The notes: generated by a model from the letters alone, not told the origin. Counted from the first letter of the stretch, positions 1-64,000 are shown. The stretch: DNA of 64,000 bases from Octopus sinensis (GCF_006345805.1 NC_042999.1:55676001-55740000), one strand, 5' to 3'. Program-made: numbers and translations.

Positions 1-585
1 GAAAAAGTGACCATCCAAGCACATCCCGATCAGCGGAGAACGTGGCAACAGCACAGATGCTTAATCGCAGCCCACAAAAATCAACGCGTCAAGCATCTCG
101 TGAAAGTGGACGAACAAGACACGCAATACGTACGGTGTTGCATAAAGAATTAAATTTTCGTCCGTGGAAACCCCACTACGTGCAGGAGTTAAAACCTGAA
201 GGCTGTGATCACAGAATGGAATATGGAGAGTTAATGCTTGGCTGGTATGAAGTTTGGCCTGAATTGTTTGAAAATATCCTCTGGAGTGATGAGGCTGGGA
301 TGTTATAATACCGATCGCACACTGGAGGACTTGGAGACACGGATTCATGAGATTCTCCATGATACCCCAGACGACATCCTTCAGAAGGTTGTTCATTCCA
401 TCCCTGGCTGTTTGAGGAAACTAGTTGAAGCCACCAGTGCTTACGTTGAAATATGAAGATTTACTTTCATTTTCCCATCTAATAAAGAACATGTATCTTA
501 TAAAGAACATGTTTCAATAAATTTGTAAAAGGAATATGGATTTTATTACCAATTTTTAATGCCTACTTACTTTTCACCCACCCTG
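1..585 (+). mobile_element. Tc1/mariner (DD37D/maT-like) transposase remnant with internal deletion and right TIR
   Basis: ORF 42-308 has HTH-like 'STRQASRE...RTVLHKELNFRPWK' and 'ILWSDEA' (first catalytic D). It jumps to the C-terminal 'LEDLETRI...CLRKLVEATSAYVEI*'. The element ends ...CACCCTG followed by TA at 586-587. Confidence 0.8.
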
Positions 586-2185
586 TATATGCAATAGTCG
601 AAATTTTTTTTTTTATTTGGTGCTAGTGTTCGCGATCTGCAGGTTTTTCCAGTTGACGTTTATGGTTCTTCATAGTCTGTTTTGAGTTGTTGATCTCTAC
701 AAGGTCACGGCGGACACTCGTGGAATCTTCTGCTGCGATTGAATTTGCCACAAAAGTTTTGACATGTAAGCCTGGCGTTACTCATACAGCGTTCATGGTC
801 ATTCCATTTGAATCGACGAGTGATAACTTTTACTTCGAGGCTATTTGGCTTCAAAGTCACCAATGGTTACAACATTCTACGAAGTTGTCAGATAAACATA
901 TTTAATATTTCTCTGCTGTATATGTTATATGATACAATCTCCGTTGAACGATTCTGTGAGCCGGTGGTGAGTTGATTTGAGCGGTAAGAGGTCAACTGTG
1001 GGTTGTTTAGTTTATGTGCCTTTATCGTATTATAAAATATAACAGTAACAACCAGACTCCGGGTGTCGTTATACATCGCTAGTCACACCATACATCGCAT
1101 TGTTTTAGCTTTCGAGTCACGCCACCCGGCTTGTTAGGCGAGTAGGTTAACGTCTACCCTTGATCGGAAGGCTGTACCGTTGCAGGGTTACCCAGTTACA
1201 GCTGATAGACTGGAGTAACGTCAAATAAAGTGTTTTGCTCCAGAGCACAACACAACCCTCACTCTGTGAATCGAACTCAGGATCCAGCGATCGTGAGTGC
1301 AACACCCTAACTACTACGCCATGCGCCTTCACAAACCATACAAAATTATTTGAATAAGGCGGCGAGCTGGCAGAAACATTAGCACGCCGGGCGAAATGCG
1401 TAGCCGCTTTTCGTCTGCCGTTACGTTCTGAGTTCAAATTCCGCCGAGGTCGACTTTGCCTTTCATCCTTTCGGGGTCGATAACTTAAGTACCAGTTAAA
1501 AACTGGGGTCGATATAATCGACTTAATCCGTTCGTCTGACCTTGTTTGTCCCCTCTGCGTTTAGCCCCTTGTGGGTAGTAAAGAAATAGGTATTTCGTCA
1601 GCCGCTACGTTCTGAGTTCAAATTCCGCCGAGGTTGACTTTGCCTTTCATCTTTTCGAGATCGATTAAATGAGTACCAGTTACGCATTGGGGTCGGTATA
1701 ATCGACTTAATCCTTTTGTTTGTCCTTTGTCTGTCGCCTCTATGTTTAGCACCCCCTTTGGGCAATAAAGAAATAAAAAATATAAGTTGGATAAACTCCT
1801 TCTATGAACTGGAAAAGAACATATTTTATTTTGACTGTTTACTGTGGTCATTAATTTATGGACTTTGCTATGTTCTCGAATTTGCTGTTTAAAACTAATT
1901 CCGTGTTTATTTTTCGAAACTATACGTCGTGGTCCGTAACAGATTGTTCTTATCTCTTTTACACATTACAAAGCCGTAAACTTCTTTCTTTTTTTTTTTT
2001 TTTTCAGATCCTGTAGAACTAGTTTCAAATCGTCGTTGAGTGCGTTATTGCCGCTGTGCTTTTATTGTTTTCACACCTGAATAAAATCTGTTATTCGTCA
2101 ATTTTATTATTGCTCTTGTCACTAAGAGCTTCGGGACACTGATAAAGTAATCTGAATTCAAGCAGTGTGTGTGGGTGTGTTACAT

Positions 2186-2248
<63 letters not shown>

Positions 2249-2581
2249 CATGTATGTATTATACACACACACACACACACACACATGCGCGCATTTACAT
2301 ATAAAGAGTGAGAGAGAGGTGTCTGTTTTTATGTTCAGTTATAATAAAAGCAATTTTACATTAATCTGATGGGTTACTCTATACTTTTGTAGAGTACAAA
2401 TTTATTAATGTTAAACAATAAATATCATTGACAGTGACTTTGAAGTCACTGTCGATAATATTCTTGTTAAAGAATAATAAATGCATATGTATATACGTAC
2501 ATATACATACACACACACACATATATATATATACACACACATGTATATATATGTGTGTGTGTTTATGTGTGTGCGTATGTG

Positions 2582-2637
<56 letters not shown>

Positions 2638-2735
2638 AACATACACACACACAAACATACACACACACACACACACACACATATGTAGCAATAATAAATC
2701 TCTGAGCGAGATGTAAACAGTAGCAGCACGATATA

Positions 2736-3067
2736 TCGAAGAATATTTACCACCTAAATATGGCTGACCCATATGGGACGAAGCTACTGTAGTTTATAGC
2801 CCCAGGAAGTCATCTCCTCCAGCTGGCTAACGACACACTGTCTCCTCCTTTTTCGAGATCAGTGAATGACGGGTTACTACTCAGAAACCCGGGTCCCTGT
2901 GTATCACGTAAGGCTAGAGATGTGAACCATGATTTCCCTTCGCAAATACTGATCTGGCACAGACAGTGAGTCGTTAACCAGCTGAAGGATCTGTCTTCCT
3001 GGGGCTATAAACTACAGTAGCATCGTCCCATATGGGTCAGTCACATTTAGGTGGCAAATATACTTCG

Positions 3068-3068
<1 letters not shown>
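2736..3068. mobile_element. MITE with ~105-bp imperfect terminal inverted repeats, in a TA-rich site
   Basis: 2737-2843 (cgaagaatatttaccacctaaat...gacacactgtct) is the reverse complement of ~2960-3067; both flanks are TA repeats. Confidence 0.75.
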
Positions 3069-3112
<44 letters not shown>

Positions 3113-3126
3113 CATACATACATACA

Positions 3127-3210
<84 letters not shown>

Positions 3211-4555
3211 TACATTGTAGGGCGGCGAGCTGGCAGAAACATTAGCACGCCGGGCGGAATGCTTAGCGGTATTTCGTCTGCCGTTACGTTCTGAGTTCAA
3301 ATTCCGCCGAGGTCGACTTTGCCTTTCATCCTTTCGGGGTCGATAAATAAAGTACCAGTTTCGCACTGGGGTCGATGTAATCGACTTAATCCGTTTGTCT
3401 GTACTTGTTTGTCCCCTGTATGTTTGTCCCCTGTATGTTTGTCCCCTCTATGTGGGCAGCAAAGAAATATATATACGTACATACATATATGTATGTGCCT
3501 GTTCGCTTAGCCAGCGGGGTGGCGTCATTTGAAGGTTAAAACAATGCGAAGCGCATTGTGACCAGCGATGTGTAGCAACATCTGATAGACTGGTTGGTCA
3601 CGGTGATCACATATATGTATGTATGTATGTCTCTTCTACTTTTTAATTATTATAAATCTTCCACTGAAGAGGGAGGCCGATTTCTAACAAAGATACAAGG
3701 CTCCATCTTTGGGATGTAGTTAACACAAATTCACATTTGGAACTTGAGAAAAGTCTTGAGATGAAGAGTAATAATTTCATATCTATAAAGTAATACGAGA
3801 CATTTTGGTGAGATGGCTAGCATTGGTTTCGCAGTGTTCTTCTTTAGGTTCTGCTTAACTACACGTGGTAGAGAAAATGATGAAAATCATTTTTAAAAAC
3901 ATATTTTTCCAAGCTTTAGTGTTCATTGTTGTAAAGGTGTAAAGGTGTAGGTTATTTCTCTTTAAATGACAAAAGGAATGATGTCAAAACTACTTGGAAT
4001 ATCATGTAAATATTTTAAGTTGAAAGATATAAAAAAAAGTCATGCATGATTAAGTGAGATTAGTTTCCATGATTGGAGGAATACAATAGAGATGAGAGAA
4101 TGGAGACGAGTGTGTAGAAAGGGAAAATTAGATCTATTAAAGGAAAAAAAATGCTGGAAGAGGAAAGAATAAAGGGAGTCTGAGGTGAAACATTATCAGA
4201 AGTCTGTACGCTTGTGTTGTTCAAGTCGGCAGAAAACGGGGTTTTCCAGTTGCATAATAAATGCTTCTTAAGGTGTCTGCATTTCCCATCCTTCTCCTAA
4301 TCATCTTAATCTTCCTCCTCCTCCTCCTCTTCCTCCTCCTCTTCTTCATCATCATCATCATCACCGCCATCATTATGATCATAATCGTCGTCGTCCTCGT
4401 TGTCATCAGAAACGTATTATATTTTACATACGATCTTTTATGATTACGATTTTTGTCTGTCTCCGTGAGTCTCTGTTGCATGTTTAGTATATGCAAGTGT
4501 GGTATAGAGAGGGAGATACACAGATACATACATACACACACACACACACGCGCAC

Positions 4556-4586
<31 letters not shown>

Positions 4587-5257
4587 TGTTTGTACCGGCA
4601 AAATTGACCGTGATGAATATGATAACAAGGGAGAGGATGACGATGATGGCGGTGGCACCGGTGGTAGTGGTCATCGTCGTCATTGTTTGTTCATTGGTGA
4701 AGATGACGGTGATTATGATGATGATGATGATGATGATGATGACGACGACGACGACAAGCACTTAAATATACACAAATGAATATATCGTTGTTATTAAGCA
4801 AAAGTACCGTAAGTCCGAAACGTTGCTTTTTCAAAAAACGAAACAATAGTTTCACCATTCCATTTCTTTTTACATTAGAAACAGTTTCAGCCTATCAATA
4901 ATACTTTGTTGGCTGCATAAAATGGTAATTCTATGCATATATGATGTTTTCAGTCAGAAGTATTTTTGCAAAACTGTTGTATGTGGGACTTACTACACTT
5001 TTGAAAAATGCTAAACCATTGTACTACACTTTGATACTTTTTGATATCTTGGCATCTAGAGCAGCAGGAGATACGATAGTTTGACCAAAACAACCGGATA
5101 TTGCAAGCAAATATGTGTTGTTTTCTTTTTAACACCACTCAACATGTCTAATCAAAACATGAGAAATGTTTTGACAGAAAGTGTCATCTGGCCCAGAAAT
5201 ATTTCTGTCCCAAACATTTCACCAGTATCATCATTAGTTGTCGCTTTTTTAATAGTC

Positions 5258-5334
<77 letters not shown>

Positions 5335-6459
5335 TGTGTGCGTGCGTGTGTGTGACCGTGCGTGTGTTTGTTTTGTAATTAAAAACGTGATGGACAGTCT
5401 TTGAACAGTAAATTTATAGTGTAAATTCCTCATTTGAGTCTCTGAATAGAACAACCAGATCTAGGTTCGAACCCACAGGCACCACATGTAACATTTTAAT
5501 AATTTCCAGTATGTTACAACCAATAACCACGGCAGAGAAAATGTCTTTATGGCTTAATCACGAAAGAAAAGACAGAGCACGTGACCTTTGTGTTCTGGGA
5601 TTCAAGCTGCTTTTGTTGGGGAGGGAGGAGGAAACTAAGGTTAATGACTGGGTGACGGTGATTAAGTAGACTTTACCATCCAAATGCAGGTGGGGGTCCA
5701 CCATGTGTCACAACAGAATTTCGATTTTGGATCAATTCAAAGCTGACAGAATATACCTGCCCACCATGCCTCGCAATGGATTCGATCCCATAATATGATT
5801 GAGAAGTAGGCGCTATATACAAATTAATATATATTTCTTTATTGCCTACAGGAGGCTAAATATAGAGGGGACAAACAAGGACAGACAAAGAGATTAAGTC
5901 GATTACATCGACCTCAGTGTGTAACTGGTACTTATTTAATCGACCCCAAAAGGATGAAAGGCAAAGTCGACCTCGGCGGAATTTGAACGTAACAGCAGAC
6001 GAAATACCGCCAGGCAGTTCGCCCGGCGTGCTAACGATTCTTTCGGCTCACCACCCTATAATATAGTTTAAACTTTTCTTTTTATAAAGTGGTGAAAGAC
6101 TTTTTTTTTATCAGCTAGTCTTAGACTGAAGGTAGGTAGCCTAATGGTTAGAGTGTGGCATTCACGATCGTAAGATTGTTGTTTCGATTCCCGGACAGGA
6201 GGGTGAATTGTGTTCTTGAGTAGAACACTTTATTTCACGTTGGCTCAGTCCCCTCGGCTGTAAAACGAGCTCCAACAATAGGTGGGAAGTTGACATGGCA
6301 ACCGTCTGACATCCCATTCAGGTGTGTGTTCAATCGCACTGAAAATAGGGTTCGTCTCCAGCGTTATGAGTGCTGGGGGTTATGAGAGCCCTTAAGTCTA
6401 AGTATAAGGTGTAGAGGAAGGCGCAGGGCCGACGACCTTTGCAGGTCTTCGGATATAAT

Positions 6460-6660
6460 TGAAACTGAAATCGTTAACATTCCATTTAAACTGGTAAAAG
6501 TTGACGATTGTAAGAGAAATGTGTGAAAGACACGAATTCAAGAGGGACAACGTTCTGCGGAGGAAGGAATGGGTGAAGGGATTAACGCAGGACAAGCGAA
6601 TAGGTGTACAAAACATGGGGGATGAAAAAAGCAGAGATAGGTGAATATGTCGGGTCAATG
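6460..6660 (-). mobile_element. Degenerate CR1/L2-like LINE 3' fragment
   Basis: 'PFTHSFLRRTLSLLNSCLSH...FYQFKWNVN' resembles the SF.PRT..LWNSLP...FK C-terminal motif; similar remnants may lie near 23330-23480 and 46560-47100. Confidence 0.4.
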
Positions 6661-7572
6661 TAATATATAAATCGCTGAGATAATTTGCAGTTTTTCATTC
6701 AATTTCTGGAATGTGATAAATTCTTGTATCTATCCAAGAAATTAAATGATTGATCTGTCTGAGTATAAAACGTATTGGCATACTTATTAACGGAATGTAG
6801 AGTCATTGGGGTCATTGGAGTAATTTCATTGTGTTTCTAATTAAAAAGCTTTATATTTCTTTACCTTTCTGTCTACCCGTCTACTAATTAAGACGTAGTA
6901 AATAATCTGGGCTTACTTTAATTAGTTGCTAAACCATATAATTTCTTACTGATATTAAGGAGTAATACATAATAGTTAAATAAAGCGGCGAGGAGCTGGC
7001 AGAAACGTTAGACCGCCGGGCGAAATGCTTAGCGGTATTTCGTCTGCCGCTACGTTCTGAGTTCAAATTCCGCCGAGGTTGACTTTGCCTTTCATCCTTT
7101 CGGGGTCGATTAAATAAGTGCCAGTTACGCACTAAGGTCGATATAATCGACTTAATCTGTTTGTCTATCCTTGTTTGTCCTCTCTGTGTTTAGCCCCTTG
7201 TGGGTAGTAAAGAAATAGGTATGTGTGTCTGTTTTTACGTTCTGAGTTCAAATTCCGCCGAGGTCGACTTTTCCTTTCATCCTTTCGGGGTCGATTAAAT
7301 AAGTATCAGTCACGCACTTGGGTCGATGTAATCGACTTAATCCCTTTGTCTGTTCTTGCTTGTCCCCTCTATATTTAACCCCTTGTGGGCAATAAAGAAA
7401 TAAATAAAACTGATCTAAATGTCTGGGTAAGACAACGGGTGGCTGCAGCCGTATCGAGCTTTGAACCAATGTGTACACTAACCTTGGCCTTTGACTTGGG
7501 ATGGTGCAATGATTTGGGAGTGGTTGCTTGGCGACAGACCATGCTGTCTTTATAGCTGGGGGTGCTGAACAA

Positions 7573-8025
7573 GGGTACGGACAAAAACCCCTACTTAAAG
7601 TGTGAAAGTGGACAAAAACCCCATGCTTATATTTTTCGGGGGGGGGGGGTTCCACATTTCTTGACGCCTAGCCTGGTAAAAATTTCTGATATATTTCGTT
7701 TTTATTTTCATTTTACTTGTTGCAATCATTAAACTGAGGTCATGCTGAGGCATCACCTCGAAAAAGTTTTAATCGAATGTATCGACTCCAATATTTTTTT
7801 AATGATTTTTAACAAGCACATAGTTGAGCCTAAAAGGTCTTTCCACATGCTAGAGATAACAGCTTAATCTTTAAACATTATTTTTATATAATTTCAAATA
7901 AACAAAAACAGAAACCGCGGTTGTAAAAAAAACAGAAAACACTTTCATACTTTAACTATGGGAGTTTGTTTGAGGGGCTTTTGTCTTAGGGGGCTTTTTT
8001 CATAAGGGTCTTTTGTATTACACCC
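7573..8025. mobile_element. Mutator-like MITE
   Basis: Ends gggtacggacaaaaacccc / gggtcttttgtattacaccc with repeated subterminal ggacaaaa(a/g)cccc motifs; 9-bp TSD gctgaacaa (7564-7572) / gctgaacag (8026-8034). Confidence 0.7.
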
Positions 8026-8341
8026 GCTGAACAGAACTCTAAAAACTGTACTGTTTATAAAATTTGATTATGTCTCTGTTGTGTGGAAATAGAACACCCC
8101 CATGGTAGAATGGATGGATAAGTCCACCAGGATAAATACGTTGGAGTAATGCCAATGGGTTCGACAGTTCATGAGCAATGTGTTGAGTCGGGAGTTCAAG
8201 TACTAACGGTGAGCGGACAAATATCTAGTACTATCTCTTAAACAGACTTAATGTATTATTTTATTATGTCGTACGAGAACTGTACGATACAAGTCTCTCA
8301 AGAAAAACTCAGAATACGAAATAGAATCAGGTTACATTTAT

Positions 8342-11063
8342 TTAATACAACTGCAATCTACGGCAACACAAGGCAAAAAATTTAAGAAAATCGCCCTTCT
8401 CTATACTTGATTTGTATTTATTAAGAGAAGCAAATATCACGAGATTTGATTTTCGCTGGTGCTTCACATTTCGTTGAAAGGGTGTCATAATTCGAGTTAG
8501 CGTCGAAAACGATGATTCACATGTAGCTGGGCTAGATCCAAATGTTAATGCTGTACCATACAAAGGATAAACATTTGGAAAGGCATCCTGTGCAATACGT
8601 AAAGATCCAAAAATATCAAGCAGTGTCATCATAATTTGTTGGGAAATGTTTGCTTTAGCCACAGTAATTTCAGAAAGTAAGGTCAATTTATCGCAATTAA
8701 CTAAATTGCTGGCATTCCTTCGATATCACAAAATCAGAACATTTCACTTCGGGTATTTCCGTGGGTTGTGGAGTGTAGATATAACGAAATTATTCCAGCA
8801 ATGTCTCATTTTAAACTTGAAGAAAAAAGCCTTGCATATTTGTTCTTACCTGTTTCATGTGTGTATGTAAAATCCACAAATTTCCAAGCAGAAAACAGAA
8901 TCGAACTGTCTTTTGCTTCCACGGAAATACCCGAAATGAAATGTTTTGATTTTGTCGAGTTATATCGAAAGAATGCCAAATTGCTCAAAGGTTTTAAAGC
9001 ACCAAAATCTAAAAATGTCTCGGACGTTGGTAGGAAGAATATATACTATCGCTTTGCTCTGAAAATCTATTATCTAACTCTCTCAGGCTTTCGTCGATGA
9101 TCACGATATAAATTTTGCGATGAAAGGTTATCCAGTCATCTTGTGATGGTATCAGGGCTTCAACAACATAATCTGAAAAACGTCGGGACCCGCAAGCCTT
9201 TCGACACATGCATTCCTCAATAACATTAAATTGACGCATTTGTTTTAGAATCTCATCAAATATTAAAGAGTTTCTCAGTTTGGTTATTTCACTCTTGGCA
9301 ATCTTAAGAAGCCCAAGGCCATGGTATATATCACATTTGTGACTCTGAAGCTGTTTGTCTACTGGTCTAATTATATGCAGAAATTTGCTAAGAACAAGGG
9401 CTAAGAAAAACAAACCTCAAGGAACGAACTTGATGTAAAATTCTACACACGTTTTTGAATCTGACAAATCTGTGCATTCGGTTAGCAAACCAACAATTTT
9501 GGAGTGATTTTCTATTACAGAAGCAATGGCAGTGAAATGGCCCGACTACCTATGCTCCATAAGGCGTGGCAATTTCAATCCTTTGCAGAGACTAGCTATC
9601 TTTGGCCGTTTAATAAAATTATGAAGAATATTAACGATGTCAAAGAACTCCGGAATCCGCTTTATTGTGTTAACGACGTCAAGATGCAACTGAGGATTAA
9701 GACAATGAACATAGGGTATATATTTCTCAAGTCGATTCAGAATCTTTCTTTGAACGCCACCTATTTTACTAAACGTCACAGAAGCACCATCATAGCATTG
9801 TGACAACATACGCTTTGGATCAATGCAAAGGCTGGTTAATTCTTTAATTATAAAGTCGGCCAATGCATGATTTTTCAGTATTACTCAAATCGCGTTCCGT
9901 CACATTTTAGCGTAAAATAAGGAACATCGGAACATTTTATTTCATCGACCACGAGGCTGACAGTGTGTCTTCTCAACAATTCGATGATTTCGTGTTGCAT
10001 TCCTGCTGAGGTGTAGGTCGCATTTTATGGAATCGTGCTGTAACATTCTATTAGCTTCGAGTCTTTCTCTAATGTGTACTGGAATAATTTCATAAAAGAC
10101 CACAAGGCTGCGTGTCATCTTCCGAATAAAGATCCTAAAAAGCTTCATTTTCGTTTTCTCGAAAAGGCAATTCGTTTGCACAAAGAAAATGAACAATATC
10201 AACAATGGAACTGATGTAATAACGGTTTTTGCTCAACTGATCATTTTGAAGACACGGAAATTGTTGTGGATAAACGCTGTTGGCGTTCCTTCCATGTTAC
10301 CATAGCTTGGATATGGGATGCAGAGTTTGCGTGTTTATTTAAACCTTTGTTTTTTTTTTCTTTTGCATGATGCCAATTAGAATATCCATTTTTGATAAAA
10401 CAAGTATCAGCTTGAGCAGAAGTATTAAAGCGCTGACAAGCAAAACAAAACAAGGCTTTCTTTGAAAGAGAATACTCTAACCATAAACGACCAGTATACC
10501 AGCTTGACGAGAAGTCACGTCTCTGATTTCCATAAATTTTTGGATCTGTCGACCTGTCCTAGATCATCCAATGAGGGTGTCAAAGTCTTTGCAAGATCTC
10601 CCTTGACCTGCGAAACTTCGTTTGCAATTCTCTTCTGTTTGGCATTATTAGATGTATCAGATTGGAAATTCAACAATGATTGCTTCAGTTCTCTTTTTCG
10701 GTGGTGATTCATTATTTTTGGGCACCGATATTCGCAATAATTAATTCTAAGGTAGAATATCGTAGTAAGAGTAACAATTTCTTAAAATCTATGTATTTTA
10801 AAATTAAACTCGTAAGAGATTTCAGTTCAAGCAATTTTTTTTTCAATTTCTTCAAAGTTATGCTTTTTTTAGTTAAACACAAAATGATTTCTGAATAAAC
10901 TTTGTTCAAAGAGTAAGAAAAATTATTCAGTGGAAGTTCCCACCGGAAAAATCCTTTCTGAATGTATATTTTTGGAAATTTCAAAAATGTTCTTTCCTTT
11001 CTCGCGAATAAATTATCCTCTCTGACTAGTAGAAATAAAATGACTTTTTAATGTCCGCCTCTG
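8342..11063 (-). mobile_element. Decayed hAT transposon (ZMYM1-like/TTF zinc finger-DUF4371-hATC type transposase pseudogene)
   Basis: Frameshifted ORF series with WLEYS..ALFCFACQRF...GYSNW...HANSASH (TTF finger), FTLKCDGTR (D1), SQCYDGA (D2), YVHCLNPQLHL (CxxH-like) and ATCESSFSTL (E, dimerisation domain). One hAT-like end CAGAGGCGGAC at 11063; left end not identified. Confidence 0.85.
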
Positions 11064-11894
11064 TTCATATACGTTTGTAGTGATGCGTTTACTACCATAA
11101 ATTTCTAACTACAGCAACTATTCTTCACATACTTTTCAAAAGCAACAACGACAATCACCAGCACCACCGCCGCCGTCGCCACCACGACGATGACCACAAC
11201 AACAACAACAACAACTGACCCAGCGTCAGCCAGTCCTTAATTCAACCCACAGTTGATGACCAGGTCAACAGCCAATTCTGCGACAATAATTACAGCTACA
11301 ACAAACACTTTGACCAGCTCTAATTTACCCACGTTTTCAAATCAAAAGAAATTCAATTTATTGAAACTTTAGCGACTTCAGATATTGCATATGAGAAAAT
11401 GCAGCGAGCGTACGCCTTAAAAGCTAAAGCAAATCCGAAAGTGATCTCCCTTGAAGTAGAAGTTTTTCACCTGAGTTACCTCCCCTAGATTCTTTTTTTC
11501 TTCTTCGTAAGTTTTAGAAGGCGCCGATGAGTAGATCCATTATGTGCCAGAAATAGCAGCTAGGTTCCTCAGAACTAGAACTGTACAGTCATAAACTAGG
11601 AAGCATACAAGTTTCCTGTGAATTAGAGACAAACAAAAAAGTGCTTAGACAATTTCAGAGCCAAAATGATTCGACGCTAGTGGTTATTAAGTAGGCAATC
11701 TCTGAATGGTGACGAGGCGTGCTAGAAATAGCAGTCAAATTTCAGTCAAATCACACCACTATTGTCTTCAAAATCGGACGCTATTAATAATGCAATTCCG
11801 GATATATAAACAAGACGGAGGAAAGGAGGGGGTACATCCAGAAAGACTTTGCTGCCAAGCTTGCACGTTCGAAACCAACCCGAAACTCAACAGT

Positions 11895-12272
11895 GGGGCG
11901 CAATGGCCCAGTGGTTAGGGCAGCGGACTTGCGGTCGGAGGATCGCGGTTTCGATTCCCAGACCGGGCGTTGTGTGTGTTTATCGAGCAAAAACACCTAA
12001 AGCTCACAAGGCTCCGGCAGGGGGTTGTGGCGACCCCAGTTGTACTCTTTCGCTCCAACTTTCTCTCACTCTTTCTTTCTGTTCCTTGTCTCCGACTTCC
12101 TACGCAACCGCTGAGCCTGGATGCGCATTCATCCATCCGTCGATGCTCTCGGTGTCGGGGGTTGACCTGCTTTCTCTTCTGCGGGTCTTACGATTAGCAA
12201 AGGACCACGTTTCGGACTTCTCCCACTGGGACGAAGACCGCTTCGCTCAACAAACAAACAACAACAACAACC
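11895..12272 (+). mobile_element. tRNA-derived SINE, family a head with a different 3' module and (CAA)n tail
   Basis: Head matches 34030 through ...tgtactcttt...ctctcactctttct, then diverges. Confidence 0.75.
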
Positions 12273-13646
12273 ATATTCATGTGACTAGGCAATAATGCAG
12301 CTAATTTCAGTTTATTTCATGAAAATTTAAGACATTAATTAAAGAGTATGACTAATTAATGGCATCAGAAATATGAAGAGATGGAGAAATCCATTGTACA
12401 GGACTTGATGGGGTCATGATGTAATGGTTACATATATTTAGACTCCATCTTACACGGAGTGAGGGGCTGGATACACTGACCTCTTTTGACATTAGAAAAC
12501 TGAAATATTAATACTGAGATTTTTGTATACACTACTCAAGTGGGCCTCAGCCATCCCGATTTTGTGGAGGAAATCAGCAGTGCAGGGTTCGAGGTCACCG
12601 GAGGTCTCGACGGCAACCAGCACAAACTGATGGCGACCGGTCAGTCACCTGCATCTGTTTATCTTCTTTTCCTCTGCGTTATGGCTGGCGATACTTGGGC
12701 TTGCGGCTGATGCAGCCAGGGTGGAACCGGAATACGCGTCACAACACGTCACGACCCAGACTAGAAACCTGTCTCACTCGAATGAGTAGGGGATTATTCT
12801 GCCGGGCCACTTCTGTTCCTTAGGTCCAGTTGAAACGAGAAGCCAACTGCATCGGGGCCCCTCTTAATTATGCCATTCAGAACGGCATGTTGGGGGAACT
12901 GACTCACGTTACTATGTCATTCGCCTATTCACACTATGTCACAAGGCGGTGAGCTGGCACAATCGTTAGCACGCTGGGTGAAATGCTTAGCGACATTTCG
13001 TCTGCCGCTACGCTCTGAGTTCAAATTCCGCCACGGTCAACTTTACCTTTCATCCTTTCAGGGTCGATAAATTAAGTACCAGTTACGCACTGGGGTCGAT
13101 ATAATCGACTTAATCCGTTTGTCTGTCCTTGTTTGTCCTCTCTGTGTGTAGCCCCTTGTGGGCAGTAAAAAAATAGATATTTCGTCTGCCGTTACGTTCT
13201 GAGTTTAAATTCCGCCGAGGTCGACTTTGCCTTTCATCTTTTCGGGGTCAATAAATTAAGTACCAGTTATGCACTGGGGTTGATGTAATCGACTTAATTC
13301 CTTTGTCTGTCCTTGTTTGTCCCCTCTATGTTTAGCCCCTTGTGGGCAATAAAGATATAAGATACTATGTCATTCACCGCGGCAACGTCATCGCAGTCAT
13401 GAACCCGAGGCACCATTGAGAGGACCATTTATTCCGGGTTGCGGGGACATTACCCCCTCATCATCATCTTCTGCTGCTTACCCTCACTTGCCCTTTTTTC
13501 TTGTTTTTTGTATTTAAATTTTATAATTTAAAATGTGATCTGTTGGTTTTATAAATAATTTACTGAAGTGCAAAACATCTCGATATTAGCTGAATCTTTA
13601 TAATTTACCAGAAAATAAACAAAATCACCAAAAGTGCTGCTATGAA

Positions 13647-13704
<58 letters not shown>

Positions 13705-14039
13705 TGTGACTACAGGTTAAGCGACAAGAACTGAATGTACCTTGTTTCATTACACCACAGCAAAGTAAACGTCTGCAACACTTAGAAACTTTAATAGTAG
13801 TTGCTCTTCTTCTTCTTCTTCTTTAACCTAACTGAACAGATCAATAACTAAATGTGTTCCACTGAATATTATCTGGGCAACGTATACCTAGGACTATATT
13901 ATCCAAAACATCTCTTCTTAAATACAATATATCCCTTCAAGATAATAAGATACGACTTCAGGGAGCCCTGACTGCTATTTCTTGTAGATCACGCGACCAC
14001 ATACAGGTTTATTCAACTGTGCTGTGAAATGTAAAGTGT

Positions 14040-14370
14040 TCGCACTAAATTTGACATCAATTGTTCAATGAATTCTGGAGTATCTCTTCCGGATGGCCAC
14101 GGCTTCGTAGTCTTATAGCCTTTTCAGTGTTCACAGAGCGGTGAATAGCAGTTGTGATGTCGGCATTTTCATACTCGGCGTGAATCTAACTCGTTTCCAG
14201 TATTCAAATGTCTTCCAGTCCTCCATGTCAGCTAACATTTTCGCAACCACAACTTAAATTTTTATGCTCTCCAACGCCGTTGTATCTTCACCAAAACACG
14301 AAACTCTCCCCAAAAAAGACAAAAAAAAATCGCCATTTTCGAACAGATACTCTTAACGGGCGTGTAAAGT
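14040..14370 (-). mobile_element. Degenerate Tc1/mariner-like N-terminal fragment
   Basis: Frameshifted translation 'FEYWKRV..IHAEYENADITTAIHRSVNTEKAIR..DYEAVAIRK..TPEFIEQL' resembles maT/DD37D HTH regions (from memory). Confidence 0.4.
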
Positions 14371-15498
14371 ATATAAATTATCTCCCTTGGACGGTTTTTG
14401 ATACTGTATTATATAAATGTGGTTATCTCCCCTACATTACTCGCCTTTCCCAGCTTCATGAGCGCCAACTACGTCTTTGTGCGATCGTTGAACAGCCAGA
14501 AATGTCAGCCAAACCATTGTTTCATCATCATCATTTAATGTCCGCTTTCCATGCTAGCATGGATTGGACGGTTTGACTGAGGTCTGGCGAACCAGACTCC
14601 AATCTGATCTGGCAGAGTTTCTACAGCTGGATGCCCTTCCTAACGCCAACCACTCCGAGGGTGTAGTGGGTGCTTTTACGTGCCACCGGCACGAGGGCCA
14701 GTTTGGTGGTACTGACAACGGCCACGCCCAAATGGTGCTTTTTATGTGCCACCTGCACAGGAGCCAGTCCAGCAGCACTGGCGACGACCTCACTCGAATG
14801 TTTCACGTGCCACCAGCACAAGTGCTAGTAAGGCGGTGCAGTAACGATCACGCTCGAATGGTGTGTTTAACATGCCATCGGCACAAAGGCCAGCTTGTTA
14901 CTCTGGCAACGATCTCACTCGTATCCTTTATATTATTTGTCATTGGACTGTGGCCCTGCTGAAGTACAGCCCTGAAGGGTTTTATCAGACAAATGAACCT
15001 CAAGTATCTAGTCTATCAATCTTTCTGCTGAACCGATAAGTTACGGAAACATAACCAAACTAACGCAGATTGTCAAGCGGTGGCAGAATGAATATTAAAA
15101 CACATGATGATGATGATGATGTGCACAAGCACACACACACTTAATTCATAGACTACAGGTGATTACAATATCTGGGACTATAAAAATCTGCAGGACTTTC
15201 TTAAGATTTAGCGAATGATGAACAAAACAAGATGCTTTCCTTCACAGCCTTGCTACCAAGTAGATGGTCAGTCAAAATTTATTCTAAATTAAAAAGAGGT
15301 AGAGCACATTCATACATATAATTGACTTCTCTTGCCCCTGTCATTTCACTGTCCTCCCTCCAACTTCTCTCTGATACTACTTGCTGACTACAAATGAAAC
15401 TCACAATGACCTCTGTTCCCCATCAGTTGCAGCCAGTTTCTCAAACACAGAAAATGTAAGGCTTTATCCTATTACTTCTGCAGCACTGTGGATTATCC

Positions 15499-15519
15499 TT
15501 AGAAGCTGTAATGATTCTC
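15499..15519 (-). CDS. Speculative terminal coding exon of TELO2 (ENHYSF*) with a possible 3' UTR toward AATAAA at 15283-15278
   Basis: Phase-0 AG acceptor (ttgtgattcaattag|GAG) in a repeat-free stretch, an in-frame TAA, and a minus-strand AATAAA ~215 nt further on. No homology support. Confidence 0.2.
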   Translation of the reverse strand, partial: ENHYSF

Positions 15520-15862
15520 CTAATTGAATCACAACACAAACTTCACAATCCAAAATCCAAAATATTAAAAATGCCACCGAATCAAACAGAATACAGAAAA
15601 TATATTAAATTTATTATTTAAAATGAAAAAATTTACATGTATTTCCAAATATGGTCAAAATTTGTACCATATTTTTTTGTGGCTCTGAGGAGAATGCACC
15701 CCCACCAGACACTCTCAGAAGTGGGTCTTTCTCCCTCTGTCTCTCTTTCATATTTCAGTGAAATAAATACACAACTTGGTCCAGTGTAAATACCATCATT
15801 TAGAAACAGATCTAAATGACAGACTCAATCAGCTGTTTGATGATAATTCCTGAAAAGACAAC

Positions 15863-15898
<36 letters not shown>

Positions 15899-17009
15899 GA
15901 AATTGATAAAGGATAGAATTAACTTTCCAAATTCTAATCAGAAGGTAAATACAAACACACACACACACACACATATAAACTATTGCAATACAAATGTACT
16001 ACTTTCCAGTAAAATAAAGCACTGTAAAAGTAGAAGTATAAATATAAATTAGTGGTACAACAAGGCACCAGAAGCTATGTATTTATACTTCTACCTTTAC
16101 GGTACTGCAAGCAAGCAAGCAAGCATGCAGGCAGGCAGGCAAGCAAGGAAGCATGTATGTATGTGTATATATCCCGTGATCATGTGACCGACCAGACCAT
16201 CAGATGTTACACATCGCTGGTCACAATGCGTTTGCATTGTTTTAGCCTTCGAATGACGCCACCCTGCTGGCTAAGCGAGCAGGCCAACAGAAGAAAGAGT
16301 GGGAGAAAGTGTAGTGAAAGAGTACAGCAGGGATCACCACCCCCTGCCGGAGCCTCGTGGAGCTTTTTAGGTGTTTTCGCTCAATAAACACTCACAACGC
16401 CCGGTCTGGGAATCGAAACCGCGATCCTACAACCGCGAGTTTGCTGCCCTAACTACTGGGCCATTGCGCCTCCACATGTGTATATATATATGTATATAAA
16501 TTCAGTGTATGTAGCATTCTATTACTTAATAAATGGGAAAATGTATAAACAAACAACATAACATATACTGAATATAAAAACGAATTGGAGACAAAAAGGT
16601 CTGTAATTCTTCATCAGTTATCGACCAATTGGTAATATTCAGTTTCGTGCCTTTAATGATAAGACTGAGCACTTCCCAATTGGTGGTGCCCGCAAAAAAG
16701 TAGTTGTTAGCTTCTGTAACATCCTCATTTAATATTCGTTTTCAATGCTGGCATGGGTCGGTCAGTTTGACAGGAGTTGGTCAGCTGTGGAGCTGTCCAG
16801 GCTCCGACTGTCTTCTGTGGCATGGTTTCTACAGCTAGATGCCCTTCCTAATGCCAGCCACTTTGCAGAGTATGCTGGCTGCGTTTATGTGCCCCCAGCG
16901 TGGGCGTGTTTACACAGCTCTGGCACAAGTGCTTTTTATGTGGCACCTACACCAATAAAGGACAAGCCTTTATGTTTGGATAACAGCCATTTCCCACTGA
17001 CAGGAGAAG

Positions 17010-17430
17010 GGGCAAAGGCAAGTCACTGGCGCCTTAAAACCAGTTGCTTCGGGTAGTTGGGACTCGATAGCCTTGGTTGGCAGCCCAACTAGGAGAGGGA
17101 AACTCCGATTTCAAACCTCCGCTGCCTTGTGGCAAGACCCCCTCCTGGGGAAGGCTAAGGGAGTAAACCCTGACAGAAAATCCAGAGCTGGAGTCCCTAA
17201 GGCGGCCTGACACAACACATCATCACCAGCAACTCCTGCGGCACATCTGGCACCAAGCTGTACCGACCCGTCGTTCCCTTGGAGCTACCAGCTGCGTGGA
17301 GAGGGGGAGGGGGGTCAAACTGCATGGGCAGCAGCTGATCCCTCATACAAAACTGCCCAGGCCCCTTGTAGCTCATTCCGAGCTACACCATCATCTCTCG
17401 AGACGGATGGATGCCGACGACGATGGGATC
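17010..17430 (+). mobile_element. RTE-type retroelement 5'-region-like fragment
   Basis: GC-rich block (ctaggagagggaaactccgatttcaaacctccgctgccttg...gagctggagtccctaagg) resembling RTE 5' UTRs as I remember them; ends in gacgacgatg. Confidence 0.45.
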
Positions 17431-17994
17431 AGCCAGTTTACTTAGCCTAATGTATCTTCACAAGTACAACAAACTGTCACAATTCCCAGTACATAAGAAT
17501 GAAGGGACAAAAGTTTCAGGGAGTTATTTACCTTTCCTGTGGCATGTAAAAAGCACCATCCGAGCGTGGTCGTTCACCAGCCTCGTCTAGCACCTGTGCC
17601 GGTGGCACGTAAAAAGCACCCACTACACTTACGGAGTGGTTGGCGTTAGGAAGGGCATCCAGCTGCAGAAACACCGCCAGATATGACTGGCCTGGTGCAG
17701 CCATCGGGCTTCCCAGACCCCAGCTGAACCGTCCAACCCATGCTAGCATGGAAAGCGGACGTTAAACGATGATGATGATGATGATGATGATGATGAAAGG
17801 GTTTCTCTCAGAATGAAAGGCAAATAGTATAAAATATATTGAGGCTAAGATGTGGCTGTGTGGTTAAGAAACACATTTCTCAACTGTGTGCAGTTATATG
17901 TTCAGTTCCATTGAGTAGTACCATGGACAAGGGCCTTTTACTATGGACCCCCAACCAAACCTTGTGAGTTTAGAGAGCTCCTACTCCTGCTGGC

Positions 17995-18840
17995 AACAAA
18001 GGGCCTCTCTCTCAGACTGAAAGGCAGATTGTGTGATGCCTGTGTGCGACCAGCTATGCAACATGGCAGTGGAACATGGGCTGTGACAGCCGAGGACATG
18101 TATAGTCTTGAAAGAAATGAAGCCAGTATGCTTTGCTGGATGTGCAATGTCAGTGTGCATGTTCAACAGCGTGTAAGCATCTTCAGAGAAAAGTTAGGCA
18201 TAAGTGTATTCTGATGTGGGGTGCTAGAGAGATGATTGCACTGGTATGGCCATGTGATACATATGGACGAGGACAGCTGTGTAAAGAAGTGCTGATCCCT
18301 AACTGTGGAGGGAACCTGTGTTAGAGGTACACCCAGGAAGACATGGGACGAAGTGGTGAAGCATGATCTTCAAAAAATTTGAGCCTCAAGGAGACAATGA
18401 TAGGAAACTGAGACCTTTGGCGATGTGCTGTGTTTGAGTTTTTAAACCAAATGAAATCGTAATCATGGCTGATGGTGGTGTCACATAATTGGCATCCATG
18501 CTGGTGGCATGTAAAAAGCATCTTTCAAGCATTGGGCCTCACAGAAGCAAAGTGACTGAGTTCCTTTTGAGTGTTGGGTCTCATGGAGGCAATGACTGAG
18601 ACCTTTGGCAATATGTCGTGCTTGAGAAGAAGACTCATCAAGCTGAGTAAAATCACAGTCTTGGCAGATACTGGTGTCATACGAATAACACCCGTACCAG
18701 TGGCATGTAAAAGTACCCATTACATTCTTAGAGTGGTTGGTGTTAGAAAGGACATCCAACCACAGAAACCCTGTCAAATCAGACTGGAGTCTGGTGCAGC
18801 TTTCCATGGACAATGGACATTAAATGATGATGATGATGTG
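17995..18840 (+). mobile_element. RTE LINE 3' end (ORF C-terminus plus 3' UTR and (ATG)n tail)
   Basis: Degenerate 'EDMYSLERNEASMLCWMCNV...RGTPRKTWDEVVKHDL' continues directly into the abundant short repeat ending ggacattaaatgatgatg. Confidence 0.8.
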
Positions 18841-19117
18841 TGTGTATGTGTTTGAGAACAAGGATATAGGGAGGTGTGAGGTGTGTACTAGTGAAACCAT
18901 TATAAGGTGGTGAGTTGGCAGAAGTGTTAGCACAGCAGACAAAATGCTTCCAAGCATGTCATCAGTCTTTGCTTTCCAAGTTCGAATTCCACTGAAGCCA
19001 ACTTTTTTTTCTTTTTGGGGTTGATAAAAAAAAAGTACCAGTTGCGCACAGGGGTCAATGTAATTGACTTAGTCCCCTCCCAGTAATATTTCAAGCCTTG
19101 CACCTGTAGCAGAAAGG

Positions 19118-19150
<33 letters not shown>

Positions 19151-19186
19151 GTGTGTGAACGCATTGACATCTAAACAGTCCCAGAC

Positions 19187-19269
19187 CTGCTGCATGACGC
19201 TGTGGAGGATCTTCATGGTTTGTACGGCCAACTTTTGGCATTCCGTATCCGGATCTTCTCTGACAGTAT
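19187..19269 (-). CDS. TELO2: TELO2 coding exon 19 (TVREDPDTECQKLAVQTMKILHSVMQQ); 3' boundary uncertain
   Basis: Acceptor gtcatttcag|AT (phase 1); matches human DVAEKDPDEDCRTLA. The exon ends either at a CAG|gtctgg donor (19187) or reads through to a stop at 19091-19093. Confidence 0.8.
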
Positions 19270-19296
19270 CTGAAATGACCAACAAAGACAAAAGCA

Positions 19297-19302
<6 letters not shown>

Positions 19303-19368
<66 letters not shown>

Positions 19369-19372
19369 ATAA

Positions 19373-19404
<32 letters not shown>

Positions 19405-19445
19405 TAGTCGTAATGGTAGTAGTAGTAGTAGTAGTAGTAGTAATG

Positions 19446-19487
<42 letters not shown>

Positions 19488-19545
19488 ATGGTGGTGGTAG
19501 TAGTAGTAGTAGAGACGACGACAACAACAACAACAACAACAGCAA
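19303..19545. repeat. Compound (TAG/TGG)n-(CAA)n microsatellite
   Basis: Directly visible. Many other (TA)n, (CA)n, (TACA)n, (GAT)n and (AAT)n tracts occur, e.g. 2190, 2500, 3070, 4530, 5260, 26300 and 29500. Confidence 0.95.
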
Positions 19546-19775
19546 CAGCAACATCCTCCTCCTCCTCCTCTGTATCACCATCATATATACAACCTTGAAT
19601 TAGACAAGTCTATACTTTAAACTTCATGCGTCTCTCTCTCTCTCTCTCTCTCTACCTCTCTCTCTTTACCCCTCTCTTTACCTTACTCTCTACCCCCTCT
19701 CTCTTTCTCTCTTCCCCAGTTTCTATCCACCTCTTAAACACACAAACAACAAATCACAAAACAAAGCATAACGCC

Positions 19776-19809
<34 letters not shown>

Positions 19810-20035
19810 TTAACGTCGTTCTTCACATTCTGAGTTCAAATTCCGCCAAGGTCAACTTTGCCTTTCATCCTCTCGGGGTCGATAAATTAAGTACCAGTTA
19901 CGCACTGGGGTCGATGTAACCAAGTTAATCCGTTTCGTCTGTCCTTGTTTGTCCCCTCTGTGTGCAGCCCCTTGTGGACAGTAAAGTAATAGGTACTGGC
20001 AACGGCCAGTACCACCAAACCTCATTTCTCTAAAC

Positions 20036-20382
20036 CAGTGGTTCCCAAACTATTTTAGGTTGCCACCCCCCTTGACACCCATCCCACATTCCTAGCACCC
20101 TCATCCCCACCTTAACTAACCATCACAACCACAAACCTCTTTTTGAAGCAAATTCAAACTAACAGTATTTCACAAATAATACTTAACATAACGGTGGTGC
20201 CCCAGCATGGGCGCAGCCTTCGGGCTAAAACATTTTTAAGGATTTATAACGAACCCATTATTTTGTTGTTTTTACTTCAACTGCATCCCCACCCCACTTG
20301 GGCTACCCCATTATCACCCCAATTTTCTTGGAACTTTCCACCACCCCAGGGGGGAGCATACCACCCACTTTGGGAACCGCTT
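20036..20382. mobile_element. Degenerate hAT (Charlie-like) MITE
   Basis: Ends cagtggttcccaaa / tttgggaaccgctt; TSD not convincingly preserved. Confidence 0.5.
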
Positions 20383-21646
20383 TCCCTAATTTTTAGGATG
20401 ATATTTACGATAAACATTCTTTACAAACCCCACATCATCATCATCATCAACTACAGTATACCTTTCACTGTCTCACACATAAACATATCATCATCATCAA
20501 CAGCAATATTAGCCACTTGTTTACTGCATTACTAATGACAACACTCAGTGCTTGCAGACTCTGTGCAGAACAAATATCCAAAGGGACTTCATCAAACAAG
20601 CAACATTTTTTTTTTCGGAATCTTGGGGTTAGTAGCCCATGCTCTTAACCACTACGCCATATGCCCATTGTCTTTTCTTCCAATCTACAGAGAAACAGCT
20701 AAATTAGCCCTGTTTGTATATCTGCGAAATAGTTTCAATGTATGACACTGTAAAGTATATACTAGTCTATGGTATTAGATAGTGTACGCTAACATACTTA
20801 ATTATTTATAATGGATGGGTATGTGTCCTCATCTTGTTGTTACCACAACATTTCAGCTGATGTATTCTCCAGCCTTCTTCCGGTGTTCTGGTGGAATTTT
20901 CGAGCCCAGCCCTTTATTTGACCAATGGGGCAAACTGTTCTCATTCCTAAGGTATGTTGCTGATGTTATTTTTCTGTTGACGTTATTTTTCAAGTCCCTA
21001 AGGTGGCAAGCTGGCAGAATCATTAGCACGTCGGATGAAATTCGGTGAATTGGTAGAATCGTTAGCACGCTGGGCAAAATGCTTAGCAGTATTTCGTCTG
21101 CCGTTACGTTCTGAGTTCAAATTCCACCGAGGTCGACTTTACCTTTCATCCTTTCGGGGTCGATTAAATAAGTATCAGTTACGCACTGGGGTCAATGTAA
21201 TTGACTTAATCCGTGTGCCTGTCCTTGTTTGTCCTCTCTGTGTTTAGCCCCTTGTGGGTAGTAAAGAAATAGGTATTTCGTCTGTCTTCACGTTCTGAGT
21301 TCAAATTCTGCTGGGGTCAACTTTGCTTTTCATCCTTTCGGGGTTGATGAATTAAGTACTAGTTACACATTGGGATTGATGTAATCAACTGGTCCCCTCC
21401 CTGTATATTTAAGGCCTTGTGCCTATGATAGAAAGGATTATTTTTCAACTCCCTGCGTGGGATTGAACTTAGAATCTGAAGGTTAGTAGCCCGTGTGCTT
21501 ATCTCAAAAATATAGAATAGTAAGATACTCAATGCCTGATTAAATGATGATGGGTAGTCACAACTAGGCCACCTCTGATTCTCATAAATCAGGGGTCAAC
21601 ATAAGGTTAATCAAGAACAGTAACTAAATAACGTGATAAAACTGAC

Positions 21647-21762
21647 CTTGCAGCCATTGTCTGAAATCAAAACTATCTTCTTCCATCTCTTCCAATAAAA
21701 CATGGCTGGGCACTGACAAATAAACTGCTGAAACACCAAATAAAATGGCTCTTCGAACCGAA
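21647..21762 (-). CDS. TELO2: TELO2 coding exon 18 (SVRRAILFGVSAVYLSVP...FRQWLQ)
   Basis: Acceptor ccattgcag|T, donor G|gtcagt; 116 nt; phase 2 to 1; matches human YVRQGLLSAVSSVLLSLP...ARSWLA. Confidence 0.92.
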
Positions 21763-21889
21763 CTGCAATGGAATACAAAAACATTATTCAACATCTAAAT
21801 GTCTTTTAGTGTCCAGTATTTTAGGCACAAACACACATATACACACAAATACATACAGACACAAAGCATGGGTTATGGTATCACTGAAA

Positions 21890-22125
21890 AGGTGGCGAGC
21901 TGGCAGAAACGTTAGCACGCCGGGCGAAATGCGTAGCCGTATTTCGTCTGCCGTTACATTCTGAGTTCAAATTCCGCCGAGGTCAACTTTGCCTTTCATC
22001 CTTTCAGGGTCGATTAAATAAGTACCAGTTACGCACTGGGGTCGATATAATCGACTTAATCTGTTTGTCTGTCCTTGTTTGTCCTCTCCATGTTTAGCCC
22101 CTTGTGGGTAGTAAAGAAATAGGTA
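21890..22125 (+). mobile_element. SINE family c (example; ~18 copies)
   Basis: ggcgagctggcagaaacgttagc...gttcaaattccgccgaggtc(a/g)actttgcctttcatccttt. Copies at ~1356, 3220, 5828, 6983, 12943, 21003, 39960, 45922, 48945, 52445 and 57452. The central part resembles the Meta-type SINE domain as I recall it (unverified). Confidence 0.8.
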
Positions 22126-22963
22126 TCACTGAAAAGCACTGGTGCTGGTGCTACATAAACAGCATTGATGTTGGTACCATGTAAAAAGTACTGGTGATGG
22201 TGCCATGTAAAAAGCACCCAATACACTCTGTAAAGTGATTAACATTAGGAAGGGCATCCATCATCATCATCGTTGTCTTTTAACATCTGCTTTCCATTCT
22301 GGCATGGGTTGAAAGATTTGACTTAGGAGTGACAAGCCAGAAGGCTGCACCAGCCTCCAATCTGATCTGGCAAAGTTTCCACAGCTGGATGCTCTTCCTA
22401 ACACCAACCACTCTGAGAGTGTAGTGAGCACTTTTTATGTGCCACTGGCACGAGGGCCAGTCAAGCAGCACTGGCAACGACCACGCTTGAATGGTGCTTT
22501 TTAAGTGCCACCGGCATGGGACCCAGTCAGGTGGCACTGGTAATGACCATGTTTGAATGATGCTTTTTACATGCCACTGGCACAAGAGCCAGTCAGGTGG
22601 CACTGGCCATGACCACATTTGAATGGTGCTTTTTACATCCCACTGGCATGCGAGCCAGTCAGGTGGTACTGGCAATGACCATGTTTGAATGGTGCTTTTT
22701 ACAACATCCCACTGGTACGGGAGCCAGTCAGGTGGTACTGGCAACAACCACACTCAAAAGGTGATCCAGCTGTAGTAACCATGCCAACAAAGACAATGGA
22801 ATCTGGTGCACCACCTGACCTCTTGGCAAACTGTCCAACATAGAAAACAGACATTAAATAATGATGATGATGATGATATATGAGAGGAGGCTCATGTATA
22901 TGTGTGTGTGAGATGGGGGGGATGCTGGCAAATGGTTAAGTAAATATATCATGACTCATTTAC

Positions 22964-23028
22964 CTTTGTGGATGATAACGAAGAGGCCAAATGAATTCCA
23001 AAAGACAACGTCCCATCCGCTTCACAGC
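22964..23028 (-). CDS. TELO2: TELO2 coding exon 17 (AVKRMGRCLLEFIWPLRYHPQ)
   Basis: Acceptor atatttcag|, donor AG|gtaaat; 65 nt; phase 0 to 2; matches human AMGKALLEFVWALRFH. Confidence 0.92.
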
Positions 23029-23918
23029 CTGAAATATAAATGTCATTATTATTTCTCTCTACATCCTTATAACAGCAAAACCAGTCTGACCCTGTTGGGT
23101 CAGTTGAATAAACTAGCAACACTCCAAATCAGTATCTGTGCCCTTCTTTTATTGTTTTCCTTTCACACTACCTGGGAACACTTCACTTGATATTCATCCT
23201 TCATTATTAATACTGTCCTCTCCACTTACATTTTACATTGATCACTTTTTCCGAACCACCAGATTCTCTCTTCTTCTCCACCACAACATATCCCTCACTT
23301 TCCTCACACTTGCAACGCACCTAATCACCCATCATCTTTCTCACTCCCATCACTCTCCTGTCATTCTGCTGCTCTTCATCACCGATCAACTACATTCCTT
23401 ATCCACCATTCACTACATTCAGCTCTCAAGCCAATCCAAAATCTACACTTTTCACCCACCAAAAAACTGGAACTCTGTTGGTTATGATGACAAGGCTTCC
23501 AGAAGAACCTGCTTGTTAAAATTAACGTGCAAGTGGCTGAGTACCCCACAAAACACATGTACCCTTATCATAGTTCTCAGGGTGCTTCAGTGTGAAAAAG
23601 AATGTGACATGACTGGCTCCCTGAAATACAGGTACTACTCATTTTTGCCAGATGAGTGGACTGGAACAATGTGAAATAAAGTGTCTTGATCAAAGGACAC
23701 AACGCACCACTGGGAATTGAACTCCCAACATTATGATTGTGAGCTGAATACCCCTAACCACTAAGCCACACACTTTCACACTTCACCTAAAGCTGACAAC
23801 ACAGTTCTATCTTCATTACAACTTGAGGATCCACCCAAATACCCTGTCACTACTATTTGTATCTCTTGCCACCTCTGTCTGATCCCTACCCTTCTCCCTT
23901 TCCCCTACAATGTGAATA

Positions 23919-24331
23919 GGCGCAGGAGTGGCTGTGTGGTAAGTAGCTTGCTAACCAACCACATGGTTCCGGGTTCAGTCCCACTGCGTGGCATCTTGGG
24001 CAAGTGTCTTCTGCTATAGCCCCGGGCCGACCAATGCCTTGTGAGTGGATTTGGTTGACAGAAACTGAAAGAAGCGTGTTGTATATATGTATATACATAT
24101 ATATATATGTATATGTGTGTGTTTGTGTGTCTGTATTTGTCCCCCTAGCATTGCTTGACAACCGATGCTGGTGTGTTTATGTCCCCGTTACTTAGCGGTT
24201 CAGCAAAAGAGACCGATAGAATTAGTACTGGGCTTACAAAAAGAATAAGTCCCGAGGTCGAGTTGCTCAATTAAAGGCGGTGCTCTAGCATGGCCGCAGT
24301 CAAATGACTGAAACAAGTAAAAGAGTAAAAG
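23919..24331 (+). mobile_element. tRNA-derived SINE, family b (central microsatellite; ...tgactgaaacaagtaaaaga tail)
   Basis: Head ggcgcaggagtggctgtgtggtaag...ggttcagtcccact; other copies at ~35165-35478 (-), ~38498-38868 (-) and ~56570-56985 (-). Confidence 0.85.
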
Positions 24332-24392
24332 TCATTATAGCCCTTCTACAGCAAGAAACCTGTTTTGCTCAAGCCCTTCTCTCATACTTTAA

Positions 24393-24612
24393 CCCTTTAA
24401 CATTCAGATTACTCTGTCAAACATTAAGCTCATTTATTCACGGTGTTTTGAATTAATCACAAATGATCTTGTAGTTTTGGGATTTTGATCAGATTATTTT
24501 TTACTTTCAGAATGACATGGTAGGGTAGGTGTGAGAGGCTGGATCTGACTAGTTTAAAAATAAAACAAGTAGAATATTTGGGTTAGATGAGGCCAGTTTG
24601 AAAGGTAAAAGA
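24393..24612. mobile_element. piggyBac-type MITE (degenerate right end)
   Basis: TTAA|CCCTTTAACATTCAGA start; ends ...ggtaaaaga|TTAA. Confidence 0.6.
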
Positions 24613-24811
24613 TTAAGCCTTTATCTCCTAGCATAAAAGCCTTCCTTTATCATGGCGTTTGCAATCTTGCAAGCTGCTCGGCAACCTCACTAGAGTGAGA
24701 AAGAGGGATTTATCATAGGACTTACAGCACTGAACACCAGAGTGAATGTGTGTGTGTGTGTGCAGATGTGTGACTGTGTGCATCAAAAGAAAGGGAGAGA
24801 GAGAGAATTAC

Positions 24812-24911
24812 CATTGTGTTGACAGCACTGTAGACCACAGTTCCTAGAGTCATGAGAAGTCTTTCCAAAACCATGCAATCTTCTCCCAAAAGATCCAAAC
24901 AATTATCTTTC
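24812..24911 (-). CDS. TELO2: TELO2 coding exon 16 (KDNCLDLLGEDCMVLERLLMTLGTVVYSAVNTM)
   Basis: Not in the ORF track. Acceptor ctattccag|G, donor ATG|gtaatt; 100 nt; phase 2 to 0; matches human FDLLGEDQLVLGRLAHTLG...AVNT. Confidence 0.92.
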
Positions 24912-24994
24912 CTGGAATAGATTAATTAACAATAATTACTAATTATTATTTACCCTTTCTGACAATTCATCACAAATAGAACATAGGCAGAAGA

Positions 24995-25046
<52 letters not shown>

Positions 25047-25068
25047 TACATGAAAGATAGTATATATG

Positions 25069-25155
<87 letters not shown>

Positions 25156-27422
25156 TACACTGAGTGTAGATAAGAGTATACAAAGGGTGTGTGCAAGCAG
25201 GTGTATATACAGTGTATGAAAGAATGTATAAAGACTGATGTCATGTGATTGAGGACCAGACTATCAGATGTTGTTATACATCACTTGTCACAATGCACTT
25301 TGCATTGTTTTAGCTTTCAAAGGATGCCACCACCCCAACTGGGTGGAGTGAGCAGGACAACATCAAGGTGCCACTCGGTCTGGCAATCAAACCCATGATT
25401 TAGCAATTGTGAGTGCAACATCCTAAACACTAGGTCATACACCTTCAACTATATATATATGGCAATGACCAAGACCTTTGGCATCATGTCGTGCATGAGA
25501 AGAAGACCCATCAAGCCAGGAAAAATTGTAGTTGTGAGAGAATCCGGTGTCATGCAAATGGCACCCATGCTGGTAGCATGTAAAAGCACCCATTACACTC
25601 TTGGAGTGGTTAGTGTTAGGAAGAGTATCCAGCCTTTCAAGTGTTGGGCCTCACGGAGGCAATGACCAAGACCTTTGGCATTATGTCATACTTAAGAAAA
25701 AGACCCATCAAACCAAACAAAATTGCAGTTTGGGCAGATACCAGTGTCACACAAATGGCATGTAAAAGCACCCATTACACTCTCGGAGTCATCATCATCA
25801 TCGTTTGACGTCCGTTTTCCATGCTAGCATGGGTTGGACGGTTCAACTGGGGTCTGGGAAGCCAGAAGGCTGCACCAGGCCCAGTCTGATCTGGCAGTGT
25901 TTCTACAGCTGGATGCCCTTCCTAACGCCAACCACTCCATGAATGTAGTGGGTGCTTTTTATGTGTCACCTGTACAGATGCCAGACGGGGCTGAGTGTTA
26001 GGAAGAGCATCCAGCCTTTCCAGTGTTGGGCCTCATGGAGGCAATGGCCAAGACCTTTGGCATTATGTCATGTTTGAGAAGACCCATCAAACCAAACAAA
26101 ATTGCAGTTTGGGCAGATACTGGTGTCACACAAATGGCATGTAAAAGCACCCATTACACACTCGGAGTGGTTGGTGTTAGGAAGGGCATTGAGCTGTAGA
26201 AACATTGCCAGACCAGATTGAACCCTGGTGCAGCCTTCCGGCTTGCCAGCCCTGGTCAAACCATCCAACCCATGCCAGCATGGACAACGGACATTAAATG
26301 ATGATAAATATGATGATGATGATGATGTTGACGGTGGTGACAATGATGATGAAAATGATGATGATGATGGTGGTAGTGGTAGTGGTTAGGATGACGATGA
26401 TGATGTTGAAGATGATGATGATGATGATGCTATATATAACAGAGAGTGTATATACTCATCATCATCATCATCCTCATCACTATTTTAAAGTTAACTTATC
26501 TGGGTTAGAAAGGATTAGAAGAAACTTAAGGAAGTTGGATGAAGGGGTCAGGGAAACATCCCAATCCCCTGTTTCACATAAGTCTTTAAGGCACAACTCA
26601 GTGCTTCCTTGTCAGATTGCAAACAACAACATTTAGACAGAACAAATAAAAGATTTAAAATAAATGATGGGCCTGTGCCGGTGGCACGTAAAAAGCACCC
26701 ACTACACTCACGGAGTGGTTGGTGTTAGGAAGGGCATCCAGCTGTAGAAACATTGCCAGATCAGATTGGAGCCTGGTGCAGCCTCCTGGCTTCCAGACCC
26801 CAGTTGAACCGTCCAACCCATGCTAGCATGGAAAGCGGACATTAAACGATGATGATGATGATGATGGGGTCATCATCACCATTTAATGTCCATTTTCCAT
26901 GCTGGCATGGGTTGGATGGTTTGACAGGAGCTGTCAAAGCCAGGCGGCTGCACCAGGTGCCAATGGTCTGTTTCAGCAAAGTTTCTACAGCTGGATCATC
27001 ACCATACATGCAATGGACTGGGGCCAGCAAGTTGGGGAGCTCCACCAGGTGTTCCAGTCTGATTTAGCTTGGTTTCACCAACTGGATGCCCTTCCTCACA
27101 CCAACCACATCACAGTGTGTACTTGGTGCTTTTTACATGGCACCATCACCTGTGCTTTTTATGTGGCCTAAAAACCCTTCAAGGCAGTGCCCCAGAAAGG
27201 TCACACTCCAATGAAAGAAAACCTTCAAATAAAAAGCAGTATCTTTGCAAAAATTCCATGGTGACTGTGATCATCTTTTGATTAGGACCCCCACATTATG
27301 ACACATGGTAACCCAAGTTCAAATCCTGGTCACTGCAAGTCTCTTCAACTTTTAATGGCAGTGCCCCAGCATGGCTACAGCCTCTGGTGGAAAAACCTGT
27401 AATAGAAACATTCCACAATAAA

Positions 27423-27792
27423 CATTATTTACATTTGACAGATATTTGTCCTCATCTTGTTTGTTGTTAACACAATGTTTCAGCTGATATACTCTCCAGC
27501 CTTCATCAGGTGTCTTAAGGAAATTTCGAACCTGCATTCTCATTCCTAAGGTATTTTTCAATTATTATTATTAATATTATTATTATTTTCGATGTTATTA
27601 ATAATAACATCAAAAAATACCTTAGGAATAAGAACCCAGGTCCGAAATTTCCCCATGACACCTGATGAAGGCTGGAGGGTATATCAGCCGAAACGTTGTG
27701 TTAACAGCAAACAAGATGAGGATAAATATCTGTCAAAATGTAAATAATGCAAATAATGTAAATAATTCCTCACCTCTTAAATATAGAACTGT
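27423..27792. mobile_element. Penelope-like inverted-repeat element carrying two hammerhead motifs (family A)
   Basis: Inverted ~150-bp arms; 13-bp TSD attccacaataaa (27410-22 / 27793-805). Confidence 0.8.
27657..27702 (+). ncRNA. Minimal type-I hammerhead ribozyme motif, family A (apparently intact)
   Basis: Helix I gacac/gtgtt; core CUGAUGA 27662-68; extra A; helix II ggctg/cagcc; GAAA 27690-93; ACGU palindrome; predicted cleavage GUU after 27697. Confidence 0.75.
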
Positions 27793-27823
27793 ATTCCACA
27801 ATAAAGCTATGATGTTTACTCAC

Positions 27824-28089
27824 CTATCATAATTTTTAATAAGTGGATAAAAGAAATGTCCAGCCACCGATGAGAACCGGTTGACCACAACCTCTGGCTG
27901 TTGTCGGTTGTGACCTTTACCAAAACGACGGGTCTTGCTGTCGATTCGCTTCTGAACAACTTCACGCCAATTATACGTAGCTTTCTCTGGTTGAATGAGG
28001 GACACTTTTATAGGATTTTCTGCGACGGTTTTCTTATCCTTCGCTGATTTCTTGGGTGAAGCAAGTTGTTGAGCTGCAACGGCCAGAAC
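27824..28089 (-). CDS. TELO2: TELO2 coding exon 15 (VLAVAAQQLASP...WREVVQKRIDSKTRRF...NRFSSVAGHFFYPLIKNYD)
   Basis: Acceptor cattttag|, donor AG|gtgagt; 266 nt; phase 0 to 2; matches human WRVVVEERIRSKT...RFNSVAGHFFFPLLQRFDR. Confidence 0.95.
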
Positions 28090-28271
28090 CTAAAATGATG
28101 CAATCAAGAAAAACAACAAATGATGAAGGTTTTTAACTAAAGATGTGGCATGAAAGGGTTTTGAGTAAGAAGTGAGAAGCTGGAAAGAAAAAAAAAAATA
28201 ACATAGGCACAGGCATGGGTAATACCACACACCCTTGCCTCTGCCTATGTTTACCTTCCCAACCAACCACG

Positions 28272-29160
28272 TGGTTCTGGGTTCAATCCCACTGCATGGC
28301 AGCTTGGGCAAGTGTCTTCTACTATAGCCTCAGACCAACCAAACCTTTGTCAGTGGATTTGGTAGACGGAAACTGAAAGAAGCTTGTTGTGTGTGCATGC
28401 ATGTGTGTGAGTGTTTTTGTGTGTGTGTTTGTTCCCTACCACTTGACAACCAGTGTTGGTGTGTTTACATCCCCGTAACTTAGCAGTTAGCACATGGTTC
28501 TGGGTCCAATCCCACTGCATGGCAGCTTGGGCAAGTGTCTTCTACTATAGCCTCAGACCAACCAAACCTTTGTCAGTGGATTTGGTAGATGGAAACTGAA
28601 AGAAGCTTGTTGTGTGTGCATGCATGTGTGTGAGTGTTTTTGTGTGTATGTTTGTTCCCTACCACTTGACAACCAGTGTTGGTGTGTTTACATCCCCGTA
28701 ACTTAGCAGTTAGCACATGGTTCTGGGTCCAATCCCACTGCATGGCAGCTTGGGCAAGTGTCTTCTACTATAGCCTCAGACCAACCAAACCTTTGTCAGT
28801 GGATTTGGTAGATGGAAACTGAAAGAAGCTTGTTGTGTGTGCATGCATGTGTGTGAGTGTTTGTGTGTGTGTGTTTGTTCCCTACCACTTGACAACCAGT
28901 GTTGGTGTGTTTACATCCCCGTAACTTAGCAGTTAGCACATGGTTCTGGGTCCAATCCCACTGCATGGCAGCTTGGGCAAGTGTCTTCTACTATAGCCTC
29001 AGACCAACCAAACCTTTGTCAGTGGATTTGGTAGATGGAAACTGAAAGAAGCTTGTTGTGTGTGCATGCATGTGTGTGAGTGTTTTTGTGTGTATGTTTG
29101 TTCCCTACCACTTGACAACCAGTGTTGGTGTGTTTACATCCCCATAACTTAGCAGTTTGG
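28272..29160 (+). repeat. Four tandem 223-bp units inside a family-b SINE
   Basis: tggttctggg starts at 28272, 28495, 28718 and 28941. Confidence 0.95.
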
Positions 29161-29287
29161 CAAAAGGGACCAACAGAATAAATACCAGGCTTAAAAAGAA
29201 AATAAGTCTGGGAGTGGGGGGGCAATTTGTTTGACTAACATTCTCTGAAGACTGAAACAAGAGAAAGATGAAAAGATAAAGCTTCAC

Positions 29288-29359
29288 CTCCAGTGTGTCC
29301 ATCCGTTGACGAATGTTGTAATTGCTTGCATAGACTTGGGATGTCAAATAGGTGGCTGT
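29288..29359 (-). CDS. TELO2: TELO2 coding exon 14 (TATYLTSQVYASNYNIRQRMDTLE)
   Basis: Acceptor ttcttgcag|, donor GAG|gtgaag; 72 nt; phase 0 to 0; near-identical to human [24 protein letters not shown]. Confidence 0.93.
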
Positions 29360-29888
29360 CTGCAAGAAAGGAAGTGGGGAAGGGTCAGTTAGTAATTAAT
29401 TATGACTAGCAATTAGTGTTTCAGCTATAGTCATCTTTGTCTCTCATCATCATCATGATCATCTCCAAACATTCATATGCAAAACAATTACGATTGTACT
29501 GATGATGATGATGATGATGATGATGGGAGGAGGAGGAGGGACAACAATGATGAGAATGGTGATGACCTTGCTGATGATAATGACAATGATGATGATAACG
29601 ATGATGATGATGAGGAGGAGGAGAATGGTAATGATAATCATGATGATGGTGGTGACAATAATGATGATGATGATGATGAATTCCATGGTGAATATCTAAA
29701 CACACAGACCTCCTGAAACAATGCCAATCATGACAAAAGTGTGAATGATAATGAGAAATTCATATAAGAAAATAATTTAATAATTTGTAGAATCATCAAA
29801 CCCACATGTTGGGAAATAAAGTGTAAGGCCAAGAAGGGAAAAAAAAAAGGGGAAATTAACTGTAAAAATGCAGAGAGTTTTCTCCCGT

Positions 29889-30299
29889 TTAGGTCTTAGA
29901 TCCTCTTGCACTGTCAGCACAATGGTAAACAAACCTTCTCCACACATCCTGATTGCTCACTTTTCTCTTAGCTCCACTCAGGTCAGCTCTCAATACTATC
30001 ACGTCATCCCATAGCGTACTACACCACATCTTCCTTGGTTTCCCTCTAAGTCTCTTCCCTCCTCTCAGAGACAACTCCATCACAAGGCAATCGAAGCACA
30101 TGGCCAGTAAGCCATAGCCACCACTTTGGTCCCCATGTCCTGCAAACTCCCCATGCCTGATCCTCTTATCACTTCTTTGTTTCTCATTCTGTTTTGGTAA
30201 GAGATGCTCAGAATTGAAGATAGGCAGCATCAATGGAACACATCCAGCAATCGAAAGATCTTCACTGTTCACAGACGTAGATGGCTGTTGGGATAACAA
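29889..30299 (-). mobile_element. Degenerate RTE LINE 3' coding fragment
   Basis: 'FAGHG...GKRLRGKPRKMWCSTL...DVWRRFV' resembles RTE C-termini. Confidence 0.5.
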
Positions 30300-31274
30300 T
30301 AGATGGATCTAGCTGCAGCTTTATCTTCTTTTACTCCTAAAACTGTAATATGATCACTGTATTGATCTCTCATTGATTTTCTGTTAGTTCTGAAACAATG
30401 ATTATAGAATAAAATCTTAGGTCACACTGACAAGACTAACAATGGCCCCTTAGCTTTCTGAATATTTCAATGGAGCAGGAATTAATCTTATTTCATAATA
30501 ACAAAATGAGGAACCCTACTTCATCATGTAAGCTTTATAGGCACCTTTAAAATTAAAGGTACCATAGATGAGAAAAACAACAAAGTACCTTAAACATTAA
30601 AAGTACCATGGAAAAGAGAAGAGATATTAGAGCACTGGACAACTAGTGTTTAGTTACAATCTTTTACATTTCAAGGTTCAAATCTCAGTGAGATTGCCTT
30701 TAGATTTCCTATTACCTGAGTCAATAAAATAAGCAAAAGGTAGTCCACTCTGTGGAGTGGTTGGTTTTAGGAAGGGCATCCAGCCTAAAAAACCCTGTCA
30801 AAACAGACGCAGAAGTTTGGTGCAGGCTCCTGCCTGGCCAGCTCCTGTCAAACTGTCCAACCTGTGCCAGCATGGAAGGAAGATGTTAAATGACGACGAC
30901 GATGATGATGACATATTGTTGCTGTTGTCATTCAGTTCTAGGTCAATCCATAGCTTTCCTTGATCACTGTGTATCTAAGACTACGTTATTCAATGTTATC
31001 TGTCTTCTTCGAAACAAAGTGTAGTCTGAAGAAGACTTGACTCCTATTTCTAGCAATTTCAACAATCATGTTGAGTTTCTTTTGTTGGTTCTACAAATAT
31101 CAATTATAATCATACAAAGGAGTAGATTAAACATACACACACACATCTCTATGGCTTTGTGACTAATGAAGATATCAATGTTATCAGGACATCAATGAAG
31201 AAAGGAGACAAGGTGAACATGGCAACAAGGGGACATTCTATAGAACAAAATACAAAGTAAACAACATGACTTAC

Positions 31275-31391
31275 CTCAACAGGACATTCTACTAAGAGAG
31301 CCACAAGAGCCCTAAGTCTACATTCTAATAAATTGCTAAAGGAATGACTTTCAGTCAAGTGAAGAAGTATTTTAGCAAATTCTGCAGCAAT
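31275..31391 (-). CDS. TELO2: TELO2 coding exon 13 (IAAEFAKILLHL...RLRALVALLVECPVE)
   Basis: Acceptor ctttacag|, donor GAG|gtaagt; 117 nt; phase 0 to 0; matches human VSVELAKVLLHL...RQRALVAVTV. Confidence 0.92.
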
Positions 31392-31904
31392 CTGTAAAGA
31401 AAGTCATGTGACAGTGAGTTTATAGTGGCATAGAACATTAATATTGTATCACACAGATCAGAGTGTCTTTAACAAACCAGAGTAACTCAACGTACCACAC
31501 CATGGTGATTTAATGCATCACTTAGTAGTTTCATAGTAGTGGCACAGTGTAACACACAGTAGTAGCACATTAAAATATTACAGCATTTTTGTATAAGAGG
31601 CTGCAGTGTGTTGGACTATGATTTCACAAGGACTTAGTGCAACACACAGCACTGGTACAATGCAACATATTGTAGTGATTCAGTGAAACTCACCTCAATG
31701 TTTAAGTATAGAGAGAGAGAGAGAGAGAGAGAGAGCAATAAGAAAATGGAGGGGATCAATAGGTGGTATTCATCAATTTTTAGACATTATATTATGTCAG
31801 TTTATTTATTCATTTACTAAAATGACAATTACAAGAATATACATACATGTATAACGTATGTTTTACATATAAAATATATAAAGATACCAGTAATTATTAA
31901 AATA

Positions 31905-32299
31905 CTAGCAGTATCGCCCGGCGTTGCTCGGGTTTGTAAGGGAAATAATTATATAAGCATTTTTAGAGATGTAAAGTATAATAGCCATCTCAATATGGCT
32001 AACCACAAAGGGGGAGGGGTGTTACTGTAGCTTTTTACGTTCTGAGATATAATAATAAATTTTAGAGAGTTACTTCCCTTATATATGTCAAAAATGGATT
32101 AAAAATGGGAAAAATTGATGGTAAATTTTTTTTTAAATCGTAGACTCATCGTAGACGCATGCTAATACCCAGACGGTCTCGATATGAATCACGACTATAA
32201 GATACCCGGTTTTGGTTAAACTGCACCGCAAAATGTGGGAGTAGTTAGGAATCTAAATCGTAGGAGACAGACACACAACCTCACTTTTATATATAAAGA
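31905..32299 (-). mobile_element. Non-autonomous Helitron-like element
   Basis: On the minus strand it starts A|TC (32299) and ends with a CCCG-agcaacgc-CGGG hairpin then CTAG|T (31905); no TSD. Confidence 0.75.
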
Positions 32300-32467
32300 T
32301 TTCCTCTATTTACATAATATTGAGGTCTCTTTCTTTCTTTTGTTATCTTACTGTTTTTACCAATATACATATATATATATATATATATATAAATATATAT
32401 ATAGTTACAGAGATGTACTTGCATAGCAAGTGACTTGATCTGAGATCGTGTGCTGGAACGAAAACAG

Positions 32468-32726
32468 TTGCAGCGTTGAAGGTGTTTATAAGCCATTTAA
32501 GAAACACACAAAAACCGTTAGATTCACTTCAACATTTAAATTTAATTTGTCAAAATATTTTCGTCGCTTTGAGACCGCGACCTGTTAGCACGATATTTTT
32601 GTCAGTGAACAGGTCGCGGTCTCAAAGCGAGGAAAATATTTTGGCAAATTAAATTTAAATGTTGAAGTGAATCTAACGGTTTTTGTGTGTTTCTTAAATG
32701 GCTTACAAACACCTTCCACGCTGCAA
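32468..32726. repeat. 119-bp inverted repeat pair with 21-nt spacer
   Basis: 32468-32586 vs 32608-32726; 4 mismatches by eye. Confidence 0.93.
32598..32648 (+). ncRNA. Hammerhead-like motif, family C (G3-C8 swapped core)
   Basis: Helix I uuuguca/uggcaaa; core GUGAACA; extra G; helix II gucgc/gcga(g); GAAA; AAUAUU palindrome; UUU site after 32641. Confidence 0.6.
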
Positions 32727-33090
32727 TATATATATACACACATATATATATATATGTATGTATGTATGTGTGTATATGTGTATGCATGTATGTGTGTGTG
32801 TGTGCGTGTCTGTGCTTGTGATTGTCCTCCACCACTGCTTGACAACGAATGTTGGTTTGTTTACATCCCTGTCACCTAGTGGTTTGACAAAGGAAACAGA
32901 TAGAATAAGTACAATGCTTACAAAAATAAAACTGGAGTTGATTCATTAAACTACAATTCTTCAAGGCATTGCCCCAGCATGGCCACAGACCAATGGCTGG
33001 AAAAAGCAGAAGAATAAAAGAATACATTCTCTGCTTTGGTCTTATGTTCAAGGCATGAGAAAGCTTGAGTTTACATGAGAAGGCCTAACA

Positions 33091-33388
33091 GACCTGGTAG
33101 AAACAGCAGCCAAATCTCCCTCAAATCACACCTTACTGTCTTATGTATGTATATATATATGAGCCAATGAGGGGGACCTCTACATGGTAGCTAGACCTGG
33201 TAGAAATAGCAGCCAAATTTCCCCCAAATCACACCTTACTGTCTTATCTCTTATTATAAAAGTCTATGTATATATGTATGTATGAGCCTATGAGGGAGAC
33301 CCCTACATGGCAGCTAGACATGGTAGAAATAGCAGCCAAATCTCCCTCAAATCACACCTTACTGTCTTATGTATGTATATATATATAC
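33091..33388 (+). repeat. Three tandem ~103-123-bp units
   Basis: gac(c/a)tggtagaaa(c/t)agcagccaaat...caaatcacaccttactgtcttat starts at 33091, 33194 and 33317. Confidence 0.88.
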
Positions 33389-33888
33389 AAGCCACTACGG
33401 TTATTTAATGTAAAGTCTTCCTCAAATCACTCTCGCTATTTACTCTCTTCCAAGAACATTTTCACTCACTCTTATCTCTTAGCTTGCCATACATTTTACT
33501 CATGTATCTATCAGCGTGATAGACAGAAACAAATATTACATCGCCATCGCCATCGCATTCTATTGTCTACCTGTCAACACACACACAGTGAATTACTTTC
33601 ATTTTATTCGTTGCACACTGTGTGTGTGCGTGTGGTGTAAACCACATTAAGAAAAGCATTTGACATACACACCAGAATGTGAGTTTTGTGTAAATTTTGC
33701 TTAATTGGAGTTTAAATTTTAAAAACTGGACCTGGCATGACCCAATGCATTCTACTCTTAAAAATGCTAGGTAAATTGTAATTGAAAAAATCCTATATTG
33801 TAGATTTCTATAACTGACAAAGGGAGGCAGATAAAATCTGCCTTTTATAATAAGAGATATAACATACAGGAATAGATAGTGGGAAAAT

Positions 33889-34012
33889 ATCTTACAGCTG
33901 TTTCAGCCAAGAGGCAAAAATACCTCATGCTACCTGTATGCCTCCTGTAGACTGAAGTAATTAGTAGATGAAATTGAGGTACTTGGGTGCTTCTCTAGGC
34001 TTCATCAGAGAT
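33889..34012 (-). ncRNA. Hammerhead ribozyme motif, family B (long helix II)
   Basis: Helix I AUCU/AGAU; CUGAUGA 34008-34002; helix II agcc-u-agag / cucu-u-ggcu with a long distal extension; GAAA 33904-33901; ACAGCUGU palindrome; predicted GUA cleavage between 33893 and 33892. Confidence 0.65.
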
Positions 34013-34029
34013 TTATATATACATACATT

Positions 34030-34326
34030 GGAGGCGCAATGGCCTAGTGGTTAGGGCAGCGGACTCGTGGTCACAGGATCGCGGTTTCGATTCCCAGACC
34101 GGGCGTTGTGAGTGCTTATTGAGCGAAAACACCTAAAAGATCCACGAGGCTCCGGCAGGGGGTGGTGATCCCTGCTGTACTCTTTCACCACTCTTTCTCT
34201 CACTCTTTCTTCTGTTGGCCTGCTCGCTTAGCCAGCGGGGTGGCGTCATTCGAAGGCTAAAACAATGCGAACGCATTGTGACCAGCGATGTGTAACAACA
34301 TCTGATGGTCTGGTCGGTCACGTGAT
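34030..34326 (+). mobile_element. tRNA-derived SINE, family a (tail type 1)
   Basis: A-box tggcctagtggttagg and B-box ggtttcgattcc; another full copy at 16179-16473 (-); 3' fragments at ~3495-3610 and ~1040-1150. Confidence 0.85.
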
Positions 34327-34379
34327 ATACATACATATATATATATATACATATATATATATATTCATATATATATACA

Positions 34380-34419
<40 letters not shown>

Positions 34420-34468
34420 TATACATATATATATAATTAATTAATAAGAAAATTAATTAATAAAATAA

Positions 34469-34609
34469 AAATTATTTGAAAATCAAATCTTGTCAGAGGT
34501 AGTTTAAGATATACAAAATAGGTGTTCGATATACTCAACATGCAGGAATTGAACACCTATTTTGTATATCTTAAACTACCTCTGACAAGATTTGATTTTC
34601 AAATAATTT
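34469..34609. repeat. Perfect 59-bp inverted repeat with 23-nt spacer
   Basis: 34469-34527 vs 34551-34609; imperfectly extended by 34447-64 / 34615-33. Confidence 0.93.
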
Positions 34610-34827
34610 AAAACTTTATTAATTAATTTTCTGAAGGTCCGGAATTGAAACAGCTGTAAGAGATGTTGTCAACTTTTTAATTAAATAATAATTTATTAAT
34701 TATCCCTCTATTTTCTTATTTTATTGAAATAAATAAATATAGTTACCTTACAGTTGAATATTAATTATAATGTTCAACATTCTTTGTATAGGTGACTAAC
34801 CAATATCCCTTAATGACGTTTGTAACC

Positions 34828-34878
<51 letters not shown>

Positions 34879-36079
34879 TCATCATCATTTAACGTCTACT
34901 TTCTATGCTGACATGGATTGGATAGTTTGACCGAGGACTGACAAGGCAGCTGGCTACACCAGGCTCCAATCTGATCTAGCAAGGTTTGTACAGCTGGACG
35001 GCCTTCCTAACGCCAACCGATCCGAGAGTGTAGTGGGTGCTTTTTCATCATCATCATTTAACATTTAACTCCATGCTGGAGCCGTTCAGCTGGAGAGTGG
35101 CACCTGGTTCCAATCTGATTTGACATAGTTTTTATGGCTGGATGCACCTCCTAACACCAAGGATATATATTCTTTTATTTATTTCAGTCATTTGACTGTG
35201 GCCATGCTGGAGCACTACATTTAATCGAAGAAATCGACCCCAGCACTTATTCTTTGTGAGCCTAGTCAGTTGTAAAGCGATGTTGTGGGGACAAACACAG
35301 ACACACAAACACACATATATACGATGGGCTTCTTTCAGTTTCTGCCTACCAAATTCACTCACAAGGCTTTGGTCAGCCCGAGGCTATAGTAGAAGACACT
35401 TGCCCAAGGTGCCACACAGAGGGACTGAACCCAGAACCATACGGTTGGTAAGCAAGCTACTTTCCACACAGCCATGCCTGCACCTATAAAATTTTTATGT
35501 AAAATATTTAAAATGTCATATTGGTTTTTATTATTTGGTGGCTGTCTCTAATTAAACTGTGGATAATCCACTGGGTTTGCTAGTAATAAATAACGCTGTC
35601 AGCGGCTATTCGAGTATGATCGTTACCAGTGTCGCCTTACCTGCACTTATGCCTGTGCTAGTAGGGTGCCAAGAGCACCATCCGAGTGTGATCATTGCCA
35701 GAGCAGCCAACTGGCTTCCATGCCAGTGGCACATAAAACGGTACCATTCGAGCATGATCATTACCAACATCACTTCACTGGCACGTGCAAAAAGATTCGA
35801 GTGAGGTCATTGCCAGTACCGCCTGACTGGCACATAAAAAGCACCCACTACACTCTCGGAGTGGTTGGCGTTAGGAAGGGCATCCAGTTGTAGAAACTCT
35901 GCCAGATCAAGATTGGAGCCTGGTGCAGCCATCTGGTTCACCAGCCCTCAGTCAAAATCGTCCAACCCATGCTAGCATGGAAAGCAGACGTTAAACGATG
36001 ATGATGATGAAAGACAAAAGTGAAGACAGGAGTTTTCGAAACATTCATCTCCACCATCTGAGAGACAATATCAACTTAC

Positions 36080-36171
36080 TTCTGTCAAACCATAATGACT
36101 TGAAGATATCAATTCTTCAGCTACTTTCAGACAAGCTTCAACACGTTCTGGGTCTTCAGTTCCAATCAGAC
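36080..36171 (-). CDS. TELO2: TELO2 coding exon 12 (LIGTEDPERVEACLKVAEELISSSHYGLTE)
   Basis: Acceptor ttttaaag|GT, donor GAA|gtaagt; 92 nt; phase 1 to 0; matches human [21 protein letters not shown]. Confidence 0.9.
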
Positions 36172-38019
36172 CTTTAAAACAACAGACAAAAATAATAACC
36201 CAAGATCAACAACAGAAGAGAGTTCCAGGAAGCTAGCTGGTTGCAATAGCAACACCATTCTGCACATGTCCCCTCCACACATGCTCACACACACGCACAT
36301 CGGCAACATTTGTCTATTTCTTGAAAATGGAGTCATAACCCTGAAATATTGAATACAAGGTAAGTCAACATTAATTCACATATTAAAAGCACCATCCAAG
36401 TGTGAACGTTGCCAGCCCCACAGATTGGTTCCTGTGCCGGTGGCATGTAAAAAGCGCTATTCAAGAGTGATCGTTGCCAGAATCGCCTTACTGGCACATG
36501 TGCTGGTGGCACATGAAAAACAACACTTGAGCGTGGTCGTTGCCAGAACTGCCTTGACTGGCCCTTGTGCCAGTGGCACATAAAAGCACCCACTACAATC
36601 TCGGAATGGTTGGCGTTAGGAAGGGCATCCAGCTGTAGAAACTCTGCCAGATCAGATTGGAGCCTGGTGCAGCCTTCTGGCTCACCAGTCCTCAGTCATA
36701 CCGTCCAACCCATGCCAGCATGGAAAGCGGACGCTAAACAACGATGATGATGTTTTCTTGTGATTTACCTTGCACTATTTTGGCCTTACTCATGATCCTT
36801 TATACAAGCAATTTTTTTTTTGTTGAAGGACAGGGAAAAATGTGAAATGAGTTAAGAGGGATGCTTCGACAAACAGTTATGAAATGTCTTTAATCAAAGG
36901 TCTGTTTAATGAGGACTAAACTGGGATCAAACAACAACACTAATGTCCCTGGAAATGTTCGAATCCCCAAACCAGAGATTGGCAAACTTCTTATGTCACT
37001 AATCCCTTCAATGTGGAGTCATTGATAACTTACCAACCTCACTAAACCCATTGTGTCGTCATCATCATCATCATTTAATGTCCACTTTCCCTGTTGGCAT
37101 GGGTTGGACGGTTTGAGTGAAAACTGGTAAGCCAAGGAGCTGTACCGGGTTCCAATCCAACTTGGTAAGATTTCTATGGCTGGGTGCCCTTCCTAATGCC
37201 AACCATTCTTGCAAGAGTGTAGTGGGTGCTTTTTACATGTCACTGGTATCAGCCACAATCACGATCTCACTTGGTTTGACAGGTCTATACAACCACGGTT
37301 TTCTTATATAAAAATTTAAAAGTATAATTAATAAAAATAATTTATTGATTTAAAATCATGCATCAGCATGGCCACAGCTCTGAGCTGAAACTAGAGAGAA
37401 AAAAAAAAAAATAATCCCTTTGTACTTTTGTGTCCTTATTACTTTTTAATAAGAAATAGTTAAAGAAATTTAATGCAAATACTTAATGAAATTGATAAAG
37501 GACAATAAAAATTTAATCATTATTTTGGTTTCAAATTTTGGCACAAAGCCAGCAATTTCGGGGATAGTCAATTATGTCAATCCCAGTGTTCAACTGGCAT
37601 TTATTTACCGACCCCTAAAGGATAAAAGGCAACACTGACCTCAACAAAACTCAGAGCATAACGTCAGAAGAAACGTTAAGCATTTTGTCCTGTGCAGTAG
37701 CCATTTTGCCAACTCATTGCCTTATTTATCATCATCATCATCATCATCCAGTGTTTTAAATCCAGGTCTTGTCTCCATTAACAGGGGTAGCCAGATCTAC
37801 CTCAATGCTATAGCACCCGAAGTAGGCAGGTGCAACCCACTCCAACCTTTGGGTTGGCTGGTGCCCATTCTCCCTTGCTATCATGAGGCTTTTTTGGAGC
37901 TGGATTTTCTATAGGGCTCATGCCCTTGCTTAGCCCCAGCCTCAGTTTCTAGACATGAGTGGTCCCAAGACCAAAGCCTCTAACATGATTTTTAAGAAAT
38001 GTGGTGGAAAACTAGCTCA

Positions 38020-38370
38020 GGAAGGCAGGAACGCTACACCCTGAAGCAGAGATGTTACTCCTTGGGGCAGAGATGCTACTCCCTGAGGCAGGGACGCTAC
38101 TCCCTGAGGCAAAGATGCTACTCCGAGGCAGGACGCTACTCCCTGAGGCAGGGATGCTACTCCCTGAGGCAGGACACTACTACCTGAGGCAGGGACACTA
38201 CTCCGAGGCAGGGACACTACACTCTGAGGGAGAGATGCTACTCCCTGAGGCAGGGACACTACTCCCTGAGGCAGGGATGCTACTCCAAGCATGGACGCTA
38301 CTACTCTCTGAGGCAGAGATGCTACTCCCTGAGGCAGGGACACTACTCCGAAACAGGGATGTTACTCTCT
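38020..38370. repeat. GC-rich minisatellite, ~19-21-bp unit (tactccctgaggcaggga(c/t)(a/g)c)
   Basis: About 17 variant units, directly visible. Confidence 0.92.
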
Positions 38371-39061
38371 GAGTAGTCATGTTATACAGATATACTCAGA
38401 GTATTCACAGTGAAATTAGTATTTGGTTCATATTGCATTATATTTGGCAGGAGCTTAGTGAGTTTTGGCCTTTAAGTAACCAATCTTTTATCTTTTACCT
38501 GTTTCAGTCATTTGACTGTGGCCATGCTGGAGCATCACCTTTAGTCAAACAAATTGACCCCAGGACTTATTCTTTGTAAGCCTAGTACATCAGTCTCTTT
38601 TGCCGAACCACTAAGTTACAGAGACGTAAACACACCAACATCAGTTGTCAAATAATGGTGGCGGGGACAAACACAGACACACAGATACACACACACACAT
38701 ATAAATACTACAGGTTTTTTCAGTTTCCGTCTACCAAATCCACTCACAAGGCTTTGGTGGGCCCGAGGCTATAGTAGAAGACACTTGCCCAAGGTGCCAC
38801 GCAGTGGGACTGAACCCAGAACCATGTGGTTCATAAGCAAGCTACTTACCACACAGCTACACCTGCACCTATAAATGTTCAAAATGTTTTCAGGTGTTTT
38901 TCATGGATAGCCACATAGACACCCAGCCCCCACAGGTGTCACTATTGACCACTTTGCTGATACCTGCTCTAAACCAAATGTTAAAATTCCCACACTTTAA
39001 TCTGTATAAGACATGATGAATAAGGGAGAGGAAATACCTTTTGCGAATAATTGCTTACCTT

Positions 39062-39358
39062 TTACATTGTTTACCTTCGGCTGATATACCCTCCAGCCTT
39101 CTTCAGGTGTCTCATTCCTAAAGTATTTTTCGATGTTATTAATAATAACATCGAAAAATACTTTAATAATAATATTAATAATAATGACATTGAAAAATAC
39201 CTTAGGAATGAGAACCCAGGTTCAAAATTTCTCCAAGACACCTGATGAAGGCTGGAGGGTATATCAGCCGAAACGTGTTAACAACAAACAAGATGAGGAC
39301 AAATATCCGTCAAATGTAAATAATGTAGATAATTCCTCATCTCAAATATAGAACTGTA
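39062..39358. mobile_element. Second family-A Penelope-like inverted element; TSD includes the exon 11 donor
   Basis: Same arms and the same ...aaatatagaactgt terminus as 27423-27792; 14-bp TSD taattgcttacctt (39048-61 / 39359-72). Confidence 0.82.
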
Positions 39359-39369
39359 TAATTGCTTAC

Positions 39370-39458
39370 CTTCCATACAATCCCTTAAGTATTTTGGTGT
39401 TTTCACTTTCTGTTCTTGCTTATCATGTGACATGTCGAAGGGTTCAAAGTCATCATCA
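39370..39458 (-). CDS. TELO2: TELO2 coding exon 11 (DDDFEPFDMSHD...PKYLRDCME)
   Basis: Acceptor ttgttggcag|T, donor GAAG|gtaagc; 89 nt; phase 2 to 1; matches human DDEFVPYDMSGD...PAYVRDCVE. Confidence 0.93.
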
Positions 39459-40675
39459 CTGCCAACAATAATTTACAGAGAGAAATACAACAACAGTGAA
39501 ATGTATTGAACAAAGAATATGCAAATTAACATGTGGCTAACAGCTGACACTATACAATACAGGTCATATATAGTCTAGATTAGGGTGGAGAACCCCTTAA
39601 TCACATTCAATTGTCCACAACAAAGTCCACCTTCTGTGATAGGAATCACAATGCAGTTTCAATGTAAAGAGAATGGTGACAATACATATTTAAAAATATC
39701 GTTATTTGTAGCGGAGTGAGGGTGTATAACCTAGTGATTAGGGTGCTGCACTAACGACTGCGAGATCGTGGTTTCAATTCCTAGATTGGGTGTTGCATTG
39801 TGTTCTTGAGCAAAACACTTCATCTCACCTTGCTCTGTGATCTCTTTGCCACCTGATGCGTGGCACACTGTGCCCCTGTTCAGGCAATGTCGATTTGATG
39901 GAGAGAGATAGTGAGCTGACGTACAACACACACATTTGATCATTATAAACAAATCATTTGTATTTCTTTACTGCCCACAAGGGGCTAAACACAGAGGGGA
40001 CAAACAAGGACAGACAAAGGGATTTAGTCGATTACATCGACCCCAGTGGGAAACTGGTACTTTATTTATCGACCCCGAAAGGATGAAAGGCAAAGTTGAC
40101 CTCGGCGGAATTTGAACTCAGAACATAACGACAGACGAAATACGGCTACGCATTTCGCCCGGCGTGCTAACGATTCTGCCAGCTCACCACCTTTTGTGAT
40201 GATTGTTCATTAAAAACCAAACAGATAATACGTTGTCTTCAATGAAAAGTTCCAAACTCCTAAATACATCCTAAACTGTATTTTCATTCTTACAGAAGCC
40301 TACACCTGTCACCGCATCAAGGTAGAAATGACAGCACAGTTTAGATGTTATGGTAGAATATTGTCTAACAAAATATCAAATGTAAATAAACAGCTTGAAT
40401 ATTTTAATATAAAAGACAATACAGTTTATATCAAATAAAGTTAATTAAATTTAAGCAATGTATTCATGAATGGTTAACGAGTTGGATGTAATGCTGAAGA
40501 TGGAGCAAGGACCCCTGTAATACGCAAATACACCCATTACTATTTTCCCATCTCTGCACATTGTTTACACAGATGTATTTGTATACAGAGTGTTATAACT
40601 TTCAGGGCTGGCTCTAAACTCTTTACAAAAAATCTGTAGAGATACACTTAAAGATGAAAACAACACATTGCTAAT

Positions 40676-40991
40676 CAGTGGCAGACTGGCCAGGTTGCCA
40701 GCTTGCCCGATGGCAAGTGGGCCCCTGTGCCATTAAAATCCATACATGGTGGCCCATGTTAGCATCTAAGGGACCCATTCCCTCAAGTTTGAGAATTTTT
40801 TATTCACTCCTGGAAGAATGCATTAATCATTTCAGCTTGGCTGTATTTGTAGACAGTTGAAAACAATACTTTTAACAAAAAAAAATATAAATAAATGATA
40901 GCATTATAGTTGTGGGTAAGCCCCCTTGTAGTTGCGGGTGGGCCCCCTGAGTCTCCTGGCAACCAATATTTTTAGACCCAGTCCGCCACTG
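40676..40991. mobile_element. hAT MITE
   Basis: 14-bp TIRs CAGTGGCAGACTGG / CCAGTCCGCCACTG (1 mismatch); 8-bp TSD ttgctaat / ctgctaat. Confidence 0.88.
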
Positions 40992-41214
40992 CTGCTAATA
41001 CAAGGTAAGATATAATACTGACTTGTCAACCTTTGATATACTTGGTTGTAGAATATGGTTGCAAAATGAGATACTGTGACCCTATTAGCAGTAAATTACA
41101 TTTCAATATTATAGGTTAAAAAATAGAACAAAACTTAAAATGAAACAAACTGTACTTGTATGGTTAGAGTGTAAACAACACAAAAACAATCAACTTGCTA
41201 AATATGCAACAGAC

Positions 41215-41328
41215 CTATCAAGATCTGATTCTTGATTCTCCGATATTTTTTCCTGATCCTTTTTCTTTGTCACATTTTCAGAAGGTTCTGTGATATTTTC
41301 AGATACTTCACTAATTTTCTCAGCCACC
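41215..41328 (-). CDS. TELO2: TELO2 coding exon 10 (VAEKISEVSEN...ENQESDLD; acidic linker)
   Basis: Not in the ORF track. Acceptor aatttag|G, donor GATAG|gtctgt; 114 nt; phase 2 to 2; ends in SDLD(S), the first half of the conserved SDLDSDD motif. Confidence 0.85.
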
Positions 41329-41557
41329 CTAAATTTTGATTAAAGCCAGAAATAAAAACATTAGTGACCTATTTTGACAGTGTGTATATATTTACAATAT
41401 TTATATCTTCACTATTAACTGTATCTTTAGAAAGTCATCATCAACAATCATTTTTCCAATGTTTGCATTGGTCGGAGAAATACAGATTTTCTGTAGTCAG
41501 ATGCTCTTCCCATCACCAACCCTAAACTGCTTCTGAACAAGGTAATATTTGCCTGTG

Positions 41558-42063
41558 AGTCTAGGACATTTACCCTCCCCCATAGACAATAATCCCCCCA
41601 CCAAGGACAATTACAACTGAGGACAACAGATGATGATTTAAAACTTCTTAATATATGGGAGGTGGAGGCACATGGCCTAGTGGTTAGAGCAGCGGACTCG
41701 CAGTCGAGGAATCACGGGTTCAAATCTCAGACCGGGTGATGTGTGTGTTTATGAGCGAAAACACCTAAGCTCCACGCGGCTCCGGCAGAAGGTAATGGCG
41801 AAATTCGGCTGACTCTTTCGCTGCAGTTTTCTCTCACTCTTTCCTCCTGCATCTTGCAGCTCACCTGCGATGGACTGGTGTCCCGTCCAGGTGGGGAACC
41901 TATACACCAAGGAAACCGGGAAACTGGCCCTTATGAGCCAGGTGTGGCTCAAGAAGGAACAAACAACAACAACAACAATATATTGGAGAGGGATATAATT
42001 AACCAAGGGGGTTAATTGATCAAGGGGGTAGTTGTCATATGTGGGGGTAATTGTCCTGATACA
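41558..42063. mobile_element. Mutator-like MITE with a nested SINE
   Basis: Subterminal ggacaattacccc-type motifs at both ends; perfect 9-bp TSD ttgcctgtg (41549-57 / 42064-72); SINE at 41664-41979 inside. Confidence 0.8.
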
Positions 42064-42792
42064 TTGCCTGTGGCCAGATATGATTTTTGCAGAATAGTAG
42101 AAAGGAACGACACCACTTGTATGACAGTGATACTCGTTTACAACTATCACAGAACATCAAGACAAAGAGATACAAATACACACACACATGATGATGAGGA
42201 TGATGATGGTTGTCCACTTGTGACCAAGGAAGACCATCACTGACCAGTACTCACGCAAAATGTCAGCAATGCCCGTGTGTGAGGTTATTGCATGAGCAAT
42301 CGGCTTCACCCAGGTTCGTATCTGCGACTTCTATGCTTGCCGTGATGCCCTCTGACTCAACTGGACATCAAATACTTGCCTCACTGGCGATTTGCACAGA
42401 CTAAAATTTTAGTTCCAATAAGGCCTGCACAGAACTTCACAGACTCTCACCACCCAAATGACATGATCTAGAGACAAGTCAGGGAATTATGTCCAGTACC
42501 GATATGGGTCGCAGGTTCAGGAATATAGGGAGCACCGAAATGTTCAATGCCATGTAAAAACATGTAAAAGAGAAAAAGTGTGTGTGTGTGTGTGTGTGTG
42601 TGTGTACACAGACAAAAGAGAACAATTTGCGCAGACACAAGATGTACATGAATGTGTATGAGAAGAAAAGGTATGTGAGAAAGAGGGAGAGATAGAAAAA
42701 AAAAGAAAAGAGACAGACAGACAGACAGACAAAGAAAGAGGAGTATAAGGACAAATACATCAACTTGGTCAGTATAAGAAGATGGTCTGTAC

Positions 42793-42854
42793 TTAGGTTT
42801 CTCTGGAGGAATGGCCAACTGCTGCAGTGTTTTGATATCATCAGACATTTCATA
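42793..42854 (-). CDS. TELO2: TELO2 coding exon 9 (YEMSDDIKTLQQLAIPPEKP)
   Basis: Acceptor tctctcacag|TAT; 62 nt. Donor AA|gtacag was chosen because it is the nearest GT giving the phase 2 required by exon 10. Matches human YEEDELSLELLALA. Confidence 0.72.
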
Positions 42855-43159
42855 CTGTGAGAGAAAAGAGAAGAGAGACAGACAGAAATTAATATATATA
42901 TATGTGGTTAGAATCAGTGAAATACAGAAACAAAGAGAGGTACGGTAACATGGAGTTATGGTAATACATAGAAACAGAACAACAGAGATGTGGTATGGCT
43001 GTCAAGATTTGATATAATATACAAATACACACACACACACACGTATTGGTATAAATGGATTATACCATTGAGAGATATGTGATATTGACAGGGATACGGG
43101 GAATATTTTGTGGAGAGACAAAAGTTCAGTTCTATATTTAAGAGATGAGAAATTATGTA

Positions 43160-43810
43160 CATTATTTACATTTGACAGTTATTTGTCCTCATCTTGTTTG
43201 TTGTTAATACGTTTCGGCTGATATACCCTCCAGCCTTCATCAGGTGCCTTGGGGAAATTTCGAACCTGGGTTCTCATTCCTAAAGTATTTTTCGATGTAA
43301 TTATTATTATTATTCAGGTCACTACTTAGAATCAAACTGGGAATCTTGGGGTTAGTAGCACGCACTCTTAACCACTATCGAGTGAATTTTAGGGCTTATA
43401 AATCTAATATTTTCCCCAGGCTACTAACCCCAAGATTCTGAGTTTGATTCCAGGCAGTGACCTGAATAATAATAATAATGATAATTATTATTATTTCTTT
43501 ATTGCCCACAGGGGGCTAAACATAAAGGGGACAAACAAGGACAGGCAAAGGGATTAAGTCAATTACATTAACCCCAGTGCATAACTGGTACTTATTTCTT
43601 CAACCCTGAAAGGATGAAAGGCAAAGTCAACCTCGGCGGAATTTGAACTCAGAACACAACGGCAAACAAAATACCGCTAAGCACTTCGCCTGGCGTGTTA
43701 ATGCATCAAAAAATACCTTAGGAATGAGAACCCAGGTTCGAAATTTCCCCAAGACACCTGATGAAGACTGGAGGGTATATCAGCCAAAATGTTGTGTTAA
43801 TAACAAACAA
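43160..43810. mobile_element. Third family-A inverted element, interrupted by a SINE (43495-43706) and RTE tails
   Basis: Hammerhead-like copies at 43203-43248 (-) and ~43753-43800 (+; G12 mutated). Confidence 0.7.
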
Positions 43811-44714
43811 AATCATCATCATCATCATCATCATCATTTAGCGTCCGTTTTCCATGCTAGCATGGGTTGGACGGTTCAACTGGGGTCTGGGGAGCCCGAA
43901 GGCTGCACCAGGCCAGTCAGATGAGGACAAATATTCGTCCTCATTCGAGACAAAAATGAGGACAAATATTCGTCAACCATCCAAACGTGGTCGTTGCCAG
44001 CGCCGCCCCCACTGGCCTCCGTGCCGGAGGCACGTAAAAAGCACCATCCGGTTGTGGCCGTTGCCAGCCTCGTCTGGCCCCCGTGCTGGTGGCACGTAAA
44101 AAGCACTATCTGATCGTGGCCGTTTGCCAGCCTCATCTGGCACCTGTGCAGGTGGCACGTAAAAAGCACCCACTACACTCACGGAGTGGTTGGCGTTAAG
44201 AAGGGCATCCAGCTGTAGAAACACTACCAGATCAGACTGGGCCTGGCGCAGCCTACTGGCTCCCCAGACCCCAGTTGAACCGTCCAACCCATGCTAGCAT
44301 GGAAAACGGACGTTAAACGATGATGATGATGAATGGAGACAAAAATTGTTGCCATGGAGCCTAGTCAAGCAACACTATCAACTACACCAGTTATAACTCA
44401 CACACACACACTAATGCCAGTACAAATACACACACACTGTTGTCAATACACATACACACACAGAGGAACTGAACCATTCATCCACTGACAACAAATGTCC
44501 TTCCCAGTCAGACAGAAGTTACATTTTATTTTTCAGGCAGATATAATCTCTCATCTAAGTTCAAAGTTTGAATTAATGACTGTAACAGCAGTTGAACTCA
44601 TGACCCAATGGTCAGCAGTCGTGTACCTTAACCTACTTCAATCTAGAACAACCAACACCAAACACCGAAAACATTCTGATACTTCAAGGTGCAACAGGAC
44701 AACAAAGAACTTAC

Positions 44715-44851
44715 ACCGAACTTCAATTCAGCCCCATCAAGTTGAAGTTTGGCAACCATCAGTTCTGTGACTACCATTCCGAGACGATGAATGTCACCGC
44801 TAATGCTTTCCAGGTGATTCTGCATACCATACATTATAGACGAGACTAGAT
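44715..44851 (-). CDS. TELO2: TELO2 coding exon 8 (LVSSIMYGMQNHLES...RLGMVVTE...LKFG)
   Basis: Acceptor tttgtag|AT, donor GGT|gtaagt; 137 nt; phase 1 to 0; matches human LLASMMAGVKCRLDS...RRLGMIVAE...LKFQ. Confidence 0.92.
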
Positions 44852-44989
44852 CTACAAATGAGAAGAAGAATACATATTAGAAACCAATGCTATTGCCTGT
44901 ATAAGTACTGCTCATTTACAACTATTATGTGATGCTAAGACAAAGAGACACAATCCCACCACACACACACGTCTGTCATCATCACTTAA

Positions 44990-45452
44990 CCCTTTCATTA
45001 CCAACCCGGCTGAAACTGCTTCTGGCTCAGTAGTACAAATGTCTTGTTTCCATAATTTTTTAATTAAAATCTTAGTCGCAATTTATGTTCCTAACACTAG
45101 CTGAATGATAACTAAGTTATTTTACTAAATTCTTTGTTATATTTAAAATTAATTGAAAGAAACAGAAAGTATCTCAAAATAATTATGGTAACAAAAGGGT
45201 TAAAATATATAATAGAGAAACCATTCTTAACCCTTTCATTACCAACCCGACTGAAACCACTTCTGGCTCAGTAGTACAAATGTCTTGTTTCCATAATTTT
45301 TTAATTAAAATCTTCCACCAAACCTTAGTCGCAATTTATGTTCCTAACACTAGTTGAATGATAACTAAGTTATTTTACTAATTTTTTTGTTATAATTAAA
45401 ATTAATTGAAAGAAAAGTAGAACTTCTCAAAAGAAATACAGTAACGAAAGGG
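44990..45452. mobile_element. Two tandem piggyBac-type MITEs (44990-45199; 45231-45452)
   Basis: Each starts TTAA|CCCTTTCATTAC and ends GTAAC(A/G)AAAGGG|TTAA; the internal sequences are near-identical. Confidence 0.88.
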
Positions 45453-47151
45453 TTAATGCCCCCGTTCCACACTGGAATGGGTTGGATGGTTTGACAGGAT
45501 CTAACTATTCAGAGGACCACATCAGGTTCCAATACCTATTTTGGAATGGTTTCCACAGCTGGATACCCTTCTTAATGCCAACCACTTACTGTAAGTGCTG
45601 GTGCCTCATTAACATACCCATGCCAGTGCTGCATAAAGGCACCCAGTACACTCTGTAGAGTGGATGGTGTTAGGAAGGGCATCCAACCGCAGAAACTAGG
45701 CCAAATCAGACATGGAGCCTGGCCAGCTCCTGTCAAACCATCCAACCCATGCAAGCATGGAAAATAGACGTTAAATGATGCCGATGATGATTTACAGAGT
45801 GTATTGGGAGCTTTTTCTCTTGATAGTAGCACTTGTGAGGTTAACATGTAACTTATAAGATCCCTTTCAACTGAGAAGGACAATAGTAGAGAGGGAGGCA
45901 GCCTTATTATATGCGTGTGTGAAGGCAGCGAGCTGGCAGAATGCTTAGCGGTATTTCATCTGTCTTTACATTCTGAGTTCAAATTCTGCTGAGGTCGACT
46001 TTGCTTTTCATCTTTTCGAGGTCAATAAAATAAGTACCAGTTGCATACTGGAGTCGATCTAATCGACTGTCCCCCCTCCGCTCTCCCCCAAAATTTCGGG
46101 CCTTGTGCCTAGAGTAGAAAAGAATATGTGTGTAATAGTGTGTCTCTAACTATAATGAGCTTCTTTCGGTCTCCATTCCCAAAGTTTTGGTTGACTCAGG
46201 GCTATACTAGGAGACACTTGTCTAAGGTGCCTGTCACAGCAGGATTGAACCTGAGTGCATGTGGTTGGCAAGTGAACTTCTTAACCACACAGCCATGCCT
46301 GCAGCTTTACATATATCAACTCTGGCCAAAACAAGCTTTTAGGGTCCTCAAAGCTCCACACTTTCTCTTCTCGTTTGCCAGTGACTTATTTTCCAGAGTA
46401 CTTTCCAGAGTATTTTCCAGACTGCATTTTCCATGGCACCAGCACAGGAAAGGTTGTCATGCTCCTCAGTGCCTCTAGAGGTGGTAATAAGTGCTGGCTT
46501 TCCATCATGGCTGGAATACATGAGGTGAGGGACTGTGTACACAAGAAATAATGAATAAAAGGATTCAATAACATGTATGGACTGAGAGGGAGGATGGTGA
46601 ATACGAGAGAGAGAGAGAGTAGTGACCACAGCCCAGTCAGAAACAGGTGGGAGGAGTATCAAAGTAAGTGCAGAGAGCATCTAAAAGTTTAAGATTTAAT
46701 CAAGTGGCCAAAGAGGGGATTAGGAGAGAGAGAGAGAGAGAAAGAGAGAGATGACATCAGATGGGTCAGGGTGTAAGTAGGAGGAAGAGTTTGATGAGGA
46801 GGCAAGGTCTTTTGAGGTATAGTAGTCTGGAGTGGAATGACTGGTAGTAGCAGAGGTGGATAAAGGCAAGGGAGGGTGGTGAGATATGGGTAAAAGTAGG
46901 TGATGGGTGGCGACACAGAGAGCCTAGCAAGGGAAGAGAATGATGGCTGGTAGTAGGGAAGGATAAAGCTATAGTGTATTGAATGGGAGGCAAAAGGGAG
47001 TCTAATGCAGTCTGTAATACATGGGCCTATGAAGAGCCAGGGACTCAGGGTGGTAAGGATGATGCAGTCAGTATAGGTGATGGGAAATGAAAGATGGGGT
47101 GCAATGAGCAAAAAGGGTAGGCATAAGTTACAGAAAATAGAGAGAACCCAC

Positions 47152-47293
47152 CTTTCCGTAGCGATTGGTCTTCTTTATCAGAGAGGAACCCGTTAGAGAT
47201 GACAATAGCAGATGAAATATAGTAGTGTTGTTCATAGGAGGTGTGTCGTATGGCACTCGTGTCACCCCACACATTCACAAGGTTTTTGATTAC
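47152..47293 (-). CDS. TELO2: TELO2 coding exon 7 (VIKNLVNVWGDTSAIRHTSYEQH...SLRK)
   Basis: Acceptor ctttcag|, donor G|gtgggt; 142 nt; phase 0 to 1; matches human [23 protein letters not shown]. Confidence 0.92.
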
Positions 47294-48772
47294 CTGAAAG
47301 AATTTAGATAAAATAAAATAAAATAAAATGAAAAAAAATAAAATTAGTAGAAACTGGTTCCACACCTTGATTCCGGTTCATTTAGTTATATTTTATTTCA
47401 ACACACATCATTGCACTACTGTCCACCTCCTCTTCCTCCTCCTCACCACCACCACCACCATCATCCTCATCATCATCATAATGATGGTGTATGTGTAAAT
47501 TTCTTGGAGTTATAGTAATGTCCAATAATGGTTTAGAATTATGATGGATACGATCTGAATTACTTTAGTCATCATTACCATCATCATCGTCATTATTAAG
47601 GCAGCAAGTTGGCAGAATCATTAGCAAGCTGGACAAAATGCTTAGCAGCATTTTACCCATTGCTATGTTCTGAGTTCAAATTCTGCCATGGTTGACTTTG
47701 CCTTTCAGCCTTTTGGGGTCGATATATTAAGCACCAGTGAAACACTGGGGGCAATGTAATCAACTAGTCCCCACCCACCACCAAAAAAATTTCAGGCCTT
47801 GTGCCTACAGTAGAAAGGATTATCATCATCATTATTTTTTCACATCCTCCTTTCATTCTGGCATGTGCTGAATGGGTCACTATGGATGGTCTGAACAAAT
47901 CTTCAGAACCACTTCTCACCTGGATGGGTCAAAGAACCACATTTCAATCCTGTTTTGTTTTTGACATAATTTCAAAGGCTACATGTTCTTTATCCACCTC
48001 TGCTACTACCAGTCATTCCACTCCAGACTACTATACCTCAAAAGACCTTGCCTCTTCATCAAACTTACAGTGTGTGTACTGGGTGTTCTTTTTCCTTGGG
48101 ACTAGCATTAAAGAAGTGTAACAACCCTTTTCATTTCACTGAGTGTAGAGGGGTGCTATCTTTGAGCCATCAGCACATAAGAGAGGCGTCATGTCTTCAC
48201 AACTATACAAAGTGTACTGAGCGAATTTTTGTTGTGGCACCAGCATATGAGAGGTAGCTGCATCCTTAACAGGCATTCCATTGGTTATGATGGCAAAGGT
48301 TCCAGGTGATCTAATCATCTGGACAGCCTACTCATGAGGTTAACGTGCAAGTGACTCAGCTCTCCACAGCCATGTGTAGCCTTAATGTAGTTCTCAGGGA
48401 GATTCAACATGATGCAGAATGTGTCAGGGCTGGACCTTCTGAATTACAGGTCCAACAAATTTTGGCCAGCTGAGTGGACTGAAGTGTCTTGCTCAAGGAC
48501 ATAATGCACTACTGAGTATCAAACTCATGACCTTATGATTGTGAGCTGAACACCCTAACCACAAAGCCACATGTGTCCTTAGCACAACTAAAAGGCCCTC
48601 ACAGGCCCACATCTTTGCTGAACCCCCAGCGTTTGACGCTGATACAAAGGATGTGTGATAGAAGGGAGAGCAGGAGGGTTACTCACCAGACGGAAACCAA
48701 ATCATGTGGATTAAGGGATCAACAGATGTTGAAATACATTGTTGGAAACTAATAAAAGATTCTGAAATTTAC

Positions 48773-48841
48773 CTGTAAGAAGAGAGGACGTCGGTTGGAA
48801 GAAGAAGCCAAATAACCAAGAATATTTTGGAGCAATATCGT
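48773..48841 (-). CDS. TELO2: TELO2 coding exon 6 (TILLQNILGYLASSSNRRPLFLQ)
   Basis: Acceptor ctttgcag|, donor CAG|gtaaat; 69 nt; phase 0 to 0; matches human [22 protein letters not shown]. Confidence 0.9.
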
Positions 48842-49375
48842 CTGCAAAGTGAGGACAAGACATTTCTCATGAATAACAAGAATGATAATGAGTACAAATT
48901 TACAAACATTAATTATATGGTAAATGTATGTGTGTGTGTGTATATATTTCTTTATTGCCCACAAGGGGCTAAACATAGAGGGGACAAACAAGGACAGACA
49001 AAGGGATTTAGTCGATTACATCGACCTCAGTGCGTAAATGGTACTTAATTTATCGACCCCGAAAGGATGAAAGGCAAAGTTGGCCTTGGCGGAATTTGAA
49101 CTCAGAACGTAATAACAGACGAAATACGGCTACGCATTTCGCCCGGCGTGCTAACGTTTCTGCCAGCTCGCCGCCATGATGGGATTCTACCAGTTTGTAT
49201 CCACCAAATTCGCTCACTAGTCTTAGGTCAGCTTGTGTCTATAGTAGAAGACAAGGTGCCACACAGTGGAGCTAAACCCAAAATAACATGGTTGAGAAGC
49301 AAATTTCTAAAGCAAGCAGTCCTAAAAAGAAAACATTATCTTTAAAATAATAATGAAATGATATTGTTTCCTTAC

Positions 49376-49478
49376 ATTGGTAAAATATCGATGAAGTAAG
49401 ATCTTGGTACAGAGTAAGTATTTGACTTTGGGTCGCTCCAGAATGACATCACCAAGAAACATCTCAACAATGCCATAC
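49376..49478 (-). CDS. TELO2: TELO2 coding exon 5 (YGIVEMFLGDVILERPKVKYLLCTKILLHRYFTN)
   Basis: Not in the ORF track; found manually. Acceptor ttttggcag|G, donor AAT|gtaagg; 103 nt; phase 2 to 0; matches human [21 protein letters not shown]. Confidence 0.88.
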
Positions 49479-50041
49479 CTGCCAAAACACAAAACACAAA
49501 CATCAATAGATTAGAGAGACAAGATACATTAAACTTTATAAGTCAACCATGACAGCAGCTATGTGATCACTCAACTTGCTAAAATTAACAGCCAAATCTT
49601 CCTCAAATCACATCCTAATAGGCTTCTATGGTTAATGATGACCATACAGGCCAGGGTAAAAATTTTTGAGGAACTCTGCCCCTCTCTCCATATGACTGAT
49701 GTTCGATGTCAATCCAAGGGGATGGTCACTGATTTGGGCTGATACAGCTTAGTACCAATGTTGTTGTAGGTATTACTGTTATAAGAAGACAAGGAGCCAG
49801 AACAGAAAACACTATAGCATTCCACTTGATACTGCAACCATTTTGTTTCTATGTTTTGACCTCACCTGTGCTTGGGCCGTGTAAAAAGCACTAAGACCAC
49901 TCTGCTGAGTGGTTGGTATTAGAAAGGGCATCCAGCTGTAAAAATCCTGTTAAAACAGTCACAGATGTCCGGTGCAGGCTTCTGCCTGATCAGCTTCTGT
50001 GAAACTGCCCCAATCATGCTAGTATGGAAGGTGGACGTTAA

Positions 50042-51123
50042 CCCTTTCGTTACTATATTTCTGACCAAATTACACCCCTTATGTGTTTCAATTAATTTCT
50101 AACGTAATCATAAATTTAGTCTGGTTTCATTAAACAACTATAACTTTTTTATTTATCGATATATTAATCTGATTTTTGGAAGATAATTTAATGAAATATT
50201 CTCAACCAATTCTATACTATAATTTTTGTCACAAAGTGACTCTATTTGCAGGTAGATACAGGTAAATTCAACAAAACATAAAATTATTAAAATTTTGTTC
50301 AAACATCGCTATAGAAAATATTAGCTATTATTCAATTGGGTATACAACAAAGTTTTACGATAGAATTTGTTATTCTGGGTAACTTTCTGATACCCATAAT
50401 AATATTTATGGCAAAATAGGCCTTAATTTCATTTAAGGTTGTGGGAAATAACAAACTATCCTTTCTTTCGTTTTGTTTACGTTTAGCGTAACGGTTCGTT
50501 TTCGCTGTAATGATTTCAAATAGGCTCATTCGAAAAAGTAAATAGAAATAGCCTAAGGCTTTACCCTTCTGGGAAAGTCTGTGGCTTGGTCCAGTTTCTG
50601 CAGAAAAATCACCGAAAGAAACAGTTTTTAAATTTTCACTCCATTCAGGTGCCAATTCGTTTTCTTTATCGCTATCGGAGATCTCAGATTCACTGTTTTC
50701 ACTTTCGGAAAATGAAACATCAAATTCATTATCAAATACCATGTGCTTTTTTTTTTCAGTCATAGAGTTAGATTTATGAAGGTCTTCAGTAGAAAATCCT
50801 TCGAATTCTGACTCACTGCTTGATATAATGAAATTCGTATCCATTTTTTGTCAGAATTACAAATTTTGAAAACACAATAGGAACAAATTTCGGAAAAAAA
50901 TCTCCCAAAATTCACGGAATTAAAATTACACTTCGATTATTGTACAAAACTGTAGTTGAACTGTTTACGAAGTATAATACGTGTTTTCACAAATGTACTG
51001 AAGAGATTTGCTCTGATATTCTCATTTAAATATGAATAGGTAAATTCGGGCGGCTTTGGGCGGTTTGGTTTCATAAACCAAAATTTTTTTCGGGCGGCTT
51101 TGGGCGGTTTGGTAACGAAAGGG
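50042..51123 (-). mobile_element. Internally deleted piggyBac element
   Basis: 12-bp TIRs CCCTTTCGTTAC / GTAACGAAAGGG with TTAA on both sides (50038-41, 51124-27). ORF 50332-50844 has an acidic N-terminus and 'YFYLLF..II..TNRYA...EIKAYFAINIIMGIRKLP' (DDE_Tnp_1_7 N-terminal part). A 23-bp subterminal direct repeat lies at 51047 and 51091. Confidence 0.92.
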
Positions 51124-53507
51124 TTAAACAATGATGTTTCTGCTGAAATGCACTGCCTTTGTGTCAATTAATTTTGAAAATAATGAAGAATTTTGGAAAA
51201 TAAGTGCAAAGAGCACCATATGTGCGTGATCATTGACAGAGCGGCTAACCGGCTTCTGTGCCAGTGGTACTTAAAGGGCACCATTCGAGCGTGATCGTTA
51301 CCAGCATCGCCTTACTGGCACTTGTGCCCGTGCTAGTAGGGCGCCAAGAGCCACCATCCGAGTGTGATCGTTGCCAGAGCAGCCAACTTGCTTCCATGCT
51401 AGTGGCACGTAAAAGGGCACCATTTGAGCGTGATCGTTACCAACGTCGCCTTACTGGCACCTGTAAAAGGATTTGAGCGAGGTCGTTGCCAGTGCAACCT
51501 GACTGGCCCCCGTGCCGGTGGCACGTAAAAAGCACCCACTACACTCTTGGAGTGGTTGGCGTTAGGAAGGGCATCCAGCTGTAGAAACTCTGCCAAATCA
51601 AGATGGGAGCCTGGTGCAGCCATCTGGTTCAAGAGCCCTCAGTCAAAATCGTCCAACCCATGCTAGCATAGAAAGCGTACATTAAACGATGATGATGATG
51701 ATGAAGTTTGTCAATATTATGCTAGTGTTTGGAACATAAATTAACATGAAATTTCAATGGATGGTTTTAAATGGCATTAAAATACAGAATTAGCATTGTT
51801 GCCAGTTGCTTGAATTAAGCTGTTCATCAACATCATCATCATCGTCAACATTTAACATCCGTTGTCCATGCTGGCATGGGTTGGATGGTTTGATCAGGGC
51901 TGGCAAGCTGGAAGGCTGCACCAGACTCCTTTCTGATTTGGTATGGCTTTCTACAGCTGGATGCCCTTCCTAACACCAACCACTCTGAGAGTGTAATGGG
52001 TGCTTTTACATGCCACCAGCACAGGTGCCATTTGTGTGACCCCAATATCTGCCAAGACTGTGATTTTACTTGGCTTGATGGGTTTTCTTCTCAAGCATGA
52101 AATAATGCCAAAGGTCTCAGTCATTGCCTCCGTGAGGCCCAACACTTGAAAGGAGCTTTTCACATGCCACCAGCATCAACCATTTTGTCTCCATGAGGCT
52201 CAACGCTCGAAAGGTGCTTATGTGCCACCAGCACGGGTGCCAGTTATGTGACACCAGCATCAGCCACGACTATGACTTCACTTGGCTTGGAGGGTCTTCT
52301 CGGGCACAGCATATCACCAAAGCTCTTGGTCAATAAAGATATGTTTTGTGGCCACATGAAGAAGAACAGAAGCAACTCGTGAACATTTAAATGAATATTT
52401 ATTGCAGGGCCTAAAGGCATCTGGTTATTTATAATGAACAACATTAAGGTGACAAGCTGGCAGAAACGTTAGCACACCAGGCGAAATGCGTAGCCGTATT
52501 TCATCTGCCATTACGTTCTGAGTTCAAATTCCGCCGAGGTCGACTGTGCCTTTCATCCTTTCAGGGTCGATAAATACAGTACCAGTTTCACAGTGGGGTC
52601 GATGTAATCGACTTATTCCCTTTGTCTGTCCTTGTTTGTCCCCTCTATGTTTAGCCCCCTGTGGGCAGTAAAGAAATATATAATGAACAACATTAATAAC
52701 TCCCAACTAGAAGAGAGACAGACTGCTCTGAAATTACAGAAAGCTATCTATGTGACAACAAGCAGTCAGCCCAAAAATAAACAGAGTCACCTGTATAAAT
52801 CTCTATGGCAACAGAGGTCCTTGGCTGTCTGCACTCTAAGTCATGTGTCAAACAATTTTTATAGGGGACCAGAAGCCAAATTCTAGAATGTTGGAGAAAA
52901 CCTGATCATGCCACAGCTTCACACTGATTGGTTGACTAATAGACCAATCATGTGAAACCATGGTGGTTTGCTCATGGTGTTTAACTGATTATCTAGTGGT
53001 TGGGGTTTTGAATCGCTGCTACTAATATCATAACACCAGGAATGTCTGAAGTATGGAAAAGGTTAACAGTTCTGCCATTCCATACAAGGCTTAGTGGCTA
53101 GGGTGTTGAACCCATGGAACTCATGACCCAAAGATTGTAGTTTCAATTCCTGGACCAGGCAATGCATTGTATTTTTGAGCAAAACACTACATTTCACAAA
53201 GCTCCAGTCCACTCAGCTGGCAAAAATGATTAAACCTAAAATGGACTGGCATCCCATCCAGGGGGAAATATATATTGCCATGGAAACCATCCCTGTGAGT
53301 CTATGTGACTCGATAAGGATTTTTTTTTTATCTAATTCACCACCCTGGGTGCTTTTCTATTGACCCTGAAAGGATAAAAGCAAATCTGACCTAGGCAAGA
53401 TTTGAACTCAGAGCTTAGAAAACCAAAACAAATACAGCAATTTGTTTTGTCTTATGACCTGCGACTAATCTACACAAACAACATTTAATAACCAAGTTAA
53501 TACATAC

Positions 53508-53655
53508 CAAGGGACTTTCATCAGAAGCGGTACAATCACACTTTCAATAGAACGGTCTGGTGCTCCGGTCACAAGCCGTTTACATAAGCGTTGCCACAGA
53601 AAGCTTTCTTGAGCATTCTTCATCAGTTCAGGTAGGGTTCCATTCCACAATTCGT
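53508..53655 (-). CDS. TELO2: TELO2 coding exon 4 (ELWNGTLPELMK...VPDR-like GAPDRSIESVIVPLLMKVP)
   Basis: Acceptor ctttcag|AC, donor TG|gtatgt; 148 nt; phase 1 to 2; matches human RVCWRLVEQVPDRAMEAVL. Confidence 0.9.
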
Positions 53656-54914
53656 CTGAAAGATAATAAACTCCATGTCTTAAACATTATCTTCATCATT
53701 ACTTTAACATCCATTTTCTATGCTGGCATGGGTTGGACGATTTGGTAGGATGTGGCAAACAAACCAGAGCTCCACCAAGATCCAATGTCTGCTTTGGCAT
53801 GGTTTCTGGAGCTTGATGCCCTTCCCGATACAAACCACTTTACAGAATGTATTGGGTACTTTTTTCATGGCACCAGCACCAGTGAGGTCACCAAATACTC
53901 ACAAGACAAGAACCCTTCAAGTGAGCAGGATATAGTAGTGAAGGATGCGAAAATATGATAGAGAAACAGGAACAAGTGACTTGCTGAAGAGGTGAATGCA
54001 TGGTTTCACCAGATGGAAAGAGAGAGGAGGAGAGTGTGAGAGTGCACCCTCACGGTACAAAGTGAATATGAGAGAGAGAGAGAATAGGGATAGAGAGGAA
54101 ACAATAGGGTGGGTGGGTAGGTAAGTGTACAAGAGTCAAAAAGAATGTGACAGATGGATAAAGATGGAGACTGGGGTGGACACAATGAATATCAGCATCA
54201 AAGAAACAAGTTGACCTTTTTCATCTCCAACCACAATTTCAGGCCTTGTACCTATAGTAGAAAGGATTAATATTATTTTTATTATTATTACAATTCTGCT
54301 GCTCTTTATAGACCCCTTTTCTACACTGTCAGTCAAGTCCTTTCTCCTACCTCCCCCAACCCATAAGTATCATCGGTCACCCCATCCCCGACCCTACACA
54401 GTTTCTACAGTTGTCACCTACTCTTCCCTTTTGGTTCACCTTCACCCTACATCATCCTTCAGCATTTGTTCATCATTATATTAACCCTTCACTCATTCCC
54501 TTCATTCATTCACTCAATTTCTCATACATTCTTGCAACCTCTAAACACTTCTTGTTCTCCTTCCCCGCTACCCTTTTCCACTAGTTTTAATCTCTTTCCA
54601 ACTCCACCCCAGCCCCATACGACCTTTCCTGTTCAACCCTAGTCCCTTCTCTCATGCTCTGGTGTAACCCTCAGTCAAAGAGGATCTTAATCTTTCAAGC
54701 TGCATAGCAACCTCACTAGTGCTGGTGCCCTGAAATAAGCACCCAGTACACATTGTAAAGTGGTTGGCATTAAGGAGGGCATCTAGCCATAGAAGCCATA
54801 TTAAAGGCAACACAGGAATACAACACAATCTTGAGATTTATTAGACCCAGTCAAACCATACAACCTCTAACAACATTGAAGAAAGAAGTTGAACAATGAT
54901 AATGTTTATATACA

Positions 54915-55435
54915 CTCTGTCTGGCCCCCGTGCCGGTGACACGTAAAAGCACCATCCGTTCGTGGCCGTTTGCCAGCCCTGTCTGGCCCCCATGTCGGTG
55001 ACATGTAAAAGCACCATCCGTTCGTGGCCGTTTGCCAGCCCTGTCTGGCCCCCATGTCGGTGACACGTAAAAGCACCATCCGTTTCGTGGCCGTTTGCCA
55101 GCTCTGTCTCGCCCCCATGTTGGTGGCACGTAAAAGCACCATCTGTTCGTGTCCGTTGCCAGCCTCGCCTGGCCCCGTGCCGGTGACACATAAAAGCACC
55201 ATCCGTTCGTGGCCGTTTGCCAGCTCTGTCTGGCACCTGTGCGGGTGGCACGTAAAAAGCACCCACTACACTCACGGAGTGGTTGGCGTTAGGAAGGGCA
55301 TCCAGCCGTAGAAACACTGCCAGATCTGACTGGGCCTGATGAAGCCTTCCAGCTTCACAGACCCCAGTTGAACCGTCCAACCCATGCTAGCATGGAGAAC
55401 GGACGCTAAATGATGATGACGATGATGATGATGAT
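54915..55435 (+). repeat. RTE 3'-UTR-derived short repeat with six ~62-bp internal tandem units (example of the most abundant family, >25 copies in the window)
   Basis: gcacc(atc) starts at 54949, 55011, 55073, 55136, 55196 and 55259, then the conserved ...ggaagggcatccagc...catgctagcatgga...taaatgatgatg tail. Other copies at ~14520, 17545, 22260, 25790, 26665, 35590, 36380, 43820, 51205, 51830 and 58160. Confidence 0.85.
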
Positions 55436-56459
55436 CCTCATTGTTTAACGTCTGTTTTTCATCCTGGCATGGGTTGGACGGTTTGACTGAAAACAGGTTC
55501 CAATATGATTTGGCATGGTTTCTACAGCTGAATGCCCTTCCTAACACCAACAACTCCAAGATACATTTCCTATAATTTCATTTTAAAGTTTCTATATACT
55601 TTTATAGTCTTTATACATCTTCAAGGTGTTGGGCTCATCGTTATAAAGTTATAGGTTCACTTCCTTGGTCAGGCAGCACTATGTTCTTGAGCAAGACACT
55701 TCACTTCATATTATTCCAGTCTTCTCAGCTGAAAGTGAGTACCATCCTGAGTGGGAGGACTGAGGGAGTTTATCCCTGTTTGAAGGCACATGGCTTAGTG
55801 GTTAGGGTAATCAGCTCATGATCATAAGATCGTAAGTTCAATTCCCGGCAACAGGTTGTGTCCTTGAGCAAGACACTTTATTTCTTGTTACTCCAGTCCA
55901 CTCAGCTGACAAAAATGAGTTGTACCTGTATTTGAAAGGGGTCGGCCTTGTCACATTCTGTGTCACGCTGAATCTCCCTGAGAACTGCATTAAGGGTACA
56001 CATGTCTGTGGAGTACTCAGCCACTTGCATGTTAATTTCATGTGTAGGCTGTTCTGTTCGGTCAACTGGAACCAGTGTCACAATGGGGTGACGTTTAAAC
56101 TCCTGTTTGGGATAACATAAGCACCAAAAGACAATCAGTAAAAGCAAGGTCCTAACCACCAAACCATACTCACTTGCAAATTACTTATACTTTTCCATAA
56201 GTTTATAACATTTCTGTACATTTTATACAAATTTTTATATAATTCCTATATTTGTATTTTCTCCTGCAAGTTACTTGGTGACCTCAATACATCAGGTACC
56301 GTGAAAAAGGTACCCAATACACACTGTAAAGTGGTTGGCATTAAGAAGGACATCAAGCCATAGAAATCATGCCAAAGTGAACATCAGAGCTTGATACAGT
56401 CCAGTGGATTGTCAGATCTTGTCAACCTATCCAACTCATGCCAGCAAGGAAAATGCTAA

Positions 56460-56494
<35 letters not shown>

Positions 56495-56759
56495 AATGTA
56501 TATTTTCCGATCATTTTTAAACAGTTTCTATTATTTTTTACTACATTTGTCTACAATTTGGTCATCATACTCTTTTACTTGTTTCAGTCATTTTTGACTG
56601 CGGCCATGCTGGAGCACCGCCTTTAATCAAGCAACTCGACCCCAGGACTTATTCTTTTGTAAGCCCAGTACTTATTCTATCGGTCTCTTTTGCCAAACTG
56701 CTAAGTAACGGGGACATAAACACACCAGCATCGGTTGTCAAGCAATGCTAGGGGGACAA

Positions 56760-56792
<33 letters not shown>

Positions 56793-57132
56793 CATATATA
56801 CGACGGGCTTCTTTCAGTTTCTGTCTACCAAATCCACTCACAAGGCTTTGGTAGGCCCGAGGCTATAGTAGAAGACACTTGCCCAAGGTGCCAGGCAGTG
56901 GGACTGAACCCGGAACCATGTGGTTGGTAAACAAGCTACTTACCACACAGCCACTCCTGTGCCTATAAAGCCACTCCTGCGCCTATCATTCTTGAAGTTT
57001 CTTTTGTTGGAATCCCAGTTCTTCCTTGAGATCAAGGACTCTCCATTCCATAGGACATAACTTATTTTTTGTAGCTGCATAAATAAATAAATAAATAAAT
57101 TAATTAATTAATTAATAAGTAATGATATTTAC

Positions 57133-57287
57133 CTGAGTAACCCGAAGAACAAAGGGAAGCAAATAAATGGCAGAGAAACATAAGAGAACAATCTTCACTG
57201 TTACTAACTGTTTGATGAGCTTTGTGTAGGACTTGGAGCATATCTTGGCACAGCAGTTTGGTGAAAGACGTTGGATAAAAATGCAAA
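57133..57287 (-). CDS. TELO2: TELO2 coding exon 3 (LHFYPTSFTKLLCQD...LCSSGYS)
   Basis: Acceptor ttttgcag|T, donor G|gtaaat; 155 nt; phase 2 to 1; matches human FFPQNYFRLLGEE...LGKACVHG. Confidence 0.9.
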
Positions 57288-58307
57288 CTGCAAAAGAAGG
57301 TAAAAGGAAAGAATTGGTAATATAGAATATAAACAATGGGGACGAATTCTTCCAAAGATAACAAAATTCCAAGATCTACAAGACATATTTTACTTAATCA
57401 AAAACATACAGATAATATCCTCATCCACATCATTTAGCATCCATTTACCTATTTCTTTATTACCCACAAGGGGCTAAACACAGAGGGGACAAACAAGGAC
57501 AGACATAGGTATTAAGTCGATTACATCGATCCCAGTGCATAACTGGTACTTAATTTATCAACCCCGAAAGGATGAAAGGCAAAGTCGACCTTGGCGGAAT
57601 TTGAACTCACAACGTAACGCAGACGAAATACCGCTAAGCATTTCGCCCGGCGTGCTAACGTTTCTGCCAGCACACCGCCTTAGCATCCATTTACCATGCT
57701 GGCAGGGGTTGGATGGTTTGACAGGAACTGGCAAGGCCAGGGGCCACACCAGGTTCCATAGTCTGTTTTGGCAAGGTTTCTACAGCTGGATGCACTTCCT
57801 AATGCCAACCACTTTACAGAATGTACCGGGTGCTTCTTATGTGACACTGACACCAGTGCTTTTTTATGTGGCACCATTAAGTGTTTTTATATGGTACCGG
57901 CACTGGTACTTTTCATGTGGCACTAACACCGACAGGATGACAAAGTATTTTGCAAGATAAGAACCCCCAATTTCCATTTGGTTTATACCAAGGGGTCAAC
58001 AAATTTCCTTATATCATTGACTCCCTTCCTGGAATCATTCACAACTTATTGATCTCCATAGTGTAAATTTTTAAGATAAAATCAAAATCTATGATTAATA
58101 AAAAAAAAAATCTTGATTTCAAAATAATAATTGCTTCTGTCCTTTGTTTCATTACCATTTCATCATCATCATCGTTTAACATCTGTTTTCCATGCTGGCA
58201 TGGGTTGGACGATTTGACTGAGGTCTGGAGAGCCAGCAGCTGCACCAGGCTCCAATCTGATCTGGCAATGTTCCTACAGCTGGATGCCCTTCCTAATGCC
58301 AACCACT

Positions 58308-59760
58308 GACATTACACATCCAGCGGATCATGCTAGCTTCATTTCTTTCAAGTCTACGCATGTCCTCTGCAGTGTCTATTGTCCCTGTGCATCTGCTGCA
58401 CAAGAAAGCTATCTTTTCAGCTAATTTCCCTTTGATGTTGCTGCACCTCTTATGCGTTCATAGCTTACACTGGGTGCATCTTATGGAGTTTCTACCTACA
58501 CCTTTCCTACAGATCGAGCAGGGCCACCTGCCCAAGGGTGTGTGTACTGAGTTCGCCTTTCTGCTTACTATAACTTTGGTCTTTGCTACATTTACTCTAA
58601 GACCCTTTGATTCTAACCCTTGCTTCCACACCCGAAATTTCTTTTCTAGTTCCGGTAGTGATTCTGCTATGAGAGCCAGGTCATCAGCATAGAGGAGCTC
58701 CCAGGGGCATCCTGTTTTGAATTCCTCTGTTATTGCCTGGAGGACTATGATGAATAAAAGGGGACTGAGGGCTGAGCCTTGGTGTACACCTACTTCTACC
58801 CGGAATTCTTCACTACATTCGTTGCCAATCCTAACTTTGCTGACAGCCTCTCTGTATAGAGCCTGTACAGCCCTTATTAGCCATTCGTCAATCTCCAGTT
58901 TCCGCATCGACCACAGATAAGGGATCGGGGAACCCTGTCAAAGGCTTTCTCCAAGTCCACAAAAGCTATGTAGAAGGGTTTATCTTTAGCTAGGTACCTC
59001 TCCTGCAGTTGTCGGACCAGGAATATAGCATCAGTGGTGCTTCTACTTGGCACAAAACCGAACTGCATCTCATCTAAGCAAATTCTCTCCCTAATGAGAT
59101 GGGTTATGACCCTCTCTGTGACCTTCATCACCTAATCCAACAGTTTAATACCCCTGTAGTTATTTCTATCTAGAGCATCACCCTTACCCTTGTAGCAGTT
59201 GACTATGGTGCTGCTACGCCAGTCATTGGGTATGACTCCATTGTGAACTACCTGGTTTACAATGCGGGTGACTAGGCCACAGCACACATAGCCAGCTGTT
59301 TTAAACATCCCAGCAGTGATTCCTGATGAGCCGGGGGTTTTACCTGTTTTCATATCCTTAATTGCCTTAACTACAAGGGAGCTGTCTATTCGGATAGCTG
59401 GTCCCTCTACTGGGTCAACATTTGGCAGGCTCTCCTCCTCCCATTCATTTTCCTCATTCAGCAGTCTTTCATAATGGCTTCTCCAAGCCTCTTTCTTTTC
59501 ACCAACATTAAAAGCAAGTGCCCCATCATCCATGCGGACACATTTCTCTCCTGTAACATCACTATTTTCTCTCACACACTGTCTGGCAATCCGAAATACC
59601 TCAGCTCTTTGGTCCTCACGTCACAGGACATTGGCAAACTTCTTCTTTTCTGCTACATCTTTGGCTATGTATACCTGCCACCCAGCCTCCCTTTTGGCTA
59701 CCTGGTACAGTTCCCTGCTGCCCCCACCCTCCAGGCTTTCCAGGCCTGTCTCTTTGCACT
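58308..59760 (-). mobile_element. RTE-clade LINE reverse transcriptase fragment (5'-truncated, frameshifted, internally deleted)
   Basis: Motifs NYRGIKLL, QFGFVP, AFVDLEKAFDRV, GVHQGSALSPLLF, LLYADDL, GLRVNVAKTK, followed by PCSICRKGVGRNSIRCTQC; split over three ORFs. Confidence 0.93.
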
Positions 59761-59997
59761 AATGGCAGTGCAAAGAGACAGGCCTGGAAAACCTGGAGGG
59801 ATGGGGGCAGCAGGGAACTGTACCAGGTAGCCAAAAGGGAGGCTGGGCAGCAGGTATACATAGCCAAAGATGTAGCAGAAAAGAAGAAGTTTGCCAATGT
59901 CCTGCGACGTGAGGACCAAAGAGCTGAGGTATTTCAGATTGCCAGACAGTGTGTGAGAGAAAATAGTGATGTTACAGGAGAGAAATGTGTCCGCATG
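59531..59997. repeat. Fold-back inverted duplication of the RTE 5' end (230/231-bp arms, 6-nt loop)
   Basis: 59531-59760 vs 59767-59997; loop aatggc; about 5 substitutions and 1 indel by eye. Confidence 0.95.
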
Positions 59998-60126
59998 AAG
60001 GGTTAAAGTGATTGAAACTGTAACTATAAAAATTTCATGTTAATTTATGTTCTAAACACCAGTTCCAAAATAATAATTCTTCATTATTTTTTAAATTAAT
60101 TGATACAAAGATGGTGTATTTCAGCA

Positions 60127-60845
60127 AAAATATGGTATCATCATCATCATCATCGTTTAACATCTGTTTTCCATGCTCGCATGGGTTGGACGGTTCGACT
60201 GGGGTCTGGGAAGCCAGGAGGTTGCACCAGACCCCAATCTGATCTGGCAGTGTTTCTACAGCTGGATGCCCTTCCTAACGCCAACCACTCCGAGAGTGTA
60301 GTGGGTGCTTTTTACATGCCACAAACACAGGGGACAGAGGGGGCTGGCAATGACCATGATTGGTTAGTGCTTTTTACGTGCCACCGGTACGGAAGTCAGT
60401 TAAGGTGTCACTGGCATCAGCCACATTTGGATGGTGCTTTGTACGTGCCACTGGCACGGGGATCACAACTACAATTTCCATTTGATTTTGATGTACCTGA
60501 CTCAAGAGGTCACCTCAAGCACGGAATGTCGCCCTAAGATCCAAAGTACTTTTGAGTGAGCTGGTTATGTGACACTGGTGTAGTTTACAGCTGTGAACTC
60601 ACTTCATTTGCCAGGTCTTCTCAGTCACAGCATACCTCCAGAGTTGTCAGTCTTTTGTCATTGCCTCTGTGAGGCCCAGCGTTTGAAGGTCATGCTTCAC
60701 CACCTCATCCCATGTCTTCCTGGGTCTCCCTCTACCTTGGATTCCTCCCACTGTTTGGGAGTGGCACTTCTTCACACAGCTCTCCTCATCCATCCGTAGT
60801 ACAGCACCAAACCAATGCAAACGTCTCTCTTGCACGCCACATCCA
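60127..60845 (-). mobile_element. RTE LINE 3' end
   Basis: ORF 60647-60835 'RRLHWFG..RMDEESCVKKC...GRGRPRKTWDEVVKHDL' followed by the same 3' UTR and (ATG)n tail. Confidence 0.85.
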
Positions 60846-61100
60846 ATGGTTAAAGTGATCTTGGGAGAAATTCAAGTAAACTTTTGCGGTAACATCAGAT
60901 TCACTTTGAAGGAATGGTTTACCTTAAGAACAAGTGGTTTCTGATAGGTTTTGGTCAAATTTGTTCAAAACCAAAAGCCATAGAGATAAAAAACATAAAT
61001 TTCATCTTCAAATGAAATGAGAGCAAGAGTAAAAATTTACCAAAATTAAAACTTTAGAACAAAAAAAAAAAATGCAATGAGGTACATAAGGAATTTTTAC

Positions 61101-61298
61101 CTGTTTTGATCTTTCAATTTATTAGCAGTTCTTGAAGGCAATGAGATAATGGCATTAACTAATTCTTGATTGACACTGTCATTCTGTGGAAATGAACCCT
61201 TTTCTACAACACACTCAGCCCACATGACATCCAATAAACAGTGCTGAGTGACAAAGTTCTCCAATAATAATACACAACGGTTAAGTTTGTAGCCGGCA
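61101..61298 (-). CDS. TELO2: TELO2 coding exon 2 (AGYKLNRCVLLLENF...ANKLKDQN)
   Basis: Acceptor ttttccag|T, donor AG|gtaaaa; 198 nt; phase 2 to 2; matches the human RLMKMARLLARF...LPDHLGNRLQQEN segment. Confidence 0.9.
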
Positions 61299-63182
61299 CT
61301 GGAAAATAAAAGACAAACATTCATTTTTTTTGTTTTAACTACAACAATGGCCCATTTCTTTTAATCTAGTAAAATTGTGGACCACCTCAAAACAACTGCC
61401 TCTTGCCCTTTTCATTATAATTTCACACCCCCACCTGCCCCAACCCCTATTAAATTCTTGAGCCCCACTACAGCAATACTCCCTTGGAACTTCCTCTCTG
61501 CTGACAGAAGAATCAGATGAAATTTACATTTGGCAGAGTGAAGGGTACATCATCATCATCATTGTTTAATGTCCACCTTCCATGCTGGGATGGGTAGGAC
61601 GGCTTGACAGGGGCCAGCCAGGCAGAACCCTGCACCAGACTTCTGTGACTGTTTTAGCAGGATTTTTACAGCTGGATGCCCTATCATCGTCATCTCATCA
61701 CCCAGTGTTTTAAATCCAGATTTTGTCCCCATTAACAGGGGTGGCTAGATCTACCTCAATGCCATAGCAATTGCCCTCACACCATCTTGCCCAGTTTTGG
61801 GTGTTCTCCCTTCTCGAGCCAACCTTCCCAATCTCCTTCTCCACTTTTTCCTCGGTCTACCTCACTTTCTCGATCCATTCACCTTAAACTCAAGCACCCT
61901 CCTCACAACATGCTCCTCATCCCTCCTCAACACATGCCCATACCACCACACTCCATTCACCGATTCCTCCAACCCTAGCATCCCTAGAAGCATAAGAGAG
62001 TAAAATCTATTCCACCACTGGGCTCCATATGGCCCTTGGAGGTCCTTGTAAGATTTTGTTGTTAAAATTTATCTCCAATAATTTGGTTATATTTTTACAA
62101 TGCACAAAATATATTAATTTTTTTTAATACAATTCCTAATAAAATAGTAGTTTTAAGACATCGAAGGGATGTGAAGGTTGTACTCCCTAGGTAAAACGGG
62201 AATCGAAGGGGTCTAAGAAATGGTTGAGAGGCACTGGTTGCAAACTCGGTCTACCTCACTACCGAACAAGTGAAATGAAAGTAAAATGTAAAGCCGAAAC
62301 AAAACGAAATATCTAAAGGAAATAAATTCAACCCAAACCAAAATTGGAAACCGAATGCGATGTAAACCGTAGAGTAATCAGGGCCCGTCCAGTCGAGACT
62401 ATCCTGCCTTTTGTGAGTAATATCCCTGGGACTGCATTATCCAATGTGTACTTAATTTAAAAGGAAGGTGCAATGTGGTTTGTCGAAGACTTGGCTGCTA
62501 TTTCTAGTCTAATGAAATAGGTAGTATAGAGGGTCACTCGTTGAGGGAAGGGGACTCTTTTACTTGGATAATTTCTTTTCATCGAAGTTTCGAGCGTGTC
62601 GGACAAAATGCTTATCGGCATTTCTTCCGGCTCTTTACGTACCAAGTTCAAATTCTACCGAGGTCGACTCTGCCTTTCATCCTTTCGGAGTCGATAGAAT
62701 AAGTACCAGTTGAGTATGGTAACTGATAGGCACCCCACCCCTAAAATTGCCGGCTTTGTGCCAAAATTTAAAACAATTATTATTATTATTCCCTGTGGGA
62801 TTTGAATTAAGTTCCGAATTCAAATTCTGCTGACGTCAATTTGGTTTTGATAAAATAAAATACCAGTCGCATATGGAGATCAATTTAAACAATCATACTA
62901 TTCCCTAAAATATTTGTTATTATGTCGATGTTAAAAATTCATACATATTATTTTAAGGACTAAATTATCTATCGTACCTCCGTTTCATACCTTCTACACC
63001 AGGACTAAATTATCAACGTAGTTGATTAGGGAGAACTCAGAAACGAAGTTGCTGAGAAACGCATGAACCTCACAACACAGTATTTACCCACCCATCTATA
63101 TTTATAAATTTGATTGATCACTCGTAGCTGTTGGTAAGAAATCACTAACAATGATAATTAATAGTAATCGATATAAACTTAC

Positions 63183-63598
63183 CTGGAAGAACAAATATGA
63201 TGCATAAGACAGAGAAAGGATGCGGAATGGTTCCCACGTAAGAATACGATTTTTAAAGCAACATCCAGCTTGGTTTTGTCCAGTTTTTCCACCCATTCAA
63301 GAGAAAGTTTCGACAGAAGAACATCAACAAAACGCGAAAAATGGTTCTGAAGGAAACAACTTCTTGCTTGAGATTTTTCGCCATAACTTGGAAAATACTG
63401 GTTGAGTAAGGGATCACTGGAAGCCTGAGTCCTCCTGGTTAAATTACATTCGTCTCCTGCAGTAATTTTAGAAGCTGAAATAAGGGCCACAACAGTGTCC
63501 AGGGAACTCATCACTTGATATGGGTCGGTACTTGAGAGACCCACATGGAGTTCTTTCAATAAATTAAGAACTTTACCGTTTATCTCTGGCTTCGACAT
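63183..63598 (-). CDS. TELO2: TELO2 coding exon 1 (MSKPEINGKV...LMHHICSS)
   Basis: ATG at 63598 in ccaaccATG context; 416 nt; donor AG|gtaagt (phase 2). 'FLQNHFSRFVDVLLSKLSLEWVEKL...VFLRGNHSASFLCLM' resembles the human TELO2 N-terminus as I recall it ([25 protein letters not shown]...FFLEGPADQAFLVLM). Confidence 0.9.
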
Positions 63599-64000
63599 GG
63601 TTGGCCTTTGTCTAAGCTTATTATGGGGATCGATATATTAAAAGGATTCTATTAATTATAGATTTAAACCATAGATTTACTGTAAAGATTAATAAGAATC
63701 ACAGAGGAAAGTAAAACAGCGACATCATTATTTCTCAATGTTTACAAGCCATTGAAAAGTACGGATGACGAAATGGGAAATAACTTTGTATATATGGTAG
63801 CAGCAACATGTCATAAATTTCGTTCTTCGTAAAAGTTTTCTGCCTTTGAAGGCCAGATTTTCCTAGTTAACTAAAAAATTTGAAACTTCGTATACTGGTA
63901 GAATGTGTCAAAAGAAAACATAATTGTAAACAAAATTGAAAACAAAATTGTTATTCGTAACTTAAACGTAGTTTAATTTTTACGAATTTTAACCAATGAA

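What the first reader, a model, noticed from the sequence alone, without database searches (positions are those of the whole stretch)
39048..39372. Retroelement TSD duplicated the TELO2 exon 11 5' splice site
Seen: the family-A inverted element (39062-39358) is flanked by the 14-bp direct repeat taattgcttacctt, which on the gene strand reads AAG|GTAAGCAATTA. One copy is the real exon 11 donor (exon ends 39370). The other recreates the same donor sequence 311 nt downstream (exon would end 39059). Inference: the insertion landed at the exon/intron boundary and created a competing 5' splice site. Using it would add 311 nt (a frameshift) containing hammerhead-like sequence, giving a probable NMD isoform right after the SDLDSDD phospho-motif.
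Basis: partly seen in the sequence, partly recalled or inferred. Interest (0 to 1): 0.7.

Follow-up and report, generated by a model that had tools for sequence, protein, structure and literature searches.

The report
Repeat insertion duplicated a TELO2 splice donor
A 296-bp hairpin-shaped mobile repeat landed 12 bases into a TELO2 intron in an octopus and copied the exon's splice-donor signal, leaving a second identical signal 311 bases downstream. That second signal is probably folded away and rarely used, so this looks like an ordinary insertion in an unusual spot.

Summary
The exact direct repeat is 15 bp, not 14: ATAATTGCTTACCTT at 39047-39061 and 39358-39372. It brackets a 296-bp foldback repeat at 39062-39357.

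On the gene (minus) strand the repeat reads AAG|GTAAGCAATTAT. The copy at 39358-39372 is the working donor of a TELO2 exon (39458..39370). Splicing 39370 to 36171 gives a peptide that aligns without a gap to human TELO2.

The target-site-duplication reading is well supported from inside the window:
- The right boundary is the family terminus ...ATATAGAACTGT.
- A second family copy (27423-27792) has the same terminus and its own 13-bp flanking repeat.
- Three unrelated SINEs in the window carry 15-18-bp flanking repeats.

No empty site could be obtained, so this is not proven.

Use of the distal donor was not testable. It would add 311 nt with an in-frame TAA after 90 nt. Folding predicts that the distal copy sits inside the hairpin.

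"Hammerhead-like" is not supported by Rfam.

- A third, imperfect donor-like site (AAG|GTAAAC) lies in a 14-nt junction filler.
- The flank beyond the left repeat (39001-39046) is 61% identical, in register, to the missing outer arm. This is unexplained.

Verdict: an ordinary insertion in an unusual position.

The parts
39358..39372 (-). Exon-proximal copy of the 15-bp direct repeat. It contains the working exon 11 donor, AAG|GTAAGCAATTAT; the exon ends at 39370.
   Evidence: Splicing 39370 to 36171 gives a gapless alignment to human TELO2.
39047..39061 (-). Distal copy of the 15-bp direct repeat. It is an identical donor sequence, and an exon using it would end at 39059.
   Evidence: Predicted to be mostly base-paired, mean P(unpaired) 0.21-0.44.
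39062..39357 (+). Inserted 296-bp foldback repeat (family A). It consists of a truncated left arm, an A/T-rich centre and a full-length right arm ending ...ATATAGAACTGT.
   Evidence: As RNA with its flanks (39040-39385) it folds at -139.9 kcal/mol, z = -14.5.
39062..39075 (+). 14-nt junction filler, TTACATTGTTTACC. Together with the following TTC it forms an imperfect third copy of the repeat. On the gene strand this reads AAG|GTAAAC, and an exon using it would end at 39075.
   Evidence: Read. It has 8-nt patches that match the element's own arm (TTTACATT) and the repeat plus the next base (TTACCTTC). It is unique in the window.
39076..39151 (+). Left arm. It is an inverted copy of the inner part of the right arm, 14-15 of 15 identical per bin, with a 25-nt internal deletion.
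39172..39357 (+). Full-length right arm. It is 92.5% identical to the copy at 43124-43314 and contains CTGATGA...GAAAC at 39242-39274.
39001..39046 (+). Intron flank beyond the left repeat. It is 28/46 identical, ungapped and in register, to the missing outer part of the arm. In the RNA it extends the hairpin stem.
   Evidence: P = 1.7e-4 at any offset, and 0 of 29,206 random 46-mers reach this at near-register offsets.
39370..39458 (-).
39278..39280 (-). In-frame TAA, reached 90 nt past the canonical donor if that donor is not used.
36080..36171 (-).
41215..41328 (-). It supplies the first part of the SDLDSDD motif.
27410..27805 (+). Comparison copy of family A (27423-27792) with its own 13-bp flanking repeat ATTCCACAATAAA at 27410-27422 and 27793-27805. 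It has the same ...ATATAGAACTGT terminus and a left arm truncated at a different point.

Best explanation
A short non-coding foldback repeat (family A) inserted 12 nt into the TELO2 intron that follows the exon encoding DDDFEPFDMS...YLRDCME. The insertion was of the staggered-cut kind. It duplicated 15 bp of target: the last 3 nt of the exon plus the first 12 nt of the intron. The pre-mRNA therefore carries two identical donors, AAG|GUAAGC, 311 nt apart, and a third imperfect one (AAG|GUAAAC) in the junction filler.

The exon-proximal copy is the donor that makes TELO2. The two extra sites lie at the base of a very stable hairpin formed by the element and by the element-like flank, so they are most likely used rarely, if at all. 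When used, they would give a transcript with a stop 90 nt into the extension. That stop lies 219 nt upstream of the new junction, so the transcript would be a candidate for nonsense-mediated decay. The encoded protein would lack most of the Telomere_reg-2 domain.

Shown: the repeat, the element, the exon and its frame, and the family terminus. Inferred: that the repeat arose at insertion, that the insertion went through RNA, and that the distal sites are mostly silent.
For: - Exact 15-bp repeat. No such pairs occur in shuffles.
- The right-hand repeat starts immediately after ...ATATAGAACTGT. The same terminus ends copy 27423-27792, which has a different 13-bp flanking repeat.
- The flanking repeats are therefore copy-specific and variable in length (13 and 15 bp). 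Three unrelated SINEs in the window behave the same way, with repeats of 15, 16 and 18 bp.
- In both family copies one arm is truncated at a different point while the other end is constant, as expected for 5' truncation.
- TELO2 identity and the 39370/36171 junction are confirmed by a gapless alignment to human TELO2 7f4u_A residues 479-545, E = 1.8e-13, and by Pfam PF10193 at 29.7 bits against a cut-off of 23.6.
- There is an in-frame TAA at 39280-39278.
- Folding gives mean P(unpaired) of 0.63-0.84 for the canonical donor, 0.21-0.44 for the distal duplicate and 0.17 for the third site, in three sequence contexts. The hairpin MFE is -139.9 kcal/mol with z = -14.5.
- Precedent: the canine merle SINE sits at an intron/exon boundary with a 15-bp target-site duplication that holds the splice acceptor (PMC7349775).
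Against: - No empty site, allelic or orthologous, could be examined.
- The left boundary is not a family terminus. It has a 14-nt filler that resembles the repeat itself.
- The flank left of the left repeat is significantly similar, in register, to the missing outer arm. A simple insertion into unrelated DNA does not predict this.
- The constant end has no A-tail or microsatellite, and no pol III boxes or tRNA-like part were found. An RNA intermediate is therefore not demonstrated.
- The A/T-rich centre of copy 27423-27792 is inverted relative to the one here (88.8% against 81.8% identity in the two orientations). This complicates a single-orientation 5'-truncation model.
- The claim that the distal sites are silent rests only on thermodynamic folding. 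In classical cis-competition assays (my recollection, not checked here), when two strong donors are both occupied the one nearer the acceptor tends to win.
Confidence: 0.72

Rival explanations
1. One reading: the distal duplicate (39059) is a genuinely competing donor, used at an appreciable level. Exon 11 would be extended by 311 nt, producing an unproductive, decay-targeted TELO2 isoform that lowers or regulates TELO2 output.
For: The two donors are identical from -3 to +12, so their intrinsic U1 pairing is equal. The extension carries a stop 219 nt upstream of the new junction. From general knowledge, duplicated strong donors compete and the intron-proximal one is often favoured.
Against: The distal site and the third site are predicted to be mostly base-paired. 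The extended exon would be 400 nt with a roughly 100-bp stem inside it. TELO2 is an essential gene in the organisms where it has been studied, so a strongly competing site should be selected against. No expression data were available.
Confidence: 0.2
2. The strong extra donor defines an intronic pseudo-exon instead of extending exon 11. A cryptic acceptor inside the element (for example ...CCCUCCAG| or ...UACUUUAG| on the gene strand) would pair with AAG|GUAAAC or with the distal AAG|GUAAGC, giving a small poison exon.
For: Candidate AG sites preceded by pyrimidine-rich tracts can be read directly from the minus strand of 39062-39357. Family-A sequence can be exonised in Octopus: the N-terminus of the predicted O. 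bimaculoides dystrobrevin beta isoform X1 is family-A arm sequence.
Against: These sites lie inside the hairpin stem. No transcript evidence is available.
Confidence: 0.08
3. The 15-mer pair is not a simple target-site duplication. The left copy would be part of an older, degenerate family-A-like arm (39001-39075) that already lay next to the donor. The young material (39076-39357) would have arrived by homology-guided joining or ectopic conversion, with the 15-mer identity produced by that repair.
For: The region 39001-39075 is about 60% identical, in register, to the outer arm, with a sharp step to 14-15 of 15 at 39076. The left 15-mer itself aligns to arm positions 52-68 at 12 of 15. The filler is a patchwork of short templated pieces.
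Against: A 15/15 identity that begins exactly at the family terminus on the right is what a staggered cut gives. Conversion between sequences that are about 70% similar is not expected to give it. The other family copy has a clean 13-bp duplication and no flank similarity. The element-like similarity does not continue into the exon in the reconstructed empty site.
Confidence: 0.12
4. The element is a DNA transposon of the MITE or foldback kind, and the repeat is its fixed-length target-site duplication.
For: It has a long inverted-repeat architecture. Rfam models for long-hairpin microRNAs give weak hits, well below each family's gathering score.
Against: In each flanked copy one arm is truncated at a different point, so the two termini are not matched inverted repeats. 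The flanking repeats differ in length (13 and 15 bp) and match the 15-18 bp seen for SINEs in the same window.
Confidence: 0.05

Closest known systems
Canine merle allele: SINE insertion at the PMEL intron 10/exon 11 boundary (PMC7349775)
   Same: A short non-autonomous repeat inserted at an exon/intron boundary. Its 15-bp target-site duplication contains the original splice site, with consequences for splice-site choice.
   Different: Merle involves the acceptor side and a tRNA-derived SINE with a poly(A) tail, whose length drives use of a cryptic acceptor. Here the donor is duplicated, the element is a tail-less foldback, and no effect on splicing has been shown.
Non-LTR/SINE insertions made by target-primed reverse transcription
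   Same: Variable-length 13-18-bp flanking duplications. One constant end and one end truncated at variable points. Filler or microhomology at the variable junction.
   Different: There is no A-rich or microsatellite tail at the constant end and no recognisable pol III promoter. The element is an inverted dimer with an A/T-rich centre.
Penelope-like elements and animal non-LTR retrozymes (PMC8557442, PMC7229834, bioRxiv 10.64898/2026.07.22.740005)
   Same: PLE insertions often carry an inverted 5'-truncated copy next to the full unit, giving inverted-repeat structures. They also show extra tails at one end and a bias for microsatellites. The CUGAUGA and GAAA boxes are reminiscent of the hammerheads found in their pseudo-LTRs.
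   Different: No hammerhead is detectable. There is no tandem arrangement and no reverse transcriptase nearby. The link is by architecture only.
Duplicated 5' splice sites in cis-competition assays, and donors masked by RNA structure
   Same: Two identical donors compete for one acceptor, and a hairpin is predicted to bury one of them.
   Different: Those are engineered constructs with measured outcomes. Here the outcome is only predicted.

Membership tests
Target-site duplication of a retroposon-type insertion | Exact or near-exact direct repeat immediately flanking the inserted sequence | tested here: met
   15/15 identical at 39047-39061 and 39358-39372. Shuffles give no such pairs.
Target-site duplication of a retroposon-type insertion | The repeat abuts the family's own terminus | tested here: met
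   The right repeat follows ...ATATAGAACTGT. The same terminus is seen at 27792, and within 1 nt at 43126. The left end is a truncation point plus a 14-nt filler, not a terminus.
Target-site duplication of a retroposon-type insertion | Other copies carry different flanking repeats of similar, variable length | tested here: met
   Copy 27423-27792 has the 13-bp repeat ATTCCACAATAAA. SINEs in the window have 15-, 16- and 18-bp repeats.
Target-site duplication of a retroposon-type insertion | Empty site with a single copy of the repeat in an allele or orthologue | not testable with these tools
   No cephalopod DNA was reachable. There were 0 hits in the metagenome, viral and genome collections. 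The look-ups failed or returned no DNA.
SINE (pol III-transcribed, LINE-mobilised) | tRNA-, 5S- or 7SL-derived head with internal promoter, and a 3' tail (A-rich or microsatellite) at the constant end | tested here: not met
   ARAGORN finds nothing in 38600-39900. The constant end is ...GAACTGT with no tail. The A/T-rich repeats are in the centre of the foldback.
Hammerhead ribozyme / retrozyme | Match to a hammerhead covariance model | tested here: not met
   No hammerhead family at E up to 10 in 38900-39500 or 27600-27800, and none at gathering score in the whole window.
Hammerhead ribozyme / retrozyme | Three-helix junction with helix III and a cleavage triplet next to the CUGANGA and GAAA boxes | tested here: not met
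   The boxes flank helix II only. GACAC/GUGUU closes directly with no helix III. The fold z-scores are -0.01 and -0.52.
Hammerhead ribozyme / retrozyme | Head-to-tail tandem copies | tested here: not met
   The copies are inverted dimers, not tandems.
Penelope-like element derivative | Inverted 5'-truncated copy adjacent to a full unit | tested here: met
   Seen in the copies at 39062-39357 and 27423-27792. The feature is described in PMC8557442.
Penelope-like element derivative | Sequence relationship to a PLE pseudo-LTR or to an RT/GIY-YIG-encoding partner | not tested
   No autonomous partner sharing the terminus is present in the window. No genome-wide search was possible.
MITE / foldback DNA transposon | Matched terminal inverted repeats and a fixed-length duplication | tested here: not met
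   One arm is truncated at a different position in each flanked copy, and the duplications are 13 and 15 bp.
Alternative 5' splice site coupled to nonsense-mediated decay | Competent donor sequence | tested here: met
   Identical to the working donor from -3 to +12.
Alternative 5' splice site coupled to nonsense-mediated decay | Premature stop more than about 50 nt upstream of a downstream exon junction | tested here: met
   The TAA at 39280-39278 is 219 nt upstream of 39059.
Alternative 5' splice site coupled to nonsense-mediated decay | Observed use in transcripts, with stabilisation when decay is blocked | not testable with these tools
   No RNA-seq was available. Protein searches found no TELO2 entries.

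The most novel reading that the evidence does not exclude
The insertion's variable junction was set by annealing to an old, degenerate family-related fragment that already lay at the start of the intron. This would explain the in-register flank similarity. The resulting extended hairpin is what hides the two extra donor-like sites, and that is why an insertion 12 nt from the donor of an essential gene was tolerated. In an animal with heavy A-to-I editing, unwinding or editing of that stem could make use of the distal donor conditional, which would give a tunable unproductive TELO2 isoform.
Probability: 0.15. Interest if true: 0.55.

Novelty: new member of a known kind. Interest (0 to 1): 0.3.

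Why it matters
If the distal donor is used at all, this locus is a natural two-identical-donor competition in an essential gene. TELO2 is the chaperone adaptor for PIKK kinases. The only difference between the two sites is RNA-structure context, so the locus offers a clean system for asking how structure and exon definition decide 5' splice-site choice outside model organisms.

It is also a worked example of how the staggered cut of an insertion can preserve a splice site that it would otherwise destroy.

If the distal site is silent, as I expect, it is simply a tolerated intronic insertion. Its main value is then for annotation: it warns gene predictors of a decoy donor 311 nt downstream.

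Tried and rejected
- **Hammerhead or retrozyme identity.** Rejected. Rfam gave nothing at gathering score or at E up to 10. The only weak matches were to generic long-hairpin microRNA models, far below their cut-offs. Local folding was no better than shuffles, and there is no helix III.
- **tRNA-derived SINE.** ARAGORN found nothing.
- **Twin priming of the L1 kind.** Rejected as the sole mechanism. The two arms are copies of the same segment rather than adjacent segments, and the asymmetric centre is shared between copies, in opposite orientation.
- **MITE.** Rejected on the truncated arms and the variable duplication length.
- **External copies and an empty site.** A 26-mer from the family core gave 0 hits in metagenome, viral and prokaryotic genome contigs.
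- **TELO2 in the protein database.** The exon 10-12 peptide found nothing, and the exon-11 read-through ORF is not on record.
- **Family-A ORF search.** It found two Octopus bimaculoides proteins. One has too long a gene range to return DNA and the other is not on record.
- **Is the left flank a repeat?** It is not repeated elsewhere in the window.
- **Does copy 27423-27792 share the odd flank similarity?** It does not.
- **Does the element-like similarity continue into the exon in the reconstructed empty site?** It does not.

Full report
**Observation**

The expected count is 0.06, and no shuffle reached two. The repeat is in fact 15 bp, ATAATTGCTTACCTT, at 39047-39061 and 39358-39372. Block shuffles of the window give no exact 15-mer pairs at 100-1000 bp spacing.

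The 296 bp between the copies (39062-39357) form an inverted repeat. Its arms are 39076-39112 / 39236-39272 (97% complementary) and 39110-39151 / 39172-39213 (86%).

**The gene**

On the minus strand the exon runs 39458..39370 (89 nt). Its acceptor is ttggcag|TGATGATGAC and its donor is GGAAG|GTAAGCAATTAT.

I joined it to the upstream exon, which ends ...ESDLD(S) at 41215, and to the downstream exon, which starts at 36171. The resulting peptide is ...ESDLDSDDDFEPFDMSHDKQEQKVKTPKYLRDCMEGLIGTEDPERVEACLK...

This peptide aligns without a gap across both junctions to human TELO2 (7f4u_A, residues 479-545, E = 1.8e-13). It also starts the Pfam Telomere_reg-2 domain (29.7 bits against a cut-off of 23.6). 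I could not verify the exon numbers.

**Is the repeat a target-site duplication?**

Evidence from inside the window says yes.

- The right-hand copy begins immediately after ...AAATATAGAACTGT. The same 14-mer ends a second family copy at 27792. It recurs with one mismatch at the outer end of a third copy at 43126.
- The second copy (27423-27792) is flanked by its own, different direct repeat, ATTCCACAATAAA (13 bp, at 27410-27422 and 27793-27805).
- In both flanked copies one end is the constant terminus. The other arm is cut off at a different point: arm position 44 in one and about 86 in the other.
- Three unrelated SINE insertions in the window carry flanking repeats of 15, 16 and 18 bp (21877, 57434 and 52430).

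Copy-specific flanking repeats of 13-18 bp are what staggered-nick, target-primed insertion leaves. They are not what a DNA transposon with a fixed duplication leaves.

The decisive test is an empty site, and I could not run it. No cephalopod DNA is in the searchable collections. The protein routes gave no TELO2 entry and no retrievable DNA. A search with an ORF from the element did return two Octopus bimaculoides proteins.

**What the element is**

It is a non-coding foldback of two arms of about 190 bp around an A/T-rich, microsatellite-like centre. It has no A-tail at its constant end and no tRNA-like part. No autonomous partner is present in the window.

The arrangement of a full unit plus an adjacent inverted 5'-truncated copy matches what is described for Penelope-like elements (PMC8557442). 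That is a resemblance of architecture only.

The "hammerhead-like" remark does not hold up:

- No hammerhead model matches at gathering score in the whole window, or at E up to 10 in two copies.
- The CUGAUGA and GAAAC boxes flank a single 5-bp helix, with an extra A.
- The flanking GACAC/GUGUU closes the junction directly, so there is no helix III and no cleavage triplet.
- The fold is no more stable than shuffles (z = -0.01 and -0.52).
- In the TELO2 transcript the sense-oriented copy is the degenerate one (CUGAAGA...GAAG).

1. A third donor-like site. Between the left 15-mer and the well-conserved arm lie 14 nt, TTACATTGTTTACC. Together with the next TTC they form an imperfect third copy of the repeat: 14 of 16 with one gap, by my own alignment of the sequence. 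On the gene strand this reads AAG|GTAAAC, and an exon using it would end at 39075. The segment is unique in the window. It is built from 8-nt patches that match the element's own arm and the repeat plus the next base. That looks like templated filler from end joining at the variable junction. This origin is my inference.

2. An element-like flank. The intron sequence beyond the left 15-mer (39001-39046) should be unrelated to the element under a simple insertion model. Instead it is 28/46 identical, ungapped, to the missing outer part of the arm, at exactly the in-register offset. The next best offset gives 18/46.
   - Among 29,206 random 46-mers from the window, the fraction reaching 28 at any offset is 1.7e-4. 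None reaches it at near-register offsets.
   - A semi-global 85-nt comparison scores 16, against a null of 3.96 +/- 2.40 with a maximum of 15 in 4000.
   - Identity steps sharply from about 60% to 14-15 of 15 at 39076.
   - The other flanked copy shows nothing of the kind (at most 14/43).
   - The flank is not a repeat elsewhere in the window.
   - The similarity does not continue into the exon in the reconstructed empty site.

My best guess is that an old, degenerate family-related fragment already lay at the start of the intron and guided where the new copy's variable end was joined. I cannot show this, and I record it as unexplained. It does not remove the need for a duplication event to explain a 15/15 identity that starts at the family terminus.

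**Consequences for splicing**

If 39059 is used, the exon grows from 89 to 400 nt. If 39075 is used, it grows to 384 nt. In either case the reading frame runs into TAA at 39280-39278, 90 nt past the normal exon end and 219 nt before the new junction. The product would therefore lack most of the Telomere_reg-2 domain, and the transcript fits the usual rule for nonsense-mediated decay.

Whether the extra sites are used cannot be decided here. Sequence alone gives them equal strength, because they are identical from -3 to +12. Structure separates them. The element with its flanks (39040-39385) folds at -139.9 kcal/mol (z = -14.5). Across three sequence contexts the mean probabilities of being unpaired are as follows:

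| Site | Mean P(unpaired) |
|---|---|
| Canonical donor (39370) | 0.63-0.84 |
| Distal duplicate (39059) | 0.21-0.44 |
| Third site (39075) | 0.17 |

The element-like flank contributes to this, because it lengthens the stem over both extra sites. My reading is that the duplication is mostly silent. I give about 0.2 to appreciable use of the distal donor. I give less to the alternative that the extra donor defines a small pseudo-exon with a cryptic acceptor inside the element.

**Comparison and novelty**

The closest documented case I found is the canine merle allele. There a SINE sits at the PMEL intron 10/exon 11 boundary, and its 15-bp target-site duplication contains the original acceptor (PMC7349775). 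The present case is the donor-side counterpart, with a different kind of element and no demonstrated phenotype.

It is a new member of a known kind: an insertion near a splice site that the staggered cut happened to preserve. The in-register flank similarity and the structural masking are the only parts that could turn out to be more than ordinary.

Noticed in passing
window 39001-39046: The intron flank outside the left repeat is 61% identical, ungapped and in register, to the missing outer part of the element's arm (P about 1e-4). A simple insertion into unrelated DNA does not predict this.
   Followed up: partly
window 39062-39078: The 14-nt junction filler plus TTC forms a third, imperfect copy of the duplicated motif. 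On the gene strand it reads AAG|GTAAAC, a donor-like site 16 nt upstream of the distal duplicate.
   Followed up: partly
window 39340-39385 (minus strand): In the short folded fragment (39040-39385), the end of the exon (GGGAUUGUAUGG) pairs with the intron's UUAU plus the first bases of the inserted element (ACAGUUCU). This places the canonical donor in the loop of a 12-bp local stem, so the insertion may also have changed the context of the working donor. Longer contexts give a different local structure.
   Followed up: no
window 43112-44350: A third family-A copy is a composite. It has a full arm at 43124-43314, nested insertions of at least two other repeats (one itself a foldback with (CAT)n/(ATG)n ends), and the partner arm at 43699-43976. 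The whole may be flanked by a diverged repeat, GGAGAGACAAAAGTT (43112-43126) and TGGAGACAAAAATTGTT (44334-44350).
   Followed up: no
window 21877-22136, 52430-52696, 57434-57695: Three copies of one roughly 230-bp SINE family (ggtggcgagctggcagaaacgttagcac...gtaaagaaata) have clean flanking duplications of 15, 18 and 16 bp.
   Followed up: partly
P0002 (Octopus bimaculoides dystrobrevin beta isoform X1): The N-terminal residues of this predicted isoform (...GEGWRVYQPKCCVNNKQDEDKYPSK...) are a translation of the family-A arm. The family therefore appears to have been taken up as an exon, or mis-annotated as one, elsewhere in an octopus genome.
   Followed up: no
window 38017-38380: There is a minisatellite in the same TELO2 intron, with units containing GCTACTCCCTGAGGCAGGGA. 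It gives long spurious ORFs on both strands.
   Followed up: no
window 6-strand comparison of 27423-27792 and 39062-39357: The asymmetric A/T-rich centre of the foldback aligns better between these two copies in opposite orientation (88.8% against 81.8%). Relative to the centre, a different arm is therefore the truncated one in each copy. This suggests flip-flop inversion of the centre or transcription of masters from both strands.
   Followed up: no
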